From the NCBI RefSeq assembly GCF_021028975.2, contig NC_059427.1, positions 81,530,001 through 81,594,000 on the forward strand: a DNA stretch of 64,000 bases. Reading direction: 5' to 3'. The position numbers and the translations under genes are program-made. This document shows positions 1 through 64,000 of this stretch, piece by piece. The notes beneath the pieces are model-generated. The model had not been told where the DNA came from, made no database searches, and saw only the letters and a list, made by a program, of their open reading frames with translations. This stretch comes from Sphaerodactylus townsendi. Its lineage: Eukaryota. How positions within the stretch are numbered: position 1 is the stretch's first letter; each line of letters opens with the position of its first letter.

Positions 1-1420
1 ATTTCTTCCTTATGCTTCTGTCTATTATCCATTCACCCTAAACTTCAGGGCTGAGAATAGGGATTTTCCAAGTCAAGACATTATCCGTTATACTACATTG
101 CATCTTTGGTTATGTATCTGTTGTCTGTGATTTCATAATATTTCTGCCCTGCCAAGTGAATATGTTTTATAATGTATTGGCATAACCATTGGTACAGTAA
201 ACACTTGCTGCTGTAGTGACTCTTCAGGTCATGGTGTCACACTTCTTCAAAGGCTAAGTCTTAAGTCTAAAACTGTACCGGGGGGGGGGGGATATTCTGA
301 GTCACAAATGCTTGATCAGTGCACTTCAGATTAAAGGGATACTCTCAGTGCTCTTCAAATCCAAAAACAAAATAGATAAATTAACAATACTAAGTATACT
401 TAAGGCTGTGAAAATATTTATGTACATTTGGGTTAACCTTGGGAATTTGGATAAAGTCTAGAATGTGGTAGTAAATGCAAATTTAATTCTGTTTGCTGTT
501 GTTCTTTAGAATATCACTTTTTTTCTTTTAAATTATGCAAGTTTCACGCCCTTATGGCTGTCCAGATGCGTAAAAGTGTGCGAGCAATATTTCAACTATG
601 GAATGTTTTATTCAGTTCCCACTGCTGCTTCTGGGATTGTAACTGAGTTTTTAAAGTTTTGATTTGTAAGAAAACAAATGCAATCTGTTTTTATTACCAC
701 ATTCTGGGCTTTTCCCATTCTGCCAAGGAATCATGGCACATACTCTGAATAGGCTCTCTTTTTCTCATCAAGGTTGGTTCCATATTGGGAATATGTAGTG
801 TGTGATGCATACACCCAGACAACTGTTTGATATTCCTTCACTTGGGGTTTTTATAATAGTTACAGAAAATAAGAGCACAGAAGAAAAAGGTGAATTGGAA
901 GGAGCATTCTTCCAATGGGGTTTTTGTTTGCTTATATTTCACTCAATGGTACAGTCCTACTAAGGTGCTTTTTAAATTGGACATCCTTTGGAACAAGAAT
1001 AACATAGGAAATGCAGCTGTAAAAGTATGTAAGTATTAAAGGTACAATTCTTCAATTCTTGTGAAGATTGTTAAGAAAAAGAAAGACAAGAAGGATTCCT
1101 ATAGACTAGTTGGTTGCCTGAGGATAACTTCTATATAAGCATAAATGGAAGGAGTGGATGATTATATATACCAAGATCCCAAATAGACCTGTAGCACTGT
1201 CATGGATATATAAATGGTTTACCTTTTCAAGAGTTTGGCTTATGCCTCTTTTCATGTAGGACCTGTGATTTATGTCTTTCTTCCTTTGCTTTTTTTATTA
1301 TCTGCTATTAAATGTGGCCATTGTAGAATCAAGGCAAATTGGATTTGGCTTACGTTGATATAAATTTGGGAATGTCACTGACGCTTAAAGCTTCAGACTC
1401 TTCTGGCAGCAATGGTTTAA

Positions 1421-1543
<123 letters not shown>

Positions 1544-3180
1544 TGAGGTTGATTGAAAAATCGGTGTGTACTAGATATAAACTTGTGGGAAAGCAGAAAG
1601 CGGTCACTGTGATCCAACTACTGTGTCTTTGCTCATGATACAGACAAAGATTGTAAAATTATTTGCTGTATTAGGTAGAGAAAAACAAGAGCCACAGCAG
1701 TCACCAAGAAAAACACATACAAATAGTTTTACTGGGGTTATCCTCTGATAAAGCTAACAGAAAACACACATCTGTACCTTTTCCACAGTGCTGTATTCTG
1801 ATGTGTGTTTTGTTTTAGCTTCATCAGAGGATAAACCCAGTAAACCTATTCCCCTGTGTTGTTTTTTTTTTGGTGACTGGTGTGACCCTTTTGTTTTTCT
1901 CTACCTAAATATAGCAAATAATTTATGTAATGAGACTGTATAACCATTGTCTGCATCATGAGTTGAAATATAATCAAGAAATAAGAAAAAACAATGACAA
2001 AAACTCTTTTGTAACAGATTGGCCCATTACACATGGAACATTTACCTTGAGCCAGTTCTCTGTGCAGTGGGCTATCCTTGCATTTATCTGTTTACATGCA
2101 AAGAGGCAGCCTGCAGTGCAGTTTGTCTGCTGAATTCCCATTTCTGTTAACTCCACCCATCAACAGCCTTAAAGGCACAGAGCTGATATTCTCTCCCCCT
2201 CCCTTCCCCTCCATGCACACATGCTCTCTCTCTCTCTCTCTCTCTCCCCACCACTGTCTCAAGAGAAGACAAGAGAGAGGTTTGTTTTAAAACAGTCTTG
2301 CCTGAAATAAAGTCTTAAAAGCCTTCTTAGCCATCAGGGAGGGCAGAAACAGAGCAGGGGAGGTTGGGTGGGGTGGAGCCAAAAAGATGCCTGCTTGTAC
2401 TGTTCCTTGCAAAAGCCCTCTTTGTTGTTACTTTGCATCGAAAGATCAATCTCCCAATATCTAAATATGCTACATTAGAGAAGCAGGAAGGATCTGGCAG
2501 CATGGATATGGGGGTGAGGGGAAAGCTCCAGGGCATCTGACAACTGAGGCTGTGCTATCCTGAGGTTGTGCTGGTGGAGGAGAAACTGAACACGGACAAA
2601 GCTTGAGCCCACACATTAGACAGAAATTGGGGTGAGGAGACCTGCTACTGTACATTTTCCACCTCAGGGAGAAAAGCTAAATATTAAATGGGGGAGTTTT
2701 AGCTGACAGAAAGCCTTAGGAAATTATTAAAAGATTAAAGTGTGTGTAGGATATCTAGGAACTTATAGTCATCATATTCAGAGTATTTTGGAAGTTAAAA
2801 ATTGTACTTCTGTGATGTCTGTTACGTGGATAGACTGTTATATCTCTCATTAATATAGCTTCAGAAGACCTCTTGATTATTTATCTGTCTATCCTCAAAA
2901 TTTTGCTTAGAATCACGAACGATCTTATATTCTCACTGAACAAAAGAAGAAAGGAAGCAAAACTAAATCATTTTATATAGGGTTGCCTCATCTCCCAGTA
3001 CAACAGAAGATTTACCACCTCCTGTTGTTTTTGCGTACTGTTGACTGCTAACACTCGGCTGGGTGGCAAAAGAGGGGACCAATAGGCATCCCTGTTATGA
3101 TGACATTGCTTCTGGTGTCTTAGAAGTGACATCAATATGTTGGGTGACTCTAGCATTCACCCAAAACTCTATGGTTAAAG

Positions 3181-3477
3181 AAGAAGAAGAGTTTGGATTT
3201 ATACCCTGCCTTTCTCTCCTGTAAGGAGACTCAAGGTGGCTTACAAACTTCTTCCCCTTCCTCTCCCCACAACAGACATCTTGTGAGGTAGATGGGGCTG
3301 AGAGAATTCTGAATGAACTGTGACTATTCCAAAGGTCACCCAGCAGGCTTCATGTATAGGAGCCGAGAAACAAATCTAGTTCACAAGATAAGAGTCCATT
3401 GTTCATATGAAGGAGTTGGGAACCAAACCCGTTTCTCTAGATTACAGTCCACTGCTCTTAATCACTACACTATGCAT
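3181..3477 (-). mobile_element. tRNA-derived squamate SINE (Squam3/MIR-like)
   Basis: The reverse strand begins with a tRNA-like head (gtgtagtgattaagagc) and ends in a (TCT)n tail. Closely similar to 34752-35021. Confidence 0.75.
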
Positions 3478-5204
3478 TGGGTGAATGGTAGTGAGTTAAC
3501 CTCCCACCCCCAGTGCAATGACATCACTTGCAGATCACAACAGAAGGGTCATCATTTGTACTGAGGACATTGATCATCCCCTTAATAATAAATGCTATCC
3601 TTTCCCCATCTATCATTGGTGCCTAGAAACCCAATGTAGATACAAAGGAATGAATTGTGGTAGTACAGAAAAACAAATGTAGGTTACCTAAACAAAATTT
3701 ATGAATGAACTATTTTGTTAGAAGTAATATTAATCATCTCCAGCAAAGCACCTGGCTTGCTTCAAGAGATTTCTATTAGATGTAAATACTGAACTGCAAA
3801 TATTTTCTGAATAGATAGTTGATGATATAAGATGAGGTAGTGTTTTCTCTTGAGCACAGCTAATTATGAATAATTAGTCACCAACAGAAACTCTGGTGAT
3901 CCGCATGAGAAAATCTGGTTGCCAGCAACATTTTTCTCTCCACCTAACAAAACCAATGATTTATAGGACAAAAGAATGAAATAAAATAACACTTTCCAAA
4001 AAGGAAGACCTCCAAATGTGGCCAAATTGTATGTGTACTTTACCTACTTGGCATGTTCATGTCATTCAGTTACTCAATTAACCACTTTACTTTGACAAAG
4101 CATATGTATGGGAAAAAGCAATTCTTGGATTCCACAGTGTTCCACTGAGCCGATCTGGAGCATCTTACGGCAAGTTTTTATTCTGAACTAATAGTCAGAT
4201 TCAGATCCAATGTCTGTCTACAATTTTATATATTGCATTATATCTACTGGCATGCATAACTGTCCAGTTCTTGTAAATGTCTTCTAAGAGGCTGTCAGAT
4301 TAAGATCAATTTCTTTATATAAGATTTTACTAGCAGTACACTAACTTGGTAGAAAGTTCTTCCTTAGAAGTTCTTACCTCCTTGATCTGAGATTGCAAAT
4401 GCCTTAGCTGTTGTCTGGTCATAGGTAGCAGGTAATAGGCTACATCTTGGCCCAGGATAAAATATTCATTTGAATCTTGCACCCATAATTACTACTTGTG
4501 ATTTGGTTGCCATGAATTATCTACACCACTGTGGTCTACCTGTTGTATACATTACAATAAAGCCATCTGTTTGCATCCCTCTTGCCATTTATGTGAGCTG
4601 GTAGACAACACACCCACAAGTCCAGGTGGTACCACTTCCCAAAGGGCTTCCCAGTGGCTGCAAAGCTGTACAATTGTGAAAGCCTCCCCACTGGTGAGAA
4701 ACCCCATTGCGCTTCATAGACTTATGCTACCCAGAAGGGTAGTATAAGTCTCAATTCTGGCCTGCCAGTGCAGCGTGCCGAATGGCTGGAAGGGAGCTGA
4801 CTGTCAGCTCCTCCCCTGGCCACGCCCCCAGTCTGCCTCTGCTGTAGCAGGGCCATGGCAACTCCACACCACTGGATTTTCTCCTCTGCTGGGGCAAGTG
4901 CCCCATGGAGGGCAAATCCACCAGCGCAGCCAGTGTACTGCTTCCACAAGCGGATTTGACCCTCCCCTTTGGATGGGGCTCTTCATCTCTTGGGATAGAG
5001 GAGTCCCAGTTTTTTGGTAACTAGAAGTGTAGACTAAATTAGTTCAGTTGTTCTGAAACCAGTTGCTCCCATCCCTGGTGCCTCCTTGTTAATAGATCCA
5101 TGTTGTTTTGAGCACACTCTGCTATGTGAACCTAAGAGCAGGAACCTGAGAGAGCACTTTGTTCCTGTCCAACAGCCATAATGCCCACAAGTGGGAGAAG
5201 ATCT

Positions 5205-5582
5205 AGGGGTTGCCAACTCTGGGTTGAAAAGTTCCTGGAGATTTGGGGGTGAAGTATTGTGAAGGCAGTGTTTGGGAAGGGGGGTAATACAGTCCACCTC
5301 CAAAAGCAGCCATTTTCTTCCTCTGTTTTCTGAAGGTCAGTTGTAGCTCTGAGAGATCTCTAGGCACCACCTGGAGGTTAGCAACCCTAGGAGCTAGGGT
5401 TACCAACCTCAAGTAGGGGCCTGAATTTATCCTATAAATGCAAGTGATCTCTAGACTAAAGAGATCAATTCCCCTGGATAAAATGGAAGCTTTGGAGGGC
5501 ATGTGCTGTCACTTCACATTCCTTCAACCTCCCTCCCAAAGTACGACTTCCTGAATCTCCAGGGATTTCCCAAAGAGCTGGC
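5205..5582. mobile_element. Two adjacent short inverted-repeat elements with TAGGGTTGCCA-type termini (non-autonomous DNA transposons)
   Basis: agggg ttgccaac...gttagcaacccta at 5205-5389 is followed by tagggttaccaacc at 5396. Related ends occur at ~7058 and 15985-16327. Confidence 0.55.
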
Positions 5583-6047
5583 CAAGGAGCTTCAAATAAC
5601 CATTCGGTCTCCAGATGTCAAAGTCCTAAGAAGGGACTGGTCATTTTGAAATGCTCAAAGCTCCTGAATCCTCCAGTAAGTAGGATGGAAAATCACTCTG
5701 CCTGTGATAGTTTGTGTCATAGTGTTTCCCTGAGCTCATGCGGCTAGTGTCATTTTATGCACACTGAAATCCACTAGGGAGTGTGGATTGCTCATCCTTC
5801 TATATACATAAAGACTGGAGTCTTTTGCTAGCATATTTTGATGCCACCTGGTTATTCAGTTTGAGCTGCATAAAGCTCATTCTGCAGTCTGAAGGTTTTT
5901 ATTACTTCAGCCAAGAAACTATGCCACGCATTGTTAGCATGATGCTGGTTGTGTAAGGAGGTATCCAATTATGTAAGAAGCTCTCATCACCTTCAGTTTT
6001 CAATCTTATTGACAATGTGGGCCTGCTCCAGTTATTTAAATAATTGA

Positions 6048-6290
<243 letters not shown>

Positions 6291-7762
6291 TAGTAGGGTT
6301 GATGCATAATTTTCAGTAAAATGTATTTAAGCTATTTCCCTTAATCACAGAGAAGCAAATCCCAATTTATTTCTTCCCTGTATATGACAGAGGTGGGATA
6401 ATGTATTATGGAATCTAAGTTTGCTACAACTGACACCTAACTTCATCTCCCCATCTGCCCCTGGGGAAGATCCCACTTAATATTCATACATATTCACAGT
6501 ACTTTATGTACATTTCCACAGAAATCTTTGCAACAACTCTGTTCTCAGTGCTGTTTTATCCATCAGTTGGCATTAAGAGAGTAGCTTTTCCTTGGTTTTT
6601 GTCTTTTCTGTCTGATTGAACACAAAGAGTTTCCACTTGAGGAGCAGGTTCAATAGCATGGGATTTTTCCTGTGGCACCTGTCTGAGCCCCGCCTCTGAG
6701 CCCCGCCCTCTTCCAGCCTCCCTGTTGGCTCCTGTAAGTAAGGTGCAGGAAACTGGGCATGGGGAGCCGGTCATGCCCCCAGGCGCCATTTAGGCCTGGT
6801 ACACCACTGCTGGAAAGGAAGGCTGGTTGAGGGACTTCATCCCCTTGTAGTGGAAGGGATGGAAGATAACAGTCTGAGGGTGCTAGATGCAAATCTTTAT
6901 GAAAATCACATTGAGGTAGTGGCCCAAAGTCTGTTCTATCAGTTGTATTTGGTTTGCCATCCTGCTTCTTTCTTATACTTGGTCAATCTGCCTAAACTAA
7001 TCCATGTTTAACCTTGGGGTAGGATTATTGCAATGCTACATTGGACTGCCCTAAAAATAGGGTTGCCATCTTTGGCTTGAGAAAATCTTGAAGATTTGGA
7101 GGTGGGGGCTGTGGGAGACGGAGTTTGGGGAGGGGAGAGAGCTAAGTGGGGTATAATGCCCTAGAATCCACTCTCGAATTTTATTGACCAGGGCTTTTAA
7201 CAGCATACATAATACAGACAGTTTGCAGAGAAGGAGGATATTTGTGGTTTTATTCTTGTTTATTCTAAATAATGGTGTTGTAATTGTGATTAGTAAGTCA
7301 CCTTGAGCCATGAAAAAAGGCAAGATATAAACATTTAAATAAATAAATAGTATGTACCCTTCTCCCAGCAAGATATAACATAAATGCTGAATTTCGTTTC
7401 TGGATTATCACATGGTCCAAACAAGGCTTATAATGAAGCTGCTCAGGAAGAGATTTTCTTTTAGTTCTATGTGTTCAGTAACAAGCTGGCAAGCCTGAAG
7501 CAAGATGGCAAGTCAATAGTGCACAGATTTTGGCAGAACATTTGCAGCACCTGGCCCCCACCCAGCGGTTACTCTGTGCTACATTTGCTGCCTTTGAGTG
7601 ATAATGCTAAGAAATTACCCTTTGTTGCCTGCTAAATAAATAAATGTTTTCGTGCTTACCCACACTCTATCTGAAATCTATGATTGTTGTAGACTGAAAA
7701 AGGTTGTGTATGAACAGACCAGACTTAGGGAAGATGTAAAGATTCTTCTGAACCACTATTAA

Positions 7763-7963
<201 letters not shown>

Positions 7964-9707
7964 TAGAAATGCTCATAAAATACTTTCTAGAAGCTCTCTG
8001 TGAAAGGAGATCTCAGATGAGTGGCATGTGAAAAGATGTGAAAACTCCTTTATTTGCATAAGTGTTGCTATGTATTATGTATTATTACGTTTGATCACAA
8101 ATAGCCAGCCATTAGTTATAGAAGACTCTTAATACTCTTTTTATATTTCTAGTAATAGTAAAAAATAGGTTGCAACCAACAGACATTTTAAGAAAATTGT
8201 ACAATACATAATTATTGTTTGTTTATAAATAAAATTGGCTTTTCTTACCTTCTCTTCACAATAACAGACATTCTCATCTAAAGCAATACATGTTAAGCTT
8301 TCTTTTGCTATTTTCATGCCTACTCTTATAATCCAGCTCTGTTCTGAAAAGTGTAATAAATAAATTAAAGCACATAGGATTTCAAAGGATTTTTTAATGA
8401 TCCCACTCTTTGCCTACACATAGTGCATAGTTGGAGGAAGGGCAGACTGGACAGGACTGCTTCCCAATGATCACCTGTGTGCTCCTAAAGCATTTATTTT
8501 ATTTTATTTCCAAGCAGTGTTTTTCAGCTGTGTCTTACTTCTACTGCCACCCTCCTCCAGGCTCAGATGCAGACTGAGGTTGGGGTTATAACCATTTGTT
8601 GTGCTATTAGAGAAGTCCATCCCCCTGAGGGAAGATTCTACTTCATATCCACCTAGAAGTAAATCCCTGTTGGCAAAGGTCCTACTTCTTCAGGCATTCT
8701 CCTTTTATTTCTGTGTTTTCAATTGATTTTTTTCTTTTCACTATTGGCTAGCTGGTTCCCTTTTGGCATTCATGAATATATGTCTAATCATCAGTGCTTG
8801 TTCCCTGGTGTAAAGAGAGGGGCTTGAGTAATTTTTACTTTGTATCAAACCAAAGTTACTCCCCATTTTTTTGCTTGTTATCATGTTGCAATTACAAAAT
8901 ATTGATCTTTTTAAAAAAAGACCCGAGATCAAAAAGTGCAAAATAGTACTTCAGCCAGCCTCTGCCACAGTATCATAAGAACTGATGTACAGTTAATTCA
9001 CAAATGCCCCCAAATGATTGGCTGACTAGGGAAAAGATTAAGCTTAGCTAAAAAAATATGGAAACACAATACAGGAAATATTTAATTATAAGTCTATATA
9101 GCACTAGATGGTGGTGATTTGGGCCCATGAACAATATTTTCCCTAGGGTCAAAACATTTATTTCCAAGTCCCTGATTTGCATGTCTGTTTTCCTAATAAA
9201 AAACAGCACTCTGAAACATCAAAGTATGAGAGAATCAGTTTTGGGTAGGTTAGCTACGCCTTTAACAACTTATGAACTGTCTGTATCATCTCTGGTGAAG
9301 ATAAGAAGGAACGAACGAACAAGAAGGGAAGCTACAATGCTCAGTCAATAAATGGTTATGGTGATATACCTGATATGAATGCATACTTAAGAGTCAGAAC
9401 TCAGGCTTCTGCATGAAGAAGTGAAATAATTCTCCTGCACAAGCTGTATCTATATCTCCATAAAATTAAATGGCTGGAAGAATCTGAGAATCATCATATC
9501 CAGCAAAGTCCGGAGTATACACAATTATTCTCCACAATAGATTTGACTAGTATATAATCCAGTTCATGTTGTAGTTGTCATGGTACTGGCGCTCGCTATA
9601 TAATGAATATAGTTGTTAGTAAACACATCCAGGTCACCCAAACAAGTGCAATCTCTCCATGCACTATTCCCTTCCATTTCTAAGTGGATTTTCTTTCTGT
9701 CTTTCAG

Positions 9708-9791
9708 CACCGCTCCACTGTGGCTTCATGCATGCACAGGCAGGAGACCGTGGATTGCTTGAAGAAGTTCAATGCCAGAAGGAAGCTAAAG
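9708..9791 (+). CDS. CAMK2A: CaMKII alpha regulatory-segment exon ([28 protein letters not shown]), Thr286 codon at 9747-9749
   Basis: ttcag| acceptor and AAG|gtattt donor, 84 nt. Contains the RQET autophosphorylation motif and the alpha-specific Cys-Met pair. Confidence 0.98.
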
Positions 9792-12049
9792 GTATTTATG
9801 CCTACCTCTGATTTGTCCGTACTGACTTGTTTCCCCCTTAATTTGTGCACTCCTGTACTCAAATGTTTTGGGCCTGATACTTCTGGATATCTTTAACCCA
9901 AGAAAGAAAAGGCCTTCCTGGACATTGCTAAGATCTTGTATCTTCAACATTCAATGTGAGAACAAAGTTGCACTTCTCCATATTTTTTGTGTAACTAGTT
10001 CTGTTAGTTTCTGTGAAGAAAAAATCCATATCACACTGAAAGTACCAGTACTGTACTCTCTTCTGTCCAGAGAGAAATTCTGTTTTACTGGAAAGAAGGG
10101 ATTCTGCTGTGTGTTGAAATCCATTCAATTAATCCATGGTGGATTTTACACAGCACAAATTTAATGTCTTTGGGGTGATATAAAAAGCGTTTTGGGGAAG
10201 AACTGCACATAGCCCCCCCCCCCCCCACCCATTATATGGCTCTCAACCTGGGTTTTTCAAAAATCCCTAAACTTGCAATCTTCAACCCAGGTTGAAGACA
10301 TGTCTTGCCTGCTGAACAAACACAAACAGGCAGGAAATGCTCTATTCCTCCTGCCCAAAACTCTTACTGTTGTTTCTGTTACTTGCACTTGCCATTTTGT
10401 GTGCTGCATCAGATTCTCCATAAAGATTTCCCATGGAGGTTTGCTCTGCTTAACTCTTGTCCCATTTGCTATTTCACTGCAAAAAGTAGATAAAGTTTGT
10501 TTTGTCTAGCAATGACATACATATGTTGTTTTTCCTCTTTTTTTTGTTTTCAGGGGTCTGTCTGCAAAGTTACGGCCATTCTGCCACTTTTATAATCGTG
10601 TCACCATATCATCGCAGACATATCCCTCAAAGCCAAAAAAAACCCCACCCTGACGTGTCCCTAGGATTGCTAGGCACAACAAACTTTATTCATCTACATT
10701 TTACAGAGAAATAGCAAATGGATAAGCTGCAAGCAGAAGAAACCTCCATGGGGAATCTCCGTGAAGAATCTGCTGCCGCACACAAATTGGATTCCGCACA
10801 GCACAAAACGTCAGGTGCCGTTGTGAAATTGACAAGAGCTCCATGCATCAGGCAGGGGAAAAAGATCTGTTTGACTGACAACGCTTGTGTTCTGCCATAC
10901 TGTGGGAACACAAAATGCTGAAATGGATCTTTTTAGAACATCCTAAAGAGGTTATATTTGTGCTGTGTGGAATCCACCCACAATAACTGGGGATGAGAAG
11001 ATAATACCGATTACTTAAAATATATTGCAAGACATATTAAAGTTACCTTCTAATAGAATTCATGAAAGATGCATTCCTCAGCACAACTTTCATAAATGTC
11101 AGTGGCACTTACTTCTAAGTAAGTGAACTCGGGATCTGTGACCAAATTAATTATTTGCACGTCAATGATTTGCACATTTAATTCAGACAAAATGTGAAAT
11201 CATGGTTTACTTAAACAATGGTTAATGTGTGAAACCAGGATTAATCTTGCTGATAATTATTCAGCTCCTGGTTTACCTTAACAAATGTTTCTTTTATTGC
11301 TTTTACTCTTGTCTCTGCCTCCTGTAAAAAGACCTGACTGGTATGCTGACATGCATTGCACCAGGAAACAAACTAGGACTCATATACCAGTGTGACCATT
11401 GTACAGACTAAACCAACTTTAAACCATGGTTTCAAATCCCAGTGATGTCTAAAGCAAGCCACTGCCTACCAGTACTATTCGGGGGGGGATGTCAGTATTG
11501 AATAAGAAGTATAACAGCGATGATATCATCAACTCTTTCTCCAGTGTTTGTACACTGTAATTCACCCTTCTTGGTTTGTGAGCATTATGGCTGTGTCCAG
11601 GGAGAAGGCTTAAGACTAATAAGATTACAGAGCTGAAGGTAATAGACAATAATCATTGTTTACTTTTTATCCAGTAATCCGTTACTGCCACAATTACATT
11701 AACGTAATCTTATTTACATGGCCTCTAATTAGCCCACGAAGCTGACTGGAATATCAAGAAACACTTCGTGTGTGCGTGCATGCGTGCGTGCGTGCGTGTG
11801 TGGAAAGTAGAGGAGAGAGATGGAGATGATCACACCCACTTGAATTTTTATTTAAAAATTTCTGTTTTGAGGTAAATTTTGAGTCAACATATTGCCAGTA
11901 TAACAAATTAATTTTATTATATAACAGTAAAATACTAACTTCATCATGCTAATTTAGTACTTTTTTGGCCAGTGGCAAAGTCTGTGGGCAAATTATTGTA
12001 TTCCTCTGTGTCCCCCTTTCATTTAAGACTATGGGAAGTCCCAGAATTA

Positions 12050-13645
12050 ATTAATTCTATTTATATGCTGGCTTTCTGCCCAGTTAGGGTTCTCAAGGAA
12101 GAAAACAATTAAATAAATTTAAAATCAACTTTAAAAACAATACATGCATCCAACAATGAAAAACAAATAAGATGGAGGGCCAGTAAGGGTACACCAAATA
12201 AAACAGAAAGTCTTCATCTACTAAAAGAAAACAAATGTTCAAGAGGGATAGCTAAATCTCTCTGCAGAAGGAATTCCATAATGTTGGTGCCCCAATCAAG
12301 GAGGCCATTTCTCAGGTTGCCGCCTGTCTAGCCTCAGATGGCAGGGCCGCTGAAGATTATTGTAACGGCAGAGTAGGTTTATATGGAAACAGGTGATCCT
12401 CAAAGTATGCAATTTGCAAGCTGTAAAGTAAATTGCAGGACCTTGAATTGCACCCTGAAGCAGTTGGAAGCCAGTGTAGAATAGAACTAGACTGAAGTTA
12501 TATGGTCCTATACCAACTGAAGTTTCCGGACACCACATACAATTGATTGAATAATGTAATCTAGAGATTACCAGGACATTTACTGTAGTTTTAAGATCTT
12601 TCCTATTCAATAGCATGCTCACAGGCCAAAGTTGGAGGAAGGCACCCTGGCCATCACAGCCATCTTTTTCATCCAACAGGTGTGCCAGCCGAGCAACATC
12701 CCCAAACTATGAACACTCTCTTTTAGGGGGGATCATGAACAGGGGACAACTCAGATCCCAGGTCACTCCTTCTGGCCACATTGGCTTGTGAGAATTAAAC
12801 TCATACATCCCAAAATTGCTTACAGGTTTCTCTGTGAAAACTATGTGAGTGTTATTTGCATATTAATGAAAATGCAGTCAAAATCTACAGATTACCTGAA
12901 AGATGTTGAAAAGAATCCGAGATAAGATGAAACTGTGCGATCCAACTGGCCACTGGCTAAGAAGCTGAGCGGCAGTGCCCCAGCATGACTTTCAGAAAGT
13001 GCCTCAAAACAGTGCCTCCAAGTCCCAACTCTGAGGCCGTTTCCACATGGGCCAAAAAAGTCAGTAAAACAATGGTAAAAACAGTGTTACGGGTGGAGAG
13101 TTTGCACAGCATAGAAATGATGCTGCAGCGGTGCAGCAATGCTCCACTGACCCCACAACAGTGTATTCAAAAATCGCTCAACGAGCAAGTTTTTTCAACA
13201 ATGGCACTCCACAACTGGCGTCATGCGAAACGTCTGCCAGGATTCAGTGCCATAGAGCCCGCCCCCCACAATGGCCACCCACACTGACCAATCCTGGAGC
13301 CGAACACTCATGACAACTACCCTGGGAAAAAAGAATGCTGTTTGCAAAGCGCAGCCATACAAAGCGCCGTGGTTCTGCTGATGCACTATCTGTCCATGGA
13401 GCGCACGCTCATGTGAATGCTCCGTTGCTGCAGCATTGCCAATAACACCAACGGCACAATGCTGTGATTAGCTGTGCAAAAACAGCCTGAGATACAATCT
13501 AGAAGAATACCACAACTATTAGTATCAAAAGCTGCTGAGAGGATCAGGAAGGGTTATAGTCCATCTGCCAGCGCATTCACCAGGGCAATCAATGCTGTAT
13601 CAGTCACACATCCAGACCTGAAACCAGGTTGGAAAGGATCCAAAC
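12050..13645 (-). mobile_element. Degenerate L2-type LINE fragments, interrupted by a MITE
   Basis: The reverse strand at 13520-13645 encodes DPFQ.GFR.G...TAL/LSAAFDT-like RT motifs. ORF 12296..12676 has an L2-like 'DL.T.V..LVISRL.Y' segment. Confidence 0.6.
13035..13487. mobile_element. Harbinger/PIF-like MITE with 3-bp TSD (TGA)
   Basis: TIRs GGCCGTTTCCACA and (rc) GGCTGTTTTTGCAC, flanked by tga on both sides. CpG-rich. A truncated relative lies at 32187-32290. Confidence 0.7.
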
Positions 13646-14500
13646 AGTTTTAGAAGTAGTAAGTTAAAGAGAAAAGGGATCTATAACGAGGTATTTTCCA
13701 GGCTTACAGAGAATGGCTCTGGACAAAGTACCTGAGTACTCTGTTTTGGTAGACTCATCTGTAAAATGGATCTGAAGAGAATCCCGATACTCTTTGACAT
13801 TTTTGGGACAATGTGCTATGTGAGAAGTATGTGTAGCAGTAGTAGTAGTGATAAGAGGTGGCCATGGTAGTTGTTACGTTGAATTGCCATAAAAATATGT
13901 TCCACATTTGGTTTGTCTCTGTCAGAAGTTCTTCTTCATATCAACAAATTTTAGATACTAGGTGCAATCCTGTGATTGCAGGTAGACTGCTGTTTTTAGG
14001 GGAAAGCCTTTAAATTGCTTATATAAGGGGGACTGTTTGTTCTTGCTGTCATTCATCTGGCAGGTCTTTAGAAGTAAGGTAAAATCCCCCTCAGCAATTC
14101 CTGGCAGAACTCTTATGGGTTGGCCTGGTCCCATCAGAACCTGTTTTTTGAAGAATGACATCCTGTACTGAAACATAGAGTAAAGATACCAGAGGTTGCT
14201 CAAATTAACTTCTTGCCAAGATCATTCAGAAACTTGCAGAGTAATTAAAATCCTTAAGCCAGATATCCAGTGACTTGTTTTCTGCAAACTATATGCTGTA
14301 TCTATTAATATCGTCTCAGAACTATATTCATCATGCCCCTGGAATTGGGCCAAAGATGCATCCTTCTTGTAGCCCCAGCCTGCTCAATTTTTCCATAGGG
14401 TATCTTTAAGAGGAATGAGATTGGCCTGGGGAAGGGATAAGCATGATTCTGAATTCAGTAATGTGTTCTTCCTTTCCTTTCTGTTTTTTGTGTGTTTCAG

Positions 14501-14543
14501 GGCGCGATCCTCACTACCATGCTTGCAACCCGCAATTTTTCTG
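14501..14543 (+). CDS. CAMK2A: CaMKII alpha calmodulin-binding exon (GAILTTMLATRNFS), Thr305/Thr306 at 14513-14518
   Basis: Long pyrimidine tract with tttcag| acceptor and TCTG|gtagg donor, 43 nt, phase 0/1. Confidence 0.97.
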
Positions 14544-15747
14544 GTAGGTAACACAATTCTGCCCAAGTTAAAATTGACTTACTGCTTTTTGGTTTGTTGG
14601 ATACTAATCTTATGTAGAATGATGTTGGACACTGAGAGAGAACTGTACTTTTCAGCTCTAAATGGAAACATTTGCAAGACAAGAATGACCATAGGACCTT
14701 GCACGTTTCTTGCAATATATGTACACATTTATAAAAGCTAGAAGAAATTCATTCTAAAATAAATTTAATTTTATCCCATACAGGCTTTGCATCTGCATTT
14801 CAGATCCAGGAAATGCAAAATGCAACTTTAGTATTGTTCATGAGTATTTCCTTAAACTGCCCTCCTGCCCCATGTTCATAGAATTGGAAGGGGCTAAACA
14901 GGCCATTATCCAATCCCATTCTCAATGCAGGATGAGCCTAAAGCATCCCAATTGCATCCTTTGCTACCAACAGTCACAGTCCCCTACTCTCATTATTATA
15001 AATATCTACCGTACATAAACACAGCTGTTGCTTTTTACCAGATACTGAGTAGTTAAAAGTATAGTGGCCACTGAATCATATGAGGGTGATATACAATGAG
15101 ATGAATACCCAGCATTCTTGGCTGTATATTTACTGAAGATCAGGATGTTTTATGGAAGAGTTCAATAACATTAGTTAGAAAGTTCCCTCCTAAAGAATAA
15201 GAAGTCTGGCTTTTCTGGCATACATTGGATTTTTATATTTGATCTTCACTGTAAATCTTTCAGTAGTGAAACTAGAGGCAGGCCACTGCCAAAAAAATAG
15301 AATTGACAAGCTGATGACCTACAAGGACTTGAAGGGGGCATTTTCCTCTTTCCCACTATTTCTTCTTTCCCCTTCCTCTCCCATTTCCCTGCTTCCATGT
15401 CTCCTTTCCACACAATAGCCAACCAACCTTTATCTGTCCCCCACCATCTTCAGCTTTCCCTCATACTCTCTCCTGATAACCTTTCCCTTGAAAAAGCCTG
15501 GCCCATTTGTTCAGTGCCAACTGTCAGGCTCAGCTGAGTTGCATAGTTCTGGCTGGACTGAGCCAAATTGCACACAGGAACACATGTGAGAACTTGTGTA
15601 GAGCAGCTTACCTTCCCCCATAACCCCTTTCCCACACTGTATCTGTTTCCCTGACAGCTCTCATATCCTCAACTTTCCCAGTTTTCTTCACTTCATCATA
15701 TCCACCAATCAGCCTATCTTTTATATTCCCTACATCTTCAACTATAA

Positions 15748-15890
15748 TTATTCTTTATTTATTCCTTTTATACCACATATAAACATGGTTTGGGTGAGAG
15801 TATGTGACTGGCCCAAGGTCACCCAATAAACCTCTACAGCAGATGGGGATACAAACCTGGGTCTCTGAACCCCTACACCACATTGGCTTT
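15748..15890 (-). mobile_element. Partial tRNA-derived SINE
   Basis: Contains the tgtgactggcccaaggtcaccca core shared with the other SINE copies. Confidence 0.55.
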
Positions 15891-18089
15891 CATGGCTAAT
15901 GTTGAACAGTAGCAAGCAGCCAGTCCTGGGTGAATCATGCAAGCTGCCTGGAGTTGCTGGGACCAGTGATTCCTCCTGCAACGATAGGATTGCTAGGCTC
16001 CCGCCAGGAGCTAGGAATCCCCTATTTTGGGGGCTCTACACCATCTAGCTGGCCAGCAGTAATCTTACTAGACTTAAAATGAGGCCGAGGTTCGACTCTG
16101 TTAGTGATGTTGTCATGTCAGCAACATCACGGGAGACATTTTGGTATTTGGGCAAAATTCTACAGTAAAAACAGCCTCTATTATAGAGTTTTTGCTCAAA
16201 TATCAGAACATTGCCTTTTACATTGCCACTTCTGGAAGTGATATAGTCACATAAACACTGGCCTCCCCCTGTAGATGACAAGTTCCCCCTACCCCTGCTG
16301 GTTGCCAGGGGTGACCTGTCAGCCCTACTCAAAGGTCAAAGCAGGTCTGGGAAAAGGCACTGCCCCTTCCCCCTTCTTTTTACTGAAATAAAAATGGCTT
16401 GGCAATACGTCACTGAGGGCATTCATTTCTTAAATCTGCTTATATCATGTATTGGGATAACTTCACAGTGTAATATTACTGCAGTGTTATATATTTCAGA
16501 TTTTTCTGCAAAAAAGGAAGTTGTGTAGGAAGATCTGACTTGTGTGTCCATGACCCTAATCTTTGGATTTCAATATCCATAGATAGGATCATGTCAAGAA
16601 TTAGCTGTATTGATTACGATATATAGCTGTGTTCTAGTTTTCAGTCTACTACTCAATTTATCCTGATTCGACACAATACCAAAAATATAAAACACATCGT
16701 AGTAACACATTATCTCAAATAGGGCTCAGGTTATTTAATATGTGAACAATTGTCAAATGCAGCACAATAGATGCATTGCAGGCATGTTAAGGTTTTTCCT
16801 CATTCATGCTAAATTATTTGATTACAATTTTTTTATATTAAATAATCTTCTCAACTTTTCACCAACCAAACCCTGTACATGTTAATGGATTCCATACATG
16901 AACCATTCAAATGACCAGCTGTCTACTTCCAAATTTGGACTTCAGTCCTGTCGTCCATTATGCATACTATAGTGCCATTTACTTAAAGCTATACAACTAA
17001 GCCAGATGCAATGTTGGTGCCAAAATTATAAAGCAATTTAGTTCTATATTATTTTAAAAATGGTAATATATAAAAACTCTAAAACAAGCCCCATTCATTT
17101 ATGTGGGATTCAGGTCAGTTTCACCCAATTATTGTTTCCACATAATTGATCTCAGTTTCACTGGGTATTTTAGACTAGCAATGTGTAGGTCAATACATGG
17201 TAGATGATAAACATGGGAAGGAGGATGTGGCCATTTCATGTTACATTATCAATCCCTGAATTCTGACTTAAATGTATAGTGGCCAGACAGAGATAGCATA
17301 TAATTTATTTCCAAGATTTCATGTGGATGGTATAGAAGGAATGCTACAAGTAGTAGGCATTCCTTGTGAGTCATACATTCTCTAGTTCTGGGAAGAGTGA
17401 CTAAGGAATGTTTGCTTCTGAAATAGAAAGATACGTAATTTAAAAAAAAGATACTATTAAAATGTTTCTCAGAACCTCACACTCTGGGGTTTAGTTTTTG
17501 TCAGACAATACCCAACAAGCTTTCCTGCAAGCCTGTTCAGTCTCCTTCCTAGTTGCATATAATGGGTGACAGGGTGCTGCCTGCCCCTGTGTATTATATG
17601 TGTTTCAGTGTAAATAAAACAATATGTTAGATGCTTAGACAACGAGGCTGTGTTGTTTGGTAACCATGGTGGATGTATGCTAGAAGGCTGCTAGGAAGTT
17701 TTTGTTTTTAAAGAGAGTTAAGACAATTAATTGGCCTACTATTCTTAGTGTGGCAAGGGCTTGCTACTACCAGCAACAGCAAGGAAATTTAAATTGTCAT
17801 CCTTAATTGGTGTTCTGTTCTCTACCTCCTGAGAAGTTTGGAGGCTTTTCCTGACTAGAGAATTGATTGTTACAGATAATTGGATTAGCTGGTTCTGCCT
17901 AGAAGCTGTACTTGGGCCATGTGTGCTTGTGCCACCTGCCTTTACTTGTTCAAAATCTATTTGAAGGCAGTAGTACGAAGAGAGAGGGAGTATGAGAGGG
18001 TTGCAATCCCAGGAAACTAGGCTAGGTCTGGGATAGTGATAGTGGAGGCATAGAGATGGGATGTCTGCTTTTCATCATTGTCAAAATGT

Positions 18090-18160
18090 GGGCTGCAGCT
18101 GTCAGGATGTCATAATTGTAGCACATGACTCCTGCCAACAGGGGGTCTAAAATTAGCGAG
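18090..18160 (+). promoter_or_regulatory. Candidate muscle promoter/enhancer module for alphaKAP: E-box gCAGCTGtc (18096-18101) and MEF2 site CTAAAATTAG (18147-18156)
   Basis: Exact matches to the myogenic E-box and to YTA(A/T)4TAR, about 50 bp apart and ~0.5 kb upstream of the alphaKAP ATG. A further CACCTG lies at 17933-17938. Confidence 0.5.
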
Positions 18161-18617
18161 AGAGGCTGAGTGTGCAGAAGGCAGACAGGCAATTGCACGC
18201 CGCTCTTGCCTACAGTCAGACCCTTAGCATTTATACCACAGGCCACAAAGCAGGATAGGCAAAGGGGGACCATAGGGCAGAACCAGCAATGTAGCTGAAA
18301 CATTCTGGAATTTTATCAGCAAGAATATACATTGTCAGAGAATGCTTCTTCAGCTTCCTTCTCTTTCCATTGCCGGACATTACTTTGGATTTTTCAAAGA
18401 CTTGGGTGTACAAGAGTATAAGTGGCTGTGGCTTTTCTTATCCATGTTGGAAGATCCAAGTAAGAAAACTCCAATTTTTGAGCTTCAGAGGCCTTTGAGA
18501 GAGACTTCACACAGACCACTGGATTGTAAAGTGAATTCACGGCCTATAGAGGAGGGAGCAGTGTTGAATCTCTGATCATCAATTCCTGTCTTCTGCTTCT
18601 CTTGACCAATTTCCCTC

Positions 18618-18731
18618 ATGTTGCTGGTTCTTACCTTACTGACTCTGGTACCTTGCTTGGTCATCTTGACATGGTACTTTGTCTCCACAGGAGGGAAAAG
18701 TGGCGGCAACAAGAAGAATGATGGTGTGAAG
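18618..18731 (+). CDS. CAMK2A: alpha-KAP alternative first coding exon (MLLVLTLLTLVPCLVILTWYFVST-GGKSGGNKKNDGVK)
   Basis: ATG at 18618 with an in-frame upstream TGA at 18603-18605, reading in frame into the linker exon. The hydrophobic 24-aa leader resembles the mammalian alphaKAP N-terminus (MLL..L..LVPCLV.LT.YF.ST, from recall). Confidence 0.88.
18691..18731 (+). CDS. CAMK2A: CaMKII alpha linker exon (GGKSGGNKKNDGVK)
   Basis: ccacag| acceptor and AAG|gtaagt donor, 41 nt, phase 1/0. Confidence 0.96.
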
Positions 18732-19432
18732 GTAAGTCCCCCTCACTCCTGGCTACTAGATTGCCTGCCTTCAGGGTGGCAGGTTTGGCTTGATAGAGGG
18801 TCCCAGCGTGGCCCCGAGCCTTTTATTAAAGCCACATTATTAATGTTACATTGGTGGATCAACTGCTTTCCGTCTTAAGAAGCACTTCCCTACTGTCTGC
18901 ACTTTCTGCAAGTCAGCAGAAGCGCAAATATAAGCATTACTTTTATCTAGGTACAAACTACTGTGTTAAAAGGAAGTAATGGATATGCTGGTTTGTGAAT
19001 GATTTATTTGGTTTCTTCATATTGCAAAATGAAAAACAAAAAAAAGTAAAAAGGACAGTTCTGGAGAACTTAACCAGGGTTTGATATGTACTTTGTGAAT
19101 CATGGGTATATTGTAAGAATCCTCCCAACAACTCCATCCTACCGATTGTTCAGTACGAAGAAGAAATGAGAATTCTGTTTGGCCTATTTGTAGGCCAAAG
19201 TGCTACAGCTCTCCTGTGTGACTGTAAACCACAGTACTCTTGTGGTGTGATTTCACTGTCCTCCATTAGGAGTGCCTTACTTTAAAATCCAAGGAGACTA
19301 TCTTCTGATGGATTCTCTTCCTATTTGGGGTCATAGTCAAGCAGATATCCCTTCCATATGCATTCTGAGGTGGTATAGTCTTGCGAAAGAATTGTACCAC
19401 ATGCCCCTCTGATAATTTTAATAGACTTAAGG

Positions 19433-19564
19433 CAGTGTATCCACCTCTGACCCTCCAGATGTTTATGGACTATGGCTCCCATCAGCCTCTGCCAGCATGC
19501 TGGCAGGGACTGAAGGGAATTGCAGTTCCATAAACATCAGGAGGGCCAGAGTTGGACACCTCTG
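19433..19564. mobile_element. hAT (Charlie-like) palindromic MITE, 132 bp
   Basis: CAG...CTG termini with near-perfect fold-back around gccagcatgctggc, and an imperfect 8-bp TSD acttaagg/atctaagg. Confidence 0.75.
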
Positions 19565-20949
19565 ATCTAAGGCATTTCTAATCCAGCGCAAGGGGCTGTG
19601 AGAGGTAAGATAAACTGAAAGACACTTCATCTGGAAGAGAGGAAGATGGGATGGGGAGTGAGGACAAGGATGTATCTTGGCTAATTAGGATTCTGGCTTA
19701 GACTTTTTGGTCAGAGGTCAGCAAACAAACTCTCTTTTGCTGGTAGTTGTGATTTAACAGGAGTCCATGAGGCTGCCATGTTAGTATGGTAAATTAGCAT
19801 GGTAAACAATATTTGGAACCATGAAAAAAACTGAACAGGTGGGGAAATGAATGAAGTTCCAACTATGTATTTGTTGCTTGATTTATAAATTACATTTTCT
19901 GTAATCTGGTTCATTGGCTTTATTGAGCTGTGGAATAATGGATAAACAGTTTTTTCTCCTTCCAAATGTGTTACCCCTTCTAATAATCAAATATGAGATA
20001 TATGTAAAATTTGGACATGATACTGAATGATATTGTGTTGACATAACCACATTTTCCCCCCGGAAAGCCAAGTTGAAGCATCATGGAAGGGTGGCTGGCT
20101 GGCAACTCTTTCATTGTTGTGTCAAGTTATTATCCTTTGATGTCTGGGGTTATGGGGAATGAATTCTGCATAAATAATGATGTTTGTGACTTGAAGAATG
20201 TAGCGCCTGATAACAGGGCTTCCTTGCTGAAGACATACTTATACTTGCTTAACAGACTGTTTCCTACTGCCACTATCTCACTCCATGTGGTCTCAGAGAC
20301 ACCACAGAGAACAAAATTCCATCCCAGCACTCTCAAAGATTGAGTTGCCACCTGACATACCTGTGGATTCTTATTTTTGTTGGCTTGATGTTTCTCTTCC
20401 TTTAACTGGAGGATATGGTGCTGATTTAATTAAGTGGTGTCAAAGATTCTGGGCCTTGGTTCACAGCTGAATGGTTAGTATGACTTTATGAGAAAATTTG
20501 CTGATGTGACCATCTCATGGTAACAAGCAGACCCCAAAGAACCAATCTATGATTTTTGAGGTGTTGATCCATTTCTAAGCAATGGTTGCATTGTGGAAAG
20601 CAGGTTGTCCCACTTCTGGTGCTCCCTAATATAATAAAATAAATATCTCATATACTACTTCTGTAAAGTTGGAAACTTTTAATCTGGGGAAATGGGAGAC
20701 CTTCACTCACTCTAGGGTTTTGCATGGTATTCCCCCATGTCTTATGACAGAAGATGCCTTGCTACTCCTTCAACTGGTGGAGACACAATAACTTCACTGC
20801 CCTGTTTGGTGTTGCATCCTGTTACATTATAAATGAATGCAATCACTGCCCATGTCACATCCTGTTATGTCTTAAACTAATAAAGCCACTGCCCTGTGTT
20901 ACATCTTTTATTGTGTTTATGTTCCTACTTCAATGTTTTGTCATGTTGC

Positions 20950-22330
20950 GTCCAATTGCTTATATAAATGCTGTCCAGCAAGGTTTGGCAGACAATTTAT
21001 TCTTGCAACTTTCTAGGTCCTAAATCAATGCAGTTACCATATTATAAGCCTAGCGGACTCCATCATGTTCAGCATAAGTGCTGATGCTACTAATGGAGAC
21101 TGTTATCTGTCTTGTTGGCTTTAGAGAAAAAAGATCTAGGGAGGCTAGTGGAAGATATGCTGTAGCAAGCAAGATGCAGCAGAGAGGCAGGATTACCAAA
21201 TGGTAATCAACATTAAATTGTTTGTGCTGGTATAGTTCTAATTGTGACCTTTGAGCTTGCCAAGGATGTGCACATGTTTGAAACCTGTTAATCATCAGCA
21301 AGGAGAGGGGTTGAGAGAGAAGTATATTCGCGCCTTGTGTAGTGTGTGTATACTGAGCTTGTTATTTTGCGGGTGCATATCCAGATTTTGTTCTTGCTTC
21401 CTATAATGTCTTCCCAGCAGCAAAGAAGTTTGTAATTCCATAACATTATAGGAAGAATTGAAGGAAGAATATAGTATTGAGAGATCTAAACCATTGTAAA
21501 GAGGACAGAGGTAAAAGAGAGAGGAGACAGAATGGATTCGAGCCATCGAAAATAGGAAGCATCTGTAAGAGGTTAGCATTGTGTTGGGTGTATGTTAGGA
21601 AACTGACATAAGGAGTCTTTCTTGATGTATATTACATTGAGAAAAGTCCATTGTGAATAAAAGTCTTGAATATTTGATTTCCCAAGATTTCTACTGTATT
21701 ATAATCGGTACCACTCTGTCTCAGAACAGATTCTTAGCTCATGTTCCCAGTGCAAATGAGCTTACTTCTACCTGTTATGGTCTTGATTTGTCACTTAGTA
21801 CAAATAATAATTCAGTACTCTGTTCCATAGAGCAGAAATTACAACAATGTACCTTTCGGCATTGGGGACTGCCCTTAGGAATGCCCAGCCATGATTTGTC
21901 TTCCTGTTGGGCACCCCCCCCCCTTTAATTCTCTTATGAGATGGGAAAAAAGTGTAATTCCTCTTGCTGTTCTGATTGCTGCTCATACAGATTATTGTTG
22001 AGCCAGCTGCAAAGTTCAAAAAGAGAGAATCTGTCATTGGCACAAGGCTTGATTTAGGTCTACCACTACATTTTTCTAATAAACCCTTGCAAACCACTCC
22101 TTTTGAAATAGTAATCGAGAGTATTGTCTCACCCATCAGATTTGAAACGCTGCCTAATCTATTTTTTCCCCCATGGTGGGATGTTTTTCCCCCAAGAAAA
22201 TTTATCCCTTTGAAGCATGGTGCAATGTACACCACTTTAACTGTAGGGCACATATAACTGCCATGTGGCTCCTGCAGGATAGAGTGGCAGGATATATATT
22301 ATTTTGAATGTTTAGGAATGAATAAATAAA
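20950..22330 (-). mobile_element. Possible highly decayed LINE relic (RTE-X-like)
   Basis: Fragmentary motifs on the reverse strand (FSMARI..S, LCP) resemble the C-terminal part of the element at 29660-31850. Confidence 0.3.
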
Positions 22331-22382
22331 CACATTGATTTCCTTTTGGTATCTGTTCACATGCCAATGTGAGCATATCATG

Positions 22383-22740
22383 GGTCGATTCCCCATGGTC
22401 AATTAATCGCATGATACTCACGCAAAATATCCAGGTTTCAGGAAGAACTCCCTTCTGCCTGATCGCTGAATACGGATTCATTCCAGTTCTGGCTCTCCCT
22501 CTCCCCCTAATCACGTGTTTTTTCAGAACCTGCATGTATGTGCACATTTTCAAGAAACACGCACCGAATCCAGATCGGTGGGGAAGATTGGGGTTTCAAT
22601 CTAGATTTAATCTTCCACCGTTGGCAGTGACGCTGAGTCTCCCAGCCAATCAGAGTGCACTGGATGTGCGCAATTTGTGCACAGTCCTTTTTTTGTTTCG
22701 CACCGGCAGAGGCTACGTAAAAATGTGGCTGCGTGGAACA
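22383..22740. mobile_element. Harbinger-like MITE relic
   Basis: Starts with GGTCGATTCCCCA, the reverse complement of the right terminus of the 41630-41872 element. CpG-enriched. The right end is decayed. Confidence 0.45.
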
Positions 22741-23934
22741 TGATTTCTGTGCCAACTGTTAACTAAAATTACACTTTTGTGCCCATGCATCTCTGTGGGT
22801 AACGAGTACCGAAGCCACACATAAACGTAGCTTAGTGCAAAAAACAGCTCCCATTTTAACTAATCTATAATGGACCTTAAGAGTGAATAGCTCATTGGGG
22901 TAAATGTTAAAAGTACTGATAGGAGTACCAGTATGTTTATCCCAGTAACTGATTTCCCATTCTCTGGGATGTTTTAGATTGGGTAAATTGTGTGTGTATT
23001 GGGGAGAAACAACCCTTTTGTATAATGCCTCCAATCCAAATCAAGCCCTGTGCAAGTGATTTAAAAATATGTGCTGGGAGTTCTACTCACAGATTCCCCA
23101 GTGTTATGTATATCTGAGAATTATACAGGTCAAGTTTCTATTGTCTCAATGGTCATGTACAGAACAGCGAGAAATATTATTGTCAAGAAGGATTTGGAAA
23201 GTATAGAATTTGATAGAAAGTTGCATTCAGATTTTGTTGTGTACAGAAGTGAAGTTAGCATGATTGTTAGAGCTGGGCACCAGTTAGATCCTTTGGAGGA
23301 TTTCTGCTGATGGAAGCAGGAGGCAATTTTTGCTGATTCACCCCTTGGCGATCTCTGATATCCCTCTCATGTCATTTCTACCTGTCCCCCAGATACAGAA
23401 TTTCAAGAGGCATTTTGGGCTGTGGTAGAAGGGGCCTGCAAGGAAGTTGCACTTTGCTGACTGAAATCCTTCCATGGAAATTTTCAACAGGATCTAATCA
23501 GATCTCAGAATGTAATTACCAATTGATGCATTTTAGAAATTTAGCTATATGGATGCTTGGCTGGAATTAGAAAATTACAGGATTATGAATGAATTGTAGC
23601 AGTTGCGCTCTGCACAGTGTCAAGATGTCGTGCTTCAGGAAGGCATCGTAAAATGCAGAGGTGAATGGGCTCAAAGTTAAATAGCGGAAAGTGTAGCAAA
23701 GGCAAGCCTGATGGAATTGTCAGTTGCGTGTGAAAGTTCGATCAGCACATTTTGCAGAGTGGTTGGTTTTCCTGAGCTCTAGACACAAAACTCTTATGTT
23801 AAGGATCAGATTGAGCCACAAACTCTTCATCTCTCTAGAAGGTATCAGGACCCACTACATCCCATGTTCTGCTCTCTTCCTTCTTTCTCACTCTGTGTCT
23901 CTTCTTGTCCTATCTCTTCTCCTTGTTTTTCCAG

Positions 23935-23967
23935 AAAAGAAAGTCCAGTTCCAGCGTTCAGTTAATG
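23935..23967 (+). CDS. CAMK2A: Alternatively spliced 33-nt alphaB cassette exon (KRKSSSSVQLM), completes the KKRK nuclear localisation signal
   Basis: Pyrimidine tract of more than 60 nt with ccag| acceptor and ATG|gtgag donor, phase 0/0. The peptide matches the known alphaB insert. Confidence 0.95.
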
Positions 23968-25048
23968 GTGAGTGTCCTTTGTCTTCCTCGATGCTGATAA
24001 TGTTGGGCCTCTCAACATGTTCCAGCCTTCCCTGTTTTTGGGAATTATTTTTTGAGTGATCGAAAGGGTTGAAGGCAACATATTTCTGAAGTGTCTCCCC
24101 TATAGATCCTGTGAACAGGAATGGCTGGTGCAGAAGACAGTTGAAGCCCAAAAGCACTGAGAACCTAATTCCAGTTTCTAGTGAAAGGTTCTCCATGGAA
24201 CTTCTCCTTTAGCAGGTCTGCAAGCTGCATCAACCCAAGGAACCATGAAAGAAAATGCCATCTTATATGGCTCTGCTGGAACTATGCAGTCACAGGGGAC
24301 CAAACAGCTGACGGCCTTGGTCAACCTGCCACTTGTGATTGTGGGTAACATGTAAATAACCTTCTGGTGGGATGAATATAGAACCATTAATCTTGTTCAG
24401 CTAGTAAGAATTTTCTTGATGAGAAACTTGGAGAATTAGTGGATCGCTTTCTCTGCATTAATTTGTGTGCCAGTCGGCTATTTATGGAAGGAGGTGTGTG
24501 TCAGCCTTTGGTGGTCCATGTGGGTCTTGGAAGCCCTCTTTGTTGTATTGTACATTTCTTTCTTTACTATGCAGTCAATGTAGTCTCCTTCACTCCTGCA
24601 CAACCCCCCTCACTCTCTCATCCTAGCTCCCTCTGTTAATTTGCACATTCCTCTCCTGATTGTACAGTCAATATGGTGTCTTTCACTCCTACACAGCCCT
24701 TCTTGCCCCTTTAATTATAATGGTAAGAGACTTCAAGCCCCAATCCTGCTGGATCTATTTTGTAGTAGACTAATGGAAGAAAGGTGAATCCATTTCTACA
24801 AGATTCTTGACAGTTAGATGTACTTCTTATTCATGATCTAAAAGTTGAGGCAAGTATTATAGGTACAAAATAAGAACTGTAATTACCGTTTAGTGTTACT
24901 GATTAGTGATTTTTTAATCTGATAATTACCTTGTTTTTGTCCCTTTGCAGTGTTTGATGCTGTTGGGGTGGAACTGGGTAACCGAATGGACTTTCTGAAA
25001 AAAGGGTGGGGTCTTATTTTGCTTCTCTCCTGTCCGTTCTTTGTTCAG

Positions 25049-25097
25049 GAATCGTCAGAGAGCACAAACACTACCATTGAAGATGAAGACACCAAAG
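25049..25097 (+). CDS. CAMK2A: CaMKII alpha linker exon (ESSESTNTTIEDEDTK)
   Basis: ttcag| acceptor and AAAG|gtatag donor, 49 nt, phase 0/1. Confidence 0.96.
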
Positions 25098-25105
25098 GTA
25101 TAGTA

Positions 25106-25110
<5 letters not shown>

Positions 25111-25170
<60 letters not shown>
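25111..25170 (+). repeat. (GT)30 microsatellite just downstream of an exon donor
   Basis: Perfect dinucleotide run. Confidence 0.98.
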
Positions 25171-25173
<3 letters not shown>

Positions 25174-27813
25174 GCTGCTGCTGCACCCACTGCCTCTGCC
25201 GCTGCTGCACCCACAATTAGCATTGGGAATGCTAGACCCACAGTTAGCGCCGTGTACACATGTCGGGTGAGGGCAGCAGCTGCGCACCAGCAAAATCGCC
25301 TTTCCATCATGGTCAGTGTCCTGGGAAAGGCGAATCAGCCAGCGTGGCCAGCATTCCGCTCTCACAGCAGATTTAGCCCTCTGCCCTTGAATCGGACTCT
25401 TAAGCTACCATCATCCTGAGAACTTTACTCCCATGGTTGATTTGTCTACATAAACATCAGTCTGAAGAAAATGAGAAGACAGAGGAAACTGGAGACATTT
25501 TATTCCATTCTTTTATTTCTGTTTTTAAATTTGAAATGTTTTACCCAGTCATTCCCCAAACTTAATGTTCAGTATTTATGTTTACTTCTCACCCTGATGG
25601 AAAATGTCTCCATCTTTCCTCCGTATATCTCCTTCACCTGACTGTTGTTTAGAGCCCCTACTTTAATTTGCTCAGAATTTTCTGAACATGCCATCGTAAA
25701 GGTACCCATTTAGATATTCTGATGATGCCTTTTTGCAGCATTTAAATATCTTAATTTTTTTATCCATTCAGGAAGCATTAACCTTTTTTCCTTTTCACCT
25801 TCTCCTGCATGTCTCTTTGGAAGTAATTTTTCTCTTATCGTTTTAAGTTGTCCTTTGGGAATTAACTAGGGAAATCTGTGTCCCTTGACACTTCCTGTTG
25901 CTTGACAAGACCAATGTTCCATCAATAGCCCAGGAAATAACTGCTTAAGTGTTAATTTGTAAAATCTCCCCAATGGAAAGAGCTCATCTACTATAGAGAC
26001 AGACTTTAACCTGACATTAGTTAATTGAAAATTTGCTCACTGGGAATAATACATGAGGGAATGGCAAGAATATGTCGGTCTCTGGGTGGTGAAAATTAAA
26101 AAGATAGAAATGCTGCAGACAAGAAAAGGCTTCTTGGATACATACATCATTTTGTTATTAACTACTTTGTTTCTTCAGCATAAGGAATTAAAGTTTTATA
26201 GTGCATCTAAATTTGAGTCTTACCATTATGAGCGGAGCTTTGTCTGGTAAACCTTTTGGGGAGATTCAGTTCATGGGGTATGTTTCTAGATCCCTGAGAT
26301 TAGAGTCGAGGAACAGAGCAGAAGAGAGCCATCCTAATCTTTTAATGGTCTGGTTGTCTTGTAGCATCCCAGTGAATATACATGAAGAAAGGTTTCCTAT
26401 GTGGCTTATTTAAAACCTAGCAGCTATCTTTTAAAGGCAGGTGACAGTAACACGAGGAGCTAATTTAGCATGTTTATTCATTCCTTGGCTGAGGAGAAGG
26501 CCAGAAGGCTGTTAATTTTTTTCTGTTTAATTGAGGTACAACCTGTACAGTCTGCCAAAAAGATCACTTCACATCCACAATTTAATGTGTGTTCAGCCTT
26601 GCAGAAACAATAATCCTTCTGGTAAACAGGGCTCAAAGCTTTGTATTATAGTAATTAAGGGGCCAATAACACATTATGGGCAAACACATGTAACCAAACC
26701 CCCGCGCTATTTATTGTTTGTAGTGGGGGCTAGAAAAGCAGTTTGTGTGGGGCAGATTTTGAGTATAGAAATAGAAGAAGCAGGAGCTTAATATTACTTC
26801 CACTTGCTGTTTTTCTGTTACAAAGCCTCACCATAAAAAAGTTCAAAATGTATGTTTTTTTAACTGTGAGGAAGAGGGAAGCTATTAGGGGAAGACTTGG
26901 ACTATAGAAATGACAAGCCGGGGAACACTAAAACACACGTGTCATTCAAAATCCCCTTTTGTCTGGTTGTTGTTGTTGTTGTTTATTTGAAGCGGGGAAA
27001 ATGCTCATAAGGTTCTGTTATCTACATTTGTTCACCATTTGTATTTATCAAGACAATGTAGATTTTGATTATATGAAACTGGCTTTGGAGCCATACCTAC
27101 ACTACAGTAAGCAACATGGCTCTGCGTACGCAATTTGTTCTTATTTTTTTTCTATGTGTAGAGAGGTGTATATATTTTTCTAAGTTCAACAGAGAGAACT
27201 ATGTGTGGAATAAGCGATACCATATTCATTGTGGGGCAGCTTTTGAAGATAATTTAGAAACTAGAGTTGGTTGCTGTCTTCTTCCAGTTATAGAAATTTT
27301 ATCTCACTGGCGTTTTAACAATGACTTCCTGTATATTTCCAGACATAATGCAAAGTGCTGGTTGTCATCTTTAAAATCTTACCAGGATATTTAACGGATC
27401 CACATATTCCATATGTTCCTGCCTACCCTTTAAGATAATAATATGAGGCCCAATCTACAAATCTTGATTTATTAGACATTGGGAGGGGGGCCGACTATTT
27501 TCCAAATATTTGGGCCCCTGATTCATGTTGGATTGTGCTGCAAGGGGAGAGTCTTCAGTCTCCTCCCTGCATTGTTTTTCCAACCAGGAACATCTCTAGG
27601 GAGCTGCTTCACCTCTAGGGAGGTCTGCATGTATAGCCTGTTGATACACACCAAGCTCCCCTTGAGGCAATTTCAGATTGAGAAAATGGTATTTGGGAGA
27701 GGGGGAAGACTGACACTCCTTCCCCTCCCACACCACAGCCCCAATCTGAACTGGGGTTCTGGGTATTTAGAAAACAGTTCCCTATTCCTATCAGTATCAA
27801 AGTTAGACTAGTG

Positions 27814-28328
27814 CAGGATTCCCCAACGTGGTGCCCTGGTGCCCATTAGTCAGAGGCGTAGCAAGGGGGGCAAGCACCCAGTGCACCGGTGCATCCTCCA
27901 CCCTCATCCCACACTGGAATGCCTCCGCCACATCCCCAGAATGCCCCCGGAATGCCCTCGCCCAGTGCGTCGCGCACCCCCGCTTGGAGCTATGCCTCTG
28001 CCATTAGTACTTCCCTTAGTTCCCACCAGTCTTTTCAGAAACTGGTAGGGACATTGAAAGGCAGAGTTGGTTACTGACTGCCTTCATTCAAATTAGAGAG
28101 TTTTCCACTGGAGGATCAGGAAAACTGCTACATATCTGGGCAAAGGCCAGGTTGTTCCACTGCCCCTTCAGGAGGTATGAGGAGGAGGAAGGTATTCCAT
28201 TGGGCTCCACCTCCTATAGAAGCTATTTGGGGTTTGGCACCACCTCCTGTAGAAGCCAAGGGGGGGCTTACTACCCCCTCTCAAAATTCCAAATGTGCCC
28301 ACGAGCTCAAAAAGGTTGGAGACCCATG
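27814..28328. mobile_element. hAT-like MITE (host of a nested insertion)
   Basis: caggattccccaacgtggtgccc...aaaggttggagacccatg termini. A related copy lies at ~59240-59590. Confidence 0.55.
27851..28000. mobile_element. 150-bp hAT MITE with perfect 8-bp TSD (CCATTAGT)
   Basis: TIR CAGAGGCGTAGC / GCTATGCCTCTG. ccattagt occurs at 27843-27850 and 28001-28008. Confidence 0.88.
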
Positions 28329-29190
28329 CATGAAGTGAACCCTACATAGTACACAATATAAACTGTACACCTGGAATTACATTCCTTCTTTTTTGAGGGT
28401 GACATAACCAGCCTTCTAGTTGTAGTCTCCTAGATTTGAAGTGCCCTCACCTTGTATGTTTGACTCTTAAAGGATTTGATGTTTTTGCAATGTTAGGTAA
28501 AAGCGTATTTATTTTCATAGGCTTTAAGATAAGATCCCCCCCCCAATAAAAAGTTTAACTTTTGTTAGATTACTCACATTCAATGTTACAATTACTTCAA
28601 ATTATTATTTTTACAAAGCCTAACACTTTGCTTTAACATCTTGTTCTTTATTAAGTTTCCACTGGAAACCTAGCTTATCCGATTCTAATCTTAATTCTAA
28701 TGTCATTAGGTAGTTATCTTCACAGGGGGATCTCTCAACTGTAAATCTGTTGATTAAAGAACTAGGGGACATCAGAAAAAATCAGCTCTAGAGAAACTGT
28801 GATGTCTTGAGAAAAAGGTATAGATTACTTTTGTAGGAAATTATTGTTACCATATATGTCATAATATTCATCCCCTTTTAAAAATGTTCACATAATGCTA
28901 TGGCTGTTGTAGATTGGTTCAAATATCTAATTTATTATTAATCAACCTGCTACAATATTTTCCCCGAAGACTTTATCTCAGTGTAATTTCTATTTAGTAA
29001 AGACCTAAAAACCCTATTCTTGATTTACATTAGGCACATATATATTAAATATTTTTGCTTTCCACTCAATAAGCCATGTAGATATATATTCCTGTTAATT
29101 TTTATTACTTTTAGTATATAACAGAAAAGTACCATATAGATATTTAAACATATACAAATACTTTATCTACACTAAAATCTATGACATGCA

Positions 29191-29265
29191 TCTGAAGATG
29201 CCAGCCATATATGTGAGCAAAATATTAGGAGCAAAAACTACCAGACTGCCAAACATTCACAACAA
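29191..29265 (+). mobile_element. Penelope-like element terminal fragment
   Basis: tctgaagatgccagcca...aaa.attaggagcaaaaactaccagac matches the lizard Penelope-type tail (recall). A second copy lies at 55886-55976. Confidence 0.6.
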
Positions 29266-29659
29266 TAAATTGCTGTAGCTCTTTTTCAGGAGGCAAAAGT
29301 GCTCCTTCAGTATTCATAGTTTTGTCAAATACAGCAAGTACAAAGATCTTTTGAGTTGGTGAGTGACCTGAGCTGGAACTGAGCCCCTAGTTGTCCATAA
29401 ATCTTATGTCCTTATTTTAAAAAAGAAGAAAAAAACCTCTCATATTTCCATTCACCAACACAGAAATCCTCTTGTTCAAAATCCCAAATTCATTGAATTA
29501 TATTGTCCAATCATGAAAGGTATTATAAAGACAATAAACATTGTATGAATTGACCCTTTAGTAATTAAAACTAAAATTACACAAATCTTGCACTTTTGCA
29601 CATTGACCACAGAATTACTGTTATTTCCCTTGAAGTGCAGAAATATTGCACTAACACCG

Positions 29660-31850
29660 CTACCCCAGGTTGGCATGGTAGGGTCTTTTTTATATTAAAA
29701 AAGGTAAGAAAGAAGACCCTCAAATTACAGGCCCATCAGCTTGCTGAGTATTATCAGTAAGCTCTATGCCAAGCATTACTTGAAAAACTTGAAAATTGGA
29801 CAGAGCAGGAGGGCATATTAATGAAGGAGCAGGCAAGCTTTAGGTCAGTGCTAGACCATTTCCTGATCCTACAGTACCTCATCGAGAAATATATGTCTAA
29901 GTGCCTTCACCGTATGCTGTCTTGGTTGATTTAAAGACCCCATTTGCCTTAATTTCAAGACCCAGACTGTGGAACAAATGAGAAGAGATCACCACTTTTA
30001 CTCATCCTAGCACTCTATGATCAAACAGCCCTAAGAATTCACTGTCGTAGACAAAGTCACCCTACTGAGCCAATTAAAGCCTTTCAAGGTGTCAGGCAGG
30101 AATGTCTATTAGCTCCCCTGTTGTTTATCTTTTATATAAATAACCTGGTAACTTGCCTTAATGACCATGAGTTCCACTCCACAAAACTTGATCACTGGCA
30201 TATGTCAATTCTATTATATGCAGATGATGTAGTCATCCTTTCAAGGCCCCTAATAGGACTGAAAAGAGCTCTATTCAGGCTAGCCTTATACTGTGAAAAG
30301 TAACATCTGACCGTCAATTATCAAAAAACCGAAGTGCTGGCCTTTGGAAATAAGTGAAAATCCAGAGTCTGGAAATTGAACAGAAATAGGCTGGAACAAG
30401 CGAACAGCTTTAAATATTTGGGGGTAGTTCTTTAACCCTCCAGCTCAAATATAGTCCACAGTAGCCACATGGAACTGAGAGATAGATCAGCCTTTAACAT
30501 AATTAAATTTCTTCTATCCAAAGGAGGGCACTTTACTCCAGCAGCCCTCAAATTGCTTACGGCGAAGATGCTGGCATAAATACTACATGGATCTCATCTT
30601 GGACTTCTTTCCTCACATTTTACTGTGCTAAAGAAAATTCAGTCTAAGTTTTTAAGAGGGACCTCGTAAATTGCTATCTGCATACCAAACTCTGTGACTT
30701 GAGATGGGTATGATGAAGGTGGAGGCCAGGGTAAGTTTATCATCAATTTACATGTGACTGAAGGCCAGCTTAAAATCTCAGGGCCTGTTTCCCCTGATTA
30801 TTCAGGACAAATTCCAATCCAAATGACTCAAAGCAGGAGGCCAGCTGTGGCACCACAGTTGCACCTCCCCACCGCTCCCATAGAAGCTTCCTAACATTGT
30901 GGGAAGCTTGCAAAGCGAAAAAGCCTCCCTGCCACCAAGAAGCCTCAATAGACTTACACTATTTGGTGGTGCTTAAGTTTAAAGTACTGGCATAAGGCAG
31001 CAAATGGCTGAGAGGGAGCCAACTTATGTCTCTCCCGGCCATGCCCTGGCCCACCCCTGCTATGCTGGCAGCAGTGGCAGGAGTGCTGGGATGCTGGTGT
31101 GGTGTTCAAATGGCGGGGAAGGCTGTAGTAGGTGAACACCGGCAGATTCATCCCTCCTCCAGGGCAAGTACTTCCCCTTTTGGATGGGGCCATATGTCTG
31201 TTTGATTTATTAAATTTCTGTCCATACCCCCTTCTGCAATTGCATTTGGAGCAAGCAAAACAGCTCGTCAGACAAAGATTAGAAGACACAAAATGTCAAA
31301 TGGACACCCTAAGAACACCTGATTTTAAGTTCTTAGCTGAAGCCAGGTACATTCTTGCCCCGCCAAGAATCATCACTGGAAATCAGCAACTACAGAAGGC
31401 AGGCCAGAGCAAGGGGGAACTGCTCTCGGGGCACACGTGCGCCCTGAGCCCCTGCCCTGCCCTGGAATGCCCCCTCTCCGGTGTGTGCCTGGTGCATCAC
31501 ATGCCTCCCCCGTCCCCTTGGCGCTACACCACTGACAGAAGGGCATTCACCCTGGCTAGATGCTCAGCATTCCCCTCAACAATTTTAGAAGGCAAATTCA
31601 AGAAAATCTCCACTGTAGAAAGATTATGTCCATTCTAAACAGGGGAACTGGAACTGAAGAGGCATGTGTTCTTCAGTTGCATACATTTTAACAAGGCACA
31701 ATCAAAGTTTATCCAATTCTTGAAAAGTTCCCAAGCCAGTCAGAGAAAGCAAGGTGTGACTGGCGTCTTTCTGATTAGAACTCCCAATTCTCAAGCTAAG
31801 TTGCAAAGTTCTGCCTACTAGTTGGTAAGGCCCACAGTTTGCAAGTCTCA
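29660..31850 (+). mobile_element. Degenerate non-LTR retrotransposon ORF2 (RT plus C-terminal Cys/His motif), RTE-X-like, with internal MITE insertions
   Basis: KKGKKEDP..YRPISLLS, GVRQ.CLLAPLLF, LLYADDVV, SFKYLG and RRAFTLARC...ERLCP motifs, with frameshifts and stops. Confidence 0.8.
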
Positions 31851-33370
31851 CCATCTGGGTTTTATTGATTTATTGTATGGTTTTATGCTTAAACTGTAAC
31901 ATGATATTTTCTTATTTTATGTTTTAAATTGTAATTTTGAAATTTGTAAGCCATGTGTGAGGACAAGAGCAGCATAGAACTATAAATAAACCAATATTGA
32001 AACCCTGTTTTTAAGTGTTTTAATATTCTTTGTGTGTTTTTTAAATTCTCCAATGCTAATAGCCTTGGTGTCTGAGGGTATAGCTTGTTTAGTATGTTAT
32101 TTTTGTTTACTGGTTAAAGACTGTAACAATAAATTAAACTAAAATCCTCCAGGCCACAAAAATACAGTGCTTTTACTCCAACACTGGCCGTTTCTGCACG
32201 GGCCAAAAAAGCTGGTAAAAGGACAGTAAAAACAGTGTTATAGGCGGGCAGTTCACTTGGCCATTGCTGCAGAAATGACACTGGTTAAGGAACAACCAAA
32301 TAGATTTATATCATTGTAATATAAAATTTGTAATAGTATATTACTACATATCATTGTAATCCCAATAATACTTATTGGGACTCCATCCAAGCGTATGTCA
32401 GCATTCTCCTACATCTTATCTTGCATTCACTGGTCTCCTTGCCTCTTTGTTAGTTTCCTTTGTCAATGCATGCCCTTAAATATATATATATATTTAGTAT
32501 AGGCTTACCAAGCATCAAAGTTTGCTATCTGTCAGCAGTATAAAGGCTTGCCTGATTCTCACAAGCAGCAGGAAGGCAATAGATAACACCAGTGGGCAGG
32601 AAAGCACAGTGACACATCTGAAGGTTGTTTCTATGTGAAGATTCTGCCCACCACAGTGAAGTGCTTATTTGCACCTAATAGTAAGGTTGGTCCTGGAGTT
32701 GAATCTCTGTAGGTAATCGCTACATACCAGTAAACTCTACAGTCCAGTAAACTGGTTTTTCCTCAAACCCCCTCCCCCCAATTGCAAACCAAATAATTAT
32801 TGTCATGTTCTCCCTCATTTCAGAGGAGTTTCTGACCCAGTTGTTGCTAGCAACTTTCCATCTCTTGTAGCCTCTGCTTCTTCCTGTCAGAATGCCTAGG
32901 ACTGTGTGTATTCTGTGCTAAAAACAATTCTGTGCTTGACATTCTAAACTTTGTACCAAAAGGACTGTATAAATTATACTTGTCCAAATGTGCACAGTGT
33001 CTCTTATTTTTATAATGTTTAGGGTTTTATTAATCATGAAGTGACAGTGGTTGAAAATCTTATTTAGCTATCCTTCTGGCATCTGAGATTTCACCTATTG
33101 CCTCACAGAATTTAAAACATATCTTCACAACCATGACTATGACCTGCCTTTTTAAAATGGAAGTTTAAATGTTTATGTGCTTGCTACTAGCCATCTGGTG
33201 CTTTTTCTGCACTCTGGAAGAATCAAGACATACACACAGCCCTGAGAATGTTCTTTCTCCCAAAAAATACATATTACCCATTCCATATTCCTCTAAGGAT
33301 TTATTTTTGCTTGCTGATTATTTTGTTTTGTTTGTTAAATATTTGACTGTATCCATTTTTAACTCAACAG

Positions 33371-33446
33371 TACGAAAACAGGAAATAATTAAGGTGACGG
33401 AGCAGCTGATCGAAGCAATAAGCAATGGGGATTTTGAGTCCTACAC
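33371..33446 (+). CDS. CAMK2A: CaMKII alpha association (hub) domain exon ((V)[24 protein letters not shown](T))
   Basis: caacag| acceptor and AC|gtgagt donor, 76 nt, phase 1/2. Confidence 0.97.
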
Positions 33447-34751
33447 GTGAGTGTTTCCAGTAGGTGTTTGGCTTTGAGGTGGGGAGGGCTGTGCTTCACA
33501 GCTGACCTGGTATATAGGGGATGAGTTAGCAGCAAAAATCTCCAAATTACTTCAGTTGTTGAAGCAGCATGGTGATGCTGTCCAGTTCTGAAATGATACA
33601 TTGCTCTGAAGGTAAGCAAATGAATGATGCTCATTTCTGGTCTTACAGAGAACAGTTAAGAATGAACTTCAAGAACATCTGTTTTCCTTTTAGGCGCCTC
33701 CTAAATGAATATGTCATTACCATCTCCTATCATAACTATAATAGATGAATTTCTTTTGCAGGCTGCCAAGGATAAATCATTCCTATTATTGCTGAGCAAG
33801 CATGGGTCTGAATTGCTGGCTGAGAGAACAAACAGCATGAATTTATTAATGAAGAACATAGCCTTCTGATCTTGTTTTTGTTCTGCCCACAAAAAGGCTT
33901 TTAGAACATATGCACTCACAGAGAGACTGCAATTTTAGCTTTGGTGATAACAAGCTAACATGGTAGAGCAAAAGAATTTTGTAAACAAGAGAAGCAGATA
34001 TCATTGAAAGTTGAGAGGACAGCACTGGAATAGTTGGTTTGTTCTACTAATCTTCCAAAGTTTAATAAGAGCTTGGGAAAAAGTCTTCCATCACTTACTG
34101 AAGAGTATTTACACTGGGCTAATTATAAGAAAAATGGCTGGCTTCTATGCTTTTTAAAAGGGACCTCATAAAATGAACTTCTGCTATCTGGAGCCTAAAT
34201 ATTGATTGCAGGTGTTGGTTTAGATGCGAGGCTTGTCAGTTTCCTGAAAACTCTGCTGTTTCCAGCACCAATGGCTGTTGTCTAACAACCTACTTTGCTA
34301 TCTTCTGATCTAGCATATTGGGAACTTCATAAAAGTAACTTGTACTAGCTAATAAGAGCTATATTAAACCTAGTTATTATAATTTTAATAGTTGTACTCT
34401 GGCAAAGGTGGTTCCTTGGCAGTGATCAACATAGAATAAACGAACCATTAAGGCACAAACAAACCATTAAGACACATATAAACCACAAGGAAATAAACTA
34501 TCAGTAGCATAGGATGCATAAAACAAACTACTGAATATTTATAAACCACAAAGATCTACCCCCATTTATTTGGCAACAAGGCCACATCAGCTAAAAGCCC
34601 ATTGGTCCAGCGGCTGGCAAAGAAGATATGCTCAAAAATTGTTGTGGAATTACTTTATCTGATTTGTGTTTTGGGGTACTTGCCTAGGGAAAGGTTGAAG
34701 TTCCTGACTCTTTGCCCTCCCCAAACAAGGCCTGAACCTTTGGACAGTAGG

Positions 34752-35021
34752 AGAAGAGTTTGGATTTATACCCCATCTTTCTCTCCTGTAAGGAGTCTCA
34801 AAGGAGCTTACTAACTCCTTTCCCTTCCTCTCCCCACAACAGACACTTTGTGAGGTAGGTGGGGCTGAGCCCAAGGTCACCCAGCTGCCAACATGTGTAG
34901 GAGCAGGGAAACAAATCCAGTTCACCAGATAAGAGTTCACTTCTCATGTGGAAGAGTGAGGAATTAAACCTGGTTCTCCAGATTAGAGTCTACAACTCTT
35001 AACCACTATATCATGCTGGCT
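34752..35021 (-). mobile_element. tRNA-derived squamate SINE (Squam3/MIR-like)
   Basis: Close paralogue of 3181-3477. Confidence 0.75.
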
Positions 35022-35244
35022 TGAGAAAGTAATCTGGATTGCCTCTGCCAAATAACCTGTGGGGGCATGTGGATGGTGTGATCAGAGTGGCTATGGTGAG
35101 AAGGGAACATGGCCATCCCATAGGGAGGATGTTGTATTTACATAGTCCCCTCCCTTGCAACATTCTGACTACCAGGGCCTGAGGGTTAGGTTTGGACTGT
35201 AAGACACGTTACAGCATAACAGGTCACTGTTTCTCCTGTAACTA

Positions 35245-35520
35245 CTAGCAAACTACATTCAGTTTTAAAAGTGATTCCTGGCCCCAGCTGCCAGGCAGAA
35301 ATATTGAAGTCCAGAAACAGCTCCTACTTGTGCAGCTATTCCAGATTCCTTTTGGAATAGGTGTTGCACTCTTTACATCAATATCTTTTTTTTGGTCTGA
35401 ATTAAGATTCAGTTTATTCATCCTCATCCAGTCCATCATTGACCTCAAGCACCTGTTTGGGGCATCGTCTCACCTGAAAACAGATTGATACTGATCAAGA
35501 TAATAAATACTATTCATCCA
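35245..35520 (-). mobile_element. L2 LINE RT fragment
   Basis: The reverse-strand peptide MDWMRMNKLNLN matches the L2/CR1 WM..NKL.LN motif. Confidence 0.55.
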
Positions 35521-36710
35521 GAAGTCCATATAGTCATGACACTACTACCTGATTCACTAACTTGTTTAATAATGGTATATTAGGAGCAGGATAGTAAATA
35601 TTTAGGTCCTGGGAAGATCTAGGATGCTTTAAAAATTGTTAAAAATTGGATGCTTTTAAAAAATTGTTAAAAATGGTTTTACATGTGCTTCACTCAAGGG
35701 TGGAGGAACTCATTCAAACTGGTGTATACTTCCATTTAGCTCTCTTGTGGAGGTTTTTTTTTTTTTGTTATAAACAAAGGCCCCTTCTGCCTAGCAAGTG
35801 TATAAGGGGTTGCAGCCTGGATAAAGGAACCAGTTTTCCTGTTTTCACATTCACATGCATCTGTGCAGGCAGCAAATGGAGCCCACAGACACAGTCCAGA
35901 TTGCCATCACACCTTTGCATGGAGATGTGTCTATTTTTTAAAATTTACTTCCCACCTATGTGTAGCTACTGAGGCATGCACAAATGAACTCTCACAGCCA
36001 TTCTGATGTCTCATGATACGAATGTCTGCACCTGCATAGCTACACAGATATAAGCTGCAAATTTTTTAAAGGAAAAGGAGGCAAATAAAGTGCCTCCTGC
36101 CCGGCCATTCACTTGTGAGTGGCTGCAACCTGGGAATTTTGAAAAGACTCGCTAGTAGCGCGATTCTCAAAAAACCCAGTTTCAGGGAAATAATGTGAGG
36201 CAGACTAGTTTTAGGGGCGGGATTTGTGCCAAAACCCCAAAACAGTTTTTTCCCATCCTACACCCATGTTTATTGGCCCGTTTGGACAGGCCAAAGAGAA
36301 CAAATAGTTTGCATTCACTCCTTGTTTTCCAAGCTTCACTTGCTTTGGGTATTCAGAAACTCCTTCCTTATCTATCAGTTGCTCAGTTTCTCATATGGGC
36401 ACAGAGACAAACATATTACATATTACCATTAGATTTAGTAATAAAGGCAGAAACAAAACACTTAAACTAATATTAAGATGGAACATTAAGGTTCAGAGTG
36501 ATCGTTGCCTGTGATATTAAATGTCTCACTATGCAACTTTCCTTTGGCTCCCCTACAGTATTTTGAGGCTACTATGGGGCCAAATATACAAAGATAGAAC
36601 CATGTATACTCTTTTGACCTCCTGGGGAAGAATGGCAGGATACAAATGTATTATATACATAGATGAATGTTGGCTAGCCTATCCTGAACTGCAGGAAACA
36701 CTACAAATGC

Positions 36711-37834
36711 CAGGGGCGAATCTAGGCAAACTGGAGCCCGGGGACAAAATCTGAGTTTGGTGCCCCCCCACCCCAGGTATGGACGACCACCCTCCCCCAC
36801 AATGACAAAACAATGATTTTTTTGCACCAGCTCACAAAACACCTCCCACCACCAGCAAAACATACATGGCTTTCTCCCCACCAACTCTCTTTCCTAATTG
36901 TGTCCTCACACCAACCCTATGAGGTAGGTTGTTAGCCTGAGAAACAGCTCCAAGCCAGTGCAAGGGGAATTAACTTTTAAGCATGTAAATCTCTCACAAA
37001 TCACCCCCCATCTGAAGGTTTACCAGGCAAACATCAGCATCATCTCTCACAAATCACCTCCTACCCCCAGCAAAACATACATGGCTCCCTCCCCACCACT
37101 TTCCTAATTGTGTCCTCACACCAATCCTGTGAGGTAGGCTGCTAGCCTGAGAAACAGCTCCAAGCCAGTGCAAGGGGAATTAACTTTTAAGCATGTAAAT
37201 CTCTCACAAATCACTATCTGAGAAGTTTACCAATGTGCTTACATCGGCATCATCTCTCACAAATCACCTCCTACCCCAACCAAAGCAGCCATGGCTCCCT
37301 CCCCACCACTTTCCTAATTGTGTCCTCACACCAATCCTGTGAGGTAGGCTGTTAGCCTGAGAAACAGCTCCAAGCCAGTGCAAGGGGAATTAACTTTTAA
37401 GCATGTAAATCTGAAGGTTTACCAAGCAAACGTCAGCATCATCTTCAGTTCTGCTGCTGCTTCTGGGCTCCCTGCTCAGCTGGCCTTTTCCTGTGCCTTC
37501 CGGCGCCAGGCTGCCAGGGAGAAGGCTTCTGAGTAAAGCCACACTTAAGGCGAATAAGGCATGCTGGGTTAGAGGGAGGGGAGGCGGGGCTCCCCAGTCC
37601 TGCTCCTGGGAGCCCAGTGGGACTTCTCCCCCGCCCCCTGGACACTCCAGGCCACCGTACAGAGTGGGCGGGGCTACGACAGGCACTGGGAGCAGTCGCT
37701 GCTTCAGTGCCTGCTTTCTAAGGCTTTTCTCAATCCCTCGCTCTGTAGGGGGATGTTTTGGCGCCCCCGCATGACCCCAATCGATGCGCCCAGGGACAAG
37801 GAGTACCCCATGTCCCTAGGCAGGAACGTCAGTG
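36711..37834. mobile_element. 1.1-kb non-autonomous hAT-like element with perfect 8-bp TSD (ACAAATGC) and an internal tandem array
   Basis: acaaatgc at 36703-36710 and 37835-37842. Imperfect CA..G.CG termini. Confidence 0.75.
36831..37445 (+). repeat. Tandem repeat of ~210-bp units (~3 copies)
   Basis: Units start at ~36831, ~37046 and ~37256 and share gagaaacagctccaagccagtgcaaggggaattaacttttaagcatgtaaat exactly. Confidence 0.92.
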
Positions 37835-37869
37835 ACAAATGCTTTTTATCAAACTGCCATAAAAGTAAG

Positions 37870-38103
37870 GCAGCCAGCATGTTGTAGTTGTTAAGAGTAT
37901 CAGACTAGAATTTGGGAGACCCGGGATCAAATTCCCACCTTCCGTGGAAGCTTGCTGAGTGATCTTGAGCCAGTCTCACACTCAGCCTAACCTACCCCAT
38001 AGGGCTATTGTGAAGATAAAATGGAGAAGAAAACAATGTAAAGCACTTTGGGTCCCCACTGGGGAGAAAGACAGGGTATAAATAAAGTAAGTAAATAAAT
38101 AAT
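37870..38103 (+). mobile_element. tRNA-derived SINE (MIR/Squam-like), apparently full length
   Basis: A-box-like and B-box-like head (tgtagttgttaagag...gggatcaaattccc) and a (TAAA)n tail. Confidence 0.75.
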
Positions 38104-38261
38104 CTTTAGTGCGGCCCAAGAGGGCAGGAATTTGTTGCTTTCAGGGGGGGGGGGTGCAGGCCAGATAGATGTCAGGGCTTTTTTAAAACAACAACATTAA
38201 GACAAAAAGATGAGTTAGCTTTTCTTCAAATGTTGGGCTGAACCAGTTTTGCTGAAGATAA

Positions 38262-38579
<318 letters not shown>

Positions 38580-39212
38580 TAAAAGACAGAAGTCTGGGCC
38601 ACAGTGGAGCTGCACTGGTATCCCAACTGGACCCTGGCATTGGAGGGGGAGGGGTGTGGTGTTTCTGGGGGTAGTGCCAAAGTTAGTCAGCTTCTACCCC
38701 AGGTTTGCACCACAGCCCAGATCCTGGACTTACACCACCTTTTTGGATGGGTGTAAATCCATCAAACCCTATGAAGGCAGCAAGGTTTGTTTGTTTTGCT
38801 TTTTCTTCCTCCTTGTGCTGCCGGAAAGTCCTCTGGAGCAACAGGGCAGTGCTGCAGCAGGGCCATCCCCGTCAACCTGAGGCTCTGGATTGGGCTGCCC
38901 ATCATGCTAACATAGACTATTTTGCCCAATGACAGTCTCTCACAAAAGTCAATGTGATTCATAATACATTATGCTGAAGTACTGGAAGCACATCATTTAC
39001 CCTGTCATACATTCCCAGATCTATCAGAAGTGGAAGGGTTCTAACAAGATATTTCATCTTATAAACATCTTGGTTCCCCCAGAGCATACCCTGATATGAA
39101 ACATGTCTGGAGTAATTCACAACCTACTTCCTTTCCCATGTTATCTACAGTTACTATGTAAAGAGAGGTTATGCTAAAAAAAAAAGAAGAAGCAAGGAGC
39201 AGATTGCACTGA

Positions 39213-39470
<258 letters not shown>

Positions 39471-41629
39471 TGAGTCATTTCTATGCCACAGCAGCAAATC
39501 CTGTCATCCAACAAGGAGCCATCTTTTGTCATCCCAGTGGAAATGAAGTATTTAGTTCTACAGTGTAAACAAGCCTATGACCCATTCTTATTTGTGCACA
39601 GCATGTCCTCAAAAATTTCAGATCAACACAAACAATGCAAAACTGTTGATTGTTGACCAGCATCACTTTCTCCCCTGGCAGCCATGAGACCCCGAACATA
39701 GCAATGTTGTGGAGAAGATATAATTCCTGCTGGGCAGAGGTGTGGTGAGGGAGGGCGAGCGGGGACAAGCCGTGGGCTCCACTCCTGGAAGTAATGTGAG
39801 GGGTGCATTCGGCCAATCCCCCCCCCCCCCCGAACTCAGAGTTGGGGCCACCGCCACTAGACTGGGCAACCTGTTTGCAAAGTTCAAAGCACGGCGAGGG
39901 CATGGTACAGCGCAGCCGGGAGCCTCCACAGTGGCCCAGTCTCCCAGCCCTTACCTCTCCTCTCTTGGTCACCTGTTTGCACCTGGCAGGAGAGAGAGCC
40001 CTGTGGGCATGCCTGCAGCAAGGCCATAGCAAGACCAGGAGCACCCACAGCAGCAATCCTGCCCCCCCACCCTCCTTATGCACCTCAGCTGCTGCCATCA
40101 GAGCCAGGAAAGTGAGCTGGTCCTAGTCTGAGGGAGCAGCCAGTAAAAGGGCAAGGAGGGCTTCTGGCAGGGCATTTATCCTGCTCTTAGAGAGAGCTAA
40201 GAGACACAAATGATCTCACTCTCTCCTTGACCCAATAATCTTTGTAGAGGTTGGGTTTAAGTTCTCCCATTATAGTTCCCTCCCCAAGGATGGGACTTTC
40301 TGTTTGCAGGGAGGCAAGTACATTTGCTTCTGTGACTTTGGGACGAAGCCTTGTCATGGAATGAATACTGTCAATACGGGAGGCATAATATCCGGTTTGC
40401 GAGTGCATCCTTGCCTCCTTCTCCTTAATTCCACACACAGCAATTGGTTGCACCCTTCTGCTTTTTCTGAAATCTAGTGAAACAGGTTCTAGTTGTGCTA
40501 CTATACACTATGCTTGGTGATTGTGACCAAAGTTTTTTCTGGGTGCTGGCACAGATTATTATCTGCATGTTGCTTCAGCAGCATGCATGAATATTTATTA
40601 AATCCGTAGTAAAAGAGGTCAAAGTTCTAAAGTCATATTTGTTAAGAAAGTTTTGGAGTTGCTGAAGTACCTTCTCTACTTTAATATGTGCTGCACTAGT
40701 TAAACTTGGAGGTTATGTGTTTTTCTGTTCTGCTGAGTTGGAGATGGTTCAGAGGTTTTATTGTTTCTTGGTTGTGGTTGTTGTTTTAGAATTGCATCTT
40801 CTTTTCACTTTTTGTGCTTTTAGTTTCTATTTCTAAACCCAGGACTAGTGATTCTAAACAGCTCAGTTGCTGTTCTTCGCCTTATTAATATCAGGAAGGC
40901 TGGAAGAGATGCTTGTTCTCACAAGCCTCTCTAAGTCAGTCTCGTATCTCCTTCCTTAGGACATTTGTGACCAAGGTAGAGCATCTGTTTTTTATTGAGT
41001 AGGCCCACCATCTCTTTTTTAATCTTCCAGCACCTCACAATGTGGCCCTCAAAAATAAAAGTTGTTATATGTGTTAAAAGGTGGCTGAAAGTAAAAAACA
41101 TCAAAAGTTTATTTTGCCCTGAATGCTCAGGTACTGTGAAGAGTGCTTGTGCCAAGTTTTAAAAGATGTTTTGGCCTGTCATGTGTTGGCCCGCAATACA
41201 ACAGTTAGATTTGAGTATGATAGCAACTTAGACAAGATTTCCAGAGATATGAGTATAGCTCAAAAACTACAATTTATCAGCAAAACTTTCCACATTGTAA
41301 TATTTCCAGTAGCCTGATGATGAACTTGGCACTCTTAACTGAAACATAATGGAATTTAAAATGATTTCCATAAGGATGCCAGGGATTTAACGTAGGGACC
41401 TTCTGCATGCCCACAGTGTCTGTCTGTCTGCTGTCTGACTGACCTCCCTCCCAGCTAGGGTGGCTTGGTGCTCTCCAGACTCCACTGCCCCACTATAGAG
41501 GCCATGCTAGGGCAGCAGAGTCTGGGTGGGTGGGTGCTATTTCAGTGCTTGCCCTAAGCATCGTTTTCTGTAGCTATGCTCCTGCCACTGGAAGGAGGAT
41601 CAAAAGCAAGAAACAAACTGGGACTTATA

Positions 41630-41872
41630 GGCCCTTTCCCCACTTCAAAAGTGAAAGTGGAGGGGACCCCTGCTCCGTGTTTGGCGCGCGGTTTCAAAAA
41701 GGTGTACCGACCAGGATCCGAAATGACGTGTGCTGAGGGGTGGGAGGAGCGGCAGAATCGGGGTGACTGCGTTGTCACTGCGTTGTCACTGCTGGTGTAG
41801 TGGGGAGTGCTGCAGGACTCCGGGGTATTTGCCGTGAGGAGTGCGCATCTAATGGTGGGTGGGGAATCGACC
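41630..41872. mobile_element. Harbinger/PIF-like MITE with 3-bp TSD (ATA) in the last intron
   Basis: GGCCCTTTCCCCAC...GTGGGGAATCGACC, flanked by ata on both sides. CpG-rich. Confidence 0.75.
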
Positions 41873-42092
41873 ATAGACAAAGCAGGATTTGTTACTTACA
41901 TCTGTAGACTCATCAACACTGGCCAAAAAGTTATAGTTGAAAGAAACCAAAGCTTAAGACAAGGTCTGAATCAGGTCATTAGGTGATAATCATCAGCCCT
42001 TTCACAAGTAGAATACAAGATGGCTAAGGAGAACCAGCTACAAAGAGCACCATTTTAGTACAGTACACGCCATTTTTCTTTATGTTTTTCAG

Positions 42093-42096
42093 CTGA
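42093..42096 (+). CDS. CAMK2A: Coding part of the terminal exon (C + TGA: completes the His codon, then stop)
   Basis: catttttctttatgtttttcag|CTGA. CA+C gives His and the known ...SVLPH* C-terminus. Confidence 0.85.
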
Positions 42097-45000
42097 AGCA
42101 TTCGGTGCTCAGGCCAAGTTTCATACTGCCTCACTATCAAGGGAAGACCCCTGCTATCCTTCGTCTAAGGAACTTGGCTGCTGTCTCTACTGCTTGATTC
42201 TTGCTGGGATTCCTTTCACACAGAGCTCCTCACAAGTAATCCAATGAGAATTTCATGGACTTTTCTCTTTCTGTTTCACATGCTCCGTGTTTGCTGCTTT
42301 GTGCCAGCCTAGTACAATAGGGCATCTGCCTGGCCCACATCTGCATGAAAAAGCTTTCTGTGTAAAAGAAGAAACCAAGAGAAATAGCCTGAGTGTACAG
42401 CCTTCCATCACCATCACTGACCTTAGACCTCATGGGTCCACATTCATTAAATATTGTCACAATTAACTGTGATTCTCACAGGGGCAGATTTGACGTGTAT
42501 TTCAACCACACCATTTCCAGTAAATCTTTCAGGAAGTGACAGAAATGGGAGCGTGCACGGAAGGTGCAAGCTACCCCCTGCCAGAGTAGGTTTGCCAGTC
42601 TCCTGCTTTCACTGGTAGATGTATACTTAGTGCAGATGTTCTTGCTCTAATGTGCTCTTGGTCAGCACTTTGTCACTCTAGCACTATTGCATCTTTGCAT
42701 CATGAAGCTAAAAATCTGATAACTATCAGCCCAAACCCTGATAAACTTCCTGGGACGAATATGATTTTATTCAGAGTGGTGAGTAAAAACGTTCTTAATT
42801 TCTCTTCCTAGAGAAGTAAAGTTTTTGTATGTGTGACTTTTAGTGGTTTGGGATCCCTATTTAGTGAAAGGAAACCAGTAACATTTCATTGGCATACTAA
42901 TGTGTTAAGAGCAACTAAGTGAAATGGTAGTTGAAAGATCCAGTATAGCAGTGGGGTATCGTCCCATGATTTTTAAACAGGTGGCAGCTCTTTTATAGCA
43001 TGATGAGGTATTTCTGCCACAGTGCAGGGTAACAGAGGAACTTTCTTGGTAACAGCCTCCCAAATTCAAAGTGGTTTCACCTTGTGTTAAATTCAGCTTT
43101 CTTCCTTTGAATGGGCCTTCTGTCCCCTTATCTATGACATTTTACCCACATGCTTTTTTTCTGCCCTTCCAAGACTCCATAGGTTCATCATTAAGCAAAA
43201 GAAAAACAAGTTTACACTTAAACTCTTTCCCCTGCATAAGTAGATTCAGGAAATTTAACAGCATTGAAGATGCTGGCACTATGGAAACAGAACTGGAGGC
43301 CAACACTTTCCAGCAAAGACCGAGAATGCAAACTTTGCTAATGACACTTTGAAGTGTTTTGATTATGCTTTTAAACAAACAAAATGAAACGTTTCGCTAT
43401 CTCTTGTACTTTGAGTGCATGCTTTTTTATAGGAAAAACAAAAACCCTTCTGTGTAATTTCGTAAATGGATTTTGAGTATTTGCTGAAATGGATCTTTAT
43501 GTAATATCTAAAAATATCAACTGTTTGGGGGGTTGTGGCTGATTTTTAATGAAGTTGGGGTGGGGCTTAATATGTTATTGTTTACATATGGAGTTGACTT
43601 TGTGATGAATTGTTATTGAAAGTGCAAGAGTGTATGAGAAGGTAGAGGTGGAGGAAAGATTTCTGATGTGTGTTTTTGGCAAACCTCATAGGAGAGCGCT
43701 ATACCATAACAGGACTGCTTGTTATACAGTTTCTGTGTTCCATGGAAGGTATGATCATCAAAACTGGACATTCTAACAGAATTCAAGGGAGAGTGAGGAT
43801 GTTCCTCAGCTGGGATCAAGGGACAGTGTCTGCTTTAAAGGAACATCAGTGTCAGCTCAAAGGAACACAAAAATGGATCCTTCTCAAGCTTGTGCATTTT
43901 TATAGATGATAATCTGGTAGCTGCTTTGTCTCTGATGTCACTGTTGTGTCATTTTGATGACATATATGGAGGGCTGAAAGATTTCTATTTTTGGCATCAC
44001 CTTCTTGCCTTCCAGTAGGGGTATTAGGAGTGTGATGGCTATTGTTGTTGGCAGTCTTTCTGTTTCTCATTCCCTTTTATTTTTACCAATTTTAGCAGTC
44101 TTTTTGATGTGAGATTAACTACAGTGCACTTCAACTTGGACTACAAGAGGAATTTATAAATGGCACTTTGTTCATTTGCATGATACTTAACTTTATAAAC
44201 TATATGTACTTCAAAGCAAACAGAATACTTGCTTGAGGACAATAATAACAAAAAAAGGGGTATACTCTGTATAAATTCTGGATAGTGTAATTTTGCCTTT
44301 CCTGTGGTTTGAACTGCTTAGCTTTCCATCTTAAAAGGGTGGACATATGCCAGTATAGAACCATGTTTGCATAGTGCAGATGTTTGCAAATTTCCCACTG
44401 GAGCTGAGGGGAAGAAACTGCAATACTTAATGGGATTCAGCAGACCCAAACATGAGTTTACTGTTTACTTGGGATGAAGTATAAATATGCCAGTTACAAG
44501 TCTGTAATCCCCAAAAGTGGATATAAAAAGAGTAACACGTCTGGATCACTGGAGCTATGTTAATGCTCAGTGAATTTAAAGAGAATTACATTGGCAGGCC
44601 AACATGTCACATGCTCTATGCTCTTTTTTTTAAGAAAGACTTTATCAGAGGAGACTTTTCAGAACATGGATGAAGACTTGTTGAGGTTGTCTTTCTCCAA
44701 TTATTTGTGTCTCAGTCTAGATGTCTGATTTCGTTGTCCTCTCCTACCACCAACATTCTAAATGATCACACCACCGCATCTCACCATTTCTGGTCATGGT
44801 ATTCATGTCTGAAGTGGCCCTTCTATTCTCTTGTCCTAATCCCCATTCTAATCATCACCCAGGTAGGTTCACTAACCTGGCCCAAAGTCTTCTGGATTTG
44901 AAGGGGGAAGGTAATGTGTATGAGTCTGCTTTTGAATCGAGCATTGCTGAAAGTTAATGTCCACTAAATTTCATGCCCTTTGACTTTTGTGCCCATATGC

Positions 45001-45412
45001 CTGGTAAATCTCTGCATAGGCGATCAATCTGAAATGTGGGTCACTGCTGCTCAACCCGGATAAACCATGCAGTCTCATTTAGTAGCAGGTGTGGTGTTAA
45101 TATTTTGCTTCCGGAATGTTGAAGTCTTTGGGGAAGAGGGGCCTCTTCCTACATTCTGCCCCTTTTCAAGCATTAGAATTTTCTAAGCCTTTTGAGCCAC
45201 AGTATTCAGGCACTGTGCATTTGAGTAATATTCCCTAACTTCCATGATCATTTGTGATTACATAATAAGGCACAAAATGTCAAAGAAAAACAGGGTCCTA
45301 CCAGAGCCTGAAGTTTCCATTCTTTTAAGTCTTCCAGAAAAGAGAGAAACCCTTCCTGGTCTGGCCACTACATCTGGTTGAGCATCTGCGCTTTAAAGAG
45401 GGCCCTGCTACC

Positions 45413-45703
45413 GCAAGAGCCTTCTGATGGTGAGCTGCAATACTGCAGTCGAAACTCTGCTCATGACCTGAGCTCGATCCCAATAGAAGTCGATGTCAGG
45501 GAGCCAGCTCACAATTGACTCAGCCTTCCATCCTTCCATGGTTGGTAAAATGAGTACCCAGCCTGCTGAGGTAAAGTGTAGATGACTGGGGAAGGCAGTG
45601 GCAAACCACTCATAAACAAAGTCTGCCAAGTGAACTCTGTAATGTGAAGTCACCCCGTGGATCAGTAATGACCAGGTGCTTGCACAGGGGACTACCTTTA
45701 CCT
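45413..45703 (+). mobile_element. Sauria SINE within the predicted 3'UTR
   Basis: Diagnostic ttgactcagccttccatccttcc...gtaaaatgagtaccca body and a ggactacctttacc tail. Confidence 0.8.
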
Positions 45704-46416
45704 GCTTCCTGCTATCACAGATTTCTCTTTGCAGCTCCCTCCTCATGCATTCATCATCTTGCTTATCACTGGCATCACGAACACCGGTTTTGACCTTGTA
45801 TGCTTTACACCCTGATTTTCACCCATCCTCCATCCTTGCTTTTCTTTTTGAACTCTTTGTCCTTCCTATACCCTTCGTTTCTCCATTCAGCTGCATAATG
45901 TTCATGGACTGGTGACTCCTTCCCTGGCTTCCAAACGATGACTTTGCCATCAGCCAGGCCCACTGGGCGATGGCTCACTAACCAATCCAACCATTTACCC
46001 TACCTTCTGCTGCAGTCTGTAAGCACAGCCAAGGGTATAATCCTTCCAAGCATGAATCTTGTTTCCCTAAGTTAGAGGACAACGTGGTGGGTCCTTACGT
46101 GGGCAAGCTGCATATTACAAGCAAATACATATTACACAGCCCTAACACTTTTTTTCAAGTAAAACCATTTTCAGGAAGTTGCAGGTTAATGTTCAGAATT
46201 TCTTGAACTCATTTTGTTACCATGGGATTCATGCCTATTCACAGCAAGCCCTCTTTAAACCCTGCAGAAGGGAAGACCGAAGGGAACTGAGCAGAAAGGG
46301 GGCTTATCCCACAATTCCTTCACTCAAAATCATAGTACCCTTGGAGTTTCCAGTTCAAAATGTAATCAGGTTCTGCAGAAGAAGCCCTGATGTTTGTGGG
46401 TTCACAAGGTCATATC

Positions 46417-46677
46417 ATCCCTTTCCCCACTCACCTCTCTCCGAGGGTTGCTGCGAGCAATTCCCAGTGCGCGCAGTTCCTAGCGCGCGCCCTGGCTTCC
46501 CCACGACGTCAAATGGCGCCATTTCAAAAGGCGCCAGGAATTGCGCACGCCCAGGGGGAGCGAGAGAGGCAGCATCGGGGCGGCTGCGTTCTCGCCGTCC
46601 CTGAAGTGGGAGTGCAGCTGTACCCCGCGCTACTTGAGGAGAGTAGCACGGGGCTTAAGGTAAGTGGGGAAAGGGCC
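46417..46677. mobile_element. CpG-rich Harbinger-like palindromic MITE within the predicted 3'UTR
   Basis: TIR ccctttccccactcacct / aggtaagtggggaaaggg, with internal inverted arms and the 14-bp palindrome AAATGGCGCCATTT (46511-46524). Confidence 0.75.
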
Positions 46678-48993
46678 TAAGAGCTTCAGAATATGTTTCT
46701 GTTGCATTGAACCGGTGATGCTATATATTCTTGAATCAGAAGCAGAAAAAGTTATGGCCTCAAAACTCTTCCCAGTGAATGAGAATTTAGTTTATGATCT
46801 CTGTAGAGATGATATGCATAATGCCTTACCTTCCACTAGCCCCTTTCCCCCTCCCCCAACACACACATAAACATACTCATGGCAGCTGCTAGCTTCAGTC
46901 AACTACCCATCATTTGGATCATTCACCAGAAGCAAAGCTGCCATTTTGTTTCCTGCTGCAAGTTTGCTGAACTGGGCTGAGTGGTTGTAAAAGACAGTTG
47001 CAGCTTCTACTTGTGATAAATGATTCAGATATCCTGGTCACAAGGCACTGCCATAAATGGGTATGTGTGACCATGTGTGGTCTACATTCAGTACAAATTT
47101 CAGTGTGATGATTCTGCATTAGTTGTATATGAGCACAACTGCTGAAGTAATCTAGGAGGGATGCTGCATTAAAATGTGCTTTAGCCATTAATCTCCAGGA
47201 CTGTAATATCAGCCAAGTCAAATGTATGGGGACAATGTGCCTTTGGAAGCCTCGTCAGATGACCCAAGAAGAAGTTCCATTTAAAGATTCTACATATGCC
47301 CAAACTAGCTACCTTTTGCATGGTTTATACTAGGAAATACTCCAAATGGCTTACACAGATCACACTTTATCTTACAATCTGTTCCACCTACCTTTCTCTT
47401 TGTTGTTGTTTGTTAGTAGGGATTCTTTTTCTCTGTGTGCACAGTGATTCGAACATTTCCTATCACAACGTCCTTGCTTAAGTTTTCCCAGAGAACTCAC
47501 AGTGTCCTTCATCCTCAACAGCATCCTGCCCCTCCTGATTATCATCGCTTTTTTGTTTTTTAAAAATCCTGGTTTTGTGCATTTGCACTGCAGAAACTTG
47601 ACTAATTTCAAATGCTAATTTTTGAAGGGAATGAGTGACTGCTTCAGATCCAGCACAGCCTTAGCTTGTTCAAAATCCCACAGAATAATCTTAAGCCCTC
47701 CCCCCAACCCTTTACACACTGTGTCAGTGTTGTTAGTGCATGTAGCAAGCGCACAGCTATATTTGTACATATTTAACTTTAAAAAACCTAATCACCTTGA
47801 GCAGTGAACTTATTTCTGTATGGTACTTCTGTGATGAGCAATAAAAGAACAATGTGAGACAAGAAAAGGACAAGCAAGGACAACCTGCTCGAAACCAAAT
47901 GTAGCAGTGAACAATAAAGGATTTTTGTTCTGGATTCCAGATAGAACCCAACTTGTTCCTCATAGCAATCTAGAACCATTAACCCCTGCTTGATCTGTGC
48001 ACATTGTCTTTACAAACTGCACTAGATAATCCCTATCTCCAGAGATTTGCAGAATGAATCTGGGAATAACCCTCATCAGGAATAGTTTATGTTAAGTGAG
48101 TGAGGAAAAAATAAAAGAGCTTGGACTACCTCTTCTAAGCATGTGATTCTAAAATTGATTTAACCATCATAGCAAAAGAAGCCTTTTTTCCCCTATAACA
48201 GATTAACAGATTAATTTTAGTTACTTGGAAACAGGTTCCCAGAAATCAGTTCCTAACTGTAGAGGAAGGCAGGAGCCACAAGGGTTCCGAAGTGAGACAA
48301 TCTTCCTCAGTTTTCTCTACTTACACACATCAGCTGCCACTGTACTGGAGGAACAAAATGATTATTTGAAGGCATTTCCAGAAAGTTGGAGCCTCAAGTA
48401 AATAATAAAAATAAATAATTGGTAAAATGATCAGGCTGGTCCAGTCACCCCACATGTTATCCCCTTTCTTAAGACGGGTTTACTTCCTTCTCCTCAGTTC
48501 TTGCATAGCTGCAAACTGGCCACCTTTTTTGTCTTTTTTCCCCGGTAAGGTGAAATCTGTGTGAGAAGGCCGAGTTTGGGATTGATATTTTTTCTAACTG
48601 TTGCACAATTTTAGGACTTTTGTAATATTTTTGGAGACAAGTAGGAAAAAGTGAAGTGTTTTAAAATGAATCTATAAATGTATATATAAATATATATAAA
48701 TATATATATGTATAAATGAAATCTCTATGGAAATATTTATTTCACATGAATGCAAAAAAGGGGAAAAATGAAAACAGAAAAAAAGCAGCTTTGTAATGTA
48801 AACAGAACTCCAGAGACTGTTCCTCTCGTGTTTGTTAACTTGACGTGGCTGGAATATTCCAAAATCCTTCAGTATCTTTTGTAAGTGACTTAGATTTGTA
48901 AAGCGGCGTGACCGTGTTGGATTCTTTGTTCCAGTTTTTTGAAGCTGTGGCTGTGAACAAAATGATCACTGCTGAACCTTTATGCTATATTTT

Positions 48994-49021
48994 GGGGAGG
49001 GGTGGGGTGGGAGAGTGGGGG
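48994..49021 (+). promoter_or_regulatory. RNA G-quadruplex motif GGGG-A-GGGG-T-GGGG-T-GGG-AGAGT-GGGGG in the distal 3'UTR
   Basis: Five G-runs on the sense strand, the first four joined by 1-nt loops. Confidence 0.7.
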
Positions 49022-49053
49022 ATTGTCAGTTTTATTCTTGGTGTTTCAAGTGC

Positions 49054-49059
49054 AATAAA
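49054..49059 (+). terminator. CAMK2A: Distal polyadenylation signal AATAAA
   Basis: AATAAA preceded by the CPE-like TTTTATT (49030-49036), with a U-rich stretch downstream (~49118-49130). Confidence 0.75.
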
Positions 49060-50489
49060 ATAACTACAAATTCCTGGATATGGAAAACACTGGTTCTCAC
49101 TAAATGGTTCCTATTGCTATTATTTCTTTCTGGGGCTTCTTGAGTATGTCATATATGGCATATAAGCAGACTCTGGGGCACCAAGTTGGGTGAAGGGTTT
49201 CTTCTGTTGGCAACAGGCTGACATGTTCTGAGAAAAATCTGTAATCGCATCTTGCAGAGTATTTTCAATATTACAATGCAGCTGTAATATTGTAGGGGTG
49301 GTGGTGGTAGATCAGGGCTATAGTGAAAAGAATTGAGGATAAACCTTTTTTCACTTGCTATTTTCTCAGCAGAAGTTTCTCCCACCCATCCACCCCCCAA
49401 ACTGCCACAATAGGGGGGGGAAAGACAGATGCAACTACAATAATATAATTTTGCGTGAAGGAACTTGAGAAAAAGATCAGTGACGATATCTGAGATGGCT
49501 TTGATAACTTCAGCTGCTGAGGGCCAATTCACATATTCTCTGTGTGTCCATGCCTGTTCTCTTTGCATAAGGAATTTGCTCAGGGGAGTCTTCTGCACAG
49601 TTTCTACCTGAGAAAGTAAAGCAGTTCTTCTCCAAAACGCTACATGCTGCTGTCAAGTGCTTGCCAGATCAATAAGTGGCATACAGAGGCGAATCTGTCA
49701 CAGCCTCGAGGATGATCCCTGGAATATGATCAGATCTACAGTTGCTCCGTGCTTTGGAAAGGGCCCTGAACCCATCAGCAAATTCTAGAGACCACTGTAT
49801 CAGTGACAGGCCGCCTCAGCCGGGCTGTATGTGGCTGCCTAGCAACCCCTAAATGGCAGCAGAGGTCTTACTAAGTAATCTTGGAAGATCTTGACTGGAA
49901 TTTTGGATTGTCCAGGGAACTAAAATAAGTAAAAAATAGTCGGGAAAGAAGGAGAAGTGGCAGGGGCTGGAAGGAGGAAGAAATACTATCAAGACATTGT
50001 GTTCTTATCTCACAGAATTTTAGCTGATATTTTACTGTTTTCTTACTTGTAATATCTGTGCTTGTGTACATACATACTGGTTCCTCATTTGAGGGGCTAT
50101 TTGACATACCTTTTAAAAGATGTTTCTGCATGCCTAACTGTTCACAGAGATTTGTAGGAACACCTGTTTTGCCCCTGGAAGGGCGCATTGTGCAACTTTT
50201 TAAAAGTGCACCCTGGGGCCATCATGGGAATTAAGTGATAATTTTATTTATTTGTGTAAAACATGTATTAGCTGCCTTTTTTCTATCAAAATTCAAGGCA
50301 CCTTACAATGCAAATCAAAATAAAAGAACATTATAATACATTTATAAACGTACATTTATAAAAAATAAAAAAATACACTCTAAAAACACCCTGGGGGAAG
50401 ATAACCTTCCCGAGGAGCACTCATGCCATGGCTGGAAGCTCAGAGGGAGGCTGAATGTTGTTCAGTACCTTGGAGGGTCAAAAAACTGT

Positions 50490-50754
50490 AATGGCAACCA
50501 TGGGGCCAACCTGTGGCCTTCAGTGCCTTTTTAAGAGGTAAAACTGCAGCAGAGCAACATGCAATCTTGTTCCCTCCTCCACACCCACCTGCAGTGCTTC
50601 ATCACTTTAAAAGTTGCAGAGGGGAGAAGAATTGCTTGGTGGTGCTGCACTGCAGGCCAGATAAAGCACTGGGCCATCATGGCAGTTTTGAAATGGCTAA
50701 GTTTGCCTTTAAAATGGCATTTGTGGCCACAGGTTGGCCCTGTGACTGCCATTA
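50490..50754. mobile_element. Fold-back MITE-like element with ~55-bp inverted arms
   Basis: aatggcaaccatggggccaacctgtggcc pairs with ggccacaggttggccctgtgactgccatt. Confidence 0.6.
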
Positions 50755-51585
50755 TGGCTAGTTTAGCTTTGGGATAGGCTAGGTCCAGGTTCTTCATATG
50801 TCCTTTTCTCTTGTCTTTTCATTAGATCCTTGCGCTCACATGTACAAGCTTGGTGTGGAGGGGAGTGCACAAGTATATTCATATGCTATTCAACCCATCT
50901 GCTACATCCAGTTGTTAAAAGGGCCACAGTTAAGAGGGGGCGGGGAAAGATTTTTAAGTTGGCAAGCAATTTTATGCTTGATAAATGACTGACTTTAATG
51001 ACTTGATCGTAGCCCAGAAAAATGTCTCTTCTCTGGTAATACATAATACCTAGTTTACTGACTGTACAAAAACAGAGGTTTCAAGCTGTAACATAAACAT
51101 GTTACTTATTGCCAAGGTATCACCTGGCCCTTTAACACGAACAGCCATTGTGCAGGTGCTAAGTGTCGCAGCACGCTGTTTGAGAGGCATTTCAACAAAT
51201 ATCATTAAGGTTATCTAGAGCCTTGCCTTGCTTATAATCAAGTAAGCTTGATCAAATAAATTTGCCTGCCTACTGTGTTCACATTCAATTATTTTTAACA
51301 TAGTTTATCTGCCTCCCACCCCACCCCAGGCTCCAGCTTTTCTTCCTTTTCACCCCCTGGTCTCCTCTCCCCAGGAAAACTATGTCCCAGTTGTGCCAGC
51401 TGTGCCAGGCCCATGCGAACTTCAGTCAACCTGCAGGGACATATGAGGAGCAACTCATTTTATATTCCCTCCTCACACTATTTCCTTTTTTTATTTGTCC
51501 TAGCAACTCAAAACCCTCACCTTTCCCTACTTCCTTCTCATCCTCACATCCACCTATCTACCTCTTATCTACCCCCCTACATTTT

Positions 51586-51792
51586 ATGTATTTACTTCAT
51601 TGATATTTTACCTTTCTGCAGAATGGGGACCTAGTGCAGCTTGCTTCATTCTGCCCTCCATTTTATGCTCACAACAACTCTGCAAGGTAGGTTTAGCTGA
51701 AAATGTGCAACTGGCCAAAGTCACCTAGGGAGTTTCCTTAGTGGACTATGGATTTGTCTCAGCTGAAACTCAAACCATTATACTGCACTGGC
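51586..51792 (-). mobile_element. tRNA-derived SINE, decayed
   Basis: Contains the cacaacaac...aggtagg...ggccaaagtcacc core. Confidence 0.6.
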
Positions 51793-52600
51793 TTGTGTGT
51801 GGGTGGGTGGGTGGGGGACTGCTGTTGAACAGCACCAAGCAGTTTTGGGGTTTTGACATTTTAATTCACATTTTTCTGCATACCAGGGGCCATTTTCTGG
51901 TAACAGCTCCAGTCATCAGATGTAAGTATCCAAAGATTTGGCCAACTTCACTATTAGAATACAAGATTAGGCCCAAATAATTATTGAAAAATCTGGATTT
52001 ATTCCAGCTGCTGACATGATTACAGGAAAGACATGTTGAAAGTTTGAAATAAATTATGCAGGATTTCTGTAAAGTATTAAAATAATTCATTTGAAAGCTG
52101 CTGAATGTTTTGCCACAAAATTGCCTCAATCAGTCCCAGCACATTCAAGGTTAATGGTGACCACAGCCACCACTCCTTTGAAAATATATACTCTGATTAC
52201 TTCCATTTCTTAGGGCTAGACTCACCTTCCAGTTTTTCCACTTGTGAAAGTGGGAGTAAGAAAGCCCTTCTGAATACAATAAATAAAAATAAAAAAATAT
52301 ATGCTAGGGGCTGAGGGAGGCTGTGTGGACAAACGCTGGCTGTAGTGCATATAGGAACTGGGCAAAATTAAACAGAAAAGCTGGTAGGTTTCAACCTTTA
52401 ATGTAGAACTCAGCAGCAGATTGGGACAAGCTGAGCCAAGTGATTCCTGCAGTGCCGAGCTGGCTAATGGTGGTGCAGGAGGAGACCAGATGCTGCTGAC
52501 CAGATCTTAGCCAAGTGGTGCCTCCAGTGCTATCATTGCTGCTGGGCTCGGCTGGCTTCTGGCTGCTAGCAACCTGCCAGGAAAGGGGGCTCCACATAGT

Positions 52601-53623
52601 TAATCAAACCAAAAAGATACCTACAACACCCAAGCTACTGGCTAGTGAAAAAACTAATAATAATAATAGGATGCAAAGTTCTCTTTTAATAACAAGGTGT
52701 GACAGTCATACATTGCAAAAACAACACATAAACAAGAAGATGACAAATGGAAGTACGTGCGTGGCTTTCTGCTCAACAGCTGCTAAGCGGTATGAAAGCC
52801 CCTGTAGGAAAAAAGTCAAACTACAAAAATATACAATAGGTCATCAAAACATACTGAATTAAACCGCAAACAAATACAGTCCAGATAAGTGACGGGTAAG
52901 TGAACAGCTAACAAAAATGAATGTGAAGTAAAAAATATGGATGGGATTTTCCAGATGACCCCCATTTCGCTGAGCATGGCTTCTTCAGCAGGGTGTAGAT
53001 TGTCTCGACTTGCCCAGATACAAATCAACAAGTCAAGTCTTAGGCAATAACGTGCAGCTTGTACAAAACGATACGATGTCAGACAGACATTGTAGCAACA
53101 AGAAATTGATGAAAAGACATTCAACTGCATTTAGCTTGGCACTTGGGAACTTTTTGTACAAGATGCACTTTATTGTCTAAGGCCTGACTTGGTGATTCTT
53201 ATCTGGGCAAGTCTAGAATATATATGTCCTGCCGAAGAAGCGTTGTTCAGCAAAACGGGTCAACTGGAAAATCCCATCCATATTCACATTGATCCCTTCA
53301 CATTGATGTTTTGTTACCTCTTCACTTACCTGGCACTTACCTGGAGTGTATTTGTTTGAGGTTAGTTACAGTATATGTTTTGATGATCTACTGTATATTT
53401 TTGTAGTTTGACTTTTTCCCTATGGGGGCTTTATGCTGCTTAACGGCTGGTGAGCAGATACATATGCATGTACTTACATTTGTCTGTCTTCTTGCTCATC
53501 TGTTGTTCCTGTGATATCTGACTGTTACACCTTGTTTTGAAATGAGCACTTTGCATCCTATTATTAGTAGCTTTTTCACTAGCCGGTATCTTGGGTGTTG
53601 TAGGTATCCTTTTGGTTTGATTA
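52601..53623. repeat. ~1-kb inverted repeat (two diverged ~470-bp arms, ~80-bp spacer), probably Penelope-like
   Basis: Mirror peptides in the ORF track (NQTKKIPTTPK on +, NQTKRIPTTPK on -). The arms align throughout. Confidence 0.85.
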
Positions 53624-55103
53624 GCTTGTTCCGCTACACACACACACCTTCCTTTTTTCTGTTGTTTTGGCAGAACTCCACAGTGATGCCATTCTCTGCA
53701 ACAAGTAATTGCTGTTCCAGCATTAGCTGCATCTGAAATTACAAGGAAGGATCCACATAACAGTGCATACTGCGCCATTGAAATTATTCACCTCAAATGT
53801 TTTCCTGTCCAAATATGGGAATTTGTTATATTATGATCATGACTCTGTACATCCACCCCCAATTGGAAGTGATTAGTGCTATTATAGCATGACAGCTTAT
53901 CATTACTCCCCCATCCTCTCCTGCCTTTTCCCTCAGTAGGTGGTGTCATAGATTCCACAGTGTTTCTGCAACTTTTAGTATATATCTGCAGTTACTGCAC
54001 TTCAAATGCAATACTGTGGCCTTGGTTTGGCACTCCACAGTGATCCTTGTATGACCCTGGGCAGATATTTCGTTAGACATATTGAAAACAGTCCAACTTG
54101 TGGTGATTGCCTCAGAGTTTCTGCTGAATGTTCTCCTCTCCCAGATGGCAAGGAGATCCAAAACATCCTGTAATCCCCAGAGGTGGTGGGCATCACCCTG
54201 TAACCCCCTGCACAACACATCACACAAGAATATCACATAATGGTGAAAATAAAAATGGTTTCAATGCTTAATAGTAATATAATAGCACCAACATCATTTT
54301 TCTAAAGGCAGCCATGGTGAACAGTTCAATGGCTGGCAACCAGACAATGCCATGGCAACAAATTGTACATGCCAAAAAATAGTGAAGAAACAAAAAGCAA
54401 AGACTTTCCATGGCTCACATAGATAGAACTTCTACCCAAAAGCCAAGAATGTACAACAAACCAGTGCCTAAAAACAGGCCTTTAATACAGAAGAGCAGAT
54501 TGTTAAAGCAGTAATCTGGAACCTTATTATAATTGCATTACAAAAGACAGAAATAACTCAACACTTGCCTAGTGTGGAATCACCTTCAGCTAAAGGGTCA
54601 ACCCACCCTGAAAGGTCTACCCATAATCTCAACAAGCACATGTTTCTAAACTTTTGGTTGTTCGGTAACGGCTGTGAGAGCAAAGATGTCATTGGTGGGG
54701 ATGGGACATGGTGGGAGGAAGAACTTTCACCTTTTCAACAACAGCAGTATCCCCTTGCAATGTACCAGAAGGTTAATTTCCCACCTTTGAGAAAAACCAA
54801 AATAGTTGAGGCTAAAACAGTTATAAATGATAGGTCAGAGGACAGATTTTCAGGGAAGAACTGGTAGGCAGGGGAAGGTTAAGCACTTTCTCTCATTCAT
54901 TTGCACCTTGGAATGCCCTTTGGCTTCTGTGTTATAATTATGTGGCACATGGGGTTGGGAACCAAATGAGTTCTTTTTCACACAGAGAGCACTTAGGCTA
55001 TCATTGCAAGTATTATTCCTGGGGCACACCTTGAAAATTAATATATTAATTGAAGAATGAAATCAATAAATTTCTAAAAATAAGAAGTACATGCACATAC
55101 AGA

Positions 55104-55105
<2 letters not shown>

Positions 55106-55137
<32 letters not shown>
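55106..55137 (+). repeat. (GT)n microsatellite
   Basis: Dinucleotide run. Confidence 0.95.
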
Positions 55138-55138
<1 letters not shown>

Positions 55139-55157
55139 ACACGCACACACATATATA

Positions 55158-55883
55158 CACTGTTTCCCTGAAAATAAGACCTACCCCAAAAATAAGCCCT
55201 AGGATGATTTTTTGGGATTTTTAGAGGATGCTTGAAATATAAGCCCTACTCCAAAAATAAGCCCTAGTTACAGATTCCCTGGTGCAGGTGATCTGGTCAT
55301 GTGGGGGACACAAAGGGGCTTTCCCCACTGACAGAGTTGAACTGGTTTCTACCTAGGTTCGCCTCAGTGAATCCCCACTGCCACCGAGCTCAACATTGTT
55401 TTGTCTCAGCCTCCCCCCCGAACTGTGACATCCTTGTCACAGTTATGAACTACACTTTTCTGCTGGAACAAGGTCGATACCACTTCGAAGCTTTGAAGTG
55501 GGGAAGCATCTAAATGACACCTCATCCGTTCAACCAATCACGAGTCGCTTTTGTGGCATGTGCAGAACGGGGGAGTCGTGGCAGGCAGAAAGCGCATGTA
55601 ACTGTAAACTGTAAAAAAAAAGAACACTCCCGTTTCCTGCGGTAACGCAAGCGCCAATCACGATCAAGGAGCGAAACAGGCACCAAGATGATCCCACCCA
55701 CTTAGCTTGGTTCCAGGGGGCCAACTCAGTTGCTGTGGGGACAGCCTGGAATCACCCTCCACTGAAGGGAACTGTGTCGACCTTAGCTCCCTTCTGTAGT
55801 GGGGAAAGCCCCAAAATAATGGAAAAAAATAAGACATCCCCTGAAAATAAGCCCTAACACATCTTTTGGAGCAAAAATTAATT
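55158..55883 (+). mobile_element. Tc2/pogo-like (Tc1-mariner superfamily) non-autonomous element, 3'-truncated, host of a MITE
   Basis: ta|cactgtttccctgaaaataagacc terminus and repeated aaaataagccct motifs on both sides of the nested MITE. Confidence 0.55.
55315..55812. mobile_element. Harbinger-like MITE with perfect 15-bp TIR (GGGGCTTTCCCCACT) and 3-bp TSD (AAA)
   Basis: TIRs and the flanking aaa are directly visible. Confidence 0.85.
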
Positions 55884-55885
55884 CC

Positions 55886-55976
55886 TTGGAAGATGCCAGC
55901 CATAGATACAAGTGAAACATTAGGAGTAAAAGCTATCAGACCACGGCTACACAGCCTGGAAAACTCACAACAGCCA
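55886..55976 (+). mobile_element. Penelope-like terminal fragment with a decayed hammerhead-like core
   Basis: gaagatgccagccatagat...gaaacattaggag...cagcctggaaaactcacaacagcca. Confidence 0.6.
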
Positions 55977-56194
55977 AGTATTCACTAACTTAGGGTTAGA
56001 AGTCTCTCGATCAAGCTTGAACTGAAAAAAGAGTGGAGTACAGGGAACTGGTCAACTTGAGATTCAGTCAGAGTTTGATGTGTCCTACACTTCTATAAAT
56101 TCTTCTGCCAATCAGTGTTCAATTTGCAAGGTAATTACACCACAAAGAGAGTAATTACTTTCCACCATAAGAAGATTATTTATAATTCCCCTTT

Positions 56195-56405
56195 CGACTG
56201 GGTTTCAGGTAGCCAGCTCAAGGCTGATTCAGCCTTCCATCCTTCTGAGGCCTGTGAAATGAATACCCAGTTTGCCAGTAGTAAAGTACAGACAGCTAGG
56301 GAAAGCAATGGCAAGCCACCCAACAAACAAAGTCTGCCAACTAAACACTGGGATCATGTTACATCACCCCATAGCTGCTTGCACAGGGTATTACCATTAC
56401 CTTTT
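56195..56405 (+). mobile_element. Sauria SINE, 5'-truncated
   Basis: Paralogous to 45413-45703. Confidence 0.7.
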
Positions 56406-58042
56406 TTGGCCCATGAACTGTAAATCAGTAAGCTTCCCTTAGCTCTTTAGTATGGTGAGTTTGATTAGTGTTAAGGACCAATTATTCACAGATGTCTTCT
56501 CCACTTCAAGCATCATTTTGCTTTGAATCCGATTTTGATTTATGCAACAGCTTCAACATATGATGTATGATTCAGGTTAAATTTTTCCTTACGCAACTGC
56601 TCTGAAGTGATCATGCCTTTTCCAGGTGTGGGAAAAACCTGACCTTCTCAAGGAAGGTGAAGTAAATGTACACAAATGCCTCCCTAGGGTTTTTCCCTCC
56701 CTCCTCTCTCCACATTTTCCCCACCCATAACCATGTCCTTTTACAGTTGCATCATCCCACCTTCCTCCCACTTTTCTGGCCAGCCCTCTCTTCATCCCCT
56801 CCAACCTCCATTTTTGTTCTGCTCTCTGGTTGAGTGGATTCATGAGGTAAAATGTTCCAAATATCTGTGAACTCCAACCACAAAGTCTCCATTTGTCTGG
56901 GGATCCATGCTGGCTTTTGCCAGCCCTGGAGAGTTCATCTCCTGCCATGCCTGCACTTGCAGGGGGGGGGGGGGTTATCCCTCAAATTCCAACTTGAAAT
57001 CTTTTGTCCAACTAGTGACCATCAGTGAATCGCCACATAAATACTACATGGACACTTATTTTGTGAAATCTACTTGGCTTGGGAGTTTTTTCCATCCCTG
57101 GGAGGTTTGCAAGGCAACACAGGTCCTGCTGGCAGAACAGCTCAAACCCTTGTTGGATTCCCTGTGCTTATTTGTGACCAATTCAGTTTCCCAGCAGAAA
57201 CTGGCATCTGGGGCAAGTGTTTTTGTCACTGTCTTCAAACCATAGAATCCATCATTTCTCATTGGCAGTAAAATCAACGTATCAGTATATCAATATATTA
57301 ATATTATGTTCCTTTTAAATAATTTAATAAATTTTGTATGGTCACACACATACCCCCCCCCCCCACGGGCTTTGGGTCAAAAGCACTAGAGGTCGTATGA
57401 GGGGATGAAAAAAGGGTACATGCAGTACAGGACAATGATCTGCACAAGCACAATACAATTTTCCCATGCTAATTCCCCTTGCAGATTTTGTAGATGTGGA
57501 AACACACACAGGCAACACATGATGGCAACAGTGCAAACCTGGTACAGGAGAACGCCATTTGCAAGGAAAGCATTACTCCTTCACCAAGCCAGAAAAAGAT
57601 TCGGGGACAGCAGCAGTGCGCAATACATGCGACTTGCCCCACGTGAAAAGGAGACAAATTTACTGCTGACAAAGGTTGGAATAAGACATGAGTGCTTAAC
57701 TGGCCAGAATCTCCTGTGAAAGTGAAATGCTTTCTCACTAGTTCTACTGTTATCCTTTAAAATGTCTAACTTTTGTCCACTTGCTTCTTCGCAGCAGATG
57801 CTGTCTGTCCTTTGATGACCTCCCACCCCACCCCTCCACACACCTGGGGAAGGGGCAGACTGAAAGTACATGTTATGACATTACAAACTCACCATTAGTC
57901 ATAAAAGACACATTTGTTGGCACAAATACAGTATGGTTGCCCATCATTTCCTTCACCCAACCCCCAACCTCCTGGGCTCTCTTTCTCAGTCCTGTATTTC
58001 AACCTGCTGTTTCTACTGCCACCATTCCAGCTGCCGCCGCCA

Positions 58043-58540
58043 CTAGGCTTGGTCAATACCCTAGAAATTCGGTAAAATTCAGATTCAGATTTATTTGGGC
58101 ATAACATTATCTATATGCCCGAATAAGACAAATAACATATTTGGATGTACCCAAATATTTGGGTATATCCGAAAAATTTGGGTCCGTCAGATTTTTTTTG
58201 TATTTTTGGTGGGGGGTTTTGCGTTTTGGCATGCAGGGGATGCATTTTCAAAGCTAGCCGTACCAAAATGTCAGGGTATCATCCAGAGACTGTCATGATG
58301 ATACCACCCGAGTTTGGAGAAGTTTGGTTTAGGGGGGCCAAAGTTATGGACCCCAAAAGGGGGTGCCTCATCCCCCATTGTTTCTAATGGGAGCTAACAG
58401 GAGACGGGGGCTACCCCTTTGAGGGTCCATAACTTTGGCCACCATGAATCAAACTTCACCAAACTTGGGTGGTATCATCAGGCCAGTCTCTGGACGATAC
58501 TCTAAAATGTTGGTGCTGCACAGATTCTCTGCTTTGCAGT
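58043..58540. mobile_element. DNA-transposon-like element (hAT-type subterminal TTCGG/CCGAA repeats) with an internal ~100-bp inverted repeat
   Basis: 58260-58360 pairs with 58410-58517 (ggccaaagttatggaccc / gggtccataactttggcc). Confidence 0.55.
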
Positions 58541-60789
58541 GCCTTGGCTCCATTGTAGAATTTCTGAGTGTGTAAGCAGGCTGCACATTTGTGAAGATAG
58601 AGGCACCTTACCTTCAAGGTGGCTCCAGGAGGCCCACCTGGTAATAGCATCCAGGCTTGGTGAACTTTGTCCCTTGCCCACTGCCTTAATCCAACTTATA
58701 TTCCTTTGTTGCAATGGGGCCAGAAAATGTAATAGTGGTGGCAGTATTGACAGAGGAAGCAGGGAGAGTGTGCATTAATCCACCATCACCAGCTTGGTAG
58801 AAATTTGATTGTGGGTGGGGCAATTTAAAGTGAAGGTGCTCCTAAGATGCCATAATTTTTGCCCTCAAAATGTACAAAAAAAGGCCTCACAAGCAATACC
58901 ACCTCTGACCACAGGATGTCAGGGAAAGGCCAAAAGAGATCATGATATACTAATGTGCATGTATAAGAACTCTTAGAGGTAGGCTCATGCAAACTTGCAA
59001 TTCTTCTGAGATTACACCTCTTTCGTATACAAAGAGAGGAGTTACATTTACATGCTCACCAGGTCAAAAACTGCCTACAGAGAACTAGAAAGCAAGTAGA
59101 GAAGCCTTTGTTTTTAAAAATACACATACCTACAAGGTTTTTCAAAGGTGTAGTTCCCCAGATGCCCTTTGAAGTGAAATAACTATTTTCTCTTTTAGAA
59201 CATTACTGACTTAATGAATGGCTTAGTTAAAACATAGAGATGCCATATTCTTTGTAAGACATCCCTCTCCCACCAATACTGCCCACTTTCACTCAACTGG
59301 GCAGTGGGAAGAAACTGGGTTACAAACTGAGGGTTTTTCACTGGAGAATCAGGAGAACTGGTAAGCTGTTGGCATTTTCTTAGCCAGTGTGTGGTTCCAT
59401 TCCCCCTTTCAGGCTTTCCTTCTTCCCAGGAAATGAGAAAAAGGAGTTATTCCATTTGGTTCCATCTCCTGCAGAAGACATTTGTAGCCTGGCTTCACCT
59501 CTTCTGGGACCAATTTTTGGGGTTGTGCCCACCACCCTGTCTCAAAATTGCAAATGTGCCCAATGGCTCAAAAAGGTTTGGAACTCCTATCCTACATTGT
59601 GTGCTCCAAGAAGGTTGAGATGGATCAACAAGTGCTTTGACTGGCAGCCGATAAAGAACAGTTGCAAGGCCGAGGGTAACCACTGTCACTATTTTGCTCA
59701 TTATCTCAGCTCCTGAGGCTGAGGCCCACAGAGGGGTCTGGCTTTACCGTGCCCACAATTGCCCAACTGGGTTTGAGTGTGAAGCAAAGCATATTTCTAT
59801 ATATATGAAAAGGCTATGGATTTTTTCTTCCATGTTGCCGCAAAGTCTTTCCCATTTAAATTAAAGCTGTACGTGTGTGTTTGCAGAAGTCCTGGGCAGC
59901 CCATGCTTAAGAGGGCTGCTTTAATGTATATGTTAATTACATGGTACATTAATTGCATTACTTCTCAACAGTTTGCATGGAATAAAACCAAACAACAACC
60001 AATAAACTGACTGCAAGTGCAGGCAAGATGCATTTTCTGTCAGTTGCTTTTCTACCCTGTTCGCAGAGTATGATATGCAAAGCTTGATATATTTATTTGA
60101 CAAGGCTCCGAGCTCTCTAAAAGGTTTATAGACTTCTCCTCTATGAATCAAGGGGAAGTGTCAGTTCAAACCAGGACACCTCTGCTTTATTCCCATGAGA
60201 ATTCAATGTCAGTGAAGCATCACAGGAGGAAAAGTTTGATGTTAACAAATTGCTTCTTCTGTCCAGTCTATTGTATTGAGAGGAAACTTCAGCCTCCTAA
60301 TATCTGGATTCTCACACAAATTCAGAAGAAATGATTAATTTCTAAATGGGAAATTCAGAGTGTAATACATAAAAATCAGATGCTGTGTGATGTTCATACA
60401 TTTAGTGATACCAGATATATTACATGACAACAGGACTAAGAGACAATACATTGAGAAAACAAATGTACTGCTGTGGTTAGGCTGTTATGTTAGTCCTTTG
60501 AAGACCCAGGCTCAGTTCTCTGTTCACTGGGAACTACACTTCCCAGGATACCTTGCGAGGAACACTCTGACTCTGGAGGGGAGGAGGGAGAGTGCTCCAA
60601 GTGCTCAAACTTTCTAGAAGCCTTTAGTGCAAAGCTGCACTAAAGACACAACAATGAACTAAACTAAGGTTAGTGGGAGGAGGCGCAGGGTGGGGCTAGG
60701 TGCCATTTTGCCCCAGATGCTATTTTGGCCTCCTATGCCTCTGTCCCCCATTACTGGGAGGGTAGAAGTGCATATCATCCAGCCCACTA

Positions 60790-63120
60790 GTCTGGTGCTT
60801 ATGCTTGTGAATTCCAGGTTGGTCCAAAATAAATCTGTCCTCATCCAGGACTTGCTCCAGGACTTGATCCTGGATGAGGGGCCAACTTGGTGTGCACCAC
60901 AGAGACCTGGGTGGGTGAGATGGGGCCCCTGATCCTTACCCAGCTTTGCCCCCGGGTTACTGTGTGCAACACCAGGTTGGTGGGGAGGAGTGGGGTGGGG
61001 GAGTGGCTTTGGTCTGTAGAGATTCCATCACTCTCACCAAACAACCCTTTCACCTTGTGGCTGTTGCAGAGCGTTTGTTCTTGATGCTTGATCAGAGACA
61101 CAAGTTGGGACTGCTGCTGGTGTGCCGTTCACCCCACTGCCCTACTGCCTCCCTGCATGAGCTGGAGGAGGCAGTCTCAGGGGTGGTGTTGGAGGCTCCC
61201 AGTACAGTGATTCTGGGAGGTTTCAATTTCCATGTCGAAGATGCCTCTGATGGTCCAACTCAGGACCTCATGGCTGCCATGGCAACCATGGGGCTCTCAG
61301 TTTGTTTCTGGCTTAACACACTCAGCTGGACGTGTTCTCGACCTGATCTTTCCAACAAGGCAAATTGGAGATAATCCATTCATCAAGGACTCAAGATCTG
61401 TCCCTTTTTATAGATAGATCATAACCTAGTGAAGTTTGGGCTTCAGATGTCACTCCCCCACTGCAGGGATGGGGGACTGATTAAGATGGTCCACCCCTTG
61501 AGGAGTATGAAATCGCAAGGATTCCTGAAAGTTCTAGGGATTTTCCTGGTGACATGGCTGGCACTTCTGTTGAGGCCCTGATCTCCCTTTGAAATGGTGA
61601 GGTCAGGAGGGCAATCAACATGATTGATCCTAACCACCTTGTCCCGCTGGTAGAGCCTTTTGGGCCCATGGTATACTGGGGATTTGAAGTCAATGAAGCA
61701 GAAGGGGCGATGGCTTGAGCACAGATGGTGGAAATCGCCATGTGGATCTGACTCTACACCAAGTGGTGGTGGCAGTAGCGGCAAAGAGGTTGTATTTCTC
61801 CACTCTCATTGTGTCCACAAGTAGCCATTTAGCAGAGTTATTTAGGGTGGTTAATGGCTTGTGTCCTCCTCTTGGAAGACTGGGGCCAGGGTGCCCCCTG
61901 GTATCTGAGGTGATTATTTGCTGTGTGCTTTCAAGATAAAGCTCAGATCCACACAGGATTGGACTCTACCTTTGAACAGATTCCTGTGGAAGTGTCCAGA
62001 CCACTACGTAGCCCAGTTTTATTGGATCAATTTCAGTTCTTGAGGTCAGAGGATGTGGACAAGTTGCTTGCGGGGATGTGACCTACTACTAGTCCCCTGG
62101 ACCTTTGTCCATCCTGTCTAATAAAAGTTAGCTGTGGGAGAAGGGGGGTTCAGGAGGTACTAAATGTCTCTTTGATTGAAGGGGCCAGCACTTCTGAAAG
62201 AGGAGTTGGTCTGCCCCATTTTGAGGGGGCCTTCTTTGGACCCTATGGTGCTGGGTAATTATCACCCAACATTCCATTTTGGGGAAGGTTCTGGAGACGG
62301 TGGTTGCAGCTCAACTGCAAGCTTACTTGGAAAAAACTGGTCAATCTGGTTTCAGGCATAGTTATGGCACAGAAATGTCCTTTACTGGGGAAATACTGGG
62401 GAAATACTACCCTGTTGATTCTCCTTGATCTCTCAGTAACTTTTGATACCATGGTATTTTGCTGAACTGGCTCCAGGGAATGAGGTATGGGGACACTGTG
62501 TTACAGTGGTTCTCTTCCTACCTTCAGGGTTGGTTCCAGAAGACTCATGTTCACAGTGCTGGGAGCTCCCTTGTGGGGTTCCCATCATTTGATCCTGTCC
62601 CTTACACTGTTCAACATCTATATGAAGCTGCTGGGTGAAGTCATCTTGGGATTTGGAGTCAAGTGTCATTAACATGCCAGGAGAGGTTTCCATGTGCTGA
62701 ACTCTTGCCTGGAAGCAATTATGGGCTCAATGAGGACCAACAAACTGAGGCTGAATCCAAACAAGACAGAGGTTCTCTGTATTCTGGGCTCCCAAGACTG
62801 CAGGATAATGGGGCATCCAACACTGGATGGGGTTGTATTGCCCCAAAAGAACTGGGGGTGCTCCTGAATTCATCACTGTCCTTTAAGCTGCAGGTGACAG
62901 TAATGGCCACAAGGGCCTTCCACCAGTTCCGTCTGGTTCACCAGCTCCGCCCATTTTTGCACAAAGGGGACCTGGCAGTGTTACACATTCTGGGTTACTG
63001 GCAGTAGCAGTGTTACACATTCTGGGTTACCCAATTGGGTTACTGTAATGCGCTCTACGTGAGGCTGCCCTTCAAGATGGTCCAGAAGCGGGAGTTGGTA
63101 TAGGCATTAGCCAATATCTC
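60790..63120 (+). mobile_element. Degenerate L2-type LINE ORF2 (APE endonuclease plus RT)
   Basis: LVN.R...NK, TETW, GGGVAL, ILG.FN.H, LILLDLS..FDT and LFNIYM..L motifs, with many frameshifts. Confidence 0.85.
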
Positions 63121-63278
63121 TGGCCAGATGTACATCATGCCAGTCCCTCCCTGGTGGGAAAGGCCTTAGCCAGATATAATGCCATAGCAGCCATTTCCCC
63201 CCCAGAGGAACTGTTCTCTACCATGTGAAGATCAGTTGTAATTCTGGGAGACTGCTAGCCCCTCCATCTAGAGTTGGC

Positions 63279-63427
63279 NNNNNNNNNNNNNNNNNNNNNN
63301 NNNNNNNNNNNNNNNNNNNNNNNNNNNNNNNNNNNNNNNNNNNNNNNNNNNNNNNNNNNNNNNNNNNNNNNNNNNNNNNNNNNNNNNNNNNNNNNNNNNN
63401 NNNNNNNNNNNNNNNNNNNNNNNNNNN
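63279..63427. other. Assembly gap (149 N)
   Basis: Run of N. Confidence 1.
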
Positions 63428-63599
63428 ACCCCCGGAGGGCTCTGCAATTTTTATTGCAGCTGACATAATTACATCACAATTATAGCAGGTAAAGGTGTAG
63501 TCTACTTTCCTAATGACCCCCAAAAACAAATAATATTTTTAGAAAGAAGGTAATCATCAGTAAATTAAAGAAACTGCGGAGTAGGTTAATGCCATGCGT

Positions 63600-64000
63600 C
63601 ATAAGCATAAGCATAAGCATTTTATTATCATTGTGCATTCACAACGAAATTTACAGCAGCATTCCTCGAAGCACACAATTTCAGACTCATACCCCATCCT
63701 CACTTTCCCCTTCCTCCACCCATCCCTACACAGCCCCAAACACATCAACACGAAGCCACGGAGTTCAGCATCGCCACAGCTCTAGAGTAGAAGCTGTCTT
63801 TAAGCCTCTTCGTCCTAGTTTTTATAGAACTGTATCATCTGCCAGATGGTAACAGTTCAAAAAGAGAGTGTGATGGTTGAGACAGGTTTCTCAGAATATT
63901 TTGGGCTTTCTTTAGGCTTCGGGAAATAGAGTTCTTCCAAGTAGGGGAGAGGGCAGCCGATAATCCTCTGTGCAGTAGTGATCACCCTTTGGAGCACCTT
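63600..64000 (-). mobile_element. 3' end of a Rex/Babar-type LINE
   Basis: The reverse strand encodes RVITTAQRIIGCPLP...LLPSGR...IKTRTKRLKDSFYSRAV..LN and has an (ATGCTT)n tail. Confidence 0.75.

What the first reader, a model, noticed from the sequence alone, without database searches (positions are those of the whole stretch)
18618..18731. Intact alphaKAP in a reptile: one DNA stretch is both a splice acceptor and a membrane-anchor coding sequence
Seen: the 73 nt before the linker exon, which form the branch and polypyrimidine region for the kinase mRNA, are an open frame from ATG 18618 encoding MLLVLTLLTLVPCLVILTWYFVST in frame with GGKSGG. Joining the downstream exons gives a kinase-less protein of 199 aa (with the NLS exon) or 188 aa, with an anchor plus hub. 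Established: mammalian alphaKAP co-assembles with CaMKII holoenzymes and tethers them to sarcoplasmic reticulum. Inference: the gene-within-a-gene predates the mammal/reptile split and automated annotation could easily miss it.
Basis: partly seen in the sequence, partly recalled or inferred. Interest (0 to 1): 0.7.

Follow-up and report, generated by a model that had tools for sequence, protein, structure and literature searches.

The report
Reptile alphaKAP, a known CaMKII anchor
In this likely reptile's CAMK2A kinase gene, RNA covers an intron end that is the kinase's working splice acceptor and also reads as a hydrophobic peptide, so it likely makes alphaKAP, the kinase-less membrane tether already on record in mouse, birds and zebrafish: real, but ordinary.

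Summary
ATG 18618 opens 24 uncharged, hydrophobic codons in frame with the CAMK2A linker exon (18691-18731); joined exons give 199 or 188 aa. RNA supports both uses of this DNA: kinase reads splice into the AG at 18689-90 (5 and 7 reads in two runs), and reads cover about 18212-18690 while ten intron bins upstream are empty; one run has leader cover but no kinase exon. MEF2, E-box and CArG motifs lie just upstream. The leader is kept in 63 distinct variants from mammals to teleosts; three paralogs lack it. But this is known: alphaKAP arises from an alternative promoter (PMC5882894), and RefSeq holds mouse, zebrafish and bird versions, plus two squamate-type UniRef entries 95-96% identical to this protein. 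So it predates the fish/tetrapod split, and annotation often catches it. Only the last 20-50 nt likely carry splice signals. Two small open points: a 77-codon upstream ORF in the same frame, which runs through into alphaKAP in three relatives, and a possible de novo origin of the anchor from the polypyrimidine tract.

The parts
14501..14543 (+). CAMK2A regulatory-segment exon (GAILT...), whose donor splices to 18691 in the kinase mRNA
   Evidence: joint seen in 5 reads (X5), 7 reads (X6) and one contig (X4)
17801..17810 (.). CArG-box match, candidate muscle promoter element
   Evidence: 6 in the window, 8.5 expected by shuffling; function inferred
18072..18125 (.). Conserved non-coding block with an E-box at 18096-18101
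   Evidence: 17 of 18 codons identical in the read-through ORF of relative P0064; E-box
18147..18156 (.). MEF2 consensus match about 60 nt before the start of RNA cover
   Evidence: 18 matches in the window; function inferred
18212..18731 (+). alphaKAP alternative first exon; 5' end approximate
   Evidence: X4 contig spans 18212-18719 with no other letters; raw reads of X5-X7 cover it; upstream intron bins empty. Libraries unstranded, so strand is inferred
18342..18575 (+). 77-codon upstream ORF in the alphaKAP frame (second ATG at 18444); a Met-stop at 18289
   Evidence: same 77-aa ORF in P0258; open into alphaKAP in P0002, P0004, P0064; no coding-like substitution pattern
18618..18690 (+). 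Dual-use 73 nt: codes the 24-residue hydrophobic leader and is the 3' end of the kinase intron 14544-18690
   Evidence: acceptor use and read cover
18691..18731 (+). Linker exon shared by kinase and alphaKAP
   Evidence: 8 reads of X6 continue from its end into the exon at 25049
23935..23967 (+). Optional 11-codon NLS exon (alphaB type)
   Evidence: inclusion not tested with reads
25049..25097 (+). Linker/hub exon (ESSES...)
33371..33446 (+). Hub exon
38321..38415 (+). Hub exon
39241..39469 (+). Hub exon, Pfam CaMKII_AD PF08332
   Evidence: E 1.6e-33
42093..42096 (+). Candidate start of the last exon (completes His, then stop)
   Evidence: best pyrimidine tract of 17 candidates; not read-tested

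Best explanation
This is the reptile ortholog of alphaKAP: a likely muscle-type promoter inside the CAMK2A intron likely starts an mRNA near 18212, whose ATG 18618 would give a 24-residue hydrophobic leader plus linker and hub, predicted to anchor in the ER/sarcoplasmic-reticulum membrane and tether active CaMKII subunits there. Shown here: the frame, the exon chain, use of the acceptor by kinase transcripts, RNA over the leader without the kinase exon, and conservation of the leader. Inferred: the start site and strand, muscle expression, translation from 18618, an uncleaved anchor with the hub in the cytosol (no charge before the hydrophobic stretch, four Lys and one Asp in the 14 residues after it; positive-inside rule, recalled), and co-assembly with kinase subunits through the hub (from mammalian work). 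The same 73 nt can serve both jobs because T-rich, AG-free sequence suits both a 3' splice site and hydrophobic codons, and because the two transcripts use it separately.
For: Frame and exon chain. Product 180/187 identical to P0093, 177/187 to P0046, 176/188 to mouse RefSeq isoform 3, 145/188 to zebrafish isoform 4. RNA run X7: depth 11.4, 7.1 and 5.0 in the three bins 18241-18690, 0 on the kinase exon bin, 0 kinase joints; ten intron bins 16591-18090 and bin 18841-18990 are 0 in all 4 runs. Read variants in the leader are one synonymous and one Val-to-Phe change. 63 distinct leaders, this one included, 24-29 aa, KD 19-mer 2.18-3.01, at most one charged residue. Neutral simulation keeps Met, open frame, no charge and KD >= 2 in 3.3% at 27% divergence and 0.3% at 45%. 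MEF2, CArG and E-box lie together within 450 bp in 2 of 1271 overlapping windows, both here. Alternative-promoter origin, SR targeting and co-assembly stated in passages of PMC5882894, PMC9913510, PMC6288437.
Against: Read depth is low (41-67 reads laid per run), libraries are unstranded and tissues unknown; the raw reads come from a second organism label with 7 differences in 18209-18681, and X4 is not on record as RNA. No listed joint ties a leader read directly to a downstream exon, and X7 depth in bin 18691-18840 is only 0.25 (the tool warns that dips can come from its read filter). ATG 18618 has a weak context and three ATGs precede it. Homolog leaders were found by similarity and filtered for a Met, so broken ones could not appear. 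Leader identity is not above the 5' UTR background in the two ungapped pairs (22/24 against 19.5 expected, P 0.14; 13/24 against 12.8, P 0.56). The promoter-motif cluster was noticed after the fact. No protein evidence.
Confidence: 0.85

Rival explanations
1. The protein is made, but the leader is a cleaved signal peptide, so the product is a soluble or nuclear hub subunit and not a permanent membrane anchor.
For: RefSeq names the mouse and zebrafish isoforms 'precursor'; small residues (Ser, Thr, Gly, Gly) follow the hydrophobic stretch; an NLS exon is available.
Against: No basic N-region, and a net +3 flank after the hydrophobic stretch favours hub-in-cytosol orientation (rule recalled). 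Reviews state that membrane targeting dominates in mammals (passages of PMC6288437, PMC9913510).
Confidence: 0.07
2. The RNA is made, but ribosomes mostly start at the upstream ATG 18342 and stop at 18573, so little alphaKAP is translated in this species.
For: ATG 18342 has A at -3 whereas ATG 18618 has C; the upstream ORF is 77 codons; read depth does not rise downstream of it, so no later main start is evident; the same ORF and stop are in P0258.
Against: The leader is intact and conserved in squamate-type relatives; leaky scanning or a later start near the TATA-like motif at 18417 would bypass it; the upstream ORF shows no coding-like substitutions.
Confidence: 0.05
3. The leader frame is a by-product of a T-rich splice acceptor, and the reads come from retained intron, nascent or antisense RNA.
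For: Acceptors read as hydrophobic by default: the NLS-exon acceptor scores KD 2.07 with no charge, and gene models P0069 and P0087 start in that tract. Libraries are unstranded.
Against: Cover is confined to about 520 nt with empty intron on both sides, and X7 has no kinase-exon cover; 0 of 13 control acceptors show the full pattern; spliced leader-plus-hub proteins exist from mouse to zebrafish.
Confidence: 0.03

Closest known systems
alphaKAP (CAMK2A kinase-less isoform; mouse RefSeq NP_001273738.1, P0043)
   Same: Met-hydrophobic leader directly before the linker, same hub, optional NLS exon, 176/188 identical; arises from an alternative promoter (passage of PMC5882894).
   Different: Leader is 24 rather than 25 residues; here the 5' leader holds a 77-codon upstream ORF; no protein or localisation data for this species.
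Squamate-type UniRef entries A0A670IGQ0 (P0093) and A0A670Z8Y5 (P0046)
   Same: 24-residue leader, 96.3% and 94.7% identical overall, no gaps: already annotated as association-domain-only proteins.
   Different: Species names were cut off in the output; that they are a wall lizard and a snake is recalled from the accession series, not shown by a call.
Zebrafish camk2a isoforms 3 and 4 (NP_001410639.1, NP_001410640.1)
   Same: Hydrophobic leader plus linker plus hub, no kinase domain.
   Different: 26-residue leader of diverged sequence; 77% identical overall. That Francescatto et al. 2010 studied zebrafish alphaKAP is recalled; only its title was seen in reference lists.
Hybrid first-internal exons (Fiszbein and colleagues)
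   Same: One exon is internal in one transcript and first in another; about 80,000 in human data (abstract of PMC11797052).
   Different: Most affect untranslated regions (passage of bioRxiv 2021.05.27.446076); here the upstream part codes a conserved targeting peptide and the start lies about 480 nt before the 3' splice site.

Membership tests
alphaKAP | Encoded within CAMK2A, not a paralog | tested here: met
   Linker matches CaMKII alpha; three other hub loci carry the AAKSLL linker.
alphaKAP | N-terminal hydrophobic leader from the intron, in frame with the linker exon | tested here: met
alphaKAP | Complete association (hub) domain, no kinase or regulatory segment | tested here: met
   Exon chain open, ungapped against P0093 and P0046; PF08332.
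alphaKAP | Own transcript from an intronic promoter | tested here: met
   Cover of 18212-18690 with empty intron upstream; run X7 lacks the kinase exon. Strand and exact start not shown.
alphaKAP | Optional 11-residue NLS exon | tested here: inconclusive
   Exon intact with AG/GT; 8 reads of X6 skip it but may be kinase mRNA; inclusion not tested.
alphaKAP | Expression mainly in muscle | tested here: inconclusive
   Tissues of the runs are not given; MEF2, E-box and CArG motifs upstream are only suggestive.
alphaKAP | Membrane anchoring and co-assembly with CaMKII holoenzymes | not testable with these tools
   Inferred from mammalian work (passages).
Hybrid first-internal exon | Same exon internal in one transcript and first in another | tested here: met
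   Joint into 18691 in X5, X6, X4 and upstream cover without it in X7.

The most novel reading that the evidence does not exclude
alphaKAP's membrane anchor was born de novo from the polypyrimidine tract of the CAMK2A linker-exon acceptor, after the four CaMKII genes split and before bony fish and tetrapods parted, and has stayed dual-use since. In squamates its translation is gated by a conserved upstream ATG that is a closed 77-codon ORF in some lineages (this one, P0258) and an in-frame 78-92-residue N-terminal extension in others (P0002, P0004, P0064). Basis: paralogs lack the leader, ordinary acceptors already read hydrophobic, no shark leader protein appeared among the best 120 of 553 hits (inconclusive). 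Against: loss in the paralogs is not excluded, and the upstream frame evolves like non-coding DNA.
Probability: 0.3. Interest if true: 0.4.

Novelty: already known. Interest (0 to 1): 0.12.

Why it matters
As found, it adds one more species to a known system and shows RNA support for it in a reptile. It is a clean teaching case of one DNA stretch serving as splice acceptor and coding sequence, and a reminder that CAMK2A reads in muscle RNA-seq can be alphaKAP, not kinase (as a passage of PMC8155201 notes for mouse). If the de novo origin held, it would be an old vertebrate example of a membrane domain arising from T-rich sequence, a process described for young yeast genes (PMC7005711, seen as search listing only).

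Tried and rejected
No listed holder of the stretch is on record as RNA; this says nothing either way, and the raw reads added by species label were laid instead. Upstream frame as conserved coding sequence: rejected for now; mean BLOSUM62 of differences -1.06 and -0.82 against neutral -0.62 and -0.79, P 0.85 and 0.54 (only the 2 ungapped of 3 pairs were tested). Second copy of the leader in the genome: only a chance-level match, E 4.7. Paralog leaders: absent in 3 of 3; the fourth pattern match (L001) is not a CaMKII exon. Shark or ray alphaKAP: all 94 newly listed proteins carry a kinase domain, only 120 of 553 hits were shown, and clustering can hide members: no verdict; my script's filter for this matched the wrong motif and was not used. 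The last exon of P0093 was not found in the window. No Pfam family for the leader or the upstream ORF. No relatives' genomes are held, so no DNA-level dN/dS. The primary alphaKAP papers and the zebrafish paper are not held. Searches listed no paper on reptile alphaKAP or its evolution; the library lacks most subscription journals, so this is weak. No supplements were opened. Structure and complex prediction were not run: a hub-hub pair would pass by likeness to solved structures.

Full report
Observation. The sequence is as described. ATG 18618 opens a frame of 24 uncharged, mostly hydrophobic codons that runs into the 41-nt linker exon 18691-18731; the acceptor AG (18689-18690) lies inside codons 24-25 and the donor GT follows at 18732. 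The gene is CAMK2A: kinase exons lie upstream at 1455, 6118, 7781, 9708 and 14501, the linker matches CaMKII alpha chains in the PDB, and the genome's three other hub loci carry the beta/gamma/delta-type linker. Downstream exons join without a stop to 198 or 187 full codons plus two bases; a final codon and stop give 199 or 188 aa. That the host is a squamate is inferred from 96.3% and 94.7% identity to two UniRef entries whose species I recall but could not see.

Is it more than chance? Acceptors tend to read hydrophobic: the NLS-exon acceptor reaches KD 2.07 with no charge. But 0 of 13 control acceptors (10 in this gene, 3 paralog linkers) combine Met, open frame and KD >= 2, whereas this one scores 2.49 and has a 127-nt AG-free zone against 21-84 nt (hydropathy values recalled). 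Searches gave 41 hits for the leader plus linker and 43 for the first 60 residues of P0046. With cluster members these hold 63 distinct leaders, this one included, all 24-29 residues, KD 2.18-3.01, at most one charge. This set is biased, since broken leaders would not be found. In a neutral simulation the pattern survives in 3.3% of runs at 27% divergence and 0.3% at 45%. Against this, plain identity of the leader is no higher than that of the translated 5' leader in two relatives: the constraint is on hydrophobicity, not on exact residues.

RNA. Four runs were laid on 14491-18990. The kinase joint, skipping intron 14544-18690, is in 5 reads of X5, 7 of X6, 0 of X7 and one X4 contig, so the acceptor works. 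Reads also cover about 18212-18690 in all three raw-read runs; X7 has depth 11.4, 7.1 and 5.0 over the three bins 18241-18690 and none on the kinase exon. Ten intron bins (16591-18090) and the bin after 18841 are empty in all four runs, which argues against retained intron or DNA. An X4 contig spans 18212-18719 exactly. Eight X6 reads continue from the donor into the exon at 25049. Limits: 41-67 reads per run from 6-24% of each run, unstranded libraries, unknown tissues, a second organism label with 7 differences in the exon (in the leader: one synonymous, one Val to Phe), X4 not on record as RNA, and no listed joint that ties a leader read to a downstream exon.

Promoter and 5' leader. A MEF2 match (18147), E-boxes (17933, 18096) and a CArG match (17801) lie just upstream of the RNA start; all three kinds fall within 450 bp in 2 of 1271 overlapping windows, both at this place (noticed after the fact). 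A block around the E-box is 17 of 18 codons identical in a relative's read-through ORF. The 5' leader holds three ATGs: a Met-stop at 18289 and a 77-codon ORF from 18342 (second ATG 18444) in the alphaKAP frame, ending at 18573; ATG 18618 has a weak context. P0258 has the same 77-residue ORF (5 hits, 2 clearly related), while in P0002, P0004 and P0064 the frame runs into alphaKAP; P0003 and P0005 start at the alphaKAP Met. Substitutions in this frame look neutral, so a conserved protein extension is not supported; a regulatory role is open.

Mechanism. Kinase transcripts start far upstream and splice into 18691, using at most the last 20-50 nt of the leader as branch point and pyrimidine tract (candidates at 18669 and 18642; not mapped). 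alphaKAP transcripts likely start inside the intron in muscle and read the same bases as codons. The product has no charge before the hydrophobic stretch and a net +3 flank after it, which predicts an uncleaved anchor with the hub in the cytosol (rule recalled). The hub would co-assemble with active CaMKII and hold it at the sarcoplasmic reticulum, as stated for mammals (passages of PMC5882894, PMC9913510, PMC6288437); a role in acetylcholine-receptor stability is also reported (passages of PMC4033055, PMC7916148). Rivals: a cleaved signal peptide (0.07), translation largely blocked by the upstream ORF (0.05), a by-product of the acceptor (0.03).

Comparison with what is known. alphaKAP and its alternative-promoter origin date from 1996 (cited in PMC5882894; the primary papers are not held). 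RefSeq has the mouse isoform (NP_001273738.1), curated zebrafish isoforms (NP_001410639.1, NP_001410640.1), predicted bird and teleost isoforms, and UniRef has two squamate-type entries; unnamed spliced proteins of likely amphibian type also appear (P0054, P0055). The exon type is a hybrid first-internal exon, a common class (abstract of PMC11797052; passages of bioRxiv 2021.05.27.446076, which does not mention CAMK2A). Eight searches listed no paper on reptile alphaKAP. An earlier unreviewed note of this scan on another lizard reached the same verdict; it is not independent support.

Verdict. Real, expressed, already known. Interest 0.12. The boldest reading left is a de novo birth of the anchor from the splice acceptor, with upstream-ORF gating in squamates (probability 0.3, interest 0.4); the shark search gave no verdict.

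Noticed in passing
Some mammal-type and amphibian-type ORFs (P0019, P0048, P0054, P0096) also have in-frame upstream Met codons.
   Followed up: partly
window 17801-18156: Cluster of CArG, E-box and MEF2 matches with a conserved block at 18072-18125: candidate muscle promoter of alphaKAP.
   Followed up: partly
window, acceptor before the NLS exon at 23935: The pyrimidine tract reads almost the same in bird (P0069) and sturgeon (P0087) gene models as here, so it is deeply conserved; those models likely start in it by mistake.
   Followed up: no
window 39469-42096: The last hub exon ends within a codon; read-through gives Gln-stop and a candidate exon at 42093 gives His-stop. Both endings occur among database proteins.
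   Followed up: partly
window 15787-15944: Short repeat-like piece in the intron that draws reads and contigs with loose ends on both sides in all runs; likely a dispersed repeat.
   Followed up: no
window 29953-31638, 60919-61374, 62639-63007: Open frames that look like broken reverse-transcriptase or endonuclease pieces of LINE-type elements (resemblance recalled, not tested).
   Followed up: no
whole window: MEF2 consensus matches number 18 against 8.0 expected from dinucleotide shuffles (0 of 100 shuffles reach 18), probably from A/T-rich patches, which weakens any single match.
   Followed up: no
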